From: Perna viridis
Lineage: Eukaryota
Reading direction: 5' to 3'
Assembly (NCBI GenBank): GCA_037379345.1
Contig: CM074513.1
Coordinates: forward strand, 7,254,001 to 7,318,000
DNA: 64,000 nucleotides
Shown here in pieces: positions 1 through 64,000 of this stretch. The notes below the pieces were generated by a model, which had not been told where the DNA came from, ran no database searches, and saw only the letters and a program-made list of their open reading frames with translations. The position numbers and the translations under genes were made by a program. Position 1 is the first letter of the stretch, and every line of letters starts with the position of its first letter.

Positions 1-14200: not shown

Positions 14201-17200
14201 TATCCCTGAAAAGTAAAAGTACTGATTAAAATACATTTATATTGGTCAATGATATGATTTAATCTTTGTTTATGCATTGTTGGGTTGCTAGATGTAACTT
14301 TTTATATGATTTTCGAACCAAGCACATAATGTTTTTTTCATAATGAATTTAGTGCCTGATTTTGACATGATGTCTAAATAAACATAGAAAAAACTTTTCA
14401 GTACTTAATTAGATGGTAATTGTTTAATCGGTGTTTAGTAAGCCTAATTGCTTGGTCAATTAAAATCCTACAACAAAGTAGTTATACAAGGCTTTGGTTA
14501 TTTGTATGTCATCCCAGTCAAGGAATTTACTTATGTTTTGGAAGTAAAGAGCAATCAATGGAACCAAGACTCTAGTGGAAATCAATAGAATGTAATCTAT
14601 GGACATAGATCAGACATGGAAAACAAACAATCAAAACAAAGAACATAACGTAACTGAAATAATACATACAAAATAACAAAAGTAACTCGAACTCCACTAA
14701 AAACTGAAAGCATGCACCCGTAGGGAAGCGTGCTCTTCATTTCTATAAACACCTGCCCAGTAAATACATGTAACTAAATTTATAACAGATCGTCAATCAT
14801 TTTTTTGGCTTCTAATATAGATCTCCAATTTAAATTTTGTCAAGAGTTCAGAAAAAAAAAATTGTTGCTAAATACATGTCAGTCCATCTAGCATTTTACT
14901 TTTGACTTGGATTTGATATCAAATTATGGAAAAAGAATTGGGAAAAAGTACTTGGCTCTAAACATACAAGTTCATCAAGCGTATTTGTCTTTATCAAGCC
15001 TTGTTCTTTGTAAAAACGACCAAATATTGACGAGCTATTTTTTTAACTAGTAGGTTACTAAATTCTGGACAGCAAATGCTCATTTAACACCTGGATTATA
15101 ATAAACCCCTATGGTCCCGTGCGCCATAAGTAAGAATACAGATATAATATTGAATATACAACCTTTATTATTCTCAATGAATATATAATGGTGTATAGCA
15201 GGACGGCCTACCTGCGTTGTAGTAGATAAAAGATTTAAATAGCCCTTGGCTAAGGGATTAGTTTTTAGCCGAATTGGTTTGTCGCTGGCTTGTCACCGAT
15301 CGGTCTTGGGCTCAATCCCCAGACGAGGAGGCATATTCTTGTGCGACAAATCATGCTCTCTCATTATAAAGATATTAATTTTGTAAAATTTCTAGTATCA
15401 GACTATTTACGATTATTTCTTACCATGATACAAATTCAGGATTATTTTTTAAGACTGTATCGATTTCTTCCTGGCATTGTTTCATGTACTGAGGGTTCTT
15501 TGCCAGGTCATACAAAATCCATGTTATTGCACTAGTGGTGGTGTCATGACCTAAAAGACAATATATCAATATGTATCACAAAAAAGTGATATGTTTCATT
15601 TCAAAAATATATGATACGCCAAAATTTAAATTTCGGGAACCATTTCAGGGTATAAAACATTTAAAATGTGCAAACAATGTAAATGTGACCATTCATAAAT
15701 ATATTGTAGCTGACATCGTTTTAAAAAGTCCGTTACTAAGCTCTACCTCAACAATAGAGCAAACGAAAAATACAACATTTATTGCACAAAATTGCAAGTT
15801 AATTGTAATGATACTTTTGGCCAAAATATCTTGTCGAAAGAGTATCATGGAGTTTTGACACATGTCGCCTGACATAGCTAATCGATCTAACTGATCATCA
15901 ATTTCTCATCGGTAATCATATTAGCCCTGTTCATCAAACAATTGTCTATCAAACTCTCAAAATAGGTTGATCGATGAAATTTCAATTCGAAATATGATCG
16001 ATTAGTGATTAGTCTGGAAAAAAATTGAAGTAAATTAATTTAGTTGATTAAATTGCATTAAGATGGAAAAGATGTATATTTTTCCAACATTTTGAATTAT
16101 TCCTGACTAATAAGCAGCCAGTAAATATAGTAATCGTTCATTTATTAGTAAAAATCTTTCACTATTTGTTAATCAAAATCATCGTTCGTGATCGATAAGT
16201 GTTCGATTAACAGAGTTTATCAATTGACCATTTGATTAGTGACCAATAACTAATCAGTTTTGTAGATTAGTTACGTTGGGTTGACTTAATTAGCTACACA
16301 TTTCACATTCGGCAATTATTTAATATGCCGAAAGTCAATAAGACTCAATTTCACTTAATAAATGGAATTTTAGCTGCAGTAAACATTTCTACCTTAAATG
16401 GACATGAGAGATCTTTTTATGTATATGTATGAAAATTATTGAAACTCAAAACTGTATATTAGCCAATACTCGTCCCATTATATTGAAAGAGTAATTAAGG
16501 AAATCAAGGTTACAGCGGTAATCAAAAGAATGTAATCCAGAGACAAAGACCAGACATGGAAAACAGACATACACAACAAAGAACATAGAGTAACTAAACT
16601 CATACATACAAAGTAACAAAAGCAAATAAGCAACCCGGACTCCACTAAAAACTGGGAGCATGAACCTCTGCTTTTCTAGAATTACCCGCCGAGTTGTTCA
16701 TAAAAAGTCGTCCAGGGTAGACGAAAGAGGAAAGAAAAACAAGTCGAACAAATCAGTGTTCATGGCGCAGATGGATACACCGTAACGATCCACGAGTTCA
16801 TGATGACGGCCATATAACTTTTGTAGTGATGACTTAAATCTTGTAGCAACATAACCCTGCCCCAGAAGCCTATTTGTTAGAATTCAAAAAGTCTGTGTAG
16901 TTTCCGCAAGCTCTGGCATAACGTATAAGTTGTGATATGAACACTCAATACGCAGGTGCTGAAGCGATGTTGCCACAGATGAAAGGAAAGTTGACAATTT
17001 GAATGAAAAGTCATCACGTTTGTCGTAAAGTTTGGTCAATAGTTTTGCTTTACCATTGACTTCTAAGTGTAGGTCAAGATATGAGGCTGGCTTCACAGTG
17101 TCTGTAGTATCCTTTATCTCAAGTTCTTTGTGGGTAGATGCCATGTACCAAATCCCCAAAATTAGGATCGTTTAAAGATAATACGTCATCTATATAGCGG

Positions 17201-20200
17201 AAACTGAGATTAAAGGATCTAGCAAAACGATATTCTTTCTTTCGGATCAGATCAGCTATAAATTCAGCCTCATAAGAGTGAAGGAATAGGATTTCATCTA
17301 TTCGATGCCTTTTTATTGTATACTAACGGAAAAGGCAGTTTATCTATAAATATATTTATTAATCAGCACTACACACTTACCCTGCTTGAGCACGTATTTT
17401 TTTTTAGTCTTTTATATGGATAAATTGTATTATTCAGTGTGTTTGCTTTCAGTTCTTGTACGTACATTTCAGTTATTGATAACATATTTTTCATTTTCTA
17501 CTTTTTCAGTCTTATCATTCAATTATATCATTTAAAAAAATATTCAAACTAAATTTCTTTTACATCACTAAGAGAAAATGTAATATTCAATTTATATAAA
17601 AGAATGCAAGTGCAGCATTTGAAGGCGGCATGGTCCAAGCTATGAAGCCATATGGATGTTGTCAAAATTTTCCGCTGATTATAGAGTGAAAAAAAACAAC
17701 CATCCACGCATCCCTACTGTTTATGATATATGATAAGAAAGTCTTTAAAATATAAGTTATAAGACAAGCCCAACGTTATGAACCATGCCTCAATTGTTAA
17801 AAAATCTACCGAAACACTAACCATGAAGATGTACCGATTGTCGTACTAGGTATACCCTACTTGTACAGAATGAAGATGTGCGACACCAAACAATCATTAA
17901 CAACATATGCACAAACTTTTTAAAGCCAGATACCAAATGCGAAATCAATCGGTCCGATTGGACCCGAAATTTTGTTAAAAAATTTTGACTGACAGACAAT
18001 AAAAAGTGTAGGGTTCAGCAAACAATAGAAATGCGTAGATGACTGTTGTATTTTTAATGAAAACTTGTCTGAACTATAAGAAAAACGTAGAAATGGGTCC
18101 GGTTTATAACGGTTTAGAAGTTAATGAGAATCAATTAAATATTGCAAATGTCGGAATAAATGACACTGCTTAAATGAGCGACCTTTCATCGGTAGTGTTT
18201 TAAGCAAATATATTAAAAGATTCAAAAGAAACTGTATACAAAAATTACTCAAAACCCAAACAATATCTAAATAGGAAGCCAAATCCAGTACAGATAAGTC
18301 CTACCAAAGTATTTCAAAGGAACTACATCAATTAAGCCCCATATTTAATATAAGGAATGAAACCTTAGTGCTTTGAACCGAGGTTTTTCCGCATAATTTG
18401 GTGTAACTGAAGTAAGTACCTTCAAACATAAAGGTATCTACTTCTGCTCTGATATCCTCTGGCGACATCCCAACACCATTTTCATCTTTAGCTGTCAGTA
18501 ATATATCTAGGAAATCTATTAACTTCTTCTTCTGTTGTCCCTTCCGTTCATTCTGTGTGGAAAGTAAGATAATTGATTTCGGCAAAATGTCATTTTTAAG
18601 GAAATTCGACAGAAAAAGATTAATGAATTTTTGGTAGAATTTGTCTAAATCAGTTAAATTACGTTTTTGAATGAGGTATCTACGGTTTCATAAAGGTGAG
18701 CGTTTGAGTAATTTTCATATTAGGTCACAAATTAATCTACGACAATTATCGCTATTACTCATTGTTTCCATTTTTTTAAATCATTTTAAATCTGTAGCAC
18801 ACATATTTTATTTTCAACCAAATCACGACACATCTACACATATTCTGTCTAGTACTAATAAGTACTGAACATAAAGATAAGCGTGTGTATTATTTTAAAA
18901 GTGGGGAAAAGTCTAACGTTTTCTTTTCAAGTAAAAGAAAAAAATCAAAAAATAACAATGGGACAATAATAATCCTATTTTCTACCAAAACGTGTTTCCT
19001 GCTTCGAATGACTTTGTCAGCAACATCATGTATTAAGTCACAAACATCACTGAATGCTTTACCATCTTTGCTGTTGTTCCATATAAAATCAAACAGGTAT
19101 AGAGGAGTGCTTAAATCAAAGGGATGAATAATATCAAGTACAACTGGAAAACAGTGGGTAATTCTCCCTAATTGATACTTCTGTTCCCCAAATTACGAAG
19201 TTACGAATCTGTTGCTGTGTGAAACTATGAAATAGATTTTGATCAATATCAAAATTGGCAGTAAATCATGGTATTATTAAATAACGGATATGTGAAATTT
19301 TCTTTGAAATCCATTCAGCGATGTAAGAGAAGAGGAGTAACAAATACGTATATGAGAAAGGTGCATATGGAAACAATAATCTGACTAACACGCGTTTGTT
19401 AAATATGAAAATGGTATGGAAATAGTCATGATCATGCAAAGCCAAATCAAAGATTCATTGTGCTACGCGCACATGATGAACTTCCACGTATTTTTGAGTA
19501 GCTCTTTCGGTCACAAGGACCGCAAATAATGTGTCAAGATTTGAGACTAGGGAAGGGCCATGGGATTGATAAATATTGTTTTTTTTTTATTATTATTATA
19601 GTTTTAAAGATATTCTATATATGAAATTCACGATATGCCATTTGTTTTGTTCAACATTTCAGAATTTTTCATCTGCACTCGAAAGATCTTCTGGAAACCC
19701 TCAATTCAAAATTATTATCAGAATACAAGTTTTAAAACCTATGATTTTTCAACTTTGTGTACTTCTATTCCTATACTAAGTTAAAATTCCGACTCAAAAA
19801 CATTACACATCGTTGACTGCCTCTTTGCTGGTTTTTTTTCCGGATTACATTATTTTCATTAGAATAGCTAGAATCTCGTTTCCCTTGATTACTCTTTAAA
19901 TGGAGGTAAGGGTTGGGGTTAAAAAGTAGCTTAAAAAGGCTGACAATGCTACATGTCCCTATGTTTTGACAGTCACAAAAGATGACATATGAAACTTAAA
20001 AAGCAATATATGAAATTACTATAAATGTTTGAAAAAATAACCTTTAAAACAGGTTAGCATCGAAAGCAGTGGGGGTTTATTTTACTGATTTTTTACCTCT
20101 AATCAATACTCACAGATTTCTACGGATTATCATCCGAGACGCATCTGTGACCGCTTTACAATACGAATGTTGTTTTCTATAAAATTAACAAAAACAAAAA

Positions 20201-23200
20201 CAAAACGAAAACGAAAACGAAACAAAAAACAAAAATAACAACAAAAAAATATTTCAAAAAATTTGAAATAGATATTATGTAAGTGTACGTTGTTTTCTAC
20301 ATAAGTAATGCTAGTTTAATTTTATCTCCTAGAAGCAAACATTCGAGTTTAGGGATTTTAAATTAATTAGATAAAATCGTCAGAGACAATGAAAAATACT
20401 AAATGTATTAGTTTTTTTGGAAAAAATTGACGTTTATAATATTTATGTTGTTTAGCTTTTAATGTTTTTCTATAACCTTTAGATTCATTATAATATTTAT
20501 GTTGTTTATCTTTTAATGTTTTTCTATAACCTTTCTATAACCTTTAGATTCATTAACTTTAGTTCAATCATATTAAACATATTTTAAAAAATAATTTTTC
20601 TTAAACTAAAAAAAAATTCTGGTATTTCTTTATGACAATATTGGCTTTGCAGTAGAACATTCCGCTTTATCACAAATACCTGTCTTTCTGACAATTGGTT
20701 TTATATGAGAAAGCACATTGTAGAATGATATCTAAAGTACAATTACTGATCAGACTGAAAAGTTCAAAACTTTCACCGGATTCAGCATGCTTGTCTATGA
20801 TATCCTGAAAAACAAAAATCGGATGCTAAAATACGTGTCTCCTTGTGTAGGTACAGATTAAAGAAAACGGATCGAGATGGTAATAATACTTTTAATGGTA
20901 TAAACGTTTTGAAACGCCCATAATAATTATGAAATGGAATTCAATTCTACCCAGCAACTTCATATTATATACATGTATAATTACTAAATAATACAGGAAA
21001 CGACGTTACGTACGATCGATTTAAACATTTGATTATTGAACACTTAACTGCATCTTATTAACAACTCGATTTTTTTCGAGACTAACAGAAGAGGCACTTA
21101 CTGTACCGGAGTACCTGATCCACGCCTACAGTGGAGTCCGGATTGTTCATTTATATCGGATTCTATGTACGTGTGATTTAAGTTATTTCATGTATTTATT
21201 TGGCATATTGTGATCATTAGATTACGTTTTTATGTACCCTACAAACCGACTCCTGGTTCTCCTGATTTTTCTTTCAATAACGATATTCCAAACAATTCTG
21301 AGATTGTTTCCAGAAGCACATAGCGTTTTCCTTTCTACTTACAAGCATTACATCAGTACACTGGTTGTATATTTCTTGGTAGGGTTTGAGTATATCAAAA
21401 TGAAATGCTGGGGTCAGAAGTCTACGAGATCGAGCCCACTTAGCACCTCCAGCAAGAAGTAAGCCCTCTCCAAGCCATGGTAATGCAGCCTTGTATACTC
21501 CCGTTAATCCCATTGGTTTTGGATCTAGAACACGATACATTTATTAAAATTTTGAATAGTTATATGAAAATTTTAATACCACGTTAACAAGACTGTCGAC
21601 CTTATTCGATATTTTCATAATTCAGTATAAATAGTACTAGAAAATTTTCTTGATGAGTTAGCAGTAATGTGCATAATAAGTTAATTCATCCAATTGATTT
21701 ATTCCGCGGCTCTTACAAGTTATGGTGTAAATATCATACCACAGGTCAAGCAAGCAGATTGTTAGACCGTAAAAGTATATTAATCTTTATTTATTTTCAC
21801 ACATATATCCAAAATGAAGAATGATTTATTGCTGATTAAAAGGTTTCTTTTGTGCTCGTTTAACTGAGTATTTAAAGTTATTTTTGCACAACTGTGTTTG
21901 ATATATTACTTTACTTGCAAGTCAAACTCAAGTCGAAAATCTATACGGTGCCGCCTGTTCTTCTGTTTTCATTTGCATATAACAATGGACTTTACATGGA
22001 GAGCTGAGCACATCCCGACTTCAGTATTTGGTTTTGCTATAGTATTATTATGATATTATATTAAAAAGCTGGGAAAAAATATATCGAAATGAAGCTATGA
22101 CATAAGAATGAAGCAGAGAGCGAAAATGATTTTGTCTTTAATTAAGGAGGTAGATCTGGGGTAAGGGACACAACTCTTGAAATCAGTGATATGTTTGTAT
22201 CATATTCAATATCACCAAAGCCTGCCAAGGTTTCATTTGAAAGGTGCTTTGATGCTTACATGAGATTGATTTAAAATGCTAAATACAAAAGTTTCAATGA
22301 TGAGTTGTGTCCCTTACCATAGGTCTACCCCCATTAAGATCATGTAAACGATACCTGCTGTCTTTAAGATGATTTTTGCTGTATCTGGATGTACTAGCAG
22401 GACAGTTGGTTTGAAGGAACCAAAATATACCCGAAAGAACCTTGGACATTTTTTCACTAAGCCCTCTAATTCTTCAATATTCACGCTCTTGTCCTTGATT
22501 AGCTGAAGTGAGAACCGAACAAGAAACTCAGTCAAACAAGTAATTGATATTCCTTGCACCAAAATACAAAAACATTAATTCCTTATTTCAATTAAAGATT
22601 ACAACCTTTCAAAAGGCCTCAATTTTCCATTTCTTGTCTTTAAACGTTAACTTCAATGTACAAATTATTATTTAGGAATATCTATAATTCCATCCAATTC
22701 TCTGTTACTTTTAACTTTATATTTTATCAGCAAGAATTACAAACAATATTTATATAGTTTATACAGCAGTTTATAAGCAAGTATAGATGATAACTCATGT
22801 CAGAAATTACGTTATTTTATAAAACATAGGTAAGTTTATGCTAACTAGTATTTCTAATTTCAAAAGCCATGTCTGCGCGTTTTCAAAATGCTTTTATTTT
22901 GAGTTTTTTTTTTCATACTTAATTAAATAAAAAGTTCTTATAATATGTTGTATTTTTCTGAGGTACATGAATATCCATACGCAGAAATATTTTCGATTAA
23001 ACTCATTTTATCTATTATTTGGAAACGTCTTGCTTTCGTGGTTAGTGTGTTAAAAGATATGCATTCTATTTCTTTTTTCTGAGTCTTCAAGTAAAACATT
23101 ATATTATATATTTATGCCACCACGTGTTTGCTAATTTTATTTCATAATTCATTGATTTGAGATATCAAATTCATAACCAAATTCTCAATTTCAAAATATA

Positions 23201-26200
23201 ATTGATAATTGAGTATGTTTCATAGTGATTATTCGTTACCGTTATCTAATTTGATAAATTCGGATATTAGTCCTATATTTCCAAGTTTTCTACTTTGTTA
23301 ACAACATTAAACTTAGTAAAAAATGAATGATGTCGCCTTAACAACATTAGATTTTGACCCGTGTCGAGAATCTGAATTATTGCTTCTAGATCTTTACCGG
23401 ATTATGCCCAATTTCAATATTGGGAGTGACGCTGGCGGAGCAGGACATGCTTACCCTTTTGGAGCACCTGATGTCACTCCCTGTTTATCATATTGCTAGT
23501 GCTTTAATTGTTTTGTGTGACGTCTTTCATCCCTTATCGTCAGTTTTTATTTTTAACCTTTTTATTAGATTGTTTCATGTGTTCACATTTAGGCTATGAT
23601 TTTGGATTTTGACGTATTCGAATTATCCCACTGCTTACGCTTCTGTATTTTTTGCCGATATATATATATATATTTATATATATATATATATAGATACTTT
23701 CCCAATTCGCAGAATCCCTAGGTACGGGGAACCGAATGTGGTAATGTACTCAATTTTGTACAGACAAAAGTGAATTTTGTTCAACCAAAATGAATTCAGA
23801 TTAACAAAATTTATGACAAACTACAAATTTTCAATTTTGTGAGACAAAAGTCAATTTTGTTTCACAAAAGTCAGTTTTACTTCACAAAAGTCAATTTAAT
23901 TGTGAGACAAAATTGAATTTTATCAATTTAGATCGAAGACCAGAATTGATATAGCAGTCACCAGAGCCTTTAGATTTGTAAAGCCTGATAGCATCTGCAA
24001 TTATCTTACACAGCCGCCGTAAAATAGTCTCATTGGCATACCCATATAGGTTCAAATGCAGTTAGTTAAGTCTATATTGTAGGTATTTCTAATACACTAA
24101 ATTTAATTCTATGTTATCTACGCCAATAAACAAACCCAGTAAACAACTTTTACTGCGAACTTAATATGCTGATTAATTAGGATTGTACATTTGTATTAAC
24201 AACGATCCAATTAATAGTTCACTTCTAATCCCTAATCATACCTGTTTATTTCTATGCAATCAGTCGTTCACTGTCGATATATTCAATTAAGTTGTCTAGT
24301 CTATTTATTTCAGACGCATAATACAGATAGAAATGAAAACCTGCCAGCATAAATTGTCGGAATGCTAAAGCTGTCTTCTGATATTTCATACAGGCCCTTA
24401 CGGATCCAAATATTTACAAAAAGGGGCAGTGGATTCGATAAAGAAACTTATATAAAGAAAGGACTTCCATGCTATCATTGGCAACTATTTTTTTTTTGCC
24501 AAATGTTTTACAAAAGGGTATCATAACCCCCTAAAACTATCTCGATGTATTACTCACTATATCGTGTATCTTTATTTCTCCTTATGACATCGGAATTATA
24601 ATAAAATTTGGCTGAGACGATGGCATAGGAATTTCGATAAAGCATTTCTCGGGAATGGTGACAAGTCTTTGGTCTGGTGATATTGCTTTTTGTAATAATC
24701 ATTCTATTGGGCTGTTTTGGTCATGTGTAAAGATAATGGAACTGCAGGTGCTCCAGGTACTCCAGGGCCTAAAAGTGCATGGCTAGTGTTGTCTGCACCA
24801 TACATAATTGTTGAAATTGTTATCTAAGACTTTGGCGTTTATGTTAATGCACGTGTATGTGGAACTAGATGCCCAAGAAACTAAGCACTTAAATTGAAAC
24901 AGAGGTGTCTATGCGGTAACTTGTAGCACTTGAGCTATAAAGCTTATATCAGCTGAGGAATGTAGCTAGTTAAGAGAGACGTGTATCTAAGGATTTTATT
25001 TCAATGACTGTGGCGGCTTAAGTTTGAATGATTTGACAGACTGGTTCGACCTGGAGGTCAATAATCGACTTGAAAATATTTAGAAACTGGGAAAGACCAA
25101 CTAATAGTTTGTAGTTCAATTACGCAGTATGTCGGAGAGTTTTAGCTCATTCATCTATGTGTTCCATGCAAACCGACATCGAACCTGAATATTACGCAAA
25201 CTGGCGCACTGCCACGATGCATTATGAAATTGGTGTGTGTGCTTTTTTTTTGTAATGTCCTTCGTCATTAGAATGGTGAATTTAAAAATAAATCAAAGAG
25301 TTCAACATTTACTATTTACAATAATAAGTTTATGTTTAGATACGTTTCAATTCAATCCTCGTACTTTCCTTTTATTCCAAATTTTTGTAATTTGACGATT
25401 ATTTGAGGCGAATAAGTTCAAACGATCGATATAAATTGATTCAGTACCTAAGTACTTTGATTGTCATTAAAGTCAATTTTGTAAGACAAAATTGATTTTT
25501 GTCATAAAAGTCAATTTTGTATGCAAATTAGTTTACAGAATCCATTGAATATGCAAATGAATTCTCTCATCACGATTTTGTAAGAAGGTTTCTCATTGGA
25601 TATAGTAACCGCGGGTCTCGCAGACGCAAGTTTCCGATTACTTTCAGCAACGCAGGGCGGTTAAGGCCGTTTTAAGTGAAATTAAAATTAAAAATCTTTA
25701 AAGTTGCATTCTACAGTAAAACTGTTTTGAAATGACTAAAATCACTGTTGTACGTTTTTTTGTTTTAAAATACGCGATTTTTCTACTTTCTATTTATTGG
25801 GATTTTCCCTGGTGAATCAGCTATAAAATGCTTTTGCCAGACCTTTTAATCACAACCAAATTTGTTAAAATTTGACAAGATAATTTGTATTAAATAAATG
25901 TATTTGTCCCAAATTTTGCTGAAAAAGGAAAGAAACGTCAGATTAGCCAAGGAAATCATATTAGAAATATGTTGTGCGTGAAATTTGTTTGTCTGTCAAT
26001 GTCGGCGAAAGATTTATTTTGTTCCACTATCCCTAAAGATTTTTTGCCAGATACAGATGGATTCCTTATTTCATTCTGATTCTATTGATGTATGATACAA
26101 GAAATTCGGTTGAGTGGAACAGGTCGGGCGAGATGAAAAACCGACATATATAGTTCGTGTCTAACTTTCGTTTCCCTTTTTTAAGTCGTTATAGTGTTAG

Positions 26201-28178
26201 CGACTTCTTGCACTTGTAATTTCTGTATTTAATATTCGCATATGATTTGTATTAATGTGTAGGTATACGCCACATAATCCAGCAGATCTTCGCCGTGTTC
26301 ACCGCCACTGCGTTACAGTTCTAGATTCATACGAGATAAAAATGTACCTCTTAAATATCATACACGTGTGTTCTAGTGTGTTTCTTGCTTGAATGACAAC
26401 GGGAAGTTTACATGAAATAATCAGTTAGCTTTGAACATTACCAAATTTCCGATTCAGGCACTGAGGCTAGTCACAAGACTTTATAGGTCATATGCATTAG
26501 CACGCCCGATATTCATGAATATTCATTGCCAGCTGCTTAATCTGGTTCATAAACTGGTTTCCTGTCAACATCATAAGCGACCCAAAGATCGCTACAACGT
26601 ACCTTTTTAAAAACTTATCATACACATGTCTATGCGTGTTTTTGCTTGTATTAGAACCGGAAGTTTACATTAAAAGACAAAATGGTCGGTGAGCATTGAA
26701 TTTATGTAATATTACCCAGTTTCCGATTCAAACACAGGCGTTTGTTACAATTGATAATATAAAGGTCATATGTATTATCAGTACACCGATATCTCTATAT
26801 AGCCATTTCGGTCATAACGGTTACGAAAGAGTACGCAACAATACCAAGGGAACCTAGATTTTTACAGAAGTCCCCCGATTTTAGAGCATATCGCATTTGT
26901 ACCATTTCGGATGTTTAAAGTACGCCGAAATCAGTGACAGTGAATATTTTACAATTAGCGACTTTGAAGACTTCAGTCTTTGATTAAATAACTCTCAAAC
27001 ACTCTTTAGATTCAAGATTAAGTGACACAGTGGGTTATGATTATGATATCCGATATTTCTTTCGCTTGTGTGCTTTATCATAACCGTGTACATTCGCACT
27101 TTATCTACTGTATTGTAGTGAATTAGAGTTTGTACATGTAATACACGTGTACATGATGCTGCACATTTTGAATTCATTTGCATATCCAAAGGATTCTATA
27201 AACTAATTTGCATACAAAATTGACTTTTGTTACACAAAATTGAATTTTGTCTCACAGAATTGACTTTTGTCACACAGAATTGACTTTTATCTCACAGAAA
27301 TGACTTTTGTGACACAAAATTGAATTATGTCTCAAAAAATGAATTTCGTCATTACGAAAGTGAAGTGATCATAAAACAAGTCTGCTTTCTTATGCCGTAT
27401 TCCGAAAAGCTGGTATTTATATTAATACCATTTATTCACGTGTATTTTTTTTTCATTTATTAATATCAATTCAATAATTGAATAATGCACCTGTTGATAG
27501 AAATGTATATTTATTTTATTAAATGTATATTAATATTAATAAATGGGAATAAATTTCATAACGGCTTGCCATTGCCAGTTTCAATACACAGATTGTGCAG
27601 TAATTAATCTTATTCTTGTAATAGATTAACGATAATTATATTGCTGGAATAGTATGATACGATTATGAAACAAGTTTAAAATACTAGTTTGATCACAATT
27701 AAAATTCGGAAACTGTAAAACCCACAGACTTGTCAAGTACTCTTCTTAAAAGTATCAATTTACAATACAGAACTCAACTTCTCAAGTAATAATTGACCCT
27801 TTAACCCAACCAACCTTAAATAACGGTTACAGATGTTTAGAATTTTTCATAATGCAGATTCAAAAAGATACACGTAATACAATTATTGCCCATTATTAAA
27901 TACGATCCCTAATGAATCAAAATGTCAAATTATTTTTTTTTGTCTACTTGAGTACACAAAAACATGTATACACAATGTGGTCAATGCCCTCTACATATAC
28001 TTACCAGTGGTAAATGACCTTTAAACCAATGTTTTTGTTCTGCGCTGTATCCAGGTAAATTATCAAAAAATTGTCTCCATCGATAAAACCACACGAGATT
28101 TTCTACAATTATAAACAAAACATAAACACATATCCCAACTAATAAGGTAGAGGTTAAAGTGCCACTCCAGGTTATCAT
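11235..28178 (-). CDS. CYP4: Cytochrome P450, CYP4 clan (CYP4F/4A-like fatty-acid omega-hydroxylase type); complete, 11 exons, 508 aa
   Basis: Exons (minus), all GT-AG with consistent phases: 28005-28178, 22355-22502, 21343-21524, 20680-20804, 20114-20176, 18986-19109, 18420-18552, 15424-15550, 13927-14205, 11806-11871, 11235-11340; total 1527 nt. Motifs: N-terminal TM anchor, [45 protein letters not shown]-helix [13 protein letters not shown] (CYP4 signature Glu), K-helix KEGMR, PSRF, heme motif FSAGPRNCIG. Confidence 0.95.
11368..11592. mobile_element. MITE in CYP4 intron 10
   Basis: ACAAGCTCTAAACAGCGTCTGACGTTCG pairs imperfectly with the reverse complement of CAAACGTCTGCTGCTGCGTGGAGCTTGT. 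Confidence 0.6.
12732..13630 (+). mobile_element. Non-autonomous Helentron, same family, in CYP4 intron 9
   Basis: CACCTGGCCGAAGGCC start, (GTC)n, two core repeats and CCAGGTGAGCGATTCAGGGTC end; clearly similar to the copies at 47061 and 57611. Confidence 0.85.
16490..17292 (-). mobile_element. Penelope-like element: RT C-terminal fragment plus 3' untranslated region
   Basis: Minus-strand translation [48 protein letters not shown], then [10 protein letters not shown] after a frameshift. Followed by the CCATCTGCGCCATGA..CCATGTCTGGTCTTTGT tail that recurs across the window. Confidence 0.85.
22146..22333. mobile_element. Kolobok-type MITE (TTAA target duplication, about 30-bp TIRs)
   Basis: TTAA-GGAGGTAGATCTGGGGTAAGGGACACAACTC ... 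GAGTTGTGTCCCTTACCATAGGTCTACCCCCA-TTAA; second copy at 34670. Confidence 0.8.
23741..27360. mobile_element. Foldback-type non-autonomous DNA element with arrays of about 20-bp subterminal repeats; left arm interrupted by an insert of about 1.5 kb
   Basis: AAAAGTCAATTTTGTGAGAC-type units at 23750-23925 and 25469-25520 are inverted relative to TTGACTTTTGTCACACAGAA units at 27215-27350. Region 25469-25564 is a near-perfect inverse of 27170-27260. Confidence 0.75.
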
Positions 28179-28919
28179 TGCAATATATTTAAATTTATGG
28201 TGTCAGCTGCCCATGGACACAGGAGTTCGGAATTCTCGGACTTTTACATGACTTTTTAACTAAAATCAGACTTCCGAACGGTATTTTGTGAAAAACCATG
28301 CTGTCACATTGGGGGGGGGGGTGGGGTCGTCTGAATTTGAGTTTCGTGTACTCACATATGGACACATATTCCACCAAAAAGTAAGTGACACATTAAGATG
28401 AATGCAAATGAACCTGAAAATCGTAGTTTGAGGTAATTCCAAACCTTCTACAAAAAAAACACCAAACTATTTAAAGTTTTCTCCATTGTTTTTTTTTATC
28501 AGCAGCTTGCTTATGAACTTCGGCATATTTGTCGCTAAATTAATGTTTTATTTGAGTATATTTTTTCATTTCGAACATGACAGTTTGTTTTTATTTCAAT
28601 TGTTTGCTATATTTTCTTGTTTGTATATTTTTATATATCAAAAAATTGATTAGCAAAACGAACATGCATGATATGCATTCATTATTGTTTATAGTGCCGC
28701 CATGATGAAAATACAAATATTTTATAGAGCTCGAACACAGTTACAATAATGAAGAATTATGATAAATAACTTAAGTGTTTATCATATACCATGTATTTGT
28801 TAATTATAATTTGTCGAAATCATGTGCTGTAGTCTAAGTAAATGTGTGCAGTACAAATTACAGGAGATATGGTGCACAAGAAACTTTCTTAATCCTTACA
28901 TGTGTACTGTATACATGTT

Positions 28920-29640
28920 CCATAGTCCATACAAACATTTTTATAAAGACATGAAGAGTTGCCGTTGAGTCAATGACTGTTGATTTTCATTTAAAAGAAA
29001 CAGTCTATGATACAAACTCGTTGAACATGATGAGGGTAGCACAAACAAAACCTTACAAGAATCTGTTATTTGTGTATTCAGTACCCCATATTTCATTTTT
29101 GAGAACAAAAATAAATTCATGTACAAGGTCAAGGAAACTCCAGTGAAACAAGTATTGTTGAACAGTTGACCAAGAGCAATCAAAAGCAATATGTAATGTT
29201 CCAATGTATTGTACATGTAAGTCATATGAGAACATTTCATACATAACTTGAAGTAAACTACACGATTATATGATTTGGAAATTAATCTAAACATTAACAT
29301 ATACATTTGTATGACCTTGTATATGACACAATTTTCAATTTTTTAAGAAGTTTATCGTGCTATTTTTTTTTACTTTTTTAATAGATCCATAAATACAAGC
29401 TGTTGACTTACATTGTATATCAGAAACTAAGGATAAGGAACTAGTTTTATCAGTCATCAGATTTCTTTTGCACAGTATGTTGTCATGAACATGTACGATT
29501 ATACCATAGTCATCACAGTATGATAAAAGTCTATCCATGTTGATTTTGATTTTCAGTATCTCTTTCCATATTAAAAGGAAATATGTTTTGATGTTTTCCA
29601 GAAAATTTTTAAATGCAGCTGTCGTGTTCACCTACCAATG
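28920..29640 (-). mobile_element. Very degraded LINE RT C-terminal remnant (CR1/L2-like)
   Basis: MDRLLSYCDDYGIIV resembles LDxLxxYCxxWxLxVN, and EIWG occurs downstream in the expected order; heavily frameshifted. Confidence 0.4.
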
Positions 29641-30819
29641 ATACAAGTTACCAGACAAATCATACATAACAGGAAGCTCTGTTCAAATGAAGTATGATAA
29701 TAGATTGTGTAGGTATTTGAGGTGCAGTATACAATATTTTTATGCCTTTTTTTTTGAAAAAAAAAAAAATTTATTTGGGGTGTTCCAAAGGTAGGACCCA
29801 CTTCTTTTGTTGGGAAATGTTGGAAGTAATGTGGAAAATTTTTGCAAAAATGAGGAAATTATTATATTGGACCCCCACTTTCAAAGTCTTTTGATTGTTC
29901 ACTAGAAACTCTCATTAGTCAATTTATTTTAAAAATGTATTTGTATTATTTCTACATATGTAATGTAGATAGATCCCATATGTGTTAATCGCTTATAATG
30001 TAGCACTACAGTTCCCATGACACTTAAATGAAGGTTGTAACATAGACATAATATTTTAGCATAATGGGATGTTTTGTTTGAAGAAAAAAAATCATCCAAT
30101 GCGCCATATAAATGTGGAAAATTAATTTAATGACACATAACGTTTTGAAAAAGAAGAGATTTATTGTTGAATTTTAAGCCAATCATAATCATGCCATGTA
30201 CTGGCACCTATAATTTACATTGAATTGATCTGAATTCATGGTTTCCTTGTATAAACTCTACAACACTGGTAAATTGTGATTTTTTTTTTGTTCACAAGTT
30301 AAGAGAGGTGTTGAGGTGAGGATAATCATACCATAAGCTCATGATGCACCTGTTTAATAGGACATCTTATCGAATGATAATTATTAGTCAACTGTGCTGG
30401 TAATACCTGTTCATTGATCAGAGGGGGTTGGCACACCTCCTTTTTACCAGAAAATTAGTCATTTTCATGTGTAAAATTTACAAAACATGGAAAATAATGT
30501 GTTAGCATCACCATCACTTTGGCTTGCACCCCTCCTTTTCAAAGTGTCTGGAGCCGTCCCTGTTCACTAATCTGTAAATAACTTTCATCATATTTGGCTT
30601 TAACCGTTTAGCATGAAACAAGTTGCCTGTTTTGAAACTATTTTAATATTCTCCATAAAAGCAATAAATAAATATATAAAAAAAACAATACAATGCTTAG
30701 GTAGCAAACCATGTTGTACTCCAGCAATGCTAAAGGTTGTTTGTCAAGCTATTTTCTGACTTGGTGTCATCCTAGGGTATAGAGGAACGGACTTCCAACC
30801 TCTTACGTTGTAGGAGTAA

Positions 30820-31062
30820 CAGGGACGGATCCAGAATTTTAGATAGGGGCGCACAGTAAAAATTCTGCCGAGCGGAGCGAGGTGACACAAATTTTGAGGT
30901 TAAATTTTTGAAACATTATAGAGTGGGTGCAATGTAGATATCTTTTGTGGTAAAATTAGCGAGAAATTTTAAGTTTCAACTTGAAACCGCCTAAATCTAC
31001 CCATGACAACCCATGCTTTGCAAATTATAGGGGGCGCACTCCCCCACCAGAATACGCCTCTG
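30820..31062. mobile_element. MITE of the CAGGGGCGGATCCAG TIR class (related ends near 30419-30562, 45707, 45760-45891, 53751)
   Basis: CAGGGACGGATCCAG ... CAGAATACGCCTCTG with AGTAA on both flanks. Confidence 0.6.
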
Positions 31063-31404
31063 AGTAACCATGTTGATTTTTATGAGTGGGGTCGGGGCTA
31101 GGATCACATTTGAAATAGAAAGGCAGGACAATGATAAATGATTTTATATAAATACAAAGATGCAATAGGCGGAAAAAAGTTTCTGGTTTGAATATTACAT
31201 AAAAAGATCCAGGACACAAAATTTGACTATATAGCCCCCTTTTTCCCCCTACGATTCAAATGGATATAGAAATGTATCATTATTTACCTGGGAGGGGGGA
31301 CTGGTCATTTTGAAATCATATAAAATTTTCTTGACCCCCCATGATATTTTCTTTTCCCCTTAGAAACATTTTTTTTAAATGTGATACCCCCTCTATTAAA
31401 CATG

Positions 31405-31625
31405 CGTATGGAGTTTTCATATACATGTATTAACTCCTACATTACGCCAGTGCTTGCCGAAACTACGCAGAGTTTTTGTATCGCGCTAGAATTCTAATAA
31501 ATAAACTTCTGGAACAGGGTTGTGTTGCTACAAGATTGAAGTCATCCCTATAGGAGTTTTATGTTATGGTCGTCATCATGAAATCGTGGATCGCTATGAT
31601 GTATCCATCTGCGCCATGAAATTCT
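31405..31625 (+). mobile_element. Penelope-like RT 3' fragment
   Basis: Reads YASACRNYAEFLYRARILINKLLEQG..RLKSSL, then GRHHEIVDRY; homologous to 16760-16960 in the opposite orientation. Confidence 0.75.
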
Positions 31626-31779
31626 AGTTTTGTCACGCACAGTAAAGTACTCATAATTAATGACAAACTCCTTAATGTTCACACACGACAAAACATTCCT
31701 CAGAATAAACTTTAAACACATTCATATCTTTATTTGCTCTATATTAGAGATTTTATGAAAATGTTACAGTTTGATAATA

Positions 31780-31824
<45 letters not shown>

Positions 31825-34669
31825 AAATTTAATTAAATTAAAATTAACAATTGGAAAAGTTGTTTCTCGTCTTAACCACAAAGTTCATTAAAAAGGATTA
31901 ACGGGAAATGATCAGCTATGATGTCTTACAAGGCATCTTGCAGGTTGAGTGTACCAGGACAATTATAGTATGCATGGACATAAACACCTGTAAATTCTCT
32001 ATAACACATTTTTCACCATTGGAGTTAGAAATAATTGTAATACATGTACAGTTGGTAATTAATTATGAATTACGAATCCCTTTTTGATAGAGTTTTTTTT
32101 CCAAAAATAGGCAAGGTTAGCAATATAATTCTTTGTTTCCATGTGGAAATTTGGGGGTCTCCAGAAGATCTTTCGAATTTTTCAGTATCTACATGGAATT
32201 AAAACCACTACTAACAAGACCTCACAGCCTTTACCCGCTGTGGCAGAGAATCAATGTCTTCTTGTTCTTGTTTTATCCATTTTCTTGTGTAGCCCTCCAC
32301 AGCAACCATAAGGCAACTATAAGAACTTTAAAGTTATAATTCCGATTTATGGAGCGTGTTTCACGGTACTTGAGGCCATTAGAAACGACCTTACGCAGAG
32401 ATTCGTTTTCGATGATGCTTAAATCTCACGTAACGACGTGACCGGAAAGACCATATTTCAAAATATGAAAATAATGTTCTTTTGTTTCCAATAAAGATTT
32501 TGCATTTTATTTTCTGGATGTTGAATATTATTTTCGTAATGTTTGCTATATGTTTACGATTATTTATATTATATTAATGTAAAGTTACCTTTTTGAGCTG
32601 TATTTTGAAAAGGTAGAAAACAGAGGATGCTCCACCTGTTCTGTGTTACCAATTTTTAGTTGCTAATCTACTTTTGTTACTTCATCTGTGTCATATTTTT
32701 TGTTATTTCATGTTCTGTTGTGATTGTTTATTTTCCATGTGTAGTCTTTATCCTTCGGATATATATATTTTGATCCCGGTCGAATCTTGGTTTCCTTTCA
32801 TTACTCTTTGAGTAAACAAATGTGAACGAAATATTCGGCCAATTAGTAGCTTTTGTTTCAGGAAATATGGAGACAAAACTTTAATTTGGTGGAGCAGAAA
32901 GAATGTTACTATTTAAGAAATGAGAGTTTGCAATAGAAAACAGCGTTTAGTTTTGTCTTGAATTATAGTTGAAAGCTTTCCCATCCATTCGATTTTGAGA
33001 TTACGATCACAATAAGACTTTACTGTTTCTAAAGTGTCATTCACTGCAGTTTTTTTGTATTTGTTTTTGTTTTATTTTTAGTTTTTTGTCTTTGCTTTTT
33101 TTGGTTTTTTTTTTGTTGTTTTTTTTTTTTTTTTTGGGGGGGGGGATCAAGGTTTATCATTGATAAGCCACTGTCTAAAAGGTTTATAACCTGGAGACAC
33201 TTGTACAGTCTGTGTATCAAAGCATGCATTAGTAACACTACTGACTAAAATTATGACCGAAATGGCTAATGACCATGCATGCATACTCAAAATGTACATT
33301 AGACAAATAAATGATTTCTACTTATATATGTTCATTTTATTTTCCTTAGTCAAATTTTGAGCATCTGAGCATTAACAGCATATTCACTAAATGTTCACTA
33401 CAGCATATTTTGTCTAACTCAACATACACATGCGTTTTTGTTATGACTTCATAAGTGGGTTAAGATATCCTACATCAATGCAATAATATCGACGAAGACG
33501 TTGCTTGTCTGTCTCAACCGAAAAAGCATCGCAGTAGACATGTTTTTGACTCGCTGACTCACTCAACCAAAAAAAGTCTCGAGATAGCCAATCATTGTCT
33601 AACATAACTAAACACATTTTTAGGTCGATAAAAAATACTGACGCGACACTTGTTACAGTTGTAGTAGACAAAACGTATTTCACACAGGCAGAATGGGCAG
33701 AAAAGGGTTTCTTGCCACTTTTTGTTCCTGTATCATTCATAAAACGACTGTGAATTTTCATATCAGTCATTATTTTGTCTAGCAGTGTATATACAACCTA
33801 AATAGGTTTCAGTTTTAGTTTTAGTACAATACTAGTTAGGAATCGAAAATCAATTGCATTTTCGATTTTATTCTCTGTGTAATCTTTTTGACACAGTCTT
33901 CCGCATTGGAAAAGTTTTCAGTTGTGATGACCCCTACATTTTGGCCTATATACCAGCTGTTCCATCTCAATACCCCTCTCTGTTACCATGGCTACCCTTT
34001 TGGTTAAAGAATAATGTAGAATCTAGTTTTGACATGTAAATAATCAAACAACTAAATTCTTAATTGTACTGAAAGATAATAGTACATGTTGAATATCTTC
34101 AAGAAACTCTTCTGTATGCCTATAATCATTTCCTAGTTTACTGTATATCAATCCGCTCGCTGGTTTATAAAATATTAAAAAGCAAAATACAGTCTGTACA
34201 AAACTTGATCTTGACGTTGATCAAAAATAAGCATCCAATTGATTGTCATTTGTTGTCGGCTTGTTTGGAGACTATAATTCTCTAAATTTTAAATTGAAGC
34301 AGTAGGAAGAAATATGTCAGAAATATACCAGCAAGCTGAAAAAGAAAACAAAAAATGTTTTCTTGATGCGTTAATATTTTTTAATTAATTTTAATGAGCT
34401 AGATTCGAAAACTATAAATTATAAGAATCTTTGCAATTTTCGTTTCCATGGAATACTAACAACATGTACTTACATGTAACACTATGAAATAATTTTTGAT
34501 GAAAATATCTTACCGGACATATCCCGTACTTTACCGATTATTTCTTAGAGTTACCGGATAGTTCCCCGTTTAACGAAAATTATCTACTAAAACCCAACTC
34601 GTACTAACCATTACGCTGACATTCACGGTTTTATATGTATAAACCGGTCATTTTTGAAAACCAATTTAA

Positions 34670-34881
34670 GGAGGTAGAACTAGGGTAAGGGACATAACTC
34701 TTGAAACCAGTGATATGTTTGTATCATATTCAATTTCTCCAAAGCCGATCAAGCTTTCATTTGAAACAGAATGAACCCAGTCCAAGTTACTTTGATGCAT
34801 AAATAAGAGTGATGTAAAATGCTGAATACAAACGTTCCAATGATTTTTAAGAGTCATGTCCCTTACCCTTGGTCTACATCC
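34670..34881. mobile_element. Kolobok-type MITE, second copy (GRL intron 3)
   Basis: TTAA-GGAGGTAGAACTAGGGTAAGGGACATAACTCTT ... AAGAGTCATGTCCCTTACCCTTGGTCTACATCC-TTAA. Confidence 0.8.
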
Positions 34882-36769
34882 TTAAACATCTTCAGAAGAC
34901 CTTTCATATCAATTTCAATATTTTTTTAAATTGTGTAAACTGAACATTTGCCTAAACAGAGCAAATCTCTCTGTTCTGCGTGTTTGCTGGTGAAATTATA
35001 CTTTTAAAGTAAGTTTTTTTTCTAGATTTCCCTTGATTACACTACTAAATGCATTAACCGATATTATGTAATTTTATTGACTAATTGATTCGTTAGTAAA
35101 TAAACATTTGAAAATATTCCCTTTTACACGTTAAATATTGAGATGTTTTAGCGAATCATTGATTGTACACGCTTTTTAACATTGCACATGTAAAGTTTTA
35201 AAATAGACACAAAACAACCTTAAAGATTGTCTCTTTTCCTACATTTTTTCTATCGCTTTGTATTCTCGAGTCACGCCCGTAGCTGGAACGTTTTAGGGGT
35301 TCGGAGTGGGTTATTTGGTCGAAATTTCTCAGACTTAAATAGTGATTAAAGCCTGTGTTTAACAGTTTTTAACGCTTTTCTGTTTCCAATTTGGTGGGGT
35401 CGTAATTTCCCCTTTTTTTCCCTTTTCTGGTATTTGAAGTTTATTGCTATATTCTGGCGAAGAAGGCAAATAAACTTTCAATATCTATTTCTAAACGTGG
35501 TTACATTAAACAACAAGGTTAACCTGCATCGAAATCGCCAATAAAACCCACCCGATCTTCAACGGTCCTATGCCTTGTTCTTTTGGCACAAAACAATGCC
35601 AAGTGAAGTTCATCGAAATCTGTCATCATTCGTTTTATACAACAAATCAAGCTTGAAAGTAATGATTGCTTCGTTCCAAAAGGCCATACGACATTTATTG
35701 AGTAGAAAAGTTACGAAAAAAATTGTCAAGTTTAGATGTTACAGTATTACTTGAACGAAGTTATTTTGTACAATGAAGATACAATGGAACATTTCAGTGG
35801 ATATTTTACATTAAATCAAATGAATGTACTTACGGTTAAAATCAGCTCTTTAGTAACAATAAAAAATCCCATGACAGAAAATCCTATAGGTGATGCGGTT
35901 AATCTCGATAGAAATAGGGTTAGCTGAAATAAAGTAAACAACAGTTGTATTTCAAACCATTAAAGGGACTTTGATTATGCTTGTACACACTGTTTCGCAA
36001 TTAAGATATTTGAATGTATACTACGATCTACGTGTAAATATGTAATGCTTTCAGATAGTAAAATGCCCATTCATCGATCAGAAACCTGTTTTTTTCAGAA
36101 AGTCCTACGTATCATAGTGTTGTTACTGAAATAGTTTGAGTAAAGTAAATACATACATCACCTAACTGAGTAGGAGGAAGCTGTCGTAGTTCAAGGTCGT
36201 ATACAAGGTCAAGAGGGGCGTGAGCCTGTAATTAGAGAGAAAACAAGTAAATGAGAAATATACATAATATGCGATCAAAGTATATGTGCAGTTTGTGTAC
36301 GTGACTGTCATGATGATTAAACTGGGTATTTATTTTAAACTTCATTTTTTAATGTTATACTTTGTCGTTTCTATCTCACGACTGTACAAAGAATCGAGAA
36401 AAAAAAATGAAGCATGAACAATGCGACGATTCAAATGCTTCAAATTACAAATACATGACCAAGACAAAGATGACCTGAAACACACAATGTTGCAAACGAA
36501 TGAAATATCACATGTACAGATACGTTTATTTTATGTACCTTTTTAGAATGAATAAGGCATTGAACTTTGTTTAGTTTATTTCGTTATTTTCATTTCATTC
36601 ACATACCAGTGCAAATTTTTTAATGTCGTTTTAATTTGCATTCTTGCTGTTCGATTTTTATTGTGAATGTTTTTTTTTCTTTAGTATTGTACGGTTATAT
36701 ACTGTACTTCGACTGTTGTCCTTTTGGTGTCCCTGGTATTATTCTGATCCCCAATTTCCTCTCTTTTAT

Positions 36770-36971
36770 ATACGGAAGCCAGTTAGGACAGTTTGAAAAA
36801 AATTGTCGAAATTACGACATCATATGTCATAATAACGATATAGCTTTGTCGAAACTACGATATAGATATACAATGTCGTAATTTCGACACAGCTATTATA
36901 TCGTAGTATGTTGTAATAACGACATATAAATAATTGTTTTTTTCTTCAAGTGGCCATTATCGGCTGCTCTA
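36770..36971. mobile_element. MITE with palindromic TGTCG(A/T)AATT(A/T)CGACA internal repeats (GRL intron 1)
   Basis: Imperfect TIRs TACGGAAGCCAGTTAGGACAGTTTG / CAAGTGGCCATTATCGGCTGCTCTA; about five palindromic units inside. Confidence 0.65.
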
Positions 36972-39900
36972 TTTTCATCTTTGGTTTAGCTTCTTCTTCT
37001 CCCTCTAAGAAACTTGTCTAGCTACATGTAACAATCAAGATCTTACCCAGTATGTCAAGTTGGTACTGAAAAAGGCAATAACCAGTATGATAGAGACTTC
37101 ACAAACAAACCAAAATAAGTTGATGACGAAAGTCAGTGTGTCTAGAGGTTTACCAGATATCAACTGGTACATTATAAACATAGTAATAAAAATGTTTATT
37201 CCGAATACATTCATAATCAGATACTTAAATCCGCCATCTAAAACCTCAACAGCTTTACACAGCTGATGGTGTTTCCTCCTTATGCTTTTGAGACAATCCA
37301 TTAGCATAGGTGTTTGGCCACTGGCCTCGTCTTTCATAGCTTGACTAAATGAAAAATTGAGAGAACGAAACTGTAACGACAATGTTAAACTGATGCAAAT
37401 AAAGAAAAACACTGGCAGTATCCAAACAGCACTTTCAAAAAGGAACGTTGTTATCATTAAAATAGACAGTGGGATGCTTTCGTGATCAAAAGGGTTGACA
37501 ACTGATGCCCTAAATGAATTAGTTTTGTCCATGAATGACAACGCAAAGATACCAATAGTGTTAGCCAATACCAGTGGAACTCCTATAAGCACTGACGACA
37601 TCGAATACGCTTTCAATTTTCCACAATGTGAATTTAGCTTTATTTCCTTAGCTACCCTGTCAGTCATTAATTGATTATACATGTAGACAAATTCTGGTAG
37701 TTGATTATTATTCTCGCACATAATAAACAAAATAATTCCAGTTATTGCACTCTGGATAAGTCATGCACATACAATGACTCTGGAAATAGTTATATCAGAC
37801 ATATAATTCATTCCAACCCAAAACGATGGGATATACCGGACGGCATTCATTATCATAGCCACCATGATGAAAAGATGGTAAAACTTGCCGAAAGTGTTGC
37901 TCGTGTGTTTGCTTCCTCCATTGGTTGCGGACATTTCATCTCTATTAGCGTTGTCAATAATAGCTGCCCTTCTTCTCTCATGATAAATTCCAAATAAAGT
38001 CATACACGAAAAAAGTGGTTTGAAAGCCTTGCATATCGGAAGAAAATATTCAATGAAGTGATCCTCTTTTTCAATGGGTTTCACAAGCGTTTTCATCGTT
38101 ATTAATTTTGATATTTTAACTTGAAATTTAATTTTGTAACCCTTTCGACAAATGTGCTGGATTACACTGCAAGGAAGACTTTTATTAGAAGAGATCGACA
38201 AATATCAATACTATTTCATCAATGCATCCCATATGAATTCTAAGTAATTGCGAACTTTATTACTTGAGTGTTTGGTGTACTAAAGTCATTAATATTTTCA
38301 TAAAACTATGTCATTGATTATTACTTAGTATAAAGTAAATACTGCATTTTCTATAGTTCTTGTTGGTACACATATTGAACATTTTACTTTGTTACTGTCA
38401 CTTTGAAATATCTAGTTATTGGTTGGCTACTGAAAGTGCGTAAGTGTTTAAGGAATTACTGTGATATTTTTTCGGTCTATGAAGAAATAACCTCAATCAC
38501 GTTGTGCACACTAAATAACCAGCATAGCAAGTTATTTTATGCAGGTTATTTTAAAGTGTTCACCACGGGCATTGAGGTTATTTCAAATAGACCGAAAAAC
38601 ATAACAGTCATTCCGTATAATTTAATTTAAGTACCAAAGTTCGAGGAGTAAATCATTAAAAAAAAGTTTGAAGACCTCACAGTCATTACAAAATTTGGTC
38701 TATGAGATGAGAACCGAATTTTTTTATCCAATCAGAAACCGAGTTACTTCTGAAATTAAATTATAAGCTTGTAAACGGTCAAAATCGAATATAAGAATAA
38801 TATAAGTGTACGTGGTTATTATTTAAAACCCCAAAGAAATAATGATTTATTCCTTGTGTATATTTTTAAAAATTGTTAAAATTTTGTCGAGTAATTCAAG
38901 CTTAATTATGATCACCAATATGTATTATCTATGTAGAGGTTGTAGTTATGTGCCAATGGAATAAAAAGGCGCTCTGCCTGACATTTACAACGACCTGTGT
39001 TTAGTGTTTTAGTTATATTGACCATCTATCCACTTATCTGATTAAAGCTTTATTCGTCCTATCTTGTCAGCATTTCAGTAATTTCTGATATAATTACAAA
39101 TACAATTATCAAAATATTTACAGAAGTTAAAATTATTCTGCAATTATATGAATTACACCATTACCGGCAAATTCAATAATCTCGGTTTATAACTGATTTG
39201 TTCTCGGTTGTGGGTTCAGTAAATGGAAAACTGACCTAAATAAAAGCTTGAATTGAAAAAATTTATATGTTAATATTTAATCGTTTATTTCAGTTTTCTT
39301 TCTGATTATTTTCCCGAAGCATTGTACATAGGTGATCAAGTAATTATCATTTTTTTTATTCTGGGGTAAAAAACTAACTTACATGTAAATTAATTAGCCG
39401 CAAAATTGTAAAAACTGTAAAATAAAATATAAATTGGAATTGTAATATTTAAACATTTATTTGTTTTGAAATTTTATTTTAGTCTTGTTTTTTAAAGCTT
39501 GGATGAATGGTACATTGTATAATCAAGTAGTTATAATGTATTTTGATCTTTGATCTTCTCGGAGTGTCTTCCTCGAATGCCAACATTTTATATGTTACCT
39601 ATTCTTTGAAACATGATACGTTTCGTTGATGCTGAGCGTGCCCTGTTAATGGCGGACGATTTCCATTGCTTCAACATTTCATCACGATAAATGTAGGTAT
39701 TCTGACCAATATGGTTTGAAAAACAAATTAAAATATCCCACATCAAGTTGTCTCCGGACTTTTTCAATGTTTTGTTTTGATCAATACCTCGACATTCGAG
39801 ACTTTAATCTTATCAAATTTTCAACCTGGTCCCACCTTCGAAGGCGTACTTCTCTACTCATTAAAATTCAAACTCTTTTTCCAAACCCGATCAATCGTCA

Positions 39901-40681
39901 TAATATTTATCTTCGAGGGCGGTTGCCCTCCTCATTTAAATTTTAAAGTCCCTCTTCAAAACCCTATCTATCATCATTTCAAATTGATCAGAAATGGTCA
40001 GAAGGTTCATATAAGAAATTTTGTAGCTGTAACCGCTCATTCTGGCGTGATATCAACGTTTTTATTTGACTAACTGTTAATATAAAAATGGCGGCCGGAG
40101 TCTCGCCCTCGAGAAAGGCATATCCCCCAAATAAAAATTATAACTCCTTCTTCAAAACACGAACGATCATCATTAAAAATTTGTTTTAAATTGATAAAAA
40201 TGGTCTGGGTGTATTTAAGGATGTTTATAGCTGTAGCTTCCCCTGCTTTTGTGATATCAATGTTTTATAAGAGCCAATTTTCACTGCAATAACAGAATAG
40301 GCGGCAAGTAGTTGAAATCTCGCCACGCGAGATATTGCAATAAATTAAGAGATGCGAATCCTTCTATATTCAACTCCTTGTAAGAACTTAATAAAATTGA
40401 AAACTTTACCCTTAATTAATACTTGTTGAAATGTATTATGTTCCGTAATGTCAGGCTTCCTAGCTAATTACATTCACGGTTAAATGCAAGCTAAACATGT
40501 CTGAAAAGTGTTCAGCATCAAAGCTAATAAGAACAACATATTTTTTTATGGAACCACCACTAGACAGAAGGACCTCGCACTACATACCATTTATAGGGCT
40601 GGCACAAAAAGATAAAGAAGAAAGTCCGACATGCACACCCAAACATCTATGAAATAATTGACTTACATTCAGTATAATAAA

Positions 40682-40814
40682 ATAAATAACATATATAGCT
40701 TAGAGAGTGAAAAAGAATTTGTAACCCCTTGATTTTTTTTCTACGCCTTAGGGTGACAACGATTTTTCGAAGTAACAAAGTGCTCTATCACCCTCTTAGC
40801 TATATGTTATTTAT
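40682..40814. mobile_element. Short MITE with about 28-bp TIRs
   Basis: ATAAATAACATATATAGCTTAGAGAGTGA ... TCACCCTCTTAGCTATATGTTATTTAT. Confidence 0.7.
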
Positions 40815-41309
40815 ATATAATATAATTGTTATCAGAAGTGACATTACAGGTCATCCTTCCATGTCAGGGTTTTGAGTCCACCCTCGCTCCCTCAAACCCC
40901 TGACATCACTCATTCATATTTAATGGATATCGTCCAGCCAATTCCGATTGGTTGCTTCTCCGGGTGCGAAGCAGCAATGAAAATTGATTTGACATAAAAT
41001 GTCTGTGGAAAGGTAAACAATGATACGAGTAACTGATAGTTGTAAGATGACATAAATGATTCAATATGACCAAAAAATGATAACTGTAGATTATGTTTAG
41101 AGTCTTTAGCAAAAAAAAATGACGTTATGTTTATATAGCCATTTTGTAAGTTATATCGAAGAGTTTCTATTACGAGTGATTTGACTGGATTTAGGATCCA
41201 GGTTAAATATACAATATAGGTACATTGTCGAAAATTATTGAAGATATGTGATGAGGCGGCGGAACGGGTGGGAAATGCGAGGCTCCGCCGAGCTATTTCC
41301 TCCTTTCCA

Positions 41310-42864
41310 AGCTGGAAATGTTCTACTGCAAATTGTCCTGCTACAATTAATACATTAAACAATATACCAACCAAAGTATCAGTAAATCACAACCATGAGT
41401 CTGATAACGTGCAGTTGAAGGTAGATGTAGTCCTGCAGAGCATGAAAAAACGTTGCATAGATGAGCTCACTCCAGTTTCCACTATCTATGAAGAAGAATT
41501 AGTAAAACTCAGAACTGATGACTGGAATGACGACACACAAGAATCTAACACACTTAGCAACTGCAGAAACTATATATGGTGACGGCACATTTTATACATG
41601 CCCTACTCAATTCTACCAACTGTACACTTTCCACGCAATGGTTGACAACGCAATGTATCCGCTAGTGTACAGCTTACTACCAGCCAAGAGCGAACTTGTA
41701 TATACCAGATTTCTTACTCTACTCAAAGATTTATGTCAACAACATCAACTGCAACTTCAACCTACTACTATCTTTCTGGACTATGAGGTCGCCATACGCA
41801 ACGCAGCATACTCCATCTTTCCTGGCATCAACGCAAAGGGCTGTTTTTTTTTTCACTATACTCAGAGCATTTGGCGAAAAGCTCAGGAAACAGGTCTACA
41901 GGTGCCTTACAAAGAAGACAACAACATCCACCAATTAGTACGTCATGCAGCTGTGTTACCACTCATACCCACTGCTGAGGTCGAAGACGTATGGTTTAAT
42001 GCCCTTACTGATATAGATGATGTTGAAACAAACGCCAACTACGTTCCCTTCACTGACTATGTAACAACTTACTGGGTAGAGCAGAACAGACACTTATGGA
42101 ACCACTACACAACAGAAGGTCCAAGGACAACCAATCACTTAGAAGGATGGCATAGTAAACTTAAGAAACATGTTCAACATCCACACCCAAACATATTCAG
42201 ACTCATAAAACAACTGAAACATGAGGAAGCCATCCACGACTTGACTATGATTCAATACGCAGCTGGTGGTAAAAGAGCAGTACAAAAGAGAAAGTATGTA
42301 GACATCAACAACAGGTTAGCAGCCCCCAAAACAGACATCGTAACCAGGAAGTCACAACTGTCCAGTTTGGTGATGCAGCTTCATACCTTCTGCACCTTGA
42401 CTAAATTGATGAACTGTTAAATTGTTATGTGAAAACAAAATAATTGTGTATGTTTAATATATATGATCTAGTGCTTAATATCGTAGAGACTGGTTGAATG
42501 AATGTGTTTAAACTGATATTGTTACTTTCTTATGTCTTATGACTTATGTATATCAAAAACTACTGATTCATTAATATACATTATGTATTCATATATATAA
42601 CTGTTTATTTATATTTCCTTAAATTAAAAAGTATAATATTCAAAATTTACTTGTTTCTTTTTAATTATATTTATGCAACAAAATGGAAATTCACTGACAA
42701 AATATATCATTTACCTGTCATTAATTACAAAATCAATTAACACCTAATCAAACATTGTTTATACAGTATAATCCTTTATCTACACTATTTTCCACCTATT
42801 CCCACATGAAAATTTACCTTTTTATTACCTATTTTATAAAAAGTGGGAATAGGTGGAGTGAACC
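41310..42864 (+). mobile_element. Mutator-like (MULE) DNA transposon, 5'-truncated and internally deleted
   Basis: FLYWCH-like remnant (WKC..NCPA..HNH) and DDE core YGDGTF..QLYTFH / FLDYE / GCFFFH / RTTNHLEGWH in ORF 41518-42420. Deletion and frameshift near 41540. A 15-bp inverted repeat (42791-42805 / 42843-42857) marks the probable right end. Confidence 0.88.
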
Positions 42865-44758
42865 GGTGAAATTTTTATGGAAGTTTGAGGTATGATGGTT
42901 TATTAAACTTCCAAAACTTCGTTTGATTTGAAGCGGTAGATTTTTTTATTTGAAAAAGACTATAATCAACTCTGTGGGAAAATTAATTGTGTTCTCGTAC
43001 CTATAGGCCATAAATTTTCTTTCTATTCAAAAATGACATAGGAACCTTCCAATTTATTTTGTGTGGCCTTGAAGATATTAAAGTTATTTTTCATCATTTT
43101 ACAGAAGTAGTTCTTATATTGTACTGAAACAGTCTATTTATTTGCTATGTCTGCAATGTACGCGTGAACTAGATTTATTAACCCTATGAAAAAACGCCTT
43201 AAAATTCACATTTTAATTGCATCATTCAAAGCATCTTAATGGTGCAAACGTTTGGACGTGAAATCTGAAGTATAGATTTATTATTCAGACACATGCTCCT
43301 GGTTTAAATTACATATTCATGCTGACATGAGATGCAATGTACAAGTACGTGTGATATATACTGCAACAATGCACAAATTATACATGTATATGTCTACTCA
43401 GTATCCTTGCGTTATTATAACGAGCGCCCCTCCCCAATAAAAAAACAACAAACAAAAACAACAAAATCCTATGAACAATACATGTATATGATTGGTACAC
43501 GTACATGTTATGTTCTATGCATTTGAAAATAGCCTCCGTTGTGTATAAAGAAAAATACAAAATTCTTTTGTGCTGTTTATAAATACGTCCTTTATCGCAG
43601 ATGAAACAATTGCCTATAGTACAATGCCGGCGGATAATTCTTCTAACTCGTTCACTCAATGTTTAGAAATGTCCAAGTTGACCAGTTTATTATTTTTTTT
43701 TTTTCAGTTTGTTTGGTTTCTATATGTAATGTGCTTTTTGTTTTTCTCTCTCAGCTTTCAATGTTCGTTTTTGCTTTGCCATCGAGTAACTGTTAGTCAG
43801 TAGCCTACCCTTATCAACTTACACATTTTTCAAATAACTACCGATGCTACAGTTAAGTCGTCTATCACGAAGTTTGTCGGAGACCTAATATTTTTGCTGC
43901 GCTTAATATTATTTTTATTCTCCTGTCATAAAAATTCTTGAAAGTGTCCGCAGATTGAAATGAAACTTCACGGGAAGTTAGAAGTACTCTTTGAAGGATG
44001 CAGAACTCGGAAATGGCTGCTAGACCGGGGCGTCCAATTTGTTTTACGAATAAAAAATTGAATTAAAATATTTCAGAAACAGCAGATCAGAGTTTCAAGA
44101 CATTTGGTATACTTTTCAGCTAATAGGTCCAAACAAGTTTACGAAAAAGAAAATCGCGTTTGTCTCGGCGGCTATTTTCAAAATCGAAAGCCCGATTTTA
44201 AAGAAAATTAATATCTTGGATATTTTGGCGTTCCCAACTCATAACATGAGACTTAATGTGAACAATGTGCTGACCGCTAATTTCAAAATGGCTGCCAACG
44301 TAGTTAAAAATTCAAAGGTGTCCGATTTCAATCAAATTCTATAACTACGTTTTTTAGACTGTACGTCCTAAATAATATCAAGTTTAATTGACAAATGTAT
44401 CCCAAAAATTGTTCTACTCTTTTCGCGGAACGCAATATTCATTTTTTTTTTCAAAAATTTTGATTCGACCCGCGATCAGCAGTGTTATATTAATTTGAAA
44501 TTCCAGAGATACATAAATTTAAATGCATCAGAAAACATAAAAGAAAAGGAGACATTACAAATTAAAATAACACTTCATTGTTGGGATGCTCGCAGCTAGT
44601 TGCAATTTCATGGTATGGAATTCAAGTACAACAAAGCACATTATCTTTTTATATTCATCAAATAATTTATGTTGATCCGCCTAATTTATCTAGCATCACA
44701 CGTGTAGGATATGTTACATGCACGTTCAGAATCTCCAGCGACAACTGTAAAAAACAAA

Positions 44759-47700
44759 ATGATGTTTATTGCGATAGTGAAATTGTTTGTGTTAGTTTTT
44801 ATAAGTGGAGTCAGTTCTAATATTGGTAAGTGTATTTTTTTTATAGTATATTGAGAATAATTTAAAGATGCAATTTATAACACAGTTACACGTTGCAAAT
44901 GTCCACTTTCTACAATGTGCAACTCGGAGATTGAAACATGTATCACATATACATGTACATTTGTATGTATAACTATACTAAAGCATTTTTAGTTAGCTGG
45001 CTAGATCACGCAATATTATTCTAATAATTATTTCTTATCTAATACAAAATATGGAATAGTCTTGTAACTGACCAACGATTTTTTTTAATTTCCGAGATAG
45101 AGTTGTATGTCTCGAGCTTCACATCATACAGATTGCAAATTAGTTGTCTTCGTATTTTGTTTCAAGAGTATGTCATGCTGTCAATTGAAACAACGAAATT
45201 GCAACTTTTAACTTTATAGACAACCAATATTTAAAAAAAAAACTGAAAATAAAAAAAAAAAAAAAAATACAAAACGCAAACTATTTGTTTTTAACAGTGA
45301 TAAAAGTGTCTGTCCTTCACGTTCAATTTACTTTTAATTTGCATTGTACATGATAAAGTGTATGGAAGATAATATGGAGCCAAAAAAAGAAATATCCGTC
45401 TCATATTCAAAGTAGGAGGTTGCTCCTAATCTGGAGATTATTCAATGACTGTATAATTATAAAGCTGACTGAAACATATTAGGGGACATCACCCCCCCCC
45501 CCCCCGTTCTCAAGTTCAAAGTACACTCCATGTTCTGGGTGAAGTCCCAAGTACAATTTTACTTTTTGGTAAGGTACAAAGAACTTTGACTTGTGTGTCT
45601 ATGTCTAAAGTACACTCTAATAATGATCAAAATTCCTAAGTCCAAAAAGGGGGGTGTGTATAACGTTTATATATACACTTGTACCATAATTTATGGATCC
45701 GCCCCTGCCATATATAACTCTGGTAGTTGAAGTAAGTCCCTATTAGGGTAATATCTGGTAGGGGTGGATCCATAAATTATAATGGGGTGGGTCCGCATTC
45801 AAGCTGTCATTTGACAATTTTTGTCCATATTACACACAATATTTACAAACAAAAGTGTGATATGAATTACCGGAACCCTCTGGTTCCGCCGTTATTGTCG
45901 TATTGATATTAATATTGAAGGAAAGTTCAAATGTGATCATTCTGTTCCTTCGTGGGCAGTGTCAGCTTTAGACTTGCTTTTACATACATGTACATGTATA
46001 TACACTAAATTAGATTTCCTTTAGAGTTTTTACTTGACGACCCATAAAAAAAGTACGATGTTCATATTTTGCAGGGTATTTTTGGCATATCACAGACATC
46101 CATTGGGATTCAACTTACATGCAAGAAGGACGATCTTGTCAAGGAGCAGTCGAGGACCAAGATTCGGTGGGAAGTCATGGTATTTTTGGTGATTATAACT
46201 GCGATTCACCATGGCGACTGGTATACTCAATGGTAGAGGGCATACGAGATTTGAAGTCAGACCCAGACTTCGTTATATGGACAGGGTACATTTTATAAAT
46301 ATAACTATGCAAGGGGGTAGGTAGGCAAAGGCGAGATGGGGTGCTTTCTCCGTAAAATGTAGTTGAATCAGTAAAACAGGAAAAGAAAAGGATAAATCAA
46401 TTTTAGAATCATGTTAACATATTCACATGTAGAGAAACATCTTTAAACATGGTACATTCATTTAGAAGGGCAAACAATTAGGAATGGCTCTCAAGATGTT
46501 TTGCCATGCTTGGCTGGGCAATTAAGCTTTCAAATTGCCTTTATGACTTCAAATCTTAGATCCGCGTCTTAAAGGTACAGTAATATTCAAAAGTCACCTC
46601 CCAAGCCAGAGACTGGGGATCATTTTTTTTTATTTAAATCAATCCTTTCTGGTTAATTCTAGTAGAATTCCCAATGCCATGAATGCAATGCACAAAATGT
46701 GAGAACAACATAATAATACTATCTGGTAAACAAATGTAGCTTTTATGGGGTTAAAAGTATCTCTTTTTTTGCTGATTAAGCAAATTTTATATTTCCAGGG
46801 ACACCGTTCCAGACTTTAACGAAGAATACCTGAAACTGAATGTTATCGATAATATCCTTGGAAACGTAACGTATTTAATTAAGGAAACCATATCCGGAAT
46901 TCCAGTGTTCCCGACAATGGGACATCGTGATTTCAGCTTCACCGTTCAGCTTCCAGTATACAATGATACTTTTGAGAAATGGAAAAGTTGGATCAGTGAC
47001 CTGAATGCAAAAACGTTTACTAAGGGTTTGTATTAGGAAATTTATTTATACGTTGTTCCTTTTTAGCTCACCTGGCGGAAAGGTCATGTGAGCGATTGCC
47101 TTCACAATGTGTCCGTCGTCGTCTTTGTCCGTAAACATTTTCAAACATCTTCTCCTCTAAAACTACACAATAGATTGTAACCAAATTTTGCATGAATGTT
47201 CCTTGGGGTATTTTCAACAATCCTTGTGTGGGGATTGTTGATCTGGCAAAAACATGGCTACCGTTACTAAAAATAGACCATAGGGGTCAAATTGTAGAAT
47301 TATGCAAATAACTCAAAAACAGTTAGGTTTTATTAAATAAAATCTGGTAGGGGTAAAATTGTTCAGCATGATGGGATGGATCTATGCCGAAATTTTCAGA
47401 AAGATCAGTTGACGAATGAATGAGTTATGAGTCCTGAAATGGATTTTTTCCCGAATTTTACATTTCCAACTTAGAAAATCTTCTTCTCTAAAACTACAGG
47501 ATGAATTAAAACAAAACTTTGCTTGAATTGTGTGTAAAATATGTTAACCATTCTATGTGTGGGGATTTCTGATCTTGCGAAAAATAAGGCCACCGTTAGT
47601 AAAAATGGACCATATGGATCAAATTGAAGAATTATGCAAATAACTTAAAAACGGTTTAATTTTGCTAAAATCCGGTAGGGATAAAATTGTTCAGGATAGG

Positions 47701-50700
47701 ATGGACCTATGCCGCAATTTTCAGAAAGATCCGTTGACGAATGAATGAGTTACCTGTACGGGTGGGTCCTGAAATGGATTCCCCCCCCTGAATTTTCATT
47801 TCCAACTTTGAAAATCTTCTCCTCTGAAACTACCTGGTTGATTAAAACAAAACTTTGCATGAATATTATGCAGAATATGTTTAGCAGTCAATGTGTGTGG
47901 AATTTTGATCTTGTGAAATACATGGCCACTGTTTCTAAAAATAGACCATAGGGGTCAAATTGAAGAATTATGCAAATAACTCAAAAACAGTTGGGTTTAC
48001 CTTAAATCTGGCAGTGATTTTAACTGTAGCATGATTGGATTACCTACATGTACGTGAATGCCGAAGTTTTCAGAAAGATCCGTTGACAAATGAATGAGTC
48101 ATGGGGGCTGAGATGGATTTTTAAAAAATCTCCACTTAGACAACTTGTAGGATAGATTGTAACCAAACACTACATGAATGTTTGTTAGGATATCCGTAAA
48201 AAAATTTCATCGTCGAAAACATGGCCACCACTGATAAAAATTGACGATTTGTTGAAATTACTTGAAAACCAAACGGTTTAGTCTAATTTTCTAGGGGGAA
48301 ATGATCAGCATGGTGATACCGACCTACATGTATCCTGAAATTTTCATAAAGGTCTGTTGCTCAGTGTTGCAGTTATTGCCTTTGACAATGACAATTAGTG
48401 ATTTATTTTATAATATGAAAACCGGTGGATAACTAAGATGCTCTGTATTGATTAAATGATTCTTGTGACAATAGTTTGGTAAGGTCAAGAGTCCAGCTTT
48501 AGGGTGCTTTAAAGGCTGTTTTTGACCAGGTGAGCGATTCAGGCTGTCTAGAGCCTCTAGTTTTATTTTCTGTCCCCCTAAAGTGTTGCAGAGTGACATG
48601 GATAAGGTATCTTAACAATTTATTAATTCAGTAATTATCAAGTCTCATCCTTTGTATAATTCACAGGACGAAAACTTTAACATATTTTCCTTACTCAGTT
48701 ACATGTATAAAACAATTTTGAAACAAGAATTTAAGCACAGATCTGCCTTAGAACCATGCAGACAGAGGCTAATGATTAGTGAATCACATTTTTTGTACTG
48801 GAAATCTTTCAGTAGGCCTCATAGAACTTGTTTTTGACAATAAGAGTACTACTGATAGTAGATCACTGGAGATATTAAGTAAACACTTATATTTTAGTTG
48901 ATTCTACTACAGAAAAGTACGTGAAAATTTCCCGCAAAAATTTTTTACACTAGTAATCGTTAAAGAATATTTAACAAAATATAGCAGATCAAAGGAAAGG
49001 AACGCAATGAGAGGACTTCGTTATTTGGGCGTAAAAAATGTATTTGAACAATTTCTTCAAGTATAATCTATACAATGAACTATACATAGGCTTATATAAA
49101 TGTGTATCGAACGGCTTAGCCTGCCAGGAAAAACCACAAAACCCAACTTTCAGGTTGTGCAACTACTTTATATGTAGGAAAGTTCTGTAGAAACATGTGT
49201 CCATACCCAATGTAAAAGACTGTCTCAAGAGTTATACCTGGACGAAGTATAAGTTTAGAAAATTGGAAAACAAAATACATGTAGAATATTATGTCTATTA
49301 GACACATCTACCAAATATTATTGAAAAAATCATAATCATAATAATAAAATTTAAGCAAAGACAAAAAAATATATCTACTATATTTTTACTGAAACTTGAG
49401 TGTTGGCCAGTCAGATGTAGGCTAGAAAGTGATTACAAAGGGAAAATATTCCCGCTCAAAATCTACATCACGTGATAAATATCCCGTGAAACATTTCACT
49501 AGTACCGTCAATACAATAATTTCCTACTATACTATCGAAACGTTGGAAATCATACGTATAATCTATACATTGAACTATATATTGGCTTAAATAAATAAAC
49601 AATGCTATATATTGCAAATAACCCTTTGCGACTAGAAATATATAAAGAAAGTGCCCAGTTGTTATCTTCCAAGATTTTTGGACACTGACATTCTCTTTTC
49701 AAGAGTGTATTCTATATATATCCGTCTTTTACAAAATCAGTTTTTCATCTGCCGTGTCTCTTAATACATCTTTTGTTAACATTGGACTCCGCAGCGGCAG
49801 TGACACCACCTGAACGTAATAAGTTTAAAGTTGGTGCTTTTCAAAATATTTTCTCTAGCTGCTGTATAGCTTAAAGGTTTCATTTTATATATAAATTTTG
49901 TAACACCTCTAGATCTAAATATAGGCTTAAAAACAAAATCATCCGAATGAGTGTCCAAACCTGATATCTTAACATAACGTTTGTACATATTAACAGGACA
50001 TGCAACAGTAAAACATTTGGAAATATCGTTTCCTTGTCTATATTTATATGTTTTGCTATTAGCAATAAAAATCTTTAAATACTCATCAAAAATTTGAATG
50101 TCTTTACATTTTAAACTACTTATATCGTCGAAACGTAAAAATCCTGAGTAAGCGATTACAATCATAGTAAGATCTCTGATTACAAGTAGGTCATCGGTGT
50201 TTTCATAGATGGAAAATAAGTCAATAAGTATTTCGTTATTTACAGGACCTTTCTTGTTGACGGGTTTACCATTCAGTCTTTTAGCGGATTCTAAAAGTGA
50301 CTTAACAAATGAGTTTTTTTGTTGGATCTATGAACCCGTTTATTTCGTGAGCCCACTTATTGGAATAAACAGCGGAATTAACGACACTTGGAGAGCACTG
50401 TATGTCAATTAAATAAGTCATGTATAAAGCTACATGTGCTGGGTCTGCTGACAATTCTTTCAAACCGTGTTCATTTGCAAACCCTTTCCATCGGTTGAAG
50501 CTCGAAAAGTCTTTTTGGTAGTGTTATCACTTTTTGAGTCCACTATTGTTGTAACCATCTTACTGGCAAGTTTCTGAAGAAATGTTGATTTTCCAATACC
50601 GCTATCTGCAACCGCCTTGTCCACACTCTGTTTCAGGCTTATTCCTAAAAATCACACATATAATTAAAATCTTATCTTAACAGCCAACATTTTAAATTTA

Positions 50701-53700
50701 GTTTCTCGCCAAACACTCCGTTCTTTCCTACCCCTTTTGTGATTACATTTTTACAAGGTAAGTATTTGATCTCATGTACAAAATCTGGTGTACCTATTTT
50801 AGTGTACAACAAATGCCAGAAAGGAGAAGATTACCATACTGGTACTATAAGAGTACCTTTGGCTCTATCTTGCTCTATTTTTGTTATTGTCTTGCTATCA
50901 AATTTGGTGGAGGGACCAACCAATTCGTGTCATCACACCAATTCCGAGAAAAAGCATCTACTGCCTCTGTGCCTGGGTACCAAATTTTAGGATTGAATCT
51001 CGTACACTAGGTGTTATAATGTGTAGCAAACCTGTCAATGCTGTATGGACCCCATGTTTTGTTAAAATAATGAAATATTTTGCTTTTTATTGTCCAATCA
51101 TCAGGGTTTGTGTGCCTACTCAACTCATTGGCGTACTGATTTTCTGATCTAGGTAACCAATGTGTTTTTAATTGTATATTTTTGATTTCGCACACTTTGT
51201 GAATATCTAATGCTATACTCTGAAGTCCACTTTTCTTACTACCGACTTTCAATATGTGTGCCACATTTCGATTATCTGAGTTTATACTAACTCGTCTGTT
51301 CTCTAAATTATTTTCAAATGTGTTCCATGCACGCCTTACGCATTCGAGTTGAACTCTCTACCTTTTCGTCGGCTGTCCAATTGCCCGACATTTCTTCTCC
51401 AGAAACACTAGAAACGTGTTCTGGCAAAATAGCCACCAAAGCCTACATCTGAGGCGTCACAAAATATGTCAAAATCTGACTCCAAAACACGATCAATATC
51501 GGAAATATTTGTTCCTTGATCGTTAAATATTCTACATGATTTCTCCCAAAACATAATTTCAGTAGTAGTATATTGTGTTATTTTCACAGGTGAATCCCCA
51601 CTAGCTCTAGACAAAGTACAATCATGAATACATCTAGTTCGTAATCGAACTTGATCTCCTATAACAATTTGCATTGATATCAACTGACCAAAAATGTTAG
51701 CTAACGACCTAACTGGAAATAAAAGCTTTCCATTCGTTATTTTTTTGCATCAAAGTTTTCGCTTTGGTCTCAAATCTATCAATTCTCTCTTCTTTAACAA
51801 TAAATGTTACCGATTTCGGTATTCCAAGTATACCCCAACCAATCAATTTTTTGAGTTGGCTTCTTAATGCATTTGTCATGTGCCATTGAAAAACCCTAGT
51901 TTTTCTATCTGCGTTTTAACCCTTATGTTTGTTTTACTAGCTTTGTCAAAATCACTATCCCCTCCGAGGCCATCATCCAAAACATAATGACCCTTTCACC
52001 CTGTGACCTTAAATGTACTTATCTTTTTCTTTTCCGGACATTCATCTGTCCAATGCCCCTTCTTTCCGCGGTTGAAGCACCTCCCAGGTTTCCATGATGA
52101 TGTGCTTGGTTCCTGCTTATCTTTACCGTAAGGAACTTTCCTTATCGATTTTCCTCTTTTCGTCTTGTCTGCATTGTTCTTGCGTTGAGCGCGTTTCTGA
52201 GCTTTTATCATTTTCTTTTCATCTTCTGAATCATCTGCAATTGGGTTGGCTATGTATTCATTTACAACCTTCCAACCAAGTTCAGATGAATCAGAGAGCT
52301 TAATTAGTTTTTGTCTGTCTTGTACCAATTCAATATCTTCGGCTGTCTTCATTTTAGCAACCTGGATGGATCCAAAATTCAACTCGGGCACTTCCAAGTT
52401 TGTGTTTGCCTCTTTAAGCTTATTTAACACTTTCACTTCATGCTTGTACTGGTTCTCATTCCCTTTTCTCTGAAAGGTGTATTTGTCAGTCAGTGTCTCC
52501 TCAATCTTGGTCATTTGAGTGCGAAATTTCCTTTTGTGTTTGTCTAATATCCGAATGAAAAGCTGAGAAACGGGTATCCATCATTGATGAAATGTTTGAC
52601 ACAAAATAATGTTGAGCTGCACTAACAGCAATCTTCACTTCCCGAGAAATAGCTTCTTTAATCGGTGAGTCTAACCCAGTGACCATTTTGAGTGCTGGCC
52701 AGTCAGAAGTAGGCTAGAAAGTGATAACAAAGGGAAAATATTCCCGTTCAGAATCTACATCACGTTATAAATATCCCGTGAAGCATTTCACTAGTACCGT
52801 CAATACAATAATTTCGTACTTTACTATCGAAACGTAGGAAATTATACTTATCTTGAGATATAACGAATCACCCTCTGTCTGGTTTTTTAAACAGACCCAC
52901 ACTAAATTAATATTGAGTACTGATGAAAGCATATTGTTTTTCTTTTTACCAGGTGGTTACTACAAAATGAAGACTAAGTTTGGGTTACTGGTGGTTGGGC
53001 TAAACACAAACCTTTATCAAAAAGGGCATAAGCAGGCTAGTGATGAACTGGATCCTTCAGGGCAGTTCAAATGGCTTGAACAAACGCTGATATCAGCCAG
53101 AATAACTGAAGAAAAGGTACTTTTGTTACATAATTCGAATCCCATCGCTCATATGTATTTTCCTTCTATTTACACTATTTGCCTGGTTCATAAATTTTAG
53201 TTTGCACGCTTTGACAGCGTATACAGGTCATAGTCATATTAATCACATATGAACGGTGTCTGTACGAAGGCAGACTTCTTTATTAGGACAGGGAACATTT
53301 TGTAGATACAGCTACGGGCGAGAAAGTTAAAATATCACTTCCAAAGCTTGAGATGGGAGTTTTTTTAACCTTGGTCATTGTAATAGTACTCCTCGTTTTC
53401 GCACACTGCAATGAATAAGCTATATGAAATATGAGCAACGACCACTCTTCTTCGGAAAGTAAATATGTTAAATATGTAAATAAATGTGTTATTTTTATCG
53501 TAATAAATCAAATTTTATAAATTCTTATTATCTTACATGTATCGGAAAAGCCATATGGACCTCTGAAATGGTTATAAAAAGATGGCATGCGCATTTATAA
53601 AACGAGGGTCGATTTAGAAACTAAATGGTGGAACAGGCTTTACTTTGCTCATTTTGTGCCCAAGTCGTGCATAAAATTTACAAACTTCTCCAATAAACGG

Positions 53701-55157
53701 GGGAGGAGGGGTCGCAAAGACCGACTGGAACCCTTTCCTGGATCCGCCACTGATATTGGGTTTTAATATACATAGTACAATGCAGTATGCTATAAATTAT
53801 ACGTTTGAATCATTGTCATACTGCAATACATGTACATTCACCGCATCGATGTGTTATTTTGTGAATCATTTCTAGGTTTTAATTACTGGCCACATTCCTC
53901 CGGGTGTGAATCCAGTCAATGGAGAACCTTGGATGCAAGAACAATATAATGCACGACTTAACAGAATTGTGAAGGCAAACAGTGATGTCATCACAGGGAT
54001 GCTTTTTGGACATGAACATTCTGATAATTTACGGGTCTACCATAATGAAAAAGGCATGTACTTCATATATTCCTAAGTTTTGAAGAATAGCAGCATTGTT
54101 ACTAAAATCTAAATATAATTAAAATAGCCCTGCAAATTGTTCAATATGACAATTGAATTGTAGAATAAAATCTAACACCACTTCATTCTTCTTTCTATTC
54201 TGGGGATCTTTCCAGCAGATAAAAATGCATGTAGTGTTGTTAGACCCAAGATGACGTGATCGAATAGGGTGATAGCAGATTTAATTTCACTTAAATTGTT
54301 TTGAATAAATTATTTTTATATCAGAAATTTTGTTGAATTAAATTTAATAAGCAAATGACGAAGCTACAAAGCATGCATAATATTCCGTGTCAAAGGATAG
54401 ACGGCGCTGTCTTATATATAGTATTGGATTTTTTTTATTTGTATATGACTCCTTTTGTGATTGACTAGTTTGGACATTACTCTCGCCCTTTTGCTTCACT
54501 ATATAATTACTCGCATTTTATGCTTTTATGGAATAAAACATTTTATAGATTTACAAACTGGACTTATCAATATTATTATCATTTGTAGGTAAAGGCATAG
54601 TATCCCAATTTGTGGCGCCCTCAGTTACACCAAGAAGAAACCGTGTCAGTAACTTGACAAGTTCAGCGCACAATCCAGGCATGAGGCTTTACAAGTATGA
54701 CAGACTGACTGGAGTTATTTTAGACTACACACAGTATTATATCGATCTACCACAGGCAAACACAGAAAATGTTGCGACATGGGAAATAGAATATAACGCG
54801 ACATCAGCCTACGGAATACCCAATCTCTTACCTTCTTCTATGTCAAAACTTGTGGACGTGATGAGAAATAAATCAAGTTTAGAATTCAGACAGTTTTTCA
54901 AATTCTGGACCGTCAATGTATCTGAGACCGATATGGATGTTTGTGATGAGCGGTGTCATGCTAAATTTTATTGTAATTATAAATTTCAAAACTATGATGA
55001 GAATTTGGACTGCTATGACAGATATTTTTCACCACTACCGGTAAATTCCCAAGGAACATCTGTATTAGATTCCTACTGTGTGTTAATACTTTCAGCAACA
55101 GTGTGGACGTATTTTGGCTTTAATCTAGGATTTTCATTTTCTGTGATGCAGTTATGA
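44759..55157 (+). CDS. SMPDL3: Acid sphingomyelinase-like phosphodiesterase 3 (SMPDL3B-like, probably GPI- or TM-anchored); 6 exons, 471 aa
   Basis: Exons 44759-44825 (signal peptide MMFIAIVKLFVLVFISGVSS), 46075-46285 (GYFWHITDIHWD, FGDYNCDSPW, PDFVIWTG), 46799-47025, 52953-53116 (GGYY, LNTNLY, DPSGQFKWLE), 53876-54053 (TGHIPPG, FGHEHSD), 54589-55157 (APSVTP, HNPGMRLYKYD, LDYTQYYIDL, WEIEYN, hydrophobic tail). Total 1416 nt, open throughout. Intron 5 needs a GC donor. Confidence 0.92.
47061..48562 (+). mobile_element. Non-autonomous Helentron (HINE, pearl/CvA-like) with about 4 internal repeats of about 335 bp
   Basis: 5' TTTTAGCTCACCTGG subterminal IR, GTCC/GTC microsatellite, tandem cores (ATCTTCTCCTCT..AAAACATGGC..AAAATAGACCATAGGGGTC), 3' CCAGGTGAGCGATTCAGGC..GAGCCTCTAGTT hairpin end. 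Confidence 0.85.
49061..52851 (-). mobile_element. PAT-like (DIRS order) tyrosine-recombinase retrotransposon, degenerate, in SMPDL3 intron 3
   Basis: Gag 52686-52020 with a degraded knuckle (CFNRGKKGHWTDEC). RT 3' part (VIMFLDDG after a 1-nt shift; 5' RT deleted). RNase H (FCDASDVGFGG, HWLPRSENQYANELSR). Methyltransferase-like domain (DRFA, PGTEAVDAF, NWLVPP, GTLIVPVW). YR about 50644-49664 (SGFLRFDDI, SKT..YRQG, RSGGVTAAA, RHGR). Direct repeats: A 52688-52851 and 49396-49556; B 49556-49596 and 49061-49101. Confidence 0.9.
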
Positions 55158-56549
55158 AATTAAAAATGCTACATTTTTTTACGGTTATTATGATGAATTC
55201 GGAGTTCAGAGACGTGAATTGTACATTTAGTCTTTGCTAGGTCCAAGGTTTCTTGAAGCCTGATCTCAGAAGAACAACTTACTTCCATATGATTGAGAAT
55301 ATATGCTGATACAGATATTGAAGTTCTGAAATATGTATATTGTTATAACCAAAGAAACATACGGTAGATACTGACGCATGCTACTGTCCGTCTGCTCATG
55401 CACACGTCGTAATTTTGATACTACCATGGAATGTTTGTCATGGTGGAGTGAAGACCCCCATGATAAAAGGTGTATCGTAATCCTCTTGGGCTAGTTGTAC
55501 TCATTTGTGATCATGTTATAGTTTATCCTCGTATTTTGCATAGTATAATACAAATATTTTGTAAATATATAAAAAATACCCGAATACAAATGAGTTTTAT
55601 ACACATGTAGCATGTTTCAATGCCTGTCAAAAGAAATATACATATTCCCTTTAATAGAAAGACAAGTCCGTTGTGACGTGGACAATCGATCAATGAACCG
55701 AGGGTGTATATGTTGGAGCAAAATGTAGTTCAAGAATATTGTTCTGCCATTGTGCCTGCTTGAGAATTAAGATTTATACCTTTTGAAATGTGAAATAAAT
55801 TGAGAACTCCCCTAAATGTTGATTCATGAGACAGCCTCTAAGCAATCTGACTTACATTCACAGAGAGTAGTGCAATCAAATGTGTAATTTTAATTAGATT
55901 GTATTCCGACCACATATCAAGGAAGTTTTAGCAAGAAATATTAATGTTGTTTTTTTTTTTTCAAATCACACACCAAAACAGTATCTGGTTTACATATATC
56001 GGGGTGATGCGGCCAGGTAACGGGCATTGGAAATGAAAGAATACATTCAAGGATGAAACTTCATTACACGATCTTGAAAATGGCCAGTCCAGATCGGTTC
56101 GGATCCGCATTATATCATGGAGAATATGTGGCTTAAGGCAGCAACCCCTCTTTTGTAGCAAAATGGCTGATATTTGTTGTTGATTGTGATTTTTTATATC
56201 AATAAATCATTTTAGCAGCAAACGGAGCTAATTCTAATTGAATTATTATTCAAAACATAAGTTAAGAATGGGGGGGGGGAGTAAATATGACCGAGTAAAG
56301 TTTTTTCCATCTAAAACTTGGAATCATATGTTTTTTTCTTCAAATATATCAAATTTTCCGAAATGTTTTGTACTTTACGTCAAGTGTGAACTGTAGAAAG
56401 CAGTGTCCTGGGTTCTGTTTGACAAAACAAGCAGTTAAGGCCAATGTATGACTATGTACTAGTAAGCTAAAATGTATTTATTTTAAATGATACATTGGTT
56501 ATATTAGATACGACGGCCATCTTGAAATTATAATCACTTTTGGTACATA

Positions 56550-56965
56550 TAAAAATAGGAGGTGGTATGATTGCCAATTAAACACTCATCCACCAAAAGC
56601 CAAGCAACGAACAATTAAACTTCTACAGGCCGAAACACAGTCATCAATGATGGGCAAAACCCATACCGTAAAGCCCAAAAAATAAATGAAATGGAAGTAT
56701 TCATAAAAGACGAAAATCGACTTAATCTATAGAAAAAAAAAACGAAAAACAAATACCAATGAACATAAAAAACGACAATCACTTGACTACAGGCTCCTGG
56801 CTTGGGACAGGCATATAAAATATGTGAGCTGGCCATGGTTAAGCATGTTTTTGTGGGAGCGCTCGACCCTCCCCTAACCTGGGCAGGACTTTGTATTACA
56901 CTAAGATACACTCCCTAACCTGGGACTGTGGTGGGGAAAATACAACAATACAACGAACTTTAAAA
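56550..56965 (-). mobile_element. Nin-domain SINE-like repeat (mytilid type)
   Basis: Blocks GGTATGATTGCCAAT, CCCATACCG, ACAGGCTCCTGGCTTGGGACAGGCA and CCCTCCCCTAACCTGGG match my recollection of the abundant mussel Nin-SINE; not verified by search. Confidence 0.65.
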
Positions 56966-57084
56966 ATCTGTTGAATTCGGATGTCTGTACTTACATATAT
57001 TTGCTTTACAATTACATGTAATTCTGAACAATATGAAATACGGATTTTTATTTTGATCCGTCTAAGGTCCTTCAATTAGACGCA

Positions 57085-57096
57085 CCGGAAGATGGC
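57085..57096 (+). promoter_or_regulatory. Overlapping ETS/GABP (CCGGAAG) and YY1-like (AAGATGGC) motifs at the ACOT9 start codon
   Basis: CCGGAAGATGGC, an arrangement typical of housekeeping gene starts; function is inferred. Confidence 0.5.
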
Positions 57097-60000
57097 TTCT
57101 GTTTCGAAAACTTTCACGAAAATGTAGGTTTTGGTAAATTTTGATTTATCTCATTTTGATGTCGTCATACATGTAACATGACGTTTGTACAGACAGTTTT
57201 CAATCTGATATTAAGGCGATGTTGCAATAGAAGCCAAGGGAACAAAAACTTTAACTTGTTTAATCAATTACTACACATTAGTATGATAGGAACATGTACA
57301 TGTACTATATTATAGAAGAACTATTATGACATTTTTTCTATGTGCAAAGTCATCTATTTTTATTTTGTTCACTATTCCATGTCACCATTAATTTCTATAT
57401 TAAAACCGTTAATAACCTGGGGTGGTTTAAACCGCACGACCTTGTCTACGTATATGTGCACAATTTAGCATTATGAATAAGGCTTACAGCAAATTTTACA
57501 TGTAAGGATATACTAGGCTTTAATTGATAATAAGTTTGTTTGCCATTCAAAGACCAACCTGATTTGAAGGGCCCGATCGAAATTATTCTATTGCCAAATT
57601 TCCAGTCTTATTTTTCACTCACCTGGCCATAGCCAGGCCATGTGAGCTATTGCCATCACTTGGCATCCGTCGTCGTCGTTAACAATTATACAAAACTCTT
57701 CTCCTCTGAAACTATTTGACTAATTAGAACCAAACTTGGTATGAATGTTCCTTGGGGTATCCTGCATAGAACTGAGTCTGGATTTTTGATTTGTCAAAAA
57801 AACATGGCTGCCGTTATTAAAAATAGAACATAAGGGTCAGACAGTAGTTTTTCACATAGATCTCCTAAACCGTTAGGTTTAGCTGAATTTTGACATGGAA
57901 TAAAAATGTTTAGCATGATGAGATCTATCTCTGGTCAAATTTTGGTTTTTATCAGTTAAGCCATGTTTGAGTTATTGCCCTTTTTCAAGGATTTTATTGT
58001 TATTTCTTTCAAAAATCTTCTCCTCTGACACTACTTGACCAATTCAAACCAAACTTGGTATGAATGTTCCTTGGGGTATCCTGCATAGAACTGATGTGGG
58101 GATTTTTGATTTGTCAAAAAACATGGCCGCCATTACTAAAAACAGAACATAGGAGTCAGACAGTAGTTTTTCACACATATCTCCAACCGTTAGGTTTATC
58201 CAAATTCTTTCAATAGTTAAAACAATCCATATTATTAGGACTACAAAAATCTTCAGACTCCTTGTAAGAGTTATTGTCCCAGAAAGGGGAAAAATGACTT
58301 TTTTTTAATATATTTTTCAGTCATTATCTTGAAAACTATGATGGATTAAAAGAAACTTTCAATTGTTGAAGATATGAAGCATTACCTTTATAAATTAACC
58401 TATCAATGATATTACTGATAAACTTTTTGTGAAACATAAACAACAAAGAAATAAGGATGGTTTAATGACAAGTCATCAAAGCTTGGAAGACTAACACATA
58501 ACATTATGTACCTCACATATGTCACATCCCTTATATATTTTATTCTGCATTTCATCCTCTCTTAAAATTTCAATAAAATAAAATTATTTCCCTACCTATT
58601 GACCCAAGCTTCAAACCATTGGGTAGGGGAACAGCAAACAAACATATATACATGTTTGGCCCTATTTACATTAACTCTCTTAAAAATATCAGCATACATT
58701 ACATACAAATACTTTAACTTACATGTACATATATCTACATGTAAACTATACATGTCATAAATTTTAACATGTATCTATATGTACATGTACACTACCATCA
58801 ACCTAAAATTTAATTTATCCTCTTTTCAGAGACTATATTCCTCTATTGTGACTCCTCTGTAGCTCCACTAAATTAAGAACTGAGATAAAATTGCTTAATT
58901 CTAATACTTGTCTGTATTTTGCTGTATATAGCTGAAAGGCTATCAAACTTTCAAAATCATTGAATATATTTTATCATGTAAGTAGAGGAATTAAACAACA
59001 AGCATGTGTTGGTAGTAGCCACTGTGATTCTTTTCACATCATCGCCATCAGGGAGAGTGGAGAAATTAAAATTTATGTTAACATTAGTGCCTATTACTTT
59101 TAGGTAGGAAAGTTAACAGAGTGTTCGGATTTTTCCTTCTTAAAAAAATATAATTTAGGCCTAAATCAAGGGTCTGCACTCCATTTTGAAGAATATTTTG
59201 AATTTTGTCGTTTATATTGAAAAATAATTCAGAATTCCAAGCTTCATTCAGATGTATTTACAATGCAGTTAATTTGAAATCAGTTTTATGATAGGATCAG
59301 TATTTACAATGTAATATTATTTAGATTCAAATGCTTTTAAAATAAGCTTGATGTTGTCATATTTTCTTATGGATAGTACATGTACAGTACATCTACATGT
59401 ACATGTAATTGATCAGAAATAATTTACCATGTCTGTTAAATAAATGTGTTTGTAGACCTTGGTTTAGAATGATGGCCCCAGACTCTAACCATCATTCAAA
59501 AACAATTATAATCTATTGTGATGGCTTTGTTTCTACATACATGTACATTTATAGAATACTGCATTTCTCTATATATTTGAACTTTTTAATATTTTCTGCT
59601 TTTGGGCATCATCATATTATAATTTTATGAGTTTCAATCCAGTGACATGACTGATAGTTGCATACATTTTACTATTTTTGGTGACTTTACAAACAATTTT
59701 GTTTACTTTCAGCACTTCCTGTGTTGGGAAATGTATTTGTAGTAGATCAATCCTTAGATATACCAGGAGGTCTAGGTTCCAGATACTTGCCAGACCTTGT
59801 AGCACTTCAGCACCTATAAAAACAATTCAAACAGGTTGTAAACAAAGAGTTGATTAGATAAGTACATGTACATATTTGTATGGTTTCTTGTTGTCAACAA
59901 GTAATGAAGTCTGTCCGTCATAGGTAACATATCAGAGTAATAAATTCATCAGAGATCAGCCTGTGTTGACATTTTTGGGATACATGTACCTGTACTTGCA

Positions 60001-63000
60001 GTATAGTTAATACCATTAGTACTTGATCATGTACATGTAGCACCACCATTTTAATTTAATGATTTTTTTAAGTTAATTGGACTTTAGTGCTTCAAATTTA
60101 TTTAGTTAGTGGTGAGGGGTATGGTTATCAAAGTATGTGTAGCAATCTTTGTAATTGGTTCCAAGTCATCTGAGAATATAAAGAATTCAAAACAACAGCT
60201 AATTTTTTTTTCTATTTTACTTATCAAATATTGTTTAAATATAGATTCTTCTTCAGTAATGAGTAGCATAAATTTGCTTTCTACATTCTGTGGTAAAATT
60301 AAGATTTTCAACGTGGCAGCTGTAGGGAGCATGTGAAAATCTGAATTTTACCATAGAGAGTAGAGAAATGATTCTAATCTACAGTAATCTGAAGGAAAAT
60401 CAGTTTCTCCCATAAAAATTTGTAGAAAAAATTGGAAATTTTTTAATCGTAGGAAACTTTCACAGAAATTTAATCTAATTTAATTAAATTTAATTTAAAC
60501 AAAGAACAAAAATATAAAAATTAGATTAGAATTCTCAAATCAGCTCAAACCACAAATTATAAGATTTGCCCTTTAGATGTACATGTACAATATAAACATG
60601 TACAAGCAAAAATTCATGTGCATTAGTCAACTTGGGCATATGTACTTATCACAGACTGTGGAGAAGTTTAATAGCAGTTCTGATTTGTAGCTTTTGGGAC
60701 TATTATAACACACATGTACAGTAGCATGTTAATTTTAATGACTGTTGATTAATTTTGTATTAATTTCTTTTGCAGCAAGAAGTGAGTTAAAAGAATTAGT
60801 TGGTGCACAGATCACTTGGGGGTAAAGTTTTTTTTTTTGTGTGCTAGAAAAATGTACATGTACTTTTCCTTTCATTACTGTTTAATGAAGAGTCAACTAA
60901 GAAATGTTTTTAAATGCAATGTGCTGTACTTAGCTATTTTTATTTGATATATGATTAAGAAAGATGATATTTAAAATGAAAGGGAATTTTCATATTCTGT
61001 CATAAAATATATATGTACATGGTATGAGTCATGTAGCCAATGTTAAATTCTGTTTCTGGCAGGCTCTTACAACATTCTGTCTGTATTACTGAGCTGTATT
61101 TGTAAGATGTTTGGGCCTTTTTTGTTGCCTTTGCAATGCAGAATTTCAAAGTAGCACTGGTCCATGATCCTGGACCCTCAATGTCTGATACAGGACCATT
61201 GAAATTTCATTTTCCAATATTTTGGATCTATCATGTTGTGCAATTACTTTTATTGACTGAGGACTTTCACTTTCTTTTTGTGGACCTTTCATTTGGGATG
61301 CAAAAAAGACCAGAAATTCTCACTCTCAAAGATAAATTTGAACTGCTGCAGTATTAATTTTTTTTGAGAGATAACAAAAGTTGAAGAACTGAATTTTTGT
61401 TTCATAATAAAAAAGACCTATTCATCTGCATCAACTTACAAAAACCACTTGACTGTAATGTTTGTGATTTTAGGAAACAGGTTCAGGATGGAGGAGGCCA
61501 GTCAACCATTATTACAAACCAATCAGAACTACCCATCAGGACAATGTCAGATAGCTACAAGGAATGTATGATACCTGTAGGGAGTGATGAAGTCCTTCGG
61601 GAGAAATATATAAACTTCATTGGAGGCATGAGGTTTGGTAGGATTTTAGAAGACTTAGATACTTTTGCAGGTTTGTACATAAAAATGTATTGTAGGACAT
61701 TTATCTCTTCTTATGGTGTACTACCACTCATGGAGTAGGTGGTATACTGGAATAATCTTGTCCATCTGTCTGTTGGTATTTTACGTACATTTCCATTTAA
61801 AAATCAAACAAGTATACAAAGGTGGTTGGCACATTATGATTTTCTAAACTGGTATTTAATTTGCTTGTTTACTGTGAAAGTACTTTAATTCATGGATAAA
61901 AATTTTCATGGATTAGCGAAGAAACACAAGTTCCATATTCTTGAATTCATGGTTTTGAGGTTTTCATTACACATATCAATGAAAATCTCCTTTTCGTTTT
62001 GAACCAAATTTCATGGTTTGGCCAACCCACGAAAAGCACGAAAATTGGCACCCCCACGAACAATAGTACTGTCACAGTAGTACCTTTCTACTCTCTCCAA
62101 AGGAAAACAGCTGATATTTAAAAATTTCAAATTTCTGAAAAGAATTGTTAAATGTAAATATAAAAAAAACACACACACACACAAAAATAAGGAATCAATT
62201 CCTACCATGTGCCACACAGTTTTCAGTATACAATTGAATGTTTTTTTCTGAATTGTTAACAAAGGGAAATGGAAGTATTTCCAGTTTACATAATAATACA
62301 CATTGTCATTTTATACTGTGTACTGGAAACTTTAAATGTAGTATTTTTTGCTATGTGTTGAATGTTTTTTTTGTGTTGTGAATTTTGTGGTAAAAAAAAA
62401 TATTACTTGAAAAGGTCCTGCAAGCATCTTTTTTCACAAAAGGAATTTTTAATTTGTTTTCAAAACTACATACATGTAAATGAATAAAACAAGTATGCTT
62501 AAAAGAGCTTCACTCAAGGCAATGTTAGCTATCTCAGAAATAAGTGTCACTTTGAGCCTTTAGTTATACTGAAGCATATAGTTTCAATTTATTTTTCAGT
62601 TCTGATATCTTACACACACAGTACCCAAGGATCAGATAAAAAATCTCCGATCTCCATAGTAACAGCTTTAGTTGATAGAATAGGTATGTACATGTACATG
62701 TATTTGTAGTCCTAATGTAAGACGAAAAAGATCAAAATTATCAAAATTTTTTTCAAGAGTGAAAGGACCCAGACTTTTTGGCTTCCTAATTGAAAGGTCC
62801 CCTATAAGAAAAATAGTACCTTGGTAAATCATAAAATGATATTACAAAGGTTGAAGGTCCTATACCTTGGACCAGTGCTAATTTGAACTTTTGCAGACAT
62901 TATCTCCTACTCTATAATGCTGTTTACAATTTACATATATTGGTGACTTACTCAAATTTTGCCAACTTAAACCTTCAGATTCTCTTATTGAAACTTAGAG

Positions 63001-63459
63001 TCTCCAATTTATACAATTAACTTAAAGAATTCTGTTATACTTACAACAATCCCCTCCCCACCAAAAAAAAAAAAACAAAAACAAAAACAAGTGGATATAT
63101 ATATGTTTAGATTTGCTTATTATCTCCTATTGAAAAGTGGAGGAGAGACATGTTAATGATATCTATCTGTTTGTCTGTCTGTCATAAACTCTCCTTTGAA
63201 ACTTCTATGTCATTGTTAAAGAAATGAGAATACTGAAAATTAAAAATATTTTCTTACAACAATGAAACATATATAGATTTTTTAAAGATCTCATTTCTTT
63301 AAATTTAGATATTAAATACTATCCGTTAAGATTTTTTTTATTTGTTTAGAGTTAGGAGAACAGAGAATATCACCTTTGCGGGATATAAAGATGAAAGGTC
63401 AAGTTACCTGGGCTGGTAAAACCTCCATGGAAATAACTATGACATTAGAACAACCACAG
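57092..63459 (+). CDS. ACOT9: Acyl-CoA thioesterase 9, mitochondrial (hotdog fold); 5' part only, continues beyond the window
   Basis: Exons 57092-57123, 59713-59834 (Arg/Ser-rich, acid-free presequence), 60776-60821 (RSELKELVGAQITW), 61474-61670 (LPIRTMSDSY, LREKYIN, RFGRILEDLDTFA), 62600-62683 (ISYTH, SPISIVTALVDRI), 63350-63459 (DIKMKGQVTWAGKTSMEI). All GT-AG with matching phases. The first two exons are less certain than the rest. Confidence 0.9.
57611..58370 (+). mobile_element. Non-autonomous Helentron, same family, 3'-truncated, in ACOT9 intron 1
   Basis: CTCACCTGGCC..GGCCATGTGAGC start, (GTC)n and two cores of about 320 bp very similar to the 12732 copy; 3' hairpin end not found. Confidence 0.8.
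61872..62077. mobile_element. TA-flanked MITE
   Basis: TA-CTGTGAAAGTACT ... AGTACTGTCACAG-TA; internal CCCACGAA / TTCATGG repeats. Confidence 0.75.
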
Positions 63460-63805
63460 GTGAGCTATATCTGTGATCTGTATAACTTTTACTATGGTTA
63501 TTACTATGACGCTGCAGTAGCAAAGTACAGAACCTATGATCAGCCATAGTACAATAATCATTATATCTTCCCTCTCTTTGGAGGAATATATGATTCACTG
63601 AACTATGTTGGAACTGTAATACCTTTTTGGACTTTGGAAATATCGGGGAAGGGGGGGCATATGTTTTGAGGGCAAAAACAAACTTTAATTCACAGATTGG
63701 AATATGATCTTACAATCTTAATATAATATTTATTGTATAGTTCCATTAGCATCACGACATAACACTTCTATGGATATGCCCCCACAATCACCAACAAATA
63801 TAGAA

Positions 63806-64000
63806 TAACAGTGACAATGTGTGATATCTCAGTGATAAAACAATGACAGTGTGTGATATCTTGGTGATAAACAGTGACAATGTGTGATATCTTGGTGATA
63901 AACAGTGACAATGTGTGATGTCGGTGATAAACAGTGACAATGTGTGATATCTCAGTGATAAACAGTGACAATTTGTGATGTCTCGGTGATATCAGTTTAT
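63806..64000. repeat. Minisatellite, unit of about 30-31 bp, about 6 copies, reaching the window end
   Basis: Unit AACAGTGACAATGTGTGATATCTCAGTGATA. Confidence 0.9.

What the first reader, a model, noticed from the sequence alone, without database searches (positions are those of the whole stretch)
37755..37770. Chemoreceptor with one TGA-C stop in an otherwise intact gene: candidate mollusc pseudo-pseudogene
Seen: the GRL gene has a single lesion (GCA TGA CTT ATC CAG, codon 112). The roughly 308 downstream codons, three phase-0 introns with good splice sites and the TYFFLLLQF motif are all intact, and a weak TCCAG/CTGGA hairpin begins about 5 nt after the stop. Established: UGA-C is the leakiest stop context, and readthrough rescues a premature stop in the Drosophila sechellia receptor Ir75a. 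Inference: TGG(Trp) to TGA, giving either a readthrough-rescued receptor or a very recent or polymorphic null allele.
Basis: partly seen in the sequence, partly recalled or inferred. Interest (0 to 1): 0.75.

Follow-up and report, generated by a model that had tools for sequence, protein, structure and literature searches.

The report
Reference-only stop in a taste-receptor-like gene
The assembly carries one premature stop in an otherwise intact chemoreceptor gene, but three other samples of the same species read a normal tryptophan codon there, so this is an ordinary rare null allele (or a base error), not a gene rescued by stop-codon readthrough.

Summary
A four-exon, minus-strand GR-like (7tm_7) chemoreceptor gene at 34282-38096 has one in-frame TGA at codon 112 (37763-37761). 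The 308 codons after it are open, and all three introns are GT..AG and phase 0.

The stop is not a property of the species. Contigs of three other samples (X3, X4, X11) all read C at + strand 37761, which gives TGG (Trp). A public 353-aa ORF, P0001, seen on 3 contigs, is exon 1 with W112. Trp fills this column in 87 of 107 aligned homologue stretches.

The assembly differs from both X3 and X4 at only 4 letters in about 3.4 kb. The stop is one of those four, which fits a natural haplotype difference.

Best reading: a young, rare or segregating nonsense allele (W112*, inside a transmembrane helix) of a working gene, caught in the sequenced animal.

A fixed, readthrough-rescued pseudo-pseudogene is not supported. 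The UGA-CUU context is leaky, but only at the percent level in mammalian cells. The hairpin is no better than chance (z -1.09).

The parts
37047..38096 (-). Exon 1 of the GR-like receptor gene: 350 codons, from ATG at 38096 to the donor after TGG at 37047.
   Evidence: The post-stop piece hits Pfam 7tm_7 at E 1.7e-7, 31.3 bits against a cut-off of 26.6. The public ORF P0001 is identical except for W at 112. The AF2 model has pLDDT 84.9, and its top 21 PDB matches are all insect OR/GR/Orco chains.
37761..37763 (-). In-frame TGA at codon 112. The variable base is 37761: + strand T in the assembly, C in the other samples, giving minus-strand TGG (Trp).
   Evidence: In one search, X3 read C at depth 6.41 of 6.41, X4 at 64.3 of 64.3 and X11 at 2.7 of 2.7. 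The column is Trp in 87 of 107 aligned homologue stretches. It lies in model helix 100-128 and in the most hydrophobic 19-mer, 107-125.
37737..37756 (-). A 5-bp TCCAG/CTGGA stem with a 10-nt loop, starting at the fifth base after the stop.
   Evidence: The stem is present in the minimum-energy fold, but the stretch has z -1.09 and 28 of 200 shuffles fold as well. It is at chance level.
36157..36225 (-). Exon 2: 23 codons (AHAPLDLVYDLELRQLPPTQLGD), phase 0 on both sides.
   Evidence: It aligns to P0048 residues 323-344 and P0032 residues 332-352. An X11 contig ends exactly at 36157.
35834..35923 (-). Exon 3: 30 codons (LTLFLSRLTASPIGFSVMGFFIVTKELILT).
   Evidence: It is 70% identical to P0032 residues 354-383 and P0048 residues 346-375. 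It gives a weak 7tm_7 match to profile positions 323-351.
34282..34335 (-). Exon 4: 17 codons plus TAG, carrying the TM7 motif TYFFLLLQF.
   Evidence: It is 82% identical to the C-terminus of P0018 and 76% to that of P0048.

Best explanation
The locus is a working, low-expressed gene for a gustatory-receptor-like (GRL, 7tm_7) ligand-gated channel subunit. In the species the codon is TGG (Trp112), a family-conserved tryptophan in a transmembrane helix. The haplotype in the assembly carries a single G-to-A transition (TGG to TGA) that truncates the protein after about two and a half helices. The truncated product lacks the helices that in solved insect GR/OR channels form the ligand pocket, the anchor domain and the pore. 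The allele is therefore a young, rare or segregating null (at best a strong hypomorph), that is, a 'segregating pseudogene'. Its youth explains why everything downstream is still intact. Shown: the stop in the assembly, TGG in three other samples, conservation of Trp, the gene model and the fold. Inferred: that the T at 37761 is a true allele of the sequenced animal rather than a consensus error, and that the truncated product is non-functional.
For:: at 37761 the contigs of X3, X4 (both spanning introns, so DNA) and X11 all read C, with no T-bearing contig. The X3 contig covering 36867-38200 differs from the assembly at that one letter only. The assembly differs from both X3 and X4 at 4 places in about 3.4 kb (34921, 35242, 35757, 37761). 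That density (about 0.1%) is typical of natural haplotype differences and far above what I recall as the substitution-error rate of a 46-contig assembly (recalled, not tested); the public ORF P0001 (Logan, 3 contigs) is exon 1 with W112; the column is W in 87, F in 10, Y in 4, T in 4, S in 1 and L in 1 of 107 aligned stretches; the only other exonic difference (37083, X4) is synonymous (L338), and exons 2-4 are collinear with full-length homologues. GR/OR fold, with residue 112 inside helix 100-128. The start of the abstract of PMC2043052 describes olfactory receptor loci with both functional and non-functional alleles as 'segregating pseudogenes'.
Against: The TGA allele was seen only in the assembly. 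The truncated ORFs expected from a TGA allele are absent from the public protein collection. The exact 111-aa and 228-aa ORFs are not held, and no protein of 61-194 aa shares words with the N-terminal piece. This is weak evidence, because the collection may not include the source animal and gene callers may pick other starts. Logan contigs drop minor variants, so heterozygosity in X3, X4 or X11 cannot be excluded, and no allele frequency can be given.
Confidence: 0.72

Rival explanations
1. The stop is a base error in the assembly consensus. The sequenced animal, like the others, has TGG, and the stop does not exist in nature.
For: The TGA is seen nowhere but in the assembly: 0 of 3 other samples, and no truncated ORFs in the public protein collection. 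The X3 contig is identical to the assembly over 1334 bases except at this one letter.
Against: Three further assembly-specific letters (34921, 35242, 35757) lie in the neighbouring introns against both X3 and X4. The assembly therefore represents a distinct haplotype at about 0.1% divergence. Four substitution errors in 3.4 kb would imply a very poor consensus. A transition is also the commonest natural mutation type.
Confidence: 0.17
2. The TGA allele is real and remains functional: this is the reader's pseudo-pseudogene. UGA-C readthrough in sensory neurons yields enough full-length receptor, with Trp, Arg or Cys inserted.
For: The context is UGA CUU AUC. Passages of PMC5829715 call UGACUU a weak stop signal, with 0.3-4.4% readthrough in COS-7 cells depending on positions +7 to +9. 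Passages of PMC7244557 report that a premature stop in D. sechellia Ir75a is read through in olfactory neurons. The downstream frame is intact.
Against: The stop is not fixed: 3 of 3 other samples have TGG. Downstream intactness is therefore explained by youth and needs no selection on a PTC-bearing gene. Percent-level readthrough is far from rescue. The hairpin is at chance level. No read from a TGA transcript was seen: X19 raw RNA has zero depth over the codon, and X11 reads TGG.
Confidence: 0.05
3. The UGA is recoded by other means: selenocysteine insertion, a non-standard code, or A-to-I editing of UGA to UGG in the mRNA.
For: UGA is the Sec codon, and editing of its A would restore Trp. 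X11, guessed to be RNA, reads G at the site.
Against: 0 of 107 homologue stretches have Cys or Sec at the column. X3 and X4 contigs span introns and so are DNA, and they carry G in the genome, so no editing is needed to explain X11. No DNA/RNA pair from one animal is available. The local structure is not significant.
Confidence: 0.01

Closest known systems
Segregating pseudogenes of chemoreceptor families (for example human olfactory receptor loci with both intact and disrupted alleles; PMC2043052, start of abstract seen)
   Same: A single nonsense change sits in an otherwise intact receptor gene, and intact alleles are present in other individuals of the species.
   Different: The receptor family differs (GR-like 7TM channel, not a GPCR) and so does the phylum. 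Here the disrupted allele is documented only by one assembly, and no frequency is known.
Ir75a pseudo-pseudogene of Drosophila sechellia (Prieto-Godino et al. 2016; known to me only through the passage of PMC7244557 and from recall)
   Same: A chemosensory receptor gene has one premature stop and an intact downstream frame, and the stop context is leaky (UGA-C).
   Different: As I recall (not checked in any call), the Ir75a stop is fixed in the species, and function was shown experimentally. Here 3 of 3 other samples have the sense codon, and no readthrough evidence exists. The receptor family also differs (ionotropic glutamate-receptor-like versus GR-like).
Animal GR-like (GRL) receptors / insect GR-OR superfamily (Pfam 7tm_7; structures such as BmGr9 8vc2, Gr43a 8zdz, Orco 6c70)
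   Same: Pfam 7tm_7 hit, TM7 motif TYFFLLLQF and three short phase-0 3' exons. The predicted fold matches insect GR/OR/Orco chains at TM 0.56-0.67, and these are all of the top 21 hits.
   Different: Sequence identity to solved insect receptors is 10-15%. The nearest public relatives are 50% identical over 122 aa (P0002), then 31% or less. Ligand and expression site are unknown.

Membership tests
GR-like (GRL) / 7tm_7 chemoreceptor superfamily | Significant match to the family profile | tested here: met
   The post-stop exon-1 piece hits PF08395 at E 1.7e-7, 31.3 bits (cut-off 26.6). Exon 3 gives a weak match to the profile's end. Against: the whole 353-aa ORF P0001 returned no family at E <= 0.01, although 5 of the 9 homologues scanned in the same call hit 7tm_7 or Trehalose_recp. 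Atlas feature search: the best hits are 7tm_7 clusters, scores 0.94-0.95.
GR-like (GRL) / 7tm_7 chemoreceptor superfamily | TM7 motif (TYhhhhhQF as I recall it; 'a motif in TM7' in PMC7746228) | tested here: met
   Exon 4 encodes LAGIFLTYFFLLLQFKI, matching the C-termini of P0018, P0048 and P0032.
GR-like (GRL) / 7tm_7 chemoreceptor superfamily | [quoted passage not shown] | tested here: inconclusive
   Three phase-0 GT..AG introns split the last 70 codons. Their positions were not compared with gene structures of other animal GRLs, because only proteins of relatives were available.
GR-like (GRL) / 7tm_7 chemoreceptor superfamily | GR/OR transmembrane fold | tested here: met
   The AF2 model of P0001 has pLDDT 84.9 and pTM 0.84. 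Foldseek's top 21 PDB chains are all insect OR, GR or Orco, with prob 1.00 and TM 0.56-0.67. Only exon 1 (helices up to S6) was modelled. The joined four-exon protein was not built, by rule.
Pseudo-pseudogene (readthrough-rescued receptor, Ir75a type) | Premature stop fixed in the species or population | tested here: not met
   X3, X4 and X11 all read TGG. The public ORF P0001 has W112.
Pseudo-pseudogene (readthrough-rescued receptor, Ir75a type) | Full-length functional protein made from the stop-bearing mRNA | not testable with these tools
   No ribosome profiling, proteomics or reporter data. X19 raw RNA reads have zero depth over the codon.
Pseudo-pseudogene (readthrough-rescued receptor, Ir75a type) | Purifying selection on the sequence downstream of the stop since it arose | not testable with these tools
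   No orthologue closer than 50% identity over 122 aa. Only one other exonic polymorphism was seen, and it is synonymous.
Segregating pseudogene (polymorphic null allele) | Intact allele present in the species | tested here: met
   TGG in 3 of 3 other samples from 3 studies. P0001 is on 3 Logan contigs.
Segregating pseudogene (polymorphic null allele) | Disrupted allele present in real individuals (not a consensus artefact) | tested here: inconclusive
   Seen only in the assembly. Indirect support: three linked assembly-specific intron letters.

The most novel reading that the evidence does not exclude
The TGA allele is real, segregates in the population and is not a null. In chemosensory neurons the leaky UGA-CUU stop is read through (or its A is edited to I), restoring Trp112 and a working channel. 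That would be a polymorphic pseudo-pseudogene caught at birth, and the first in a GR-like receptor and outside insects.
Probability: 0.04. Interest if true: 0.7.

Novelty: new member of a known kind. Interest (0 to 1): 0.15.

Why it matters
As it stands, this is a caution for annotation. The reference would label a functional GR-like receptor gene as a pseudogene, or truncate its model, because of one assembly-specific letter. The intact allele (TGG) is what other animals carry.

If the nonsense allele is confirmed in the sequenced animal, it is a natural knockout of a mollusc-type GRL. That could be used to look for a chemosensory phenotype and to measure nonsense-mediated decay and basal UGA-C readthrough in such an animal. 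It does not open the question of pseudo-pseudogenes in molluscs, because the defining feature, a fixed stop under continued constraint, is absent.

Tried and rejected
Paralogues and orthologues for a dN/dS test led nowhere. There is no paralogue in the window (tblastn). Only the locus itself was found in the genome with the protein. The profile A1 found 3 places: the locus itself, one intact on C4, and one with a TAA on C1. The word-indexed search found only P0001. The exhaustive search gave 138 proteins at E <= 0.001, but the nearest are 50% identical over 122 aa and then 31% or less. That is too distant for dN/dS, so the test was dropped.

Looking for the TGA allele elsewhere also led nowhere. 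Exact look-up of the truncated ORFs found neither in the collection. The N-terminal piece found no protein of 61-194 aa. A 46-base exact pattern next to the codon gave 0 matches in metagenome contigs.

Other readings were rejected. Selenocysteine or an alternative code is ruled out by the column having no Cys and by other genomes having TGG. A functional hairpin is rejected at z -1.09.

Two literature searches on GRLs in molluscs gave only general hits. One search listed 5 of the 6 papers that matched. The listing was irrelevant. I did not search for this gene by name and I make no claim about what is in print on it. The phylum 'mollusc' was not tested by any search: the Atlas taxa were mostly arthropod clusters. 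Earlier scan notes held nothing on this locus. Supplementary files of papers were not opened and may hold GRL gene lists that bear on family size.

Full report
**What is in the sequence**

The finding lies on the minus strand. Reading 38096 downwards, an ATG opens a frame of 350 codons that ends at a GT donor after TGG at 37047. Its only interruption is TGA at 37763-37761, codon 112, in the context GCA TGA CTT ATC CAG.

Three short exons follow: 36225-36157 (23 codons), 35923-35834 (30 codons) and 34335-34282 (17 codons plus TAG). Each is bounded by AG and GT and each has a length divisible by three, so all three introns are phase 0.

Exons 2, 3 and 4 align one after the other, without overlap or gap, to the C-terminal 70 residues of full-length relatives. 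On P0048 they cover 323-344, 346-375 and 376-392 of 393. On P0032 they cover 332-352, 354-383 and 384-400 of 401. By rule I searched the exons separately and did not build, search or fold the joined protein.

**What the gene is**

- The post-stop part of exon 1 matches Pfam 7tm_7 above the curated cut-off (E 1.7e-7, 31.3 bits against 26.6). Exon 3 weakly matches the end of the same profile. The 111-aa pre-stop piece matches nothing.
- One result goes against this. The whole exon-1 ORF from public data (P0001) gave no Pfam family at E <= 0.01, although 5 of the 9 homologues scanned in the same call hit 7tm_7 or Trehalose_recp.
- An AlphaFold2 model of P0001, built with a 20-row alignment, has mean pLDDT 84.9 and pTM 0.84.
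- The 21 best Foldseek matches in the PDB are all insect odorant receptors, gustatory receptors or Orco, with probability 1.00 and TM-scores 0.56-0.67. The next hits drop to TM about 0.2.
- The Atlas feature search also lands on 7tm_7 clusters.
[quoted passage not shown] The first mark is met. The second is met in form, but intron positions were not compared.

The gene is a lone member of its lineage here. There is no paralogue in the window, and a family profile finds only three places in the 723-Mb assembly. I did not test that the animal is a mollusc.

**The decisive result**

I laid contigs of three other samples, and raw RNA reads of a fourth, on 34200-38200. At + strand 37761 the window has T. 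Every contig of the three samples has C there: X3 at depth 6.41 of 6.41, X4 at 64.3 of 64.3 and X11 at 2.7 of 2.7. On the coding strand that is TGG, tryptophan.

X3 and X4 contigs run through introns (X4: one contig over 34840-38200), so they are genomic DNA. The X3 contig over 36867-38200 differs from the assembly at this one letter only.

The public protein collection supports the same reading. It holds a 353-aa ORF, P0001, on three Logan contigs, which is exon 1 with W at 112. The truncated ORFs that a TGA allele would give are not held.

Among 137 homologues, 107 aligned stretches cover this column. They carry W 87 times, F 10, Y 4, T 4, S 1 and L 1. The T and S rows come from one repetitive protein, P0014.

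The codon is therefore ancestrally and currently Trp in the species. The assembly carries a G-to-A transition at its third base. The site is not a CpG.

**Real allele or consensus error**

I could not settle this. Reads were laid on X3, X4, X11 and X19 and not to the likely source sample (X1/X2/X7).

One piece of indirect evidence favours a real allele. Against both X3 and X4 the assembly has four private letters in about 3.4 kb: 34921, 35242, 35757 and 37761. That is a haplotype difference of about 0.1%. Four consensus substitution errors in that span would be unusual for a 46-contig assembly. That last statement rests on my general knowledge of assembly error rates, not on a test.

About 4% of all possible single-base changes in exon 1 create a stop (129 of 3141). 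This fraction is the same for mutations and for errors, so it does not discriminate. I put a real allele at roughly 0.8 (0.72 as a null or strong hypomorph) and a base error at about 0.17.

**Consequence of the stop**

Residue 112 sits in model helix 100-128 and in the most hydrophobic 19-mer of the protein, 107-125. The truncated product would keep the N-terminal helices and half of this helix. It would lose the remaining helices, including the TM7 segment encoded by exons 3-4. From established knowledge of insect GR/OR channel structures, those parts form the pore and the tetramer anchor, so a null is the expected outcome (inference).

The stop lies upstream of three introns, so the mRNA is a plausible target of nonsense-mediated decay (inference, not tested).

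**Expression**

X11 is only guessed to be RNA. It holds low-depth contigs over 37315-37644 and 37706-37913 (exon 1, reading TGG) and over 36157-36327. The last contig ends exactly at the exon-2 donor but extends 102 nt into intron 1. X11 also shows depth over the exon-3 bin. It shows almost nothing over the rest of the introns apart from repeats, and nothing over exon 4. That pattern fits weak transcription of the intact allele but does not prove it.

X19 is raw stranded RNA reads, about 19% of the run read. It gives depth 1.8 over 37952-38085 with the first mate on +, which fits a minus-strand RNA. It gives zero depth over the stop codon. Nothing can be said about mRNA from the TGA allele.

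**Readthrough**

Passages of PMC5829715 single out UGACNN as the leaky series and use UGACUU, the hexamer found here, as their weak signal. Readthrough was 0.3-4.4% in COS-7 cells, depending on positions +7 to +9. Passages of PMC7244557 summarise the Ir75a case.

Percent-level leakage is not rescue. The proposed hairpin is no more stable than shuffled sequence (z -1.09; 28 of 200 shuffles fold as well). The argument from an intact downstream frame also loses its force once the stop is known to be absent from other animals. A mutation this young has had no time to collect further lesions.

**Verdict**

The pseudo-pseudogene reading fails the test of fixation.

The feature is an ordinary kind of thing, a nonsense allele of a chemoreceptor gene present in one reference, comparable to the 'segregating pseudogenes' of olfactory receptor families (start of the abstract of PMC2043052). 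Alternatively it is a base error. Interest is low. The practical value is that the gene should be annotated as functional, with a reference-specific stop.

Noticed in passing
window 34665-34886 (intron 3 of the gene): A 222-bp element with 42-nt terminal inverted repeats (88% complementary), looking like a MITE. Summed contig depth reaches 10^5-10^6 in DNA runs, against 8 and 64 for the flanks. It is also abundant in the raw RNA run X19 on both strands, with many rearranged joints.
   Followed up: partly
window 36804-36889 (intron 1): An inverted repeat of 25-nt arms (88% complementary, 36 nt apart). The bin 36746-36879 has 2-3 times the flanking depth in X3 and X4, so it is a moderately repeated small palindromic element.
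   Followed up: partly
window 36157-36327: An X11 contig (guessed RNA) ends exactly at the exon-2 donor but runs 102 nt upstream of the predicted exon-2 acceptor. The in-frame extension contains a stop. This may be intron retention, unspliced RNA or DNA carry-over.
   Followed up: no
G000:C1:28449340-28450299 and G000:C4:12522736-12523692: These are the only two other places in the assembly matched by the GRL profile. The C4 copy is open over 358 aa. The C1 copy has one in-frame TAA.
   Followed up: no
window 33090-33165: A long C-run followed by an A-rich low-complexity tract, downstream of the gene on the minus strand.
   Followed up: no
window 46799-46945: An earlier scan note (s1-768221) flags an SMPDL3 paralogue with altered active-site motifs in this window. 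It is unrelated to this finding and I did not examine it.
   Followed up: no

Follow-up and report, generated by a model that had tools for sequence, protein, structure and literature searches.

The SMPDL3-like gene considered here raises the question of whether a member of the acid sphingomyelinase (ASM) fold family can exchange an active-site metal ligand and both neighboring histidines and still act as an enzyme. The gene lies in a 64,000-nucleotide stretch of Perna viridis DNA (the window), and a preliminary description had singled it out as an intact SMPDL3 paralogue carrying GHRD for GNHD and Asp for the motif-II His, with a new substrate or a non-catalytic binding role suggested. An answer depends on whether the changes are real, how old they are, whether relatives share them, and what the same positions do in characterized enzymes.

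The spliced reading frame of 1416 nt (471 aa) runs through six exons and is open throughout, in line with the intact frame first proposed (Table 1). The other metal motifs, DIHWD, WTGD, GHIPPG, and GHEHSD, are all retained and can be read directly in the exons, and the CDSP Asp of exon 2 is the counterpart of the ASM Asp that partners the catalytic His. The six cysteines of the fold and the splice sites are intact, and all indels are in frame. Exon 5 ends at an apparent GC donor (54053/54054), where paralogues have GT in the same phase.

Table 1. Coordinates of the SMPDL3-like gene, its altered motifs, and other features of the window.
Feature	Position	Strand	Observation
Exon 1	44759..44825	+	ATG; hydrophobic, signal-peptide-like N-terminus (hydropathy 2.4); GT..AG joint to exon 2 in 4/4 runs
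Exon 2	46075..46285	+	Motif I D30-x-H32 (46095-46103), CDSP, WTG; spliced contigs
Exon 3	46799..47025	+	Bridging D94, motif II and III loops, 5-residue loop deletion after QLP, P140F
D98 (GAC) for motif-II His (ASM H282, mouse H280)	46812..46814	+	CAC/CAT in the 4 paralogues compared; X1 contig, 0 differences
G134-H135-R136-D137 for GNHD	46920..46931	+	GGACATCGTGAT = GGA CAT CGT GAT; X1 and X19 contigs, 0 differences
Exon 4	52953..53116	+	NTNLYQ; Y191Q at 53018-53020; loose end of X19 contig behind 47027 is the start of exon 4
Exon 5	53876..54053	+	H229 (53891-53893), H269 and H271 (54011-54019); GC donor inferred
Exon 6	54589..55157	+	PSVTPR; W298R at 54633-54635; ASMase_C domain with four Cys; hydrophobic tail; stop
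Retroelement-like insert, broken (intron 3)	49396-52851	-	164-nt direct repeats 49396-49559 / 52688-52851 (93%); gag-like ORF, RVT_3 match, sub-threshold tyrosine recombinase match
Repeat units of ~330 nt (intron 3)	47144-48560		Very deep contig cover in 4/4 runs; high-copy dispersed repeat
Adjacent hydrophobic ORFs	3825-6253	-	Stops and frame changes, no Pfam match; possibly one broken membrane-protein gene
Cytochrome P450 exons	13923-19192	-	PF00067
7tm_7 chemosensory-receptor-like frame	37035-38204	-	Interrupted by a stop or intron
MULE transposase	41220-42420	+	Two frames
Candidate exon	61385-61738	+	No Pfam match

Several lines of evidence place the gene. Exon 6 matches Pfam PF19272 (ASMase_C) at 91 bits, with a cut-off of 23.7, and among PDB entries it matches SMPDL3A with an E value of 2e-19. 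SMPDL3A and SMPDL3B (PDB 5EBB, 5FC1, 5KAR) are the best matches for both exon 3 and exon 6 and rank above ASM; with them the gene has in common the calcineurin-like motifs, the ASMase_C domain, a signal peptide, and the absence of a saposin domain, the signal peptide directly adjoining motif I. Exon phases are common to the gene and the SMPDL3 paralogues. Structure matches, the ASMase_C domain, the tree, and exon phases together put the gene within the SMPDL3 family by descent, which bears out its original assignment. SMPDL3B is GPI-anchored, and the protein ends in a comparable tail (~55071-55154) that is moderately hydrophobic (window mean up to 1.33) and GPI-signal-like; secretion and GPI-type anchoring would follow from these hydrophobic ends. 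Acid sphingomyelinase (SMPD1) shares the fold family and the layout of metal ligands but differs in having a saposin domain and in keeping both proposed proton donors, which are replaced here. Unlike SMPDL3A and SMPDL3B, the gene carries H98D, N135H, H136R, P140F, Y191Q, and W298R and a loop five residues shorter.

Exon 3 reads D94-T-V-P-D98 ... P-T-M-G134-H135-R136-D137-F, giving the changes H98D, N135H, and H136R. The codons reported for GHRD and for D98 are present as described and are covered by contigs with 0 differences, and the shorter following loop is confirmed by alignments as the deletion after QLP. Because the flanking anchors keep the G134-to-QxP spacing, which alignments show to be equal in the gene and its paralogues, N135H and H136R are substitutions rather than slippage. 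A metal-capable residue stands at 7/7 ligand positions (D30, H32, D94, H135, H229, H269, and H271), and six of the seven match the canonical set D, H, D, N, H, H, H, the Asn having become H135. The canonical motif-II His (ASM H282) and motif-III His (ASM H319) are both replaced, by Asp98 and Arg136.

Further changes in the pocket region are P140F, Y191Q, and W298R. Position W298 aligns (SVTP-Y / SATT-F) with the aromatic residue stacked against the catalytic His of ASM, the human numbering being inferred. Six outgroup rows agree fully at 69 columns; the gene keeps 59 of these, the paralogues pA, pB, and pC keep 66-68, and the broken copy L030 keeps 41 of 50. The ten departures are H98D, N135H, P140F, Y191Q, W298R, P303S, and four conservative changes, with H136R additional to them; the first five are non-conservative and lie at or beside pocket motifs. 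A test for enrichment at conserved columns was significant for broken L030 as well, so this test alone cannot separate constraint from recent decay or relaxation. Judged by ligand Asn and the two histidines, the sequence does not qualify as a canonical ASM/SMPDL3 enzyme.

The changes might still have been artefacts, and contigs from four runs of four studies (X1, X4, X18, and X19) bear on this; their library type is not on record and they are presumably RNA. Exons 1 and 2 are joined across a GT..AG intron in contigs from all four runs. Contig #5 of X1 crosses the joint between exons 2 and 3 and covers 46798-46954, including both altered motifs, with 0 differences, and contig #17 of X19 covers 46870-47027, including GHRD, with 0 differences and continues into exon 4. 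Exon 3 is covered by X1 and X19 only, X4 and X18 being without it. These contigs were taken as transcripts because introns are skipped exactly, and since spliced contigs from two of the four runs cover GHRD with 0 differences, the active-site changes are not assembly errors, in agreement with the preliminary description. In genome searches each exon had a single match at 100%, and no copy lacking introns was found. The gene itself is therefore not an assembly error, and it is probably not a pseudogene: its 471-aa frame is open and its transcripts are spliced, where a pseudogene would be expected to show a broken frame or lost splicing.

The 723 Mb genome (46 contigs) holds five further intact-looking SMPDL3 paralogues and two broken copies, L029 and L030. 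Five own-genome copies, namely the gene, pA (L021), pB (L022), pC (L023), and broken L030, form a clade with support of 93/95 and 96 in two trees (L092 was partly out of frame in the first and left out of the second, and L062 was in neither). Within it the gene has the longest branch, 1.0-1.1 substitutions/site. Every paralogue comparison shows saturation at synonymous sites (pS 0.76-0.83), with dN values of 0.43-0.51 for the three closest copies; the duplication is therefore old, and saturation of dS makes dN/dS not computable. These comparisons mark the gene as an old, fast-evolving member of a five-copy clade. As to the other members, pB (G000:C3, ~1.31 Mb) is intact and reads GNYD and AHGH, its Tyr standing where a His>Tyr change is pathogenic in human ASM, and pC (G000:C8, ~26.22 Mb) keeps both histidines, reads AHEHTN (G>A, D>N), and has a 5-residue duplication in exon 3. 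The broken L030 and L029 lie on the gene's own contig (G000:C3, ~0.41 and 7.59 Mb); L030 reads DNYPR, GNYD, and TPRR and shows a stop and frameshifts as well as tandem duplications within exon 5.

Such a neighborhood invites the explanation that the gene is a redundant duplicate under relaxed selection, transcribed but drifting toward a pseudogene like L030 and L029. H98D, N135H, and H136R each take a single base change, the branch is the longest of its clade, L030 has likewise lost both histidines and shares W>R, and an orthologue was not found, albeit in collections where most animal genes are present as single-exon pieces. Against this, the frame, splice sites, and six fold cysteines are intact, the indels are in frame, and long divergence is suggested by Y191Q and P140F, each of which takes two base changes. 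In simulated neutral drift with indels ignored, a stop-free frame survived in 22% of runs at 2% divergence, 1.7% at 5%, and 0/2000 at 10%; survival is thus below 2% at the ~5% drift that the lost invariant sites require. Relaxed drift is accordingly regarded as quite unlikely, and saturated dS, the simulation, and the spliced contigs establish that the gene is not long dead. The preliminary description had named lack of expression and neutral evolution as observations that would count against its reading; the spliced contigs and the low frame survival point the other way.

Relatives with the same motif were sought in several collections. No second GHRD was found in homologue, representative, or metagenome searches, nor any orthologue with D98/H135/R136 such as the conserved GHRD clade envisaged in the preliminary description would contain; since most animal genes in these collections are present as separate exons, the absence of an orthologue is weak evidence. 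Homologue searches with exon 3 gave 33 candidates in the longer search, none of which scored, and no candidate in the near one; exon 6 gave 179 candidates, none of which scored. The representatives search gave 17 matches, from which seven long multi-stretch proteins were dropped as probable noise; among the 10 examined, motif III reads GNHD in eight, GNND in one, and GNYD in one, the last identical to an exon of an own-genome paralogue; in one of the ten, Arg replaces the motif-II His. ESM Atlas gave only unrelated phage-type clusters or nothing, with low recognition, phage tblastn gave no match, and NCBIfam had no match for exon 3. A published account of such an SMPDL3 variant was not among the matches listed for SMPDL3 in oyster and mussel, SMPDL3 expansion, and metallophosphoesterase pseudoenzymes, a search covering few subscription papers.

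The metagenome scan returned 78 loci, none above 49% identity over a full-length exon-2 match, and 44 with an exon-3 match. Motif III could be compared in 41 loci, many of them near-duplicates: 39 read GNH, one GNR (L071), one GHE (L103), and none GHR, a distribution indicating that GHRD in this gene is not chance. The motif-II His is kept in 38 loci, a count that omits three misregistered partial rows (the second match of L080, L086, and L087). Single changes at the two histidines do recur in other invertebrate-type copies, as GNYD (two own-genome copies), GNND, GNRD, and motif-II His>Arg, and since these second-shell positions change repeatedly and the named changes are single-base steps, the uniqueness first ascribed to the site was overrated. 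N>H together with loss of both histidines was seen only in this gene and L103. L071:131-1960 is itself an intron-less SMPDL3-like ORF with GNRD, CGSP for CDSP, and a Cys-rich insert of >100 aa after the last metal motif.

L103:8017-8226, on a metagenome contig, is an SMPDL3-like exon that reads GHED, has no motif-II His, and has a following loop ~10 residues shorter. It thus shares the Asn-to-His change, the missing motif-II His, and the shortened loop, but has Glu after the His where the gene has Arg, and it is known from three exons of one locus. L103 presumably resembles insect CG32052-type proteins; CG32052 is listed as an SMPD1 homologue. In both best trees L103 falls outside the gene's clade, and an AU test with motif columns included did not reject joining them (p 0.15); convergence is favored over common origin. 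A charge swap between D98/R136 and R/E of L103 is not claimed, because the aligner puts a 2-residue gap there. A broader idea is that protostome SMPDL3s rebuilt the site as a "GH-x-D" type more than once, or once anciently, with Asn>His at the metal, both histidines turned to charged residues, and the loop shortened, the gene (Asp...His-Arg) and L103 (no His...His-Glu) being two instances. Such a site would either catalyze through two metals or serve a specialized receptor that senses a nucleotide or lipid outside the cell, and either role would be new to the family; this idea is speculative and considered unlikely.

What the lost residues do is best described in ASM. The roles first cited for them hold in two structure papers: N318 binds the metal and makes a contact to the phosphate as well (PMC5062611), and H282 and H319 are proposed proton donors whose roles are disputed between PMC4961792 and PMC5062611. 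The latter prefers H319 as donor, has Y488 stacking on H282, and records severe disease for H319Y. In mouse ASM, H280A (position 98 here) is fully inactive, even on bNPP, and H317A (position 136) slightly reduces bNPP activity and abolishes activity on liposomes (PMC4961792). Elsewhere in the superfamily, published work describes the GNH Asn of CthPnkp as strictly essential, with no rescue by conservative substitutions, His not being among those described (PMC2190708), and a 45-120-fold fall in kcat for zebrafish ADPRibase-Mn H97A on substrates other than 2',3'-cAMP (PMC3407115); loss of the motif-III His spares or raises activity on some substrates (PMC3407115, PMC2190708).

Read against these data, the gene could be an ordinary SMPDL3 nucleotide phosphodiesterase that tolerates its substitutions, given that six of seven ligands and the CDSP Asp are unchanged and that mouse H317A costs little bNPP activity (PMC4961792). 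Canonical activity is unlikely, because mouse H280A is dead (PMC4961792), and the motif-II His is kept not only in the 38 metagenome loci but in 5/5 other intact own-genome paralogues; this explanation is judged very improbable.

The best explanation is a membrane-anchored, metal-binding SMPDL3 pseudoenzyme or ligand binder in which both second-shell catalytic histidines are lost, a judgement as to which the scales are about level. It ranks first because no donor would be left under either ASM proposal and the stacking partner is also gone. The essential Asn of CthPnkp, the kcat loss in ADPRibase-Mn H97A, the five non-conservative changes around the pocket, and the evidence against a long-dead gene favor it too. 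D30, H32, D94, H135, H229, H269, and H271 would form a two-metal site, and the general acid would have disappeared once H98 became Asp and H136 became Arg. R136 and R298 would supply positive charge, and either could form a pair with D98 that locks the pocket. An anionic head group, such as a nucleotide or phospholipid phosphate, could then be bound at the cell surface with little or no turnover. Many pseudo-phosphoesterases keep fewer metal-capable ligand positions, and it counts against a pseudoenzyme that all seven remain metal-capable here and that active enzymes with comparable residues exist in SoxB (His-Trp) and LpxH (Arg at the R136 position).

These precedents favor a retuned, active hydrolase, in which H135 would ligate the second metal and R136 would grip the leaving phosphate as in LpxH, acting on a substrate that needs no general acid, for example a phosphoanhydride (nucleotide-sugar, CDP-alcohol, or NDP-lipid). 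The matching His of SoxB is a metal ligand. In alignment, SoxB (PDB 2WDC) reads HWE where the 5'-nucleotidase 2Z1A reads NHE, so SoxB thiosulfohydrolase (2WDC, TIGR04486) resembles the gene in having His at the Asn position and a non-His residue next to it in an active superfamily enzyme; it differs in belonging to the 5'-nucleotidase family, in having Trp rather than Arg, and in its S-S substrate on a carrier protein. Its hydrolytic role is described in PMC9774590. The Arg precedent cited for LpxH also stands: R80, at the position of R136, is needed, its Ala mutant being 7000-fold less active (PMC6286764). The likeness to LpxH, a UDP-diacylglucosamine pyrophosphatase, is the single shared Arg after the motif-III ligand position, whereas LpxH keeps the Asn (GNRD, not GHRD), carries a cap domain of its own, and works in the bacterial cytoplasm; the PDB matches to exon 3 and exon 6 include no LpxH chain.

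Retuning is further favored by the description of the GNH His as a substrate determinant in PMC3407115, by a metal-capable residue at every ligand position, by the long branch with an intact frame (pA and pC have branches of 0.2-0.35 substitutions/site), and by the same N>H in L103, with His at neither position. Conversely, D98 places an acid beside the phosphate where ASM needs His even for an activated substrate (PMC4961792), ADPRibase-Mn requires the GNH His for phosphoanhydrides (PMC3407115), and no orthologues with the new residues fixed were found in collections consisting mostly of single-exon animal fragments. A retuned hydrolase is thus possible, if somewhat unlikely. Mammalian SMPDL3A hydrolyses ATP and cGAMP (PMC11624235); for the new substrate, immune role, or cGAMP role suggested earlier, this analysis offers no support.

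Elsewhere in the window, the retroelement-like insert of intron 3 is taken to be DIRS/Ngaro-like, and the candidate exon near the end presumably resembles acyl-CoA thioesterase 9 (Table 1).

The gene is a real, expressed, and new active-site variant of a known family, and its sequence suggests that it is probably catalytically disabled. As it stands, it is one divergent paralogue of an expanded family; the finding gains weight if the GH-x-D parallel with L103 is a recurring design or if orthologues fix the motif. If the protein is active, a solution like that of SoxB and LpxH would have arisen inside animal SMPDL3, pointing to an unknown extracellular substrate. Should the protein be a pseudoenzyme, SMPDL3 would join the enzyme families with surface-bound dead paralogues, and the gene would be a natural knockout of the two histidines disputed between the two ASM structure papers.
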